Notes: generated from the letters alone by a model not told the origin. A stretch of 12,385 nt of DNA from Nitrososphaeria archaeon (GCA_050011875.1 JBEKIG010000033.1:1-12385); one strand, 5' to 3'; shown: positions 1 through 12,385, counted from the first letter of the stretch. Numbers and translations: made by a program.

Positions 1-4
1 AAAC

Positions 5-36
5 TTTTAGGCGCGACACTCCGTTTACGCCTAAAA
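5..36. repeat. Left-end inverted repeat/hairpin
   Basis: TTTTAGGCG (5-13) and CGCCTAAAA (28-36) form a perfect 9-bp inverted repeat with a 14-nt spacer. A second small hairpin, TTTAGG-AAAA-CCTAAA, lies at 63-78. Confidence 0.75.
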
Positions 37-183
37 CAGCACCCACATTCTCTTGACAGTTATTTAGGAAAACCTAAAAATGGCACATAGCTTTTCTGCC
101 TACAAGTCGGAAAAAATGAGAGTATATAAAGACGTGTTATTTATAGGCGCGAAGGTAATTTCTAACAATTTAAGAGGTATGCG

Positions 184-227
184 TTTAGGAATTGGCAAAA
201 GAAGGTTGCCGTCTTTAGGGATTGGCA
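184..227 (+). repeat. Direct repeat TTTAGGRATTGGCA x2
   Basis: 184-197 TTTAGGAATTGGCA and 214-227 TTTAGGGATTGGCA match at 13/14 positions, 30 nt apart. Confidence 0.7.
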
Positions 228-355
228 TATTTTTACACTAATCATAAGAGAAAAGCACCCTAATATTTTCTTGTGAAGTTTCTACTCACATTTTATAAGA
301 TTAGGGGGGGTATAGGGTGATGTCTACTCATTGACTATAATGGACATATATGAGC

Positions 356-400
356 AATAAAACCCTTTATCTATCATTAATGGTCATTTTATCGTGGTGA
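356..400 (+). promoter_or_regulatory. Putative archaeal-type BRE/TATA promoter and GGTGA ribosome-binding site of the structural operon
   Basis: A-rich AATAAAACCC is followed by TTTATCTA (366-373). GGTGA at 396-400 lies 9 nt before the ATG at 410. The region is AT-rich, so the TATA call is weak. Confidence 0.35.
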
Positions 401-409
401 TTTTGAAAT

Positions 410-832
410 ATGGTTACTAAAACAGTTGACCAAGTCGTTGCTAAGTGGGCTCAAAATACCCAAAACGCAACTACTTACATGAAACAGGGAGTCCAAAACG
501 TCACGACAAACCCAATGGACAAAGCCGCTGCGGCTCTACCTAAAGCGTTAGCAAATTATAGCGCAAGGGTTAATGATGGTAGCATGGCCGCAAAGATGAA
601 AGCGGTTACTTTGCCACAGTGGCAAGATGCCATGATTAATAAGGGTATTCCGCGTGTCGCTCAAGGTGTGACTTCCGCAGTACCAAAAACAACCACAGCT
701 TTTGGCAAACTGTTGCCTTACATTGACAAAGGTCAAAAGATTGTTGAGTCTATGCCTAACACGTCATTAGTGGACAGCAAATCAAGGATGAACGCATTTT
801 TCGACCATATGGCCGCGTATCCTAAATCTTAA
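410..832 (+). CDS. Putative major nucleocapsid/DNA-binding virion protein (alpha-helical, SEV1 VP4-like by recollection)
   Basis: 140 aa, Ala/Gln/Lys-rich, helical pattern, net basic (17 K+R vs 8 D+E). First gene of the operon, with a GGTGA RBS. Notable segments: KW..GV..VT.NP..KAA, VTL.QW...MINKGIPR, MP..SL.D...RM. Family assignment is from memory, not a search. Confidence 0.6.
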   Translation: MVTKTVDQVVAKWAQNTQNATTYMKQGVQNVTTNPMDKAAAALPKALANYSARVNDGSMAAKMKAVTLPQWQDAMINKGIPRVAQGVTSAVPKTTTAFGKLLPYIDKGQKIVESMPNTSLVDSKSRMNAFFDHMAAYPKS

Positions 833-848
833 CTAAAGGTGACATAGC

Positions 849-1760
849 ATGTCAATAGTTATCCGTCCAGTTCTCCCGCCAACAACTCAAGCAGACTCAG
901 GCACAACCACTATACTAATCAGTGATAACGTTAAAGCTCACGGGTTTTTGTTAGAAATAACAAACGTGGGTGGAGCAACAGCCGGTCTTAACATAACTGA
1001 TATGATTTCTAATATTCAGTTACTAAAGAACGGCTCAGAGCAGATTGTTTACGGTTCAGCAAATGCGCTTAGATCAATAGCTCACGATGTTGGCGTTAAA
1101 TGTCCAAATGAGATATATAATCTAGCTGGTGGTGCTACTCAAACAATGGTTATCCCTATTCTATTTGGGGACGACCTAATTGATCCGAACCACTACCTAG
1201 ACTTGTCGCAAATCTCATTGCTGCAACTGATAATAACGTATGCGTTTACAATTGCTGTAACGGGATTCACAACGGGGACAGCTTCATTTGCTCTCTACGG
1301 CATATACGAATACGATCAGCCAATGGGTGCTTATCAAGGTTACATTCACACTAAGCAAGCAGACTCTTACGCTGCTGCTGCGAGCGGCAACCACACTACG
1401 TTGCTACCTACAACTACACAGCTTTCTAGTGTACATCTAATTTCAAACACCTATGCGGGCGACATTTCGACACCAATAGGTAATATTTTGTATAGAGCAA
1501 ATCAAGGACAGCGCATTTTTTGGAATGACACAGCCGCAAGGTTAAGACGTTATACACAAATGCTTAGTCCGGCCTATCCTTGGCTACACGCTAATGCTTT
1601 CGTTGCAGCAATACCAAATATTTGCTCCTTCTTCCACTCAGTAGGAGATAATGAAAGCTTAGACTTGACACCAAATGAATACTCTATGCTTGAATTGGTG
1701 CAGACGAATCAGAGCGCAACAGGTACGGTGCTAGTAATGTACCGTGAATTAGTGCAATAA
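849..1760 (+). CDS. Putative double-jelly-roll-like major capsid/structural protein
   Basis: 303 aa, beta-strand-rich, with two similar halves (ISNIQLLKNGSEQIVYGSANALR vs IGNILYRANQGQRIFWNDTAARLR; YLDLSQISLLQLIIT vs LDLTPNEYSMLELVQT), as expected for tandem jelly rolls. GGTGA RBS at 838-842; followed by a terminator-like hairpin. Confidence 0.55.
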   Translation: MSIVIRPVLPPTTQADSGTTTILISDNVKAHGFLLEITNVGGATAGLNITDMISNIQLLKNGSEQIVYGSANALRSIAHDVGVKCPNEIYNLAGGATQTMVIPILFGDDLIDPNHYLDLSQISLLQLIITYAFTIAVTGFTTGTASFALYGIYEYDQPMGAYQGYIHTKQADSYAAAASGNHTTLLPTTTQLSSVHLISNTYAGDISTPIGNILYRANQGQRIFWNDTAARLRRYTQMLSPAYPWLHANAFVAAIPNICSFFHSVGDNESLDLTPNEYSMLELVQTNQSATGTVLVMYRELVQ

Positions 1761-1791
1761 GTCCCCATCCCTTATTGCACTTTTTCATTTT
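1751..1791 (+). terminator. Intrinsic terminator-like hairpin after the first two genes
   Basis: Perfect 11-bp stem AGTGCAATAAG (1751-1761)/CTTATTGCACT (1771-1781), 9-nt loop TCCCCATCC, then TTTTCATTTT. Confidence 0.75.
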
Positions 1792-1803
1792 ATTGGAGCC
1801 ATC

Positions 1804-2169
1804 ATGGTGACTGAGCAAGTAAATGTAGTGCCGTTTAACTTAGATTTTAATGGAGTCTTACAAGTAGCAAGCCAACAACTTGTATTTTTGCCACTAGCTG
1901 AATCGCGATTCTGTTATATAAATCGCATAAGCGGTTATAACAATGCGGCAAACACGTATAACGGGATTGTTGGAATTATTGACAGCGGAGGAAACTACGT
2001 CCCAATATCAATAACTGCATGCGCTCAAAATGCTGCTTTTAACACACAAATAGACAAAACAATAATACCAACTTTAGGCGCTTATTGGCAGTTTACCGCT
2101 ACGTCTTACCCAGTAACACCACAAGCCATGATAGATGGCTACTATTATGACATAGTGGAGAGTGAATAA
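1804..2169 (+). CDS. Hypothetical beta-rich protein (possible single-jelly-roll minor virion protein)
   Basis: 121 aa with alternating hydrophobic strands; GGAG at 1795-1798; lies in the structural block. Confidence 0.6.
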   Translation: MVTEQVNVVPFNLDFNGVLQVASQQLVFLPLAESRFCYINRISGYNNAANTYNGIVGIIDSGGNYVPISITACAQNAAFNTQIDKTIIPTLGAYWQFTATSYPVTPQAMIDGYYYDIVESE

Positions 2170-2205
2170 GCTATTAAATAAAGCCGTCATTCTTCGGCTC
2201 GCAAG

Positions 2206-2832
2206 ATGCAATATATTTACTATGCAAGTACGCCAATTAACACGCCGATTGCGAGCCCATTGGTTACTGATTGCGCTCTCACTAACGGCTTTATTACAAA
2301 TATGCTTATTGTTATACCTGCGGGTTGCGTCGGTTTAGTAGGCGTCCAATTACAATATGCAAGCCGTCAATTTTTCCCAATAAATTTAAACAAGTGGCTT
2401 ACTGGTGATGGACTAGAAGTTATTTTTGGCGAGAATTTAGACTTAACAACGGGATCAAGAACAGTACAACTACTGACTTATAATTTAGACGACACATACC
2501 AACACACCGTTGAGGTTGTGTTTACTGTTGAACAGATGCCTAGTGAAACCACGACTCAAATCGGTGGAGGTGGAGGGGTTGAAGTTACAGAGATCACAAC
2601 CACTATAACAAATAATGACACAAACCCACTACCTCCATCAAACCAATATCAATGTAAAGACGGTTCATGGGTTGATGATCCCTCTAAATGTCCAGAAACA
2701 CCAACCCCAAGTCCAGAACCAACACCAACACCAACACCACCACCAACACCACCACCAACACCACCACCAACACCACCACCAACACCACCACCAATAAAAA
2801 TTAGTATATCTGAGTTAATGCTATTGATGTGA
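2206..2832 (+). CDS. Hypothetical virion protein: beta-sandwich N-domain, Gly/Thr linker, Cys-pair motif, Pro/Thr tail
   Basis: 208 aa. The N-terminal ~110 aa are beta-rich (IPAGCVGLVGVQL...WLTGDG...YNLDDTYQH), followed by G6, CKDGSWVDDPSKCP, (TPPP)5 and a short hydrophobic end. Confidence 0.7.
   Translation: MQYIYYASTPINTPIASPLVTDCALTNGFITNMLIVIPAGCVGLVGVQLQYASRQFFPINLNKWLTGDGLEVIFGENLDLTTGSRTVQLLTYNLDDTYQHTVEVVFTVEQMPSETTTQIGGGGGVEVTEITTTITNNDTNPLPPSNQYQCKDGSWVDDPSKCPETPTPSPEPTPTPTPPPTPPPTPPPTPPPTPPPIKISISELMLLM
2719..2793 (+). repeat. Coding tandem repeat (CCAACA)n then (ACACCACCACCA)x5 encoding a Pro/Thr linker
   Basis: Five perfect 12-nt units at 2734-2793, preceded by 6-nt CCAACA units. 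Confidence 0.95.
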
Positions 2833-2836
2833 TGAT

Positions 2837-3226
2837 ATGGTTATAAATTCACTTCGTGATATAGCCGGTTGTACGCCATGGCGTTATTCTTCAACAAATA
2901 CTTATAATGACCAAATTCAACATTTTATCACAATCATCACAGTAGATAGCGATAAAGTTTTACAACTAACGCATCTTGATTGGAGAGTTTATGCGGGAAG
3001 CAGTACAGGAGTATTCCGAATATCTGATTCAGATGCTTCGTTTGTTTGTAGTTTATATACTGCTTATCAAATACAATCAGGTTCATCATTAGACATGATG
3101 TTAAACGTATTTTTAGATAAGAATATAAGTTTATATGGTGTTGTTCAAGCAAACGATACTCCGTTCACTTTAGCTCTTAATTTTCATGGTCTAATGTATA
3201 AACTAGGTGAAGGGGTGCTTGATTAA
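2837..3226 (+). CDS. Hypothetical beta-rich protein (possible single jelly roll)
   Basis: 129 aa, strand-like pattern; its stop codon directly abuts the next ATG. Confidence 0.6.
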   Translation: MVINSLRDIAGCTPWRYSSTNTYNDQIQHFITIITVDSDKVLQLTHLDWRVYAGSSTGVFRISDSDASFVCSLYTAYQIQSGSSLDMMLNVFLDKNISLYGVVQANDTPFTLALNFHGLMYKLGEGVLD

Positions 3227-4090
3227 ATGTCTTCAGGAGCGCCGGACTATGATAAAACAAGGCAAGTTTTATCATCTGACATTGTAACAGCGTTAAACAC
3301 GCTAAATACATCTATAAATAACCTTAATACTGAATTTACAGGTCAAATTAATACCGATTTGGTCAACTTACAAACAGCACTTAATAACGATATAACTGCT
3401 TTACAAACAGCTACTCATGCTTATTTAAAACAACTAGCTGTGCGTTTAAACGCCCTACCTAACCCAACAGATACAGGTGATGTATTTTTAAGTATTTGTG
3501 ATTCTATTTGTTATGCTTCGAGCATGTGGCTTTTACCGGCATCAGGAGGTTATATAGTACCATCAACAAAATATGGTCAATTTAATAGACCATCTTTAAA
3601 AGTAGTGACAAGCTCAACAATAAATGATACAGGTGGGTTAATATTTAATTTCTTGCCAACAAGTGTTGGAGTTATTGGTTTCGCAGGATACTTTATTGGA
3701 TACACCTATAACGCCTTAATCAACATTATAATAAGTCATACAATCTCTGGAAATAACTACACATACGGGCTTAAAGTTAATTTAAATGGTGGAGCTGTTG
3801 CTTATTGGGGTTCAGATAGCGCTTGGCATTCTGGTGGGACAATCCCAATATATAACGGCGCTGGTATGCCTTTTTCTATTAAAATAACTATTGATTTAGC
3901 TGCACACAAATATGGTCACTTATACTTAGGTGGTGACATGGTTTTAGATATGACCGCTTATTCATTTAGTTATGGAGCCGGTTCAAATCCAGACTCTACT
4001 TTAATAGAATGTTTTATAAGCAATATCGCCGCTTCATCTCAAACAATTTATATACAGGACGCTGTATTAACAACAAATGAGGTTCTTTAA
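3227..4090 (+). CDS. Putative spike/receptor-binding protein (coiled-coil stalk plus lectin-like beta-sandwich head)
   Basis: 287 aa. N-terminal GAPDY, heptad-like L/I/N/T segment at about aa 19-76 (IVTALNTLNTSINNLNT...), then a Gly/Tyr/Ser-rich beta domain. Confidence 0.55.
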   Translation: MSSGAPDYDKTRQVLSSDIVTALNTLNTSINNLNTEFTGQINTDLVNLQTALNNDITALQTATHAYLKQLAVRLNALPNPTDTGDVFLSICDSICYASSMWLLPASGGYIVPSTKYGQFNRPSLKVVTSSTINDTGGLIFNFLPTSVGVIGFAGYFIGYTYNALINIIISHTISGNNYTYGLKVNLNGGAVAYWGSDSAWHSGGTIPIYNGAGMPFSIKITIDLAAHKYGHLYLGGDMVLDMTAYSFSYGAGSNPDSTLIECFISNIAASSQTIYIQDAVLTTNEVL

Positions 4091-4297
4091 ATGGTAGCTT
4101 CAAAACCGATTTATTATAGTAAGACCTTTTGGCTAAGTGTTTTAACAGTGATTGCTGGAACTATACAGCTTATAATAGGACAAAACTTAGTTGCCGGAAC
4201 AGCATTAACATCTTTAGGTTACATCTACATGATTCTTAGATTTATGACAACTCAGCCGCTAGACGTTTTGCCTTCTGGTGGAATACCTCCGGCATGA
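4091..4297 (+). CDS. Small membrane protein with 2 predicted TM helices (virion membrane or holin-like)
   Basis: 68 aa. KPIYYSKTFW precedes a hydrophobic helix; a second helix ends in LRFMTTQP. GAGGT RBS 7 nt upstream. Confidence 0.7.
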   Translation: MVASKPIYYSKTFWLSVLTVIAGTIQLIIGQNLVAGTALTSLGYIYMILRFMTTQPLDVLPSGGIPPA

Positions 4298-4300
4298 CAA

Positions 4301-4495
4301 ATGAGAGCAATAAACCGTTTAGATGTGTTGATAATAAGCCTAGTTGTCATATTTGTAATAAACTTAGTCGCCGTTAGATACTCAGAACCGGAGGGGATAT
4401 TGATAACAGCAATGGGAACAATAGTAACTTTGACAGGTTATGCTTTCATTAGACCAATGGTTGTTAATGAATGTAACATGAACGGAGATAAATAA
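4301..4495 (+). CDS. Small membrane protein with 2 predicted TM helices
   Basis: 64 aa; hydrophobic stretches VLIISLVVIFVINLVAV and ILITAMGTIVTLTGYAFI. Confidence 0.65.
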   Translation: MRAINRLDVLIISLVVIFVINLVAVRYSEPEGILITAMGTIVTLTGYAFIRPMVVNECNMNGDK

Positions 4496-4674
4496 TGACA
4501 GATTGGCAAGTACAGTCAAGATATGATATAGCGCAATTAATAGCACTTGTGCATAGTGACATAAAGGACAATTCAAGCAACCAATTTAAGCAAGCTATAC
4601 TTTTTAAAGTTGGTGAGCATCTAGGGTTGGCCGCGTCTTACATGAGAGCAGTTGATACACAAGCAGACATTTAA
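4495..4674 (+). CDS. Hypothetical 59-aa protein (not in ORF track)
   Basis: MTDWQVQSRYDIAQLIALVHSDIKDNSSNQFKQAILFKVGEHLGLAASYMRAVDTQADI*. TAATG overlap with the upstream stop, GGAG at 4484-4487, and it fills the intergenic gap. Confidence 0.75.
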   Translation: MTDWQVQSRYDIAQLIALVHSDIKDNSSNQFKQAILFKVGEHLGLAASYMRAVDTQADI

Positions 4675-4686
4675 GGAGATTAATAA

Positions 4687-4905
4687 ATGGCAAGTGATGA
4701 ATACGAAATTGATGACTTACAACAGCGTAAACAGCTTGTAGGTGGTGGCTCACTAATAGACGTTATGCATGTAGATTATCACATGAAAAACGGCATGGTA
4801 GGTTTTGTTGATCTCCCCGTCGGAAAAGCCACAAAAGAAGCTATTGACGTTGCTATAAAATCAAAGATTCAAGCTGTTAATGATATATTGACGCTTGGAA
4901 AATGA
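4687..4905 (+). CDS. Hypothetical 72-aa protein
   Basis: AAGGAG RBS upstream; ATGA overlap with the next gene. Confidence 0.75.
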   Translation: MASDEYEIDDLQQRKQLVGGGSLIDVMHVDYHMKNGMVGFVDLPVGKATKEAIDVAIKSKIQAVNDILTLGK

Positions 4906-5696
4906 ACATTGAACAGGGCATTATTTTAGCCCTATTTTCTTGTATTACTATTCTTAATATTGATATTGGAGATTTTCAAAACTCCTTTAGACGTGCAATT
5001 CCCTCTATTTTTAACGCTGTTACCGATTGGTTTTGGAATTGGATAGTACAACCTATTGTTAACTTCATCAATATTGCTGAAAACGAAGCAAAAGACCTTG
5101 CGAACCAAGCCATAAATGGTGTTCAAGGTGCTCTTAATTGGGCAACCTCTGTTATGAACCAAGCATGGAATTGGGTTCAGTCCGCAATACAAACCACAGA
5201 AAACTTTGCCAACTCAGCAATAAACGATGTTATAAATTGGGCTAATAATACATGGAATTGGTTAAATCAATATAAAAACTTTATTTGGGCTATTTGTGTT
5301 ACTTACTTTAATAACCTTATAGCGTTTTGCACAACATATTGGAATAATTTTATTCATTTAGTTGGCGACTTATGGAATAATATTGTAGCGATTTGCACAA
5401 CATATTGGAATAATTTTATTCATTTAGTTGGCGACTTATGGAATAATAATTTTATTCATTTAGTTGGCGACTTATGGAATAATATTGTAGCGATTTGCAC
5501 AACTTACTGGAATAAGCTCATACAACTTTTAAGCGCTGATTGGTCTTTTATAATGAATCTTATTCATGATCCAATTAACACACTAAAAGACATTGTATTT
5601 TCCATATTGAAACAGTTTGCGATGGACTTTGCCATATTATGCGGTTGGATCATCACTGGACTTATGAATTTAAATGTAGATAAGATATTTAATTAA
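4902..5696 (+). CDS. Trp/Asn-rich amphipathic helical repeat protein (membrane-associated, tape-measure-like)
   Basis: 264 aa with hydrophobic N- and C-termini and an 11-residue aromatic periodicity (NNFIHLVGDLW / NNIVAICTTYW). Confidence 0.7.
   Translation: MNIEQGIILALFSCITILNIDIGDFQNSFRRAIPSIFNAVTDWFWNWIVQPIVNFINIAENEAKDLANQAINGVQGALNWATSVMNQAWNWVQSAIQTTENFANSAINDVINWANNTWNWLNQYKNFIWAICVTYFNNLIAFCTTYWNNFIHLVGDLWNNIVAICTTYWNNFIHLVGDLWNNNFIHLVGDLWNNIVAICTTYWNKLIQLLSADWSFIMNLIHDPINTLKDIVFSILKQFAMDFAILCGWIITGLMNLNVDKIFN
5310..5510 (+). repeat. Coding tandem repeat of 33-nt units (A'-B-A-B-[N]B-A)
   Basis: A 54-nt stretch is identical at 5328-5381 and 5394-5447 (66-nt period). AATAATTTTATTCATTTAGTTGGCGACTTATGG occurs three times. 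Confidence 0.95.
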
Positions 5697-5698
5697 CC

Positions 5699-7570
5699 AT
5701 GAATCAGCAAGACTTATGGAATGAGCTTCTAGGCGCTGCTACTTCAGTTAGCGATAAGGGAATACAAATAGCCGACACATTAAAGCCGACCTTTAGCGAC
5801 CTTATTAGCGGCAACCCACATACGTTAGCGGAATGGCTTATTTTCATACTTTTTAGTCCGGTTTTAGTGCCTATGATTCTTGGCGCTGACATTTATCAGT
5901 GGTTAGCAATTAGAATACCGATGATCCAAAGGCAAATACTAAAAATGGTTGGACTTGACCGCGTTAGTGCTTTTGGTGCTGCTTTACAACGTTGCGCGGG
6001 TGACGTGCCATTTATGGAGCCTATCTACTCAGCTTTAACAAATCCATCAAATGAATTTGATCTAGGTATAATGGAAGCTGCGGCAAGTGGAGCGGTTTCA
6101 ACGGGTTTAGGACGTATATTAGACCCTTTAACTAGGCCTATTGGCTTTTGTATGGAGCGCATGCTTATAAATAATCTAATTGAGCCAATGCAAGCAGCGC
6201 AACTTATACACAAGGGTTTGAACGTACCCGGAGGTATTTCGTTTATAGGTGAAAGTTACGGTTATGATAGCGCCGGAACTCAAGCATTATTAGATGTTAC
6301 AAGAGAGCCCGCCGGTTTTATGGATACTCTCTTATTGTTAAATCGTGGTTATATTGACGAAGGAACAGCGTATAATTGGATTAGATTGAACGGTTTAGAC
6401 GATGATATTGCTCAACCTCTCATAAATCTTAGGTGGCATGTTCCTAATGTTGGTGATGTTCAATCATATATTGCTGGACTTGGATACTCTCAAGACCGTA
6501 TTGACCAATTTGGGTTAGAAGACGAATATCCGCAAGACGCTAATCAATGGCTACAAAAGAACGGAGCAACCGACGAAGTAGGCAAAAAGGCTTGGATCGC
6601 TCACTGGTCAATGCCACAAAACGGGATACTATTAGACGCTTATCATAGGAGGATCATAAGCAAAGATGAATTGTATGCCGGAATGGCTGTTAATGGTGTG
6701 CCTCCTGTCATGCGTTCAGTACTCGAGCAACAGGGTGTAACGTTACCCATGCGCCGTCAAATCAATATGATGTTTAAGTACGGTGTGATTGATCAGAACT
6801 ATGCTAATGACATCTATTTAAGGTATGGATTTTCAGAAGATGATGCAAACCGATTAACAGCATTAACTGTTAAGTCAGTAAACCCTTATGAAGCTGGAAA
6901 TCTAGCTAGTGACGCAACAACGGCTTATGAGGATGATCTAGTCGATTATGACACAGCAAAAACATGGTTAATGCAAGCCGGACATAGTGAATGGGAAGCT
7001 GGTTTACATTTACTTGGATCAACACATAAGAAGGGTGCGGCAGTTCTTAAAACGGTTGAATCTTACGTTCATGATGCTTACATAAACGGAGATTTAACAT
7101 TAGACGAAGCAGTTAATCAAGTTTTACAATATGGTGAAATGAGCGAACGCGCGAAGGTGTTGAGGGAATTATGGACGGAAGAAAAAATACACACGATAAA
7201 ACATGTGAGCGAATCGGATTCTCGGAGTGGGTATCGTTTGGGACTCATAAATTCGAGTCAGTTACGGACGAATTTAGAAATGCTGCACTACGACGAAGAT
7301 TCTATAAGCGTTATAATCGCATTAGAAAATGCAACCATGCAAAAGCCACAAGCAAACGTTATCGCTCCGATAACAACTTCTAGCGGCAAGGCTAAGTCAT
7401 TCACAAAAGCAGAGCTTAAAAAGATGTACATAGACGGGATCATTGACAGTAATACATGGTACGATGAAATGCTATCATTAGGTTACACTGACGCGCAAGT
7501 TGCCGCGTATGCTCAACTTATGATAGCTGGTACAAGCACAACAGGAGGTTCGACAAGTGCCGCGACCTAA
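5699..7570 (+). CDS. Large helical-repeat virion protein with an N-terminal hydrophobic segment
   Basis: 623 aa. TM-like WLIFILFSPVLVPMILGA, eight degenerate repeats of the form hY..G.I(D/S)...........G(Y/F), and a central WIAHWSMP motif. Confidence 0.7.
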   Translation: MNQQDLWNELLGAATSVSDKGIQIADTLKPTFSDLISGNPHTLAEWLIFILFSPVLVPMILGADIYQWLAIRIPMIQRQILKMVGLDRVSAFGAALQRCAGDVPFMEPIYSALTNPSNEFDLGIMEAAASGAVSTGLGRILDPLTRPIGFCMERMLINNLIEPMQAAQLIHKGLNVPGGISFIGESYGYDSAGTQALLDVTREPAGFMDTLLLLNRGYIDEGTAYNWIRLNGLDDDIAQPLINLRWHVPNVGDVQSYIAGLGYSQDRIDQFGLEDEYPQDANQWLQKNGATDEVGKKAWIAHWSMPQNGILLDAYHRRIISKDELYAGMAVNGVPPVMRSVLEQQGVTLPMRRQINMMFKYGVIDQNYANDIYLRYGFSEDDANRLTALTVKSVNPYEAGNLASDATTAYEDDLVDYDTAKTWLMQAGHSEWEAGLHLLGSTHKKGAAVLKTVESYVHDAYINGDLTLDEAVNQVLQYGEMSERAKVLRELWTEEKIHTIKHVSESDSRSGYRLGLINSSQLRTNLEMLHYDEDSISVIIALENATMQKPQANVIAPITTSSGKAKSFTKAELKKMYIDGIIDSNTWYDEMLSLGYTDAQVAAYAQLMIAGTSTTGGSTSAAT

Positions 7571-7676
7571 ATTTCAATTACTAGATAAAGACGTTAAAGA
7601 CGCATTGGCAAAGCTAGACGAGCTATTACCAAAGCTTACCGATAAACAAAAAGAAGCAATAAATGAAGCTACGTAA
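7557..7676 (+). CDS. Hypothetical 39-aa helical peptide (not in ORF track)
   Basis: GGAGGT at 7544-7549, GTG start 7 nt later, MPRPKFQLLDKDVKDALAKLDELLPKLTDKQKEAINEAT*. It fills the gap and overlaps the polymerase 3' end by 8 nt. Confidence 0.65.
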   Translation: MPRPKFQLLDKDVKDALAKLDELLPKLTDKQKEAINEAT

Positions 7677-9567
7677 ATTCTTCAATAACTATCGGATACA
7701 CCCATCCTTCAGCATTGACAAAGCCCTTATTATAGACTCTCTCCATTTTCTTAATCATAGGCACGATCTCGACAGATCCATATTTATTTTCACAAATCGT
7801 CTTATGCATGCTTTGCCATTGCATTATCTCATAGGTGTTCTTATCGAGCTGCTTTGAGTCTTTAGGCACACCCTTTAGCTTTTCTTCTCCAGCAAAAAGG
7901 TAGTCCTTTAAGCCGCGTATAACCATGTTTATTCCGATTTTCTCAATTTTCCAGTAACCCAATTTGCTGTCACTAATAAAGGGATCAAGATTATGCTTAC
8001 CCAAATCTGTAACATACAGAGAATCAGAATCGCAATAAATCCAATTACGGTTGCCAGCAATTTGCATAGCTTGTAGCATCTTAACCCGTAAATACGAAGT
8101 AACGAAGGCCGATATAAGGGGAAAACTGTGTGTAGCTCCTTCTTTTTTGACGTATTCATATTCAAGCCCTCCAAAATGGATAACTTTCTTGACGGTTAAT
8201 GATTCAATGTCTCCGACATATTCAGAACCATCAGCATGACCGCCGTTTTCCCGTTTTGGTTGCCATTCTTTGCGATATTCTCCAAATTTGCCATATAGTG
8301 AGTTTAGCAGATACTTATAAATTAATGCTAAAGCGGGGTTTTGATTCTCAATGGCCGCTCGCCTCTTTCTGTATAGCTCTGTAACATAGTCTTTGAACAA
8401 TAATCGAGCTTTATACACAAACAAGCGCTTGATACGTCTAACGTGCTTATTTTCGATTGCAACTTTAAGCTCCGGCTCGCATAACCATGTAACAAATCGA
8501 CCAACGGGAAAAAGGAGACGATCATTTTCGTGTTTTGGATAATACGGTTTACGAGTATCAATTTCGACCTCCGCGAAACAACAGTGTTTATTATCAAGGT
8601 TTGTCACATCCTCAATTTTAGGTTTAAGACATTCTTTTACAAACTCAACAGGAAACTTATTATCACGCATGACGCTTGGATAAGCGCTGTTTATATCCAA
8701 ATTCCATATCTTGCCTTGATAGTTTCCAATAAAAGCGGCTTCAGTTCGTCCACCATAATAAGCTTGTCTCTCTAACTGTTTTTGATTTAGTCCTTGATTT
8801 GTCTTTATCGGTTCATTCAAATATAATTGTTTAAATATTGCTAGGGCTTGACTTGCTATGGTGGGTTTGAAGGCGCCAAAATTGTTTTCCAACAATACAT
8901 TTCGCCATTTTCGCATAACCTCATTTAGAATATAAACATCGTTTTTACAATAATCCTCAAGACTTTTTTCCTTGACGTGCCTAAAATCAACAGAGCCTTT
9001 TTCAAGGTTGAAAGCTGTCGCTAACGCTGAAAGCGGCATCTTAAAAAAGTTAAGGGTGTCGATCATTAAGATCGTGTGAGCACCCTTAGTATATTTTATA
9101 ACGGTGTTTCCTTTTCGATCCGCTATGGTGTTTGTACCCCAATCGTGTCCAATAAGGGTTTTGTGGATTCCAGTGATGCTCCAATCGTATCCAATATTGT
9201 GAGCAAAGCAGTAGAGCTTACTTCCTTGCTTACTGTACGCTTCAAGGAGATCGTAAAATTGTTCAGCATCGGTAAATCTACGGTAATCTGATTCGTATTG
9301 TCGTCCGTTGGGATAAAAGCGAGTGAAAAGCCCGTATCCGACTCTAAAAGTTTGACGTTGTATTCCATTTTCTAAATCCTCAATATCTGCTTCTGTGTCG
9401 AACACAAACATAAGCTTAGGAAGCTTCTTGCTTGTGTGTTCTTTAGTCGGTTTAATCTCTCTTATTTTAATCCTATTTGATTGTTGCTGTGATTTTTGTA
9501 GCTGTATAATAGCTACCTCACTGTTATGCTGTATTTCTGAAAGCTTCGGTAACGTCACCGCTTGCAA
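7669..9567 (-). CDS. polB: Protein-primed family B DNA polymerase (pPolB); start codon uncertain
   Basis: ExoI FDTE, ExoII AHNIGYD, IDTLNFF, ExoIII YCKND, TIASQA, YYGGRTE, motif A DINSAYP, TPR1-like insert (LLFPVG..TWLCEPEL), motif B KYLLNSLYGKFG, TPR2-like insert, motif C YCDSDS, KDY and KLKGV. Confidence 0.97.
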   Translation of the reverse strand: MQAVTLPKLSEIQHNSEVAIIQLQKSQQQSNRIKIREIKPTKEHTSKKLPKLMFVFDTEADIEDLENGIQRQTFRVGYGLFTRFYPNGRQYESDYRRFTDAEQFYDLLEAYSKQGSKLYCFAHNIGYDWSITGIHKTLIGHDWGTNTIADRKGNTVIKYTKGAHTILMIDTLNFFKMPLSALATAFNLEKGSVDFRHVKEKSLEDYCKNDVYILNEVMRKWRNVLLENNFGAFKPTIASQALAIFKQLYLNEPIKTNQGLNQKQLERQAYYGGRTEAAFIGNYQGKIWNLDINSAYPSVMRDNKFPVEFVKECLKPKIEDVTNLDNKHCCFAEVEIDTRKPYYPKHENDRLLFPVGRFVTWLCEPELKVAIENKHVRRIKRLFVYKARLLFKDYVTELYRKRRAAIENQNPALALIYKYLLNSLYGKFGEYRKEWQPKRENGGHADGSEYVGDIESLTVKKVIHFGGLEYEYVKKEGATHSFPLISAFVTSYLRVKMLQAMQIAGNRNWIYCDSDSLYVTDLGKHNLDPFISDSKLGYWKIEKIGINMVIRGLKDYLFAGEEKLKGVPKDSKQLDKNTYEIMQWQSMHKTICENKYGSVEIVPMIKKMERVYNKGFVNAEGWVYPIVIEEFT

Positions 9568-9997
9568 TGTTTATGTCACTCCCTTCGTCAGTCACTTTGA
9601 TTGATTCGACAGCGTTCTTAATTTGCTCTTTAGTTAATATGGCGTTTGACCAAAGAGGATAATACCCTTGATCCAAAAGGTAGCCATCAGAGTTTGTTAT
9701 TGTCGCTTCAACCTTATACATATAGTCTTTTTGACCATTAGCGTTCATTTGAAGCATATTATCCTGTTGAATTGGTGAACCACTAGGCAAATCTCGTAAA
9801 GATTGAATAACCGCCGCTTGTGCATCTGCTTCTCTTGAAATAGCTAAAGAGTCTGTTTTTCGTATGCCTAAATCTGTTCCTATTGTGTTATTATATAGAG
9901 CACTTCGGCTTTCGCCGTTCAGAATACCAGCTCTATAATAATTGTTGAGCATATTAGAAACATATGCTCGTTCTGTTTCAGAGCTTGTAAATGGCAT
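9524..9997 (-). CDS. Hypothetical protein; terminal protein candidate
   Basis: 157 aa, directly upstream of and co-oriented with pPolB, the position of terminal protein genes in phi29, PRD1 and Bam35. Positional inference only. Confidence 0.45.
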   Translation of the reverse strand: MPFTSSETERAYVSNMLNNYYRAGILNGESRSALYNNTIGTDLGIRKTDSLAISREADAQAAVIQSLRDLPSGSPIQQDNMLQMNANGQKDYMYKVEATITNSDGYLLDQGYYPLWSNAILTKEQIKNAVESIKVTDEGSDINIASGDVTEAFRNTA

Positions 9998-10006
9998 ATT
10001 ACGCCA

Positions 10007-10789
10007 TTAATCAAAAAGCAAATTCCAATAAGGGGTTTTATTTACTGGTTGAGGTGTTGGCGTTGGCGTTGGCTGAGATCCACCTTTAAGCCTAACGTCC
10101 ATTGTTCTAGTTTCAGGTGGAAAACGTGCTTGTAAACCTTGAATAATTCCCATAGTGTTGTTTATTATATCGTTAGTGCTGTAAATGCAACCCGTCCAGA
10201 AACAGAAACCCGAAAACTTACCTCTAGCTGCAATTACACCATTAGCGATATTTATGTAGTCATTAAGGTTTCCTTTTCCTTGTGCAACCAATACGCCAAC
10301 TTCACTACACCCTAGATCCCAAGACTTTACACAAACGTTAATAGTGGCTTGTACGTACATATTATAATTTGTATAAGGCTCAAGATAAGCAACCCAATTT
10401 GTCTTTTTACCGGCTCCAAGACGATAAGCTAAGAATGGATCAAGATCGCCTTCTCCGTATGAACCTCCCCAAGTTTCAAAGGCTAAATGAGAGGCTAAAG
10501 CGTTTGCTTCCCCTTCTTCTGTTGATTCGCCACCAACAGCTTGAAATCCCAAGCTTCTAAGGTAAGCGCCAACAGTATTTGGATCTTCTCCGGCAGAGTT
10601 ACTTGTGCCATCGTTACCGCTCATTACCATAGGTGTAAGCCCTAATTGATTGCATGTGCCTACAATTCCAAGGTTTGCTTGACGATAGCCATGACAACCT
10701 GTGCCAACGTCTATAAAATGATTATTTTTTATTAAATTCCAGTCACCAATAGAACCGGCTACCACTTGATAAACATAATTTGCTGACAT
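10007..10789 (-). CDS. Hypothetical alpha/beta protein with C-terminal Pro/Thr linker (possible glycoside-hydrolase-like enzyme)
   Basis: 260 aa with alternating strand/helix pattern and acidic residues after predicted strands (GFQAVGGE, VAYLEPY, FSGFCFW); PTPTPTPQP tail; GAGGT RBS 6 nt upstream. The ORF is solid; the function is speculative. Confidence 0.5.
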   Translation of the reverse strand: MSANYVYQVVAGSIGDWNLIKNNHFIDVGTGCHGYRQANLGIVGTCNQLGLTPMVMSGNDGTSNSAGEDPNTVGAYLRSLGFQAVGGESTEEGEANALASHLAFETWGGSYGEGDLDPFLAYRLGAGKKTNWVAYLEPYTNYNMYVQATINVCVKSWDLGCSEVGVLVAQGKGNLNDYINIANGVIAARGKFSGFCFWTGCIYSTNDIINNTMGIIQGLQARFPPETRTMDVRLKGGSQPTPTPTPQPVNKTPYWNLLFD

Positions 10790-10800
10790 TATCTAACCTC

Positions 10801-10852
10801 TTAAAAACAATAAGACAAGTAAAAGGTGGAGGTGAAACCCCTTTTACTTGTC
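10801..10852 (-). terminator. Terminator-like hairpin on the minus strand
   Basis: Perfect 13-bp stem GACAAGTAAAAGG (10814-10826)/CCTTTTACTTGTC (10840-10852), 13-nt loop, followed on the - strand by TTATTGTTTTT; starts 10 nt after the stop of 10863-11033. Confidence 0.75.
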
Positions 10853-10862
10853 ATTTATTCCG

Positions 10863-11033
10863 TTATACTTCAAAATACATATAGTAGTATTGCCATGCGG
10901 CGTGTAAATGAGCTGTTGCTTGAATCAATGAAGCTTTCCAAATATCATCAGGTGCTATTGCGCTAAGATGATTCCACAAAAGGCTATAAGCCTCTCCGAA
11001 AAGCGCATCAATCTGATCGACTGTTGATGCCAT
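10863..11033 (-). CDS. Hypothetical 56-aa protein (not in ORF track)
   Basis: MASTVDQIDALFGEAYSLLWNHLSAIAPDDIWKASLIQATAHLHAAWQYYYMYFEV*. GAGGAAGTGA upstream; ends just before the hairpin. Confidence 0.7.
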   Translation of the reverse strand: MASTVDQIDALFGEAYSLLWNHLSAIAPDDIWKASLIQATAHLHAAWQYYYMYFEV

Positions 11034-11304
11034 TTTCTGTCACTTCCTCAATTTCTTCTTTAGGTTCTTCAACTTCCGGCTCTACTGGTGGAGTTGTTAA
11101 AACGTCAATAACTCGATCAATCATAGAGTCACATAATACCATGACACCTTCGTATAAAGGATCATCGTTATTTGTACAAAATGTGTCTAACGTGTGCTTA
11201 ACGCTGACAAGTTCATCAAGAACTGTATCCGGCATATCATGCGCCCATATCGTTGTTTGAGCACAAAAACTTAGTAGGTTTGTTGGATCTATTGAATTTA
11301 TCAT
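11008..11304 (-). CDS. Hypothetical acidic protein
   Basis: 98 aa with Glu-rich tail PVEPEVEEPKEEIEEVTE; GGAGGT RBS; starts 1 nt after the upstream stop. Confidence 0.75.
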   Translation of the reverse strand: MINSIDPTNLLSFCAQTTIWAHDMPDTVLDELVSVKHTLDTFCTNNDDPLYEGVMVLCDSMIDRVIDVLTTPPVEPEVEEPKEEIEEVTENGINSRSD

Positions 11305-11305
11305 A

Positions 11306-11545
11306 TTAACCTCCGCTTAAATATTCACGCATCCATTTATAGCCCTCTATTACTTCACCATATCCGCGAAGCATAAGCAAAAGACGACCTCTTGGTACGA
11401 TATATGCGTCGCTATCTAAATCTCTATCGTGTTGAAATCTCTCCAATAATAAGCTGATCTCGTTCTCTTGCCTTTTGAGCATTTCAATTCGACGCTTCCA
11501 TTTATTTTTGGTATCGCGCCTCTTTTGCGCAGCTGTGTAAACCAT
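11306..11545 (-). CDS. Hypothetical helical protein with basic N-terminus (possible nucleic-acid binding)
   Basis: 79 aa; QKRRDTKNKWKRRIEMLKRQ; the ATG abuts the upstream TAA. Confidence 0.7.
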   Translation of the reverse strand: MVYTAAQKRRDTKNKWKRRIEMLKRQENEISLLLERFQHDRDLDSDAYIVPRGRLLLMLRGYGEVIEGYKWMREYLSGG

Positions 11546-11824
11546 TTAAAAGCTCCCAGACGTTATATATTGCATCTTCTTCCATATACCCTGTATTGTT
11601 GCGTCTAAATCATCAAGAGTTGCAATAACAAACTCATTAAAAACAGCACCTTTGACGGCGTTGTGATTTTGGTCAAGGTGTTGCTTCAGTGATTTAACTT
11701 CCCGCCTCACATTGCAAGCTGATTCATTTATGTAATATAAGTCAATGCAAAGATCATATTTGTTTGCTTCGTAGTAATCTAGCAATAACTCCAAGCTTTT
11801 CTTGTGTGCTTCTAAATCGGACAT
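11546..11824 (-). CDS. Hypothetical coiled-coil protein
   Basis: 92 aa; strong RBS AAGGAGGT 7 nt before the ATG. Confidence 0.8.
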   Translation of the reverse strand: MSDLEAHKKSLELLLDYYEANKYDLCIDLYYINESACNVRREVKSLKQHLDQNHNAVKGAVFNEFVIATLDDLDATIQGIWKKMQYITSGSF

Positions 11825-11865
11825 TTATACGACCTCCTTTTTCTAAAATGGCGTTTTTCAATCCT

Positions 11866-12222
11866 CTATATTGGTCTTGCTGTTGAAGTGGGGTTACTTA
11901 TTGGTCTAGGTGTTGTAGTCGGCGGGATAGTTGGCAAATTACCTTTATATTCGGGTAAATCAGGCATACGCACACCATTATTAGGTGAGTTATAAACCGT
12001 TTGAACAGGTGTCGGTTTAGCTGTTGGTGCTGTTATTGGTGTTTTAACGCTTGTTTGTGACATCTTTGTTTGTTGTGTATTAACCGTAACTTGTTTTATT
12101 GGTGTCACGATGTTTTTATTTTGGTCGTGTAACGGTACAATATTTACACATGCTGTAACACCAACCATTAGCATAACCACGATAACAGATATGCCCGTTA
12201 TCACATATCGGTTTAAGTTCAT
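11866..12222 (-). CDS. Putative secreted or membrane-anchored Pro/Thr-rich (lipo)protein
   Basis: The ATG at 12222 has GAGGT 8 nt upstream, so it is preferred over the track's TTG at 12252. MNLNRYVITGISVIVVMLMVGVTAC resembles a signal peptide with a lipobox-like Cys; the remainder is low-complexity P/T. Confidence 0.65.
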   Translation of the reverse strand: MNLNRYVITGISVIVVMLMVGVTACVNIVPLHDQNKNIVTPIKQVTVNTQQTKMSQTSVKTPITAPTAKPTPVQTVYNSPNNGVRMPDLPEYKGNLPTIPPTTTPRPISNPTSTARPI

Positions 12223-12345
12223 TACTTTCCACCTCATAACATTTTGTTTCAATTTGTATAGTTCGTGTCATAATAGGAGTATATTTATCTCATACTATAT
12301 AGATGTGACGGTTTTGCTCACTTTCCAATGGAAACCGACCTTTTT

Positions 12346-12377
12346 TTATAGGAGCGGACTTTAGGGCGCGCCTATAA
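12346..12377. repeat. Right-end inverted repeat/hairpin
   Basis: TTATAGGAGCG (12346-12356) and CGCGCCTATAA (12367-12377) are complementary at 10/11 positions, with a 10-nt spacer. Confidence 0.75.
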
Positions 12378-12385
12378 GATTGTGT

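Follow-up and report, generated by a model that had tools for sequence, protein, structure and literature searches.

Which lineage does this small viral genome belong to, and how could its capsid be filled with DNA when no packaging ATPase is apparent? The window, the whole 12,385-nt stretch of DNA analysed here, is the entire contig C33, which was assigned to an archaeal genome bin. A preliminary description had listed a protein-primed PolB (pPolB), a basic 140-aa protein, a two-halved beta protein of 303 aa, membrane proteins and no Walker A motif, and each of these was borne out. Its reading of them as an undescribed combination of modules in a new virus lineage did not stand, as set out below.

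We compared the contig with four public runs from four studies; the virus recurs in peat and wetland metagenomes. Two near-identical metagenome contigs, L003 and L004, have the same start as the window and reach 3 nt further at the left. Their first 20 nt match the reverse complement of window positions 12365-12384 at 17 of 20 positions. No contig ran past either end in any of the four runs, no joint between the ends was seen in any of them, and the contigs ended at 12385, 12384, 12379 and 12231 in window coordinates. The contig is an essentially complete linear dsDNA genome of about 12.39 kb, whose terminal inverted repeats, some 19 nt long, are imperfect (Table 1). Because the window is an entire contig, its ends pair as an inverted repeat and no contig overruns them, an ATPase gene in missing flanking sequence is unlikely.

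Table 1 Features of the window, in order along the contig.
Coordinates	Strand	Feature	Evidence or remark
1..17		Left terminal inverted repeat arm	Window starts 3 nt short of L003/L004
410..832	+	cons1-like small basic protein (ORF410), 140 aa, pI 9.90	Directly 5' of MCP gene
849..1760	+	Predicted DJR major capsid protein (MCP; ORF849), 303 aa	Predicted fold and profile links
1804..2169	+	Acidic protein, 121 aa	Same position in L007 (47% identity) and L005 (38%)
2206..2832	+	ORF2206, 208 aa	Conserved N-domain of ~110 aa, Pro/Thr-rich linker, hydrophobic C-terminus
2837..3226	+	Acidic protein, 129 aa	Weak homologues in L005 and L007 (24-26% identity)
3227..4090	+	Protein of 287 aa	C-terminal part shared with L005 and L007
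4091..4495	+	Two small membrane proteins, 68 and 64 aa	Hydropathy
4495..4905	+	Two small soluble proteins, 59 and 72 aa	
4902..5696	+	Membrane-anchored, tape-measure-like protein (ORF4902), 264 aa	Hydrophobic N- and C-terminal segments
5699..7570	+	Conserved protein (ORF5699), 623 aa	One hydrophobic segment, N-terminal
7669..9567	-	pPolB, 632 aa	PF03175
9524..9997	-	Protein of 157 aa (ORF9524)	Directly upstream of pPolB
10007..10789	-	Protein of 260 aa (ORF10007)	Pro/Thr-rich C-terminal stretch
10863..12252	-	Five small ORFs, 56-128 aa	Last with membrane anchor
12365..12385		Right terminal inverted repeat arm	End match; contig stops in four runs

Structure prediction from a 116-row alignment modelled ORF849 as two beta-barrels (pLDDT 87.6, pTM 0.85), in agreement with the two halves recognised earlier. 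A shallow profile (A1), made from nothing but ORF849, failed to match the MCP of Huginn virus. The MCP profile A3 matched it with a probability of 91.9% (hhalign; E 7e-7, 207 collinear columns) and matched the MCP of vir530 with a probability of 100%. Direct comparison with the vir556 MCP gave 29% identity over 163 aa (E 2.5e-7). The predicted fold and these profile links indicate that ORF849 encodes a DJR MCP.

The genes that follow on the same strand include several candidates for structural roles. The 121-aa protein had no family match in Pfam or PHROG, and its position makes it a possible minor capsid protein. ORF2206, a candidate vertex (penton) protein with a PT repeat at 2690-2811, has an N-domain conserved in L005, L007, L014, L015, L016, vir530 and vir556 (alignment A4). 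The 287-aa protein, a candidate spike or receptor-binding protein, aligned with L005 and L007 over its C-terminal part only (29-35% identity), and its residues 14-82 gave weak Pfam matches to helical families. ORF4091 keeps 66-73% identity in L005 and L007, and ORF4687, one of two small soluble proteins without a family match, is also conserved in both. ORF4902 contains tandem repeats of 66 and 36 nt at 5277-5524, and its best PHROG tape-measure family scored E 3.5e-9. Homologues of ORF5699 were found in L007 (53% identity), L016, L015 and L017, with a weak match to Huginn virus at 5589-6308 (E 6e-4); it had no Pfam, PHROG or PDB match, and its Atlas neighbours were all viral hypothetical proteins, in large clusters. 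Windows with a hydropathy above 1.6 were present in ORFs 4091, 4301, 4902, 5699 and 11866, and the small hydrophobic ORFs suggest that an internal membrane probably lies under the capsid.

The gene at 7669-9567 encodes a pPolB, with matches to PF03175 (E 3.9e-47, 161.7 bits for a cut-off of 25.8) and phrog_1907 (E 5.3e-60). Its best match was in the relative L016 (tblastn, 29% identity, E 2.9e-62); identity was 30% to LCBv1, a 6-kb archaeal virus (E 6e-39), 28-29% to MetSV and 27% to Bam35. ORF9524 had no Pfam or PHROG match. The Bam35 record annotates a genome terminal protein beside the polymerase in a similar gene order, and by this analogy of position ORF9524 is a candidate terminal protein. 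ORF10007 had no match in Pfam, PHROG or PDB, and the five small ORFs at 10863-12252, without a significant family match, are presumed to be early or regulatory genes.

The archaeal bin is a weak link to a host, and the possibility that a bacterial virus was mis-binned, which would make the archaeal framing wrong, is a serious one, if somewhat below even. Four proteins related to ORF410 (34-41% identity) are encoded on contigs of 8.7-15.3 kb from bins of Dormiibacterota, Chloroflexota, Actinomycetota and Thermoanaerobaculia; L016, which holds the best match to the window pPolB and has a collinear gene order, points the same way. However, the binning of short viral contigs is no more trustworthy for these bacterial relatives, and an intermixing of archaeal and bacterial labels was already seen by Yutin et al. 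(PMC5894146). A search of 60 genomes akin to the bin (1 of the same genus, 8 of the same family, 51 of the same class) yielded no credible MCP relative, only a single match of 18.7 bits. No CRISPR array turned up in a crude scan, and a lone short match (24/25 nt) lay in non-repeat DNA. The tetranucleotide correlation of 0.78 was the third lowest among the 33 contigs that reach 10 kb or more, in a bin with 4.83% contamination, although the GC content of the window is near that of the bin (38.7% versus 40.8%). Shine-Dalgarno-like motifs preceded 13 of 20 window ORFs, as against about 21% of 403 long bin ORFs in a crude sample. On the archaeal side, the closest annotated MCPs come from viruses with Methanosarcinales recorded as hosts, and the pPolB is nearer to those of archaeal viruses (LCBv1, MetSV) than to those of tectiviruses. 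Family searches revealed no peptidoglycan hydrolase encoded in the window, whereas the N-terminal part of ORF4902 matches that of a 364-aa L016 protein whose end is a Peptidase_M23 domain (E 3.8e-22). The presence of this peptidase in a collinear relative and its absence from the window genome is a new observation.

We scanned all six frames for the Walker A pattern [AG]x4GK[ST]. The only match was antisense, at 4264-4287 in a 61-codon frame; no real ORF of the window contained the motif, and no P-loop family was matched at E <= 1 among the 20 ORFs searched against Pfam. The identical scan did detect ORF13 of MetSV and found the motif in no real ORF of vir530, vir556, Huginn virus, L015, L016 or L017. 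Motif and HMM searches indicate that the genome lacks a gene for an FtsK/HerA-type or any other P-loop ATPase. Packaging could still be served by an ATPase of the host, or by an enzyme that such searches do not recognise.

If the genome is encapsidated without an ATPase, the small basic protein whose gene immediately precedes that of the MCP is a plausible candidate for the task. ORF410 (net charge +9) and the 68-aa membrane protein ORF4091 are the only basic proteins of the plus-strand block at 410-7570; unlike ORF410, the window's remaining structural proteins are acidic. Its Atlas model has a pLDDT of 0.83 and a pTM of 0.46. Fifteen homologues were found, and an alignment of 13 sequences of the family (A2) was compared with single proteins by hhalign. 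It matched the 140-aa protein of Huginn virus (probability 85%, E 6.4e-6, columns 42-99 against 41-100, collinear) and, more weakly, the upstream proteins of vir530 (E 2e-4) and vir556 (E 4.8e-4); as profile-versus-single-sequence comparisons, these links have modest probabilities of 85%, 47% and 32%. All 20 family members compared have 135-141 aa, a pI of 9.7-11.9 and a net charge of +4 to +11. The basic charge of all 20 small proteins is a new observation. Taken with its position, the profile matches mark ORF410 as the hallmark small protein of the Odin group.

We propose ORF410 as a candidate DNA-condensing or genome-encapsidation factor; that this putative function extends to binding DNA and substituting for the packaging motor is a tentative idea, which we hold at a little under an even chance. 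Its basic charge would suit it just as well to binding the membrane or the acidic inside of the shell. ORF410 would then not bind DNA and would act in assembly, in scaffolding or as a membrane-to-capsid linker, a role like that of PRD1-like minor proteins under the shell, and the genome would enter otherwise, for example by a host ATPase or by terminal-protein-driven co-assembly. In keeping with this, the MCP is itself acidic (pI 5.06, net charge -10), a profile search with ORF410 across the PDB sequences returned no hit better than E 0.38, with no match to SPV1, SEV1 or SIRV2 and no resemblance in sequence to a DNA-binding or nucleocapsid protein of solved structure, and the wider cons1 family is described as having no conserved polar residues (PMC5894146). 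We nevertheless consider it rather unlikely. A positive net charge is retained in all 20 members despite an identity of only 30-40%, K12, K78, R82, K93 and R126 are invariant or nearly so in A2, and, as the group is described in PMC5894146, a protein of this type co-occurs with the loss of the ATPase throughout. A third reading, active packaging by a divergent NTPase hidden, for example, in ORF5699 or ORF10007, both conserved or large and without assigned function, is very improbable given the searches above, the purely hypothetical viral neighbours of ORF5699 and an absence of ATPases across the Odin group that was reported after a specific search (PMC5894146).

With ORF410 as the DNA-condensing candidate, the pPolB would copy the genome from its inverted termini, primed by a terminal protein that may be ORF9524. 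MCP trimers, probably with an internal membrane beneath them, would build the capsid around the DNA or together with it, with no motor to fill it, and the uniformly basic 140-aa protein would neutralise or condense the DNA, or tether it to the shell; a role of cons1 in DNA packaging was already proposed by Yutin et al. 2018 (PMC5894146). Weighing both parts together, an Odin-type, ATPase-less pPolB virus with a motor-replacing small protein is likely the best explanation of the whole. A bolder version seems doubtful to us: the 140-aa protein would be a new viral kind of DNA-condensing protein, allowing a DJR capsid with a membrane to form on a linear, protein-primed genome in the absence of a packaging motor, and the peat lineage would be a new family-level branch of the ATPase-less assemblage with a non-methanogenic archaeal host.

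Among known systems, FLiP (Finnlakeviridae) differs from the window in its circular ssDNA genome. Tectiviridae (PRD1, Bam35, GC1) have linear genomes of about 15 kb with inverted repeats, a pPolB preceded by a terminal-protein gene and many small membrane proteins. Tectiviruses encode an FtsK/HerA-type packaging ATPase beside the structural genes, a family-defining feature. The window shares their DJR MCP, pPolB and inverted terminal repeats but no such ATPase was found in it, and no sequence similarity was found beyond the pPolB. MetSV has a linear genome of about 10.6 kb with imperfect inverted repeats, and the pPolB was its only match to the window; it has a putative ATPase (ORF13), which the window lacks, and its two capsid proteins are small (102 and 146 aa).

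Chaacviridae (Coyopavirales) are viruses of ANME-1 archaea with uniform linear genomes of 10-11 kb, inverted repeats, a pPolB, a DJR MCP and a Huginn-like protein upstream (PMC9894754, Laso-Perez et al. 2023). The same paper describes their MCP as without sequence similarity to classical MCPs and their pPolB module as invertible relative to the structural genes. Members have a capsid protein of MCP-1 or MCP-2 type and share a proteome with the type genomes OP548099, OP548100 and OP413841. Compared by description only, the window is alike in its linear dsDNA, inverted terminal repeats, DJR MCP, upstream Huginn-like protein and a pPolB opposite to the structural genes. It is larger (12,385 nt plus 3 nt), and it recurs in peat and wetland metagenomes and was assigned to a bin in which mcrA was not found, whereas chaacviruses come from deep-sea hydrothermal sites. 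In vir530 and vir556 (BK063674, BK063675; host recorded as Methanosarcinales) the MCP belongs to the same sequence family (25-29% identity), a basic protein of 139-140 aa is encoded directly upstream of it, the ORF2206 N-domain has a homologue and no ATPase motif was found in real ORFs; their genomes are circular, 18.8-19.5 kb long and without an annotated pPolB.

The Odin group, defined in PMC5894146 and also in PMC6260650, is described in the former as having a DJR MCP always preceded by cons1, a sporadic PolB and a 'striking' lack of a packaging ATPase; the genomes measure 7-11 kb, and their terminal repeats are either inverted or direct. The window has the DJR fold, a Huginn-related MCP (at the profile level only), the cons1-like upstream protein, no detectable ATPase and inverted terminal repeats, in a genome slightly above that size range. 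In Huginn virus (OM716001), the Odin prototype, a 140-aa 'conserved odinarchaeal virus protein' precedes a 304-aa DJR MCP, as 140 aa precede 303 aa here; both genomes are small, with terminal repeats and no packaging ATPase. The Huginn genome is 7.4 kb, circular and without pPolB, and kinship of the two MCPs is visible at the profile level alone. The combination of modules thought to be undescribed is thus on record in the descriptions of the Odin group (PMC5894146) and Chaacviridae (PMC9894754) and in the Huginn gene pair, and we reject an undescribed lineage on these grounds; synteny with an already described group, which the preliminary description had itself named as counting against novelty, was largely found, and gene order is collinear even with more distant relatives such as L016. 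Collectively, the window is very probably a tailless icosahedral virus of the Odin-group DJR-MCP assemblage (Huginn virus, Chaacviridae and vir530-vir556 type), ATPase-less and with a pPolB. This group is already described but uncultured, and the genome is a new, divergent member of it and not a new kind of virus.

[quoted passage not shown] A model built from a 116-row alignment of the family (pLDDT 87.6, pTM 0.85) gave full-length fold matches to PBCV-1, FLiP and others, and the best 13 rows of the fold search were all DJR capsid-type proteins; Foldseek returned PRD1 P3 at E 1.3e-14 and, against BFVD, the Wip1 MCP at E 2.9e-17. This model replaced a first AF2 model made with 8 close homologues (pLDDT 54.2, usable for residues 1-155 only), with which the fold search spanned the first barrel alone. 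A spindle-virus reading, in which the two-helix ORFs 4091 and 4301 would be His1-/SSV-type capsid proteins, was rejected once ORF849 had been established as a DJR MCP. Neither ORF849 nor ORF410 produced a tblastn match at E ≤ 1 in 50,697 phage records. A first profile search of genome contigs with a shallow ORF849 profile found no relatives, nor did IMG/VR scans with ORF849, the ORF410-family alignment and the protein-primed PolB (pPolB); a PDB profile search with the 116-row alignment gave nothing significant. Searching 1.84 billion cluster representatives with a profile recovered 187 MCP-family proteins at E ≤ 1e-3 and 59 at E ≤ 1e-10, mostly of 365-390 aa. One distant member (P0011) matched the protein annotated as "major head protein, DJR fold" in vir556 and vir530, whose MCPs share 25-29% identity with ORF849. 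The family profile matched the vir530 MCP with 100% probability and the MCP of Huginn virus, the Odin-group prototype, with 91.9% probability across 207 columns; hhalign of the shallow profile with the Huginn MCP gave no match.

The 140-aa product of ORF410 is basic (pI 9.90, net charge +9). Its family comprised 15 homologues, and an alignment of 13 sequences was collinear with the Huginn 140-aa protein (probability 85%, E 6.4e-6, columns 42-99 against 41-100) and, more weakly, with the proteins encoded upstream of the vir530 and vir556 MCPs. All 20 members compared, among them those of Huginn, vir530 and vir556 and of the relatives from bacterial bins, were 135-141 aa long with a pI of 9.7-11.9 and a net charge of +4 to +11, and the basic charge was kept at only 30-40% identity. 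The structural proteins neighbouring ORF410 in the window are acidic. On sequence grounds, the conserved charge would fit neutralisation of DNA and, equally, binding to an acidic shell. A PDB profile search with the family alignment found nothing significant, and no homology to the DNA-wrapping proteins of SPV1, SEV1 and SIRV2 was detected at the sequence level. Complex prediction for the MCP and ORF410 (score 0.00, mark 0.32) says nothing for or against an interaction.

The polymerase matched PF03175 (E 3.9e-47) and phrog_1907 (E 5.3e-60), and its identity to pPolBs other than those of chaacviruses and wyrdviruses was only 25-30%. A MetSV-like reading was dropped because the pPolB alone matches and MetSV has a putative ATPase. 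The MetSV record (MF186604) is filed under Tectiviridae in GenBank, though its capsid proteins are of 102 and 146 aa, and its pPolB is split across two frames, giving two tblastn pieces. In a six-frame scan of the window, the sole Walker A match was antisense and lay in a 61-codon frame; Pfam searches (E ≤ 1) assigned none of the 20 ORFs to a P-loop family. Real ORFs of the relatives compared, vir530 and vir556 included, likewise contained no Walker A motif, and the identical scan did detect MetSV ORF13. Hydrophobic segments were found in ORFs 4091, 4301, 4902, 5699 and 11866. Each component listed in the preliminary description, that is a pPolB, a 140-aa basic protein, a two-halved beta protein of DJR type, membrane proteins and ORFs free of Walker A, was borne out. 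The FtsK/HerA packaging ATPase was long believed to be the invariable partner of the DJR capsid protein. To our knowledge, the chief exception to this pairing among dsDNA viruses is the Odin group, of which we know no member that has been cultured or studied structurally.

ORF4902 matched phage tape-measure families (best E 3.5e-9). Its tandem repeat is about 96 nt longer in L003, a near-identical contig, so the repeat number varies between populations; the repeat was also the break point for contigs of all four public runs aligned to the window. ORF5699 falls into large clusters, one of them of 548 members, that consist of hypothetical proteins of viruses. Its homologues in relatives have 446-841 aa and a piece of it weakly matches Huginn 5589-6308; the gene is thus conserved in the virus group, with no assigned function. 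PDB profile searches with the ORF2206 N-domain alignment, ORF10007 and ORF5699 gave nothing significant.

Features of the window and gene order of the collinear relative L016
Feature	Position	Strand	Remarks
Gene block 1	410-7570	+	converges on block 2
Gene block 2	7669-12252	-	converges on block 1
Pro/Thr-rich linker, 12-nt periodic repeat	2690-2811		in ORF2206; contigs of public runs also break there
66-nt and 36-nt tandem repeats	5277-5524		in ORF4902, membrane-anchored
ORF5699	5699-7570		623 aa
Pro/Thr-rich linker near C-terminus	ORF10007 (10007-10789)
L016 gene order			140-aa protein, 361-aa MCP, ORF2206 N-domain homologue, 364-aa protein, 794-aa ORF5699 homologue, inverted pPolB

The 20 plausible genes lie in two converging blocks, and no tRNA gene or Rfam match was detected in the window. 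Two near-identical metagenome contigs, L003 (99.3-99.5% identical) and L004 (99.9%), start 3 nt ahead of base 1, and their first 20 nt match the reverse complement of 12365-12384 at 17 of 20 positions; the molecule therefore ends in short, imperfect inverted repeats. In 9 public runs from 9 studies, labelled as peat/wetland metagenomes, at least 96% of the sampled words of the window were present; 7 of these runs are possible sources of the window DNA. Contigs from four of the nine runs were aligned to the window. None crossed either end and no joints were seen in any of the four; the left-hand contig ends lay at positions 1, 10, 40 and 91, the right-hand ones at 12385, 12384, 12379 and 12231. 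Given these ends and the inverted termini, the genome is linear and lacks a few bases at most; on the evidence of contigs, it is not circular and not integrated. A packaging ATPase concealed in missing flanks, named beforehand as an observation that would overturn the ATPase-less reading, is thus very unlikely. Across runs X1, X7, X8 and X9 (four studies, metagenomes dated 2017-2025) the genome differed at 0-7 positions only, and the population in peat/wetland metagenomes is therefore very uniform. No RNA dataset was among the sequencing runs listed as containing the window sequence. The same few starting bases occur in three distant relatives from different bins (L015:1-6, L016:1-6, L017:1-4), which suggests that these contigs, too, start where their genomes do and that the end sequence is conserved; the right ends of these contigs are incomplete and the identity concerns left ends.

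Three close relatives (contigs L005, L006 and L007) share the gene order of the window, ORF410 - MCP - 1804 - 2206 - 2837 - 3227 - 4091 ... 4902 - 5699 - pPolB. Searching species-representative genomes with the ORF410-family alignment yielded four further contigs, which measure 8.7-15.3 kb and come from bins of Dormiibacterota, Chloroflexota, Actinomycetota and Thermoanaerobaculia. Collinear with the window, L016 (10.1 kb) has a pPolB 29-30% identical to that of the window. The ORF2206 N-domain was also found in vir530 (BK063674) and vir556 (BK063675), both published as circular, in which the upstream 139-140-aa ORF is basic and annotated as hypothetical. These records presumably stem from a compendium paper on viruses of methanogens.

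Binning is the sole basis of the archaeal host assignment; the window spans contig C33 of the bin from end to end. The bin (2.64 Mb, 119 contigs, 97% complete, 4.83% contamination) contains a partial 16S gene scoring 777.5 bits with the archaeal SSU model against 574.7 with the bacterial one. The GC content of the window is similar to that of the bin, but its tetranucleotide correlation with the bin is low; among annotated matches, the best for the polymerase and the MCP come from archaeal viruses, whereas relatives of the window sit in bacterial bins and Shine-Dalgarno-like motifs are frequent in the window. No CRISPR array or spacer-like match was found, and 60 related genomes contained no credible MCP relative. 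In favour of an archaeal host, the window encodes no peptidoglycan hydrolase, whereas the ORF4902 counterpart in L016, from the Actinomycetota bin (L016:4888-5982), has a C-terminal Peptidase_M23 domain (E 3.8e-22). Weighing these points, we lean slightly towards an archaeon as the host. Judging from the sequences compared, presence or absence of the M23 peptidase may mark bacterial versus archaeal hosts inside one virus group. A search of the bin, which is 97% complete, gave no mcrA, so the host, if it is the bin's archaeon, is neither a methanogen nor ANME; a search for archaeal AmoA was also negative, yet control genomes were likewise silent, so this absence says nothing. Four other contigs of the bin (C24, C29, C28 and C32, 12-25 kb) are as atypical as the window (tetranucleotide correlation 0.75-0.83) and could represent additional mobile elements or DNA binned in error.

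The genes read directly comprise a DJR capsid gene, a pPolB with inverted termini, small membrane proteins and the hallmark basic protein, with no motor. Replication would begin at both ends, primed by a terminal protein for which ORF9524 is a candidate by position, directly upstream of the pPolB as in Bam35. MCP trimers would build the icosahedral shell, probably around an internal membrane that holds the products of ORF4091, ORF4301, ORF4902 and ORF5699, with vertices from the ORF2206 N-domain and possibly ORF1804, and a spike from ORF3227. The genome would be enclosed while the capsid assembles, aided by the 140-aa protein. The conserved charge offers new support for this aid and is a simple, testable property of the hallmark protein.

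Collectively, the data place the window as a new, quite divergent member of the known ATPase-less DJR viruses of Odin-group/chaacvirus type, probably distinct enough for a new family or subfamily. The Odin group, founded on the Huginn MCP (PMC9246712), was defined by Yutin et al. 2018. In the sections of that paper on the group (PMC5894146), its genomes are of 7-11 kb with inverted or direct repeats, absence of the packaging ATPase is the "striking feature", and a small conserved protein, encoded ahead of the MCP in all contigs, is judged "likely essential for DNA packaging"; the authors also predict a minor protein with a jelly-roll, note PolB sporadically, and suggest that the capsid assembles around the genome. 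The corresponding portion of a commentary restates these points (PMC6260650). For the Chaacviridae, the relevant passages of Laso-Perez et al. 2023 (PMC9894754) describe linear 10-11 kb genomes with inverted repeats and a pPolB, a DJR MCP found by structure prediction only, and a Huginn-like protein upstream of it. The combination that the preliminary description put forward as an undescribed lineage joining separate modules is thus already the published signature of this group of viruses (PMC5894146, PMC9894754). How Odin-group viruses encapsidate DNA is a real question, posed in 2018. The window leaves the present picture of virus evolution unchanged; it adds a complete, high-coverage, recurrent Odin-type example from peat/wetland metagenomes, evidence of a large MCP family (the 187 cluster representatives at E ≤ 1e-3) and a possible host-type marker in the M23 peptidase, which a relative from a bacterial bin encodes and the window does not. 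In Huginn virus (Ca. Odinarchaeum), a 140-aa "conserved odinarchaeal virus protein" is followed by a 304-aa DJR MCP, the same pair as in the window. In the GenBank records of vir530 and vir556, with Methanosarcinales as the recorded host, a 139-140-aa ORF lies directly upstream of the MCP, and both appear from their sequences to belong to the same ATPase-less assemblage. Unlike the Chaacviridae, reported from deep-sea ANME-1 settings, the window provides a pPolB variant from outside such settings.
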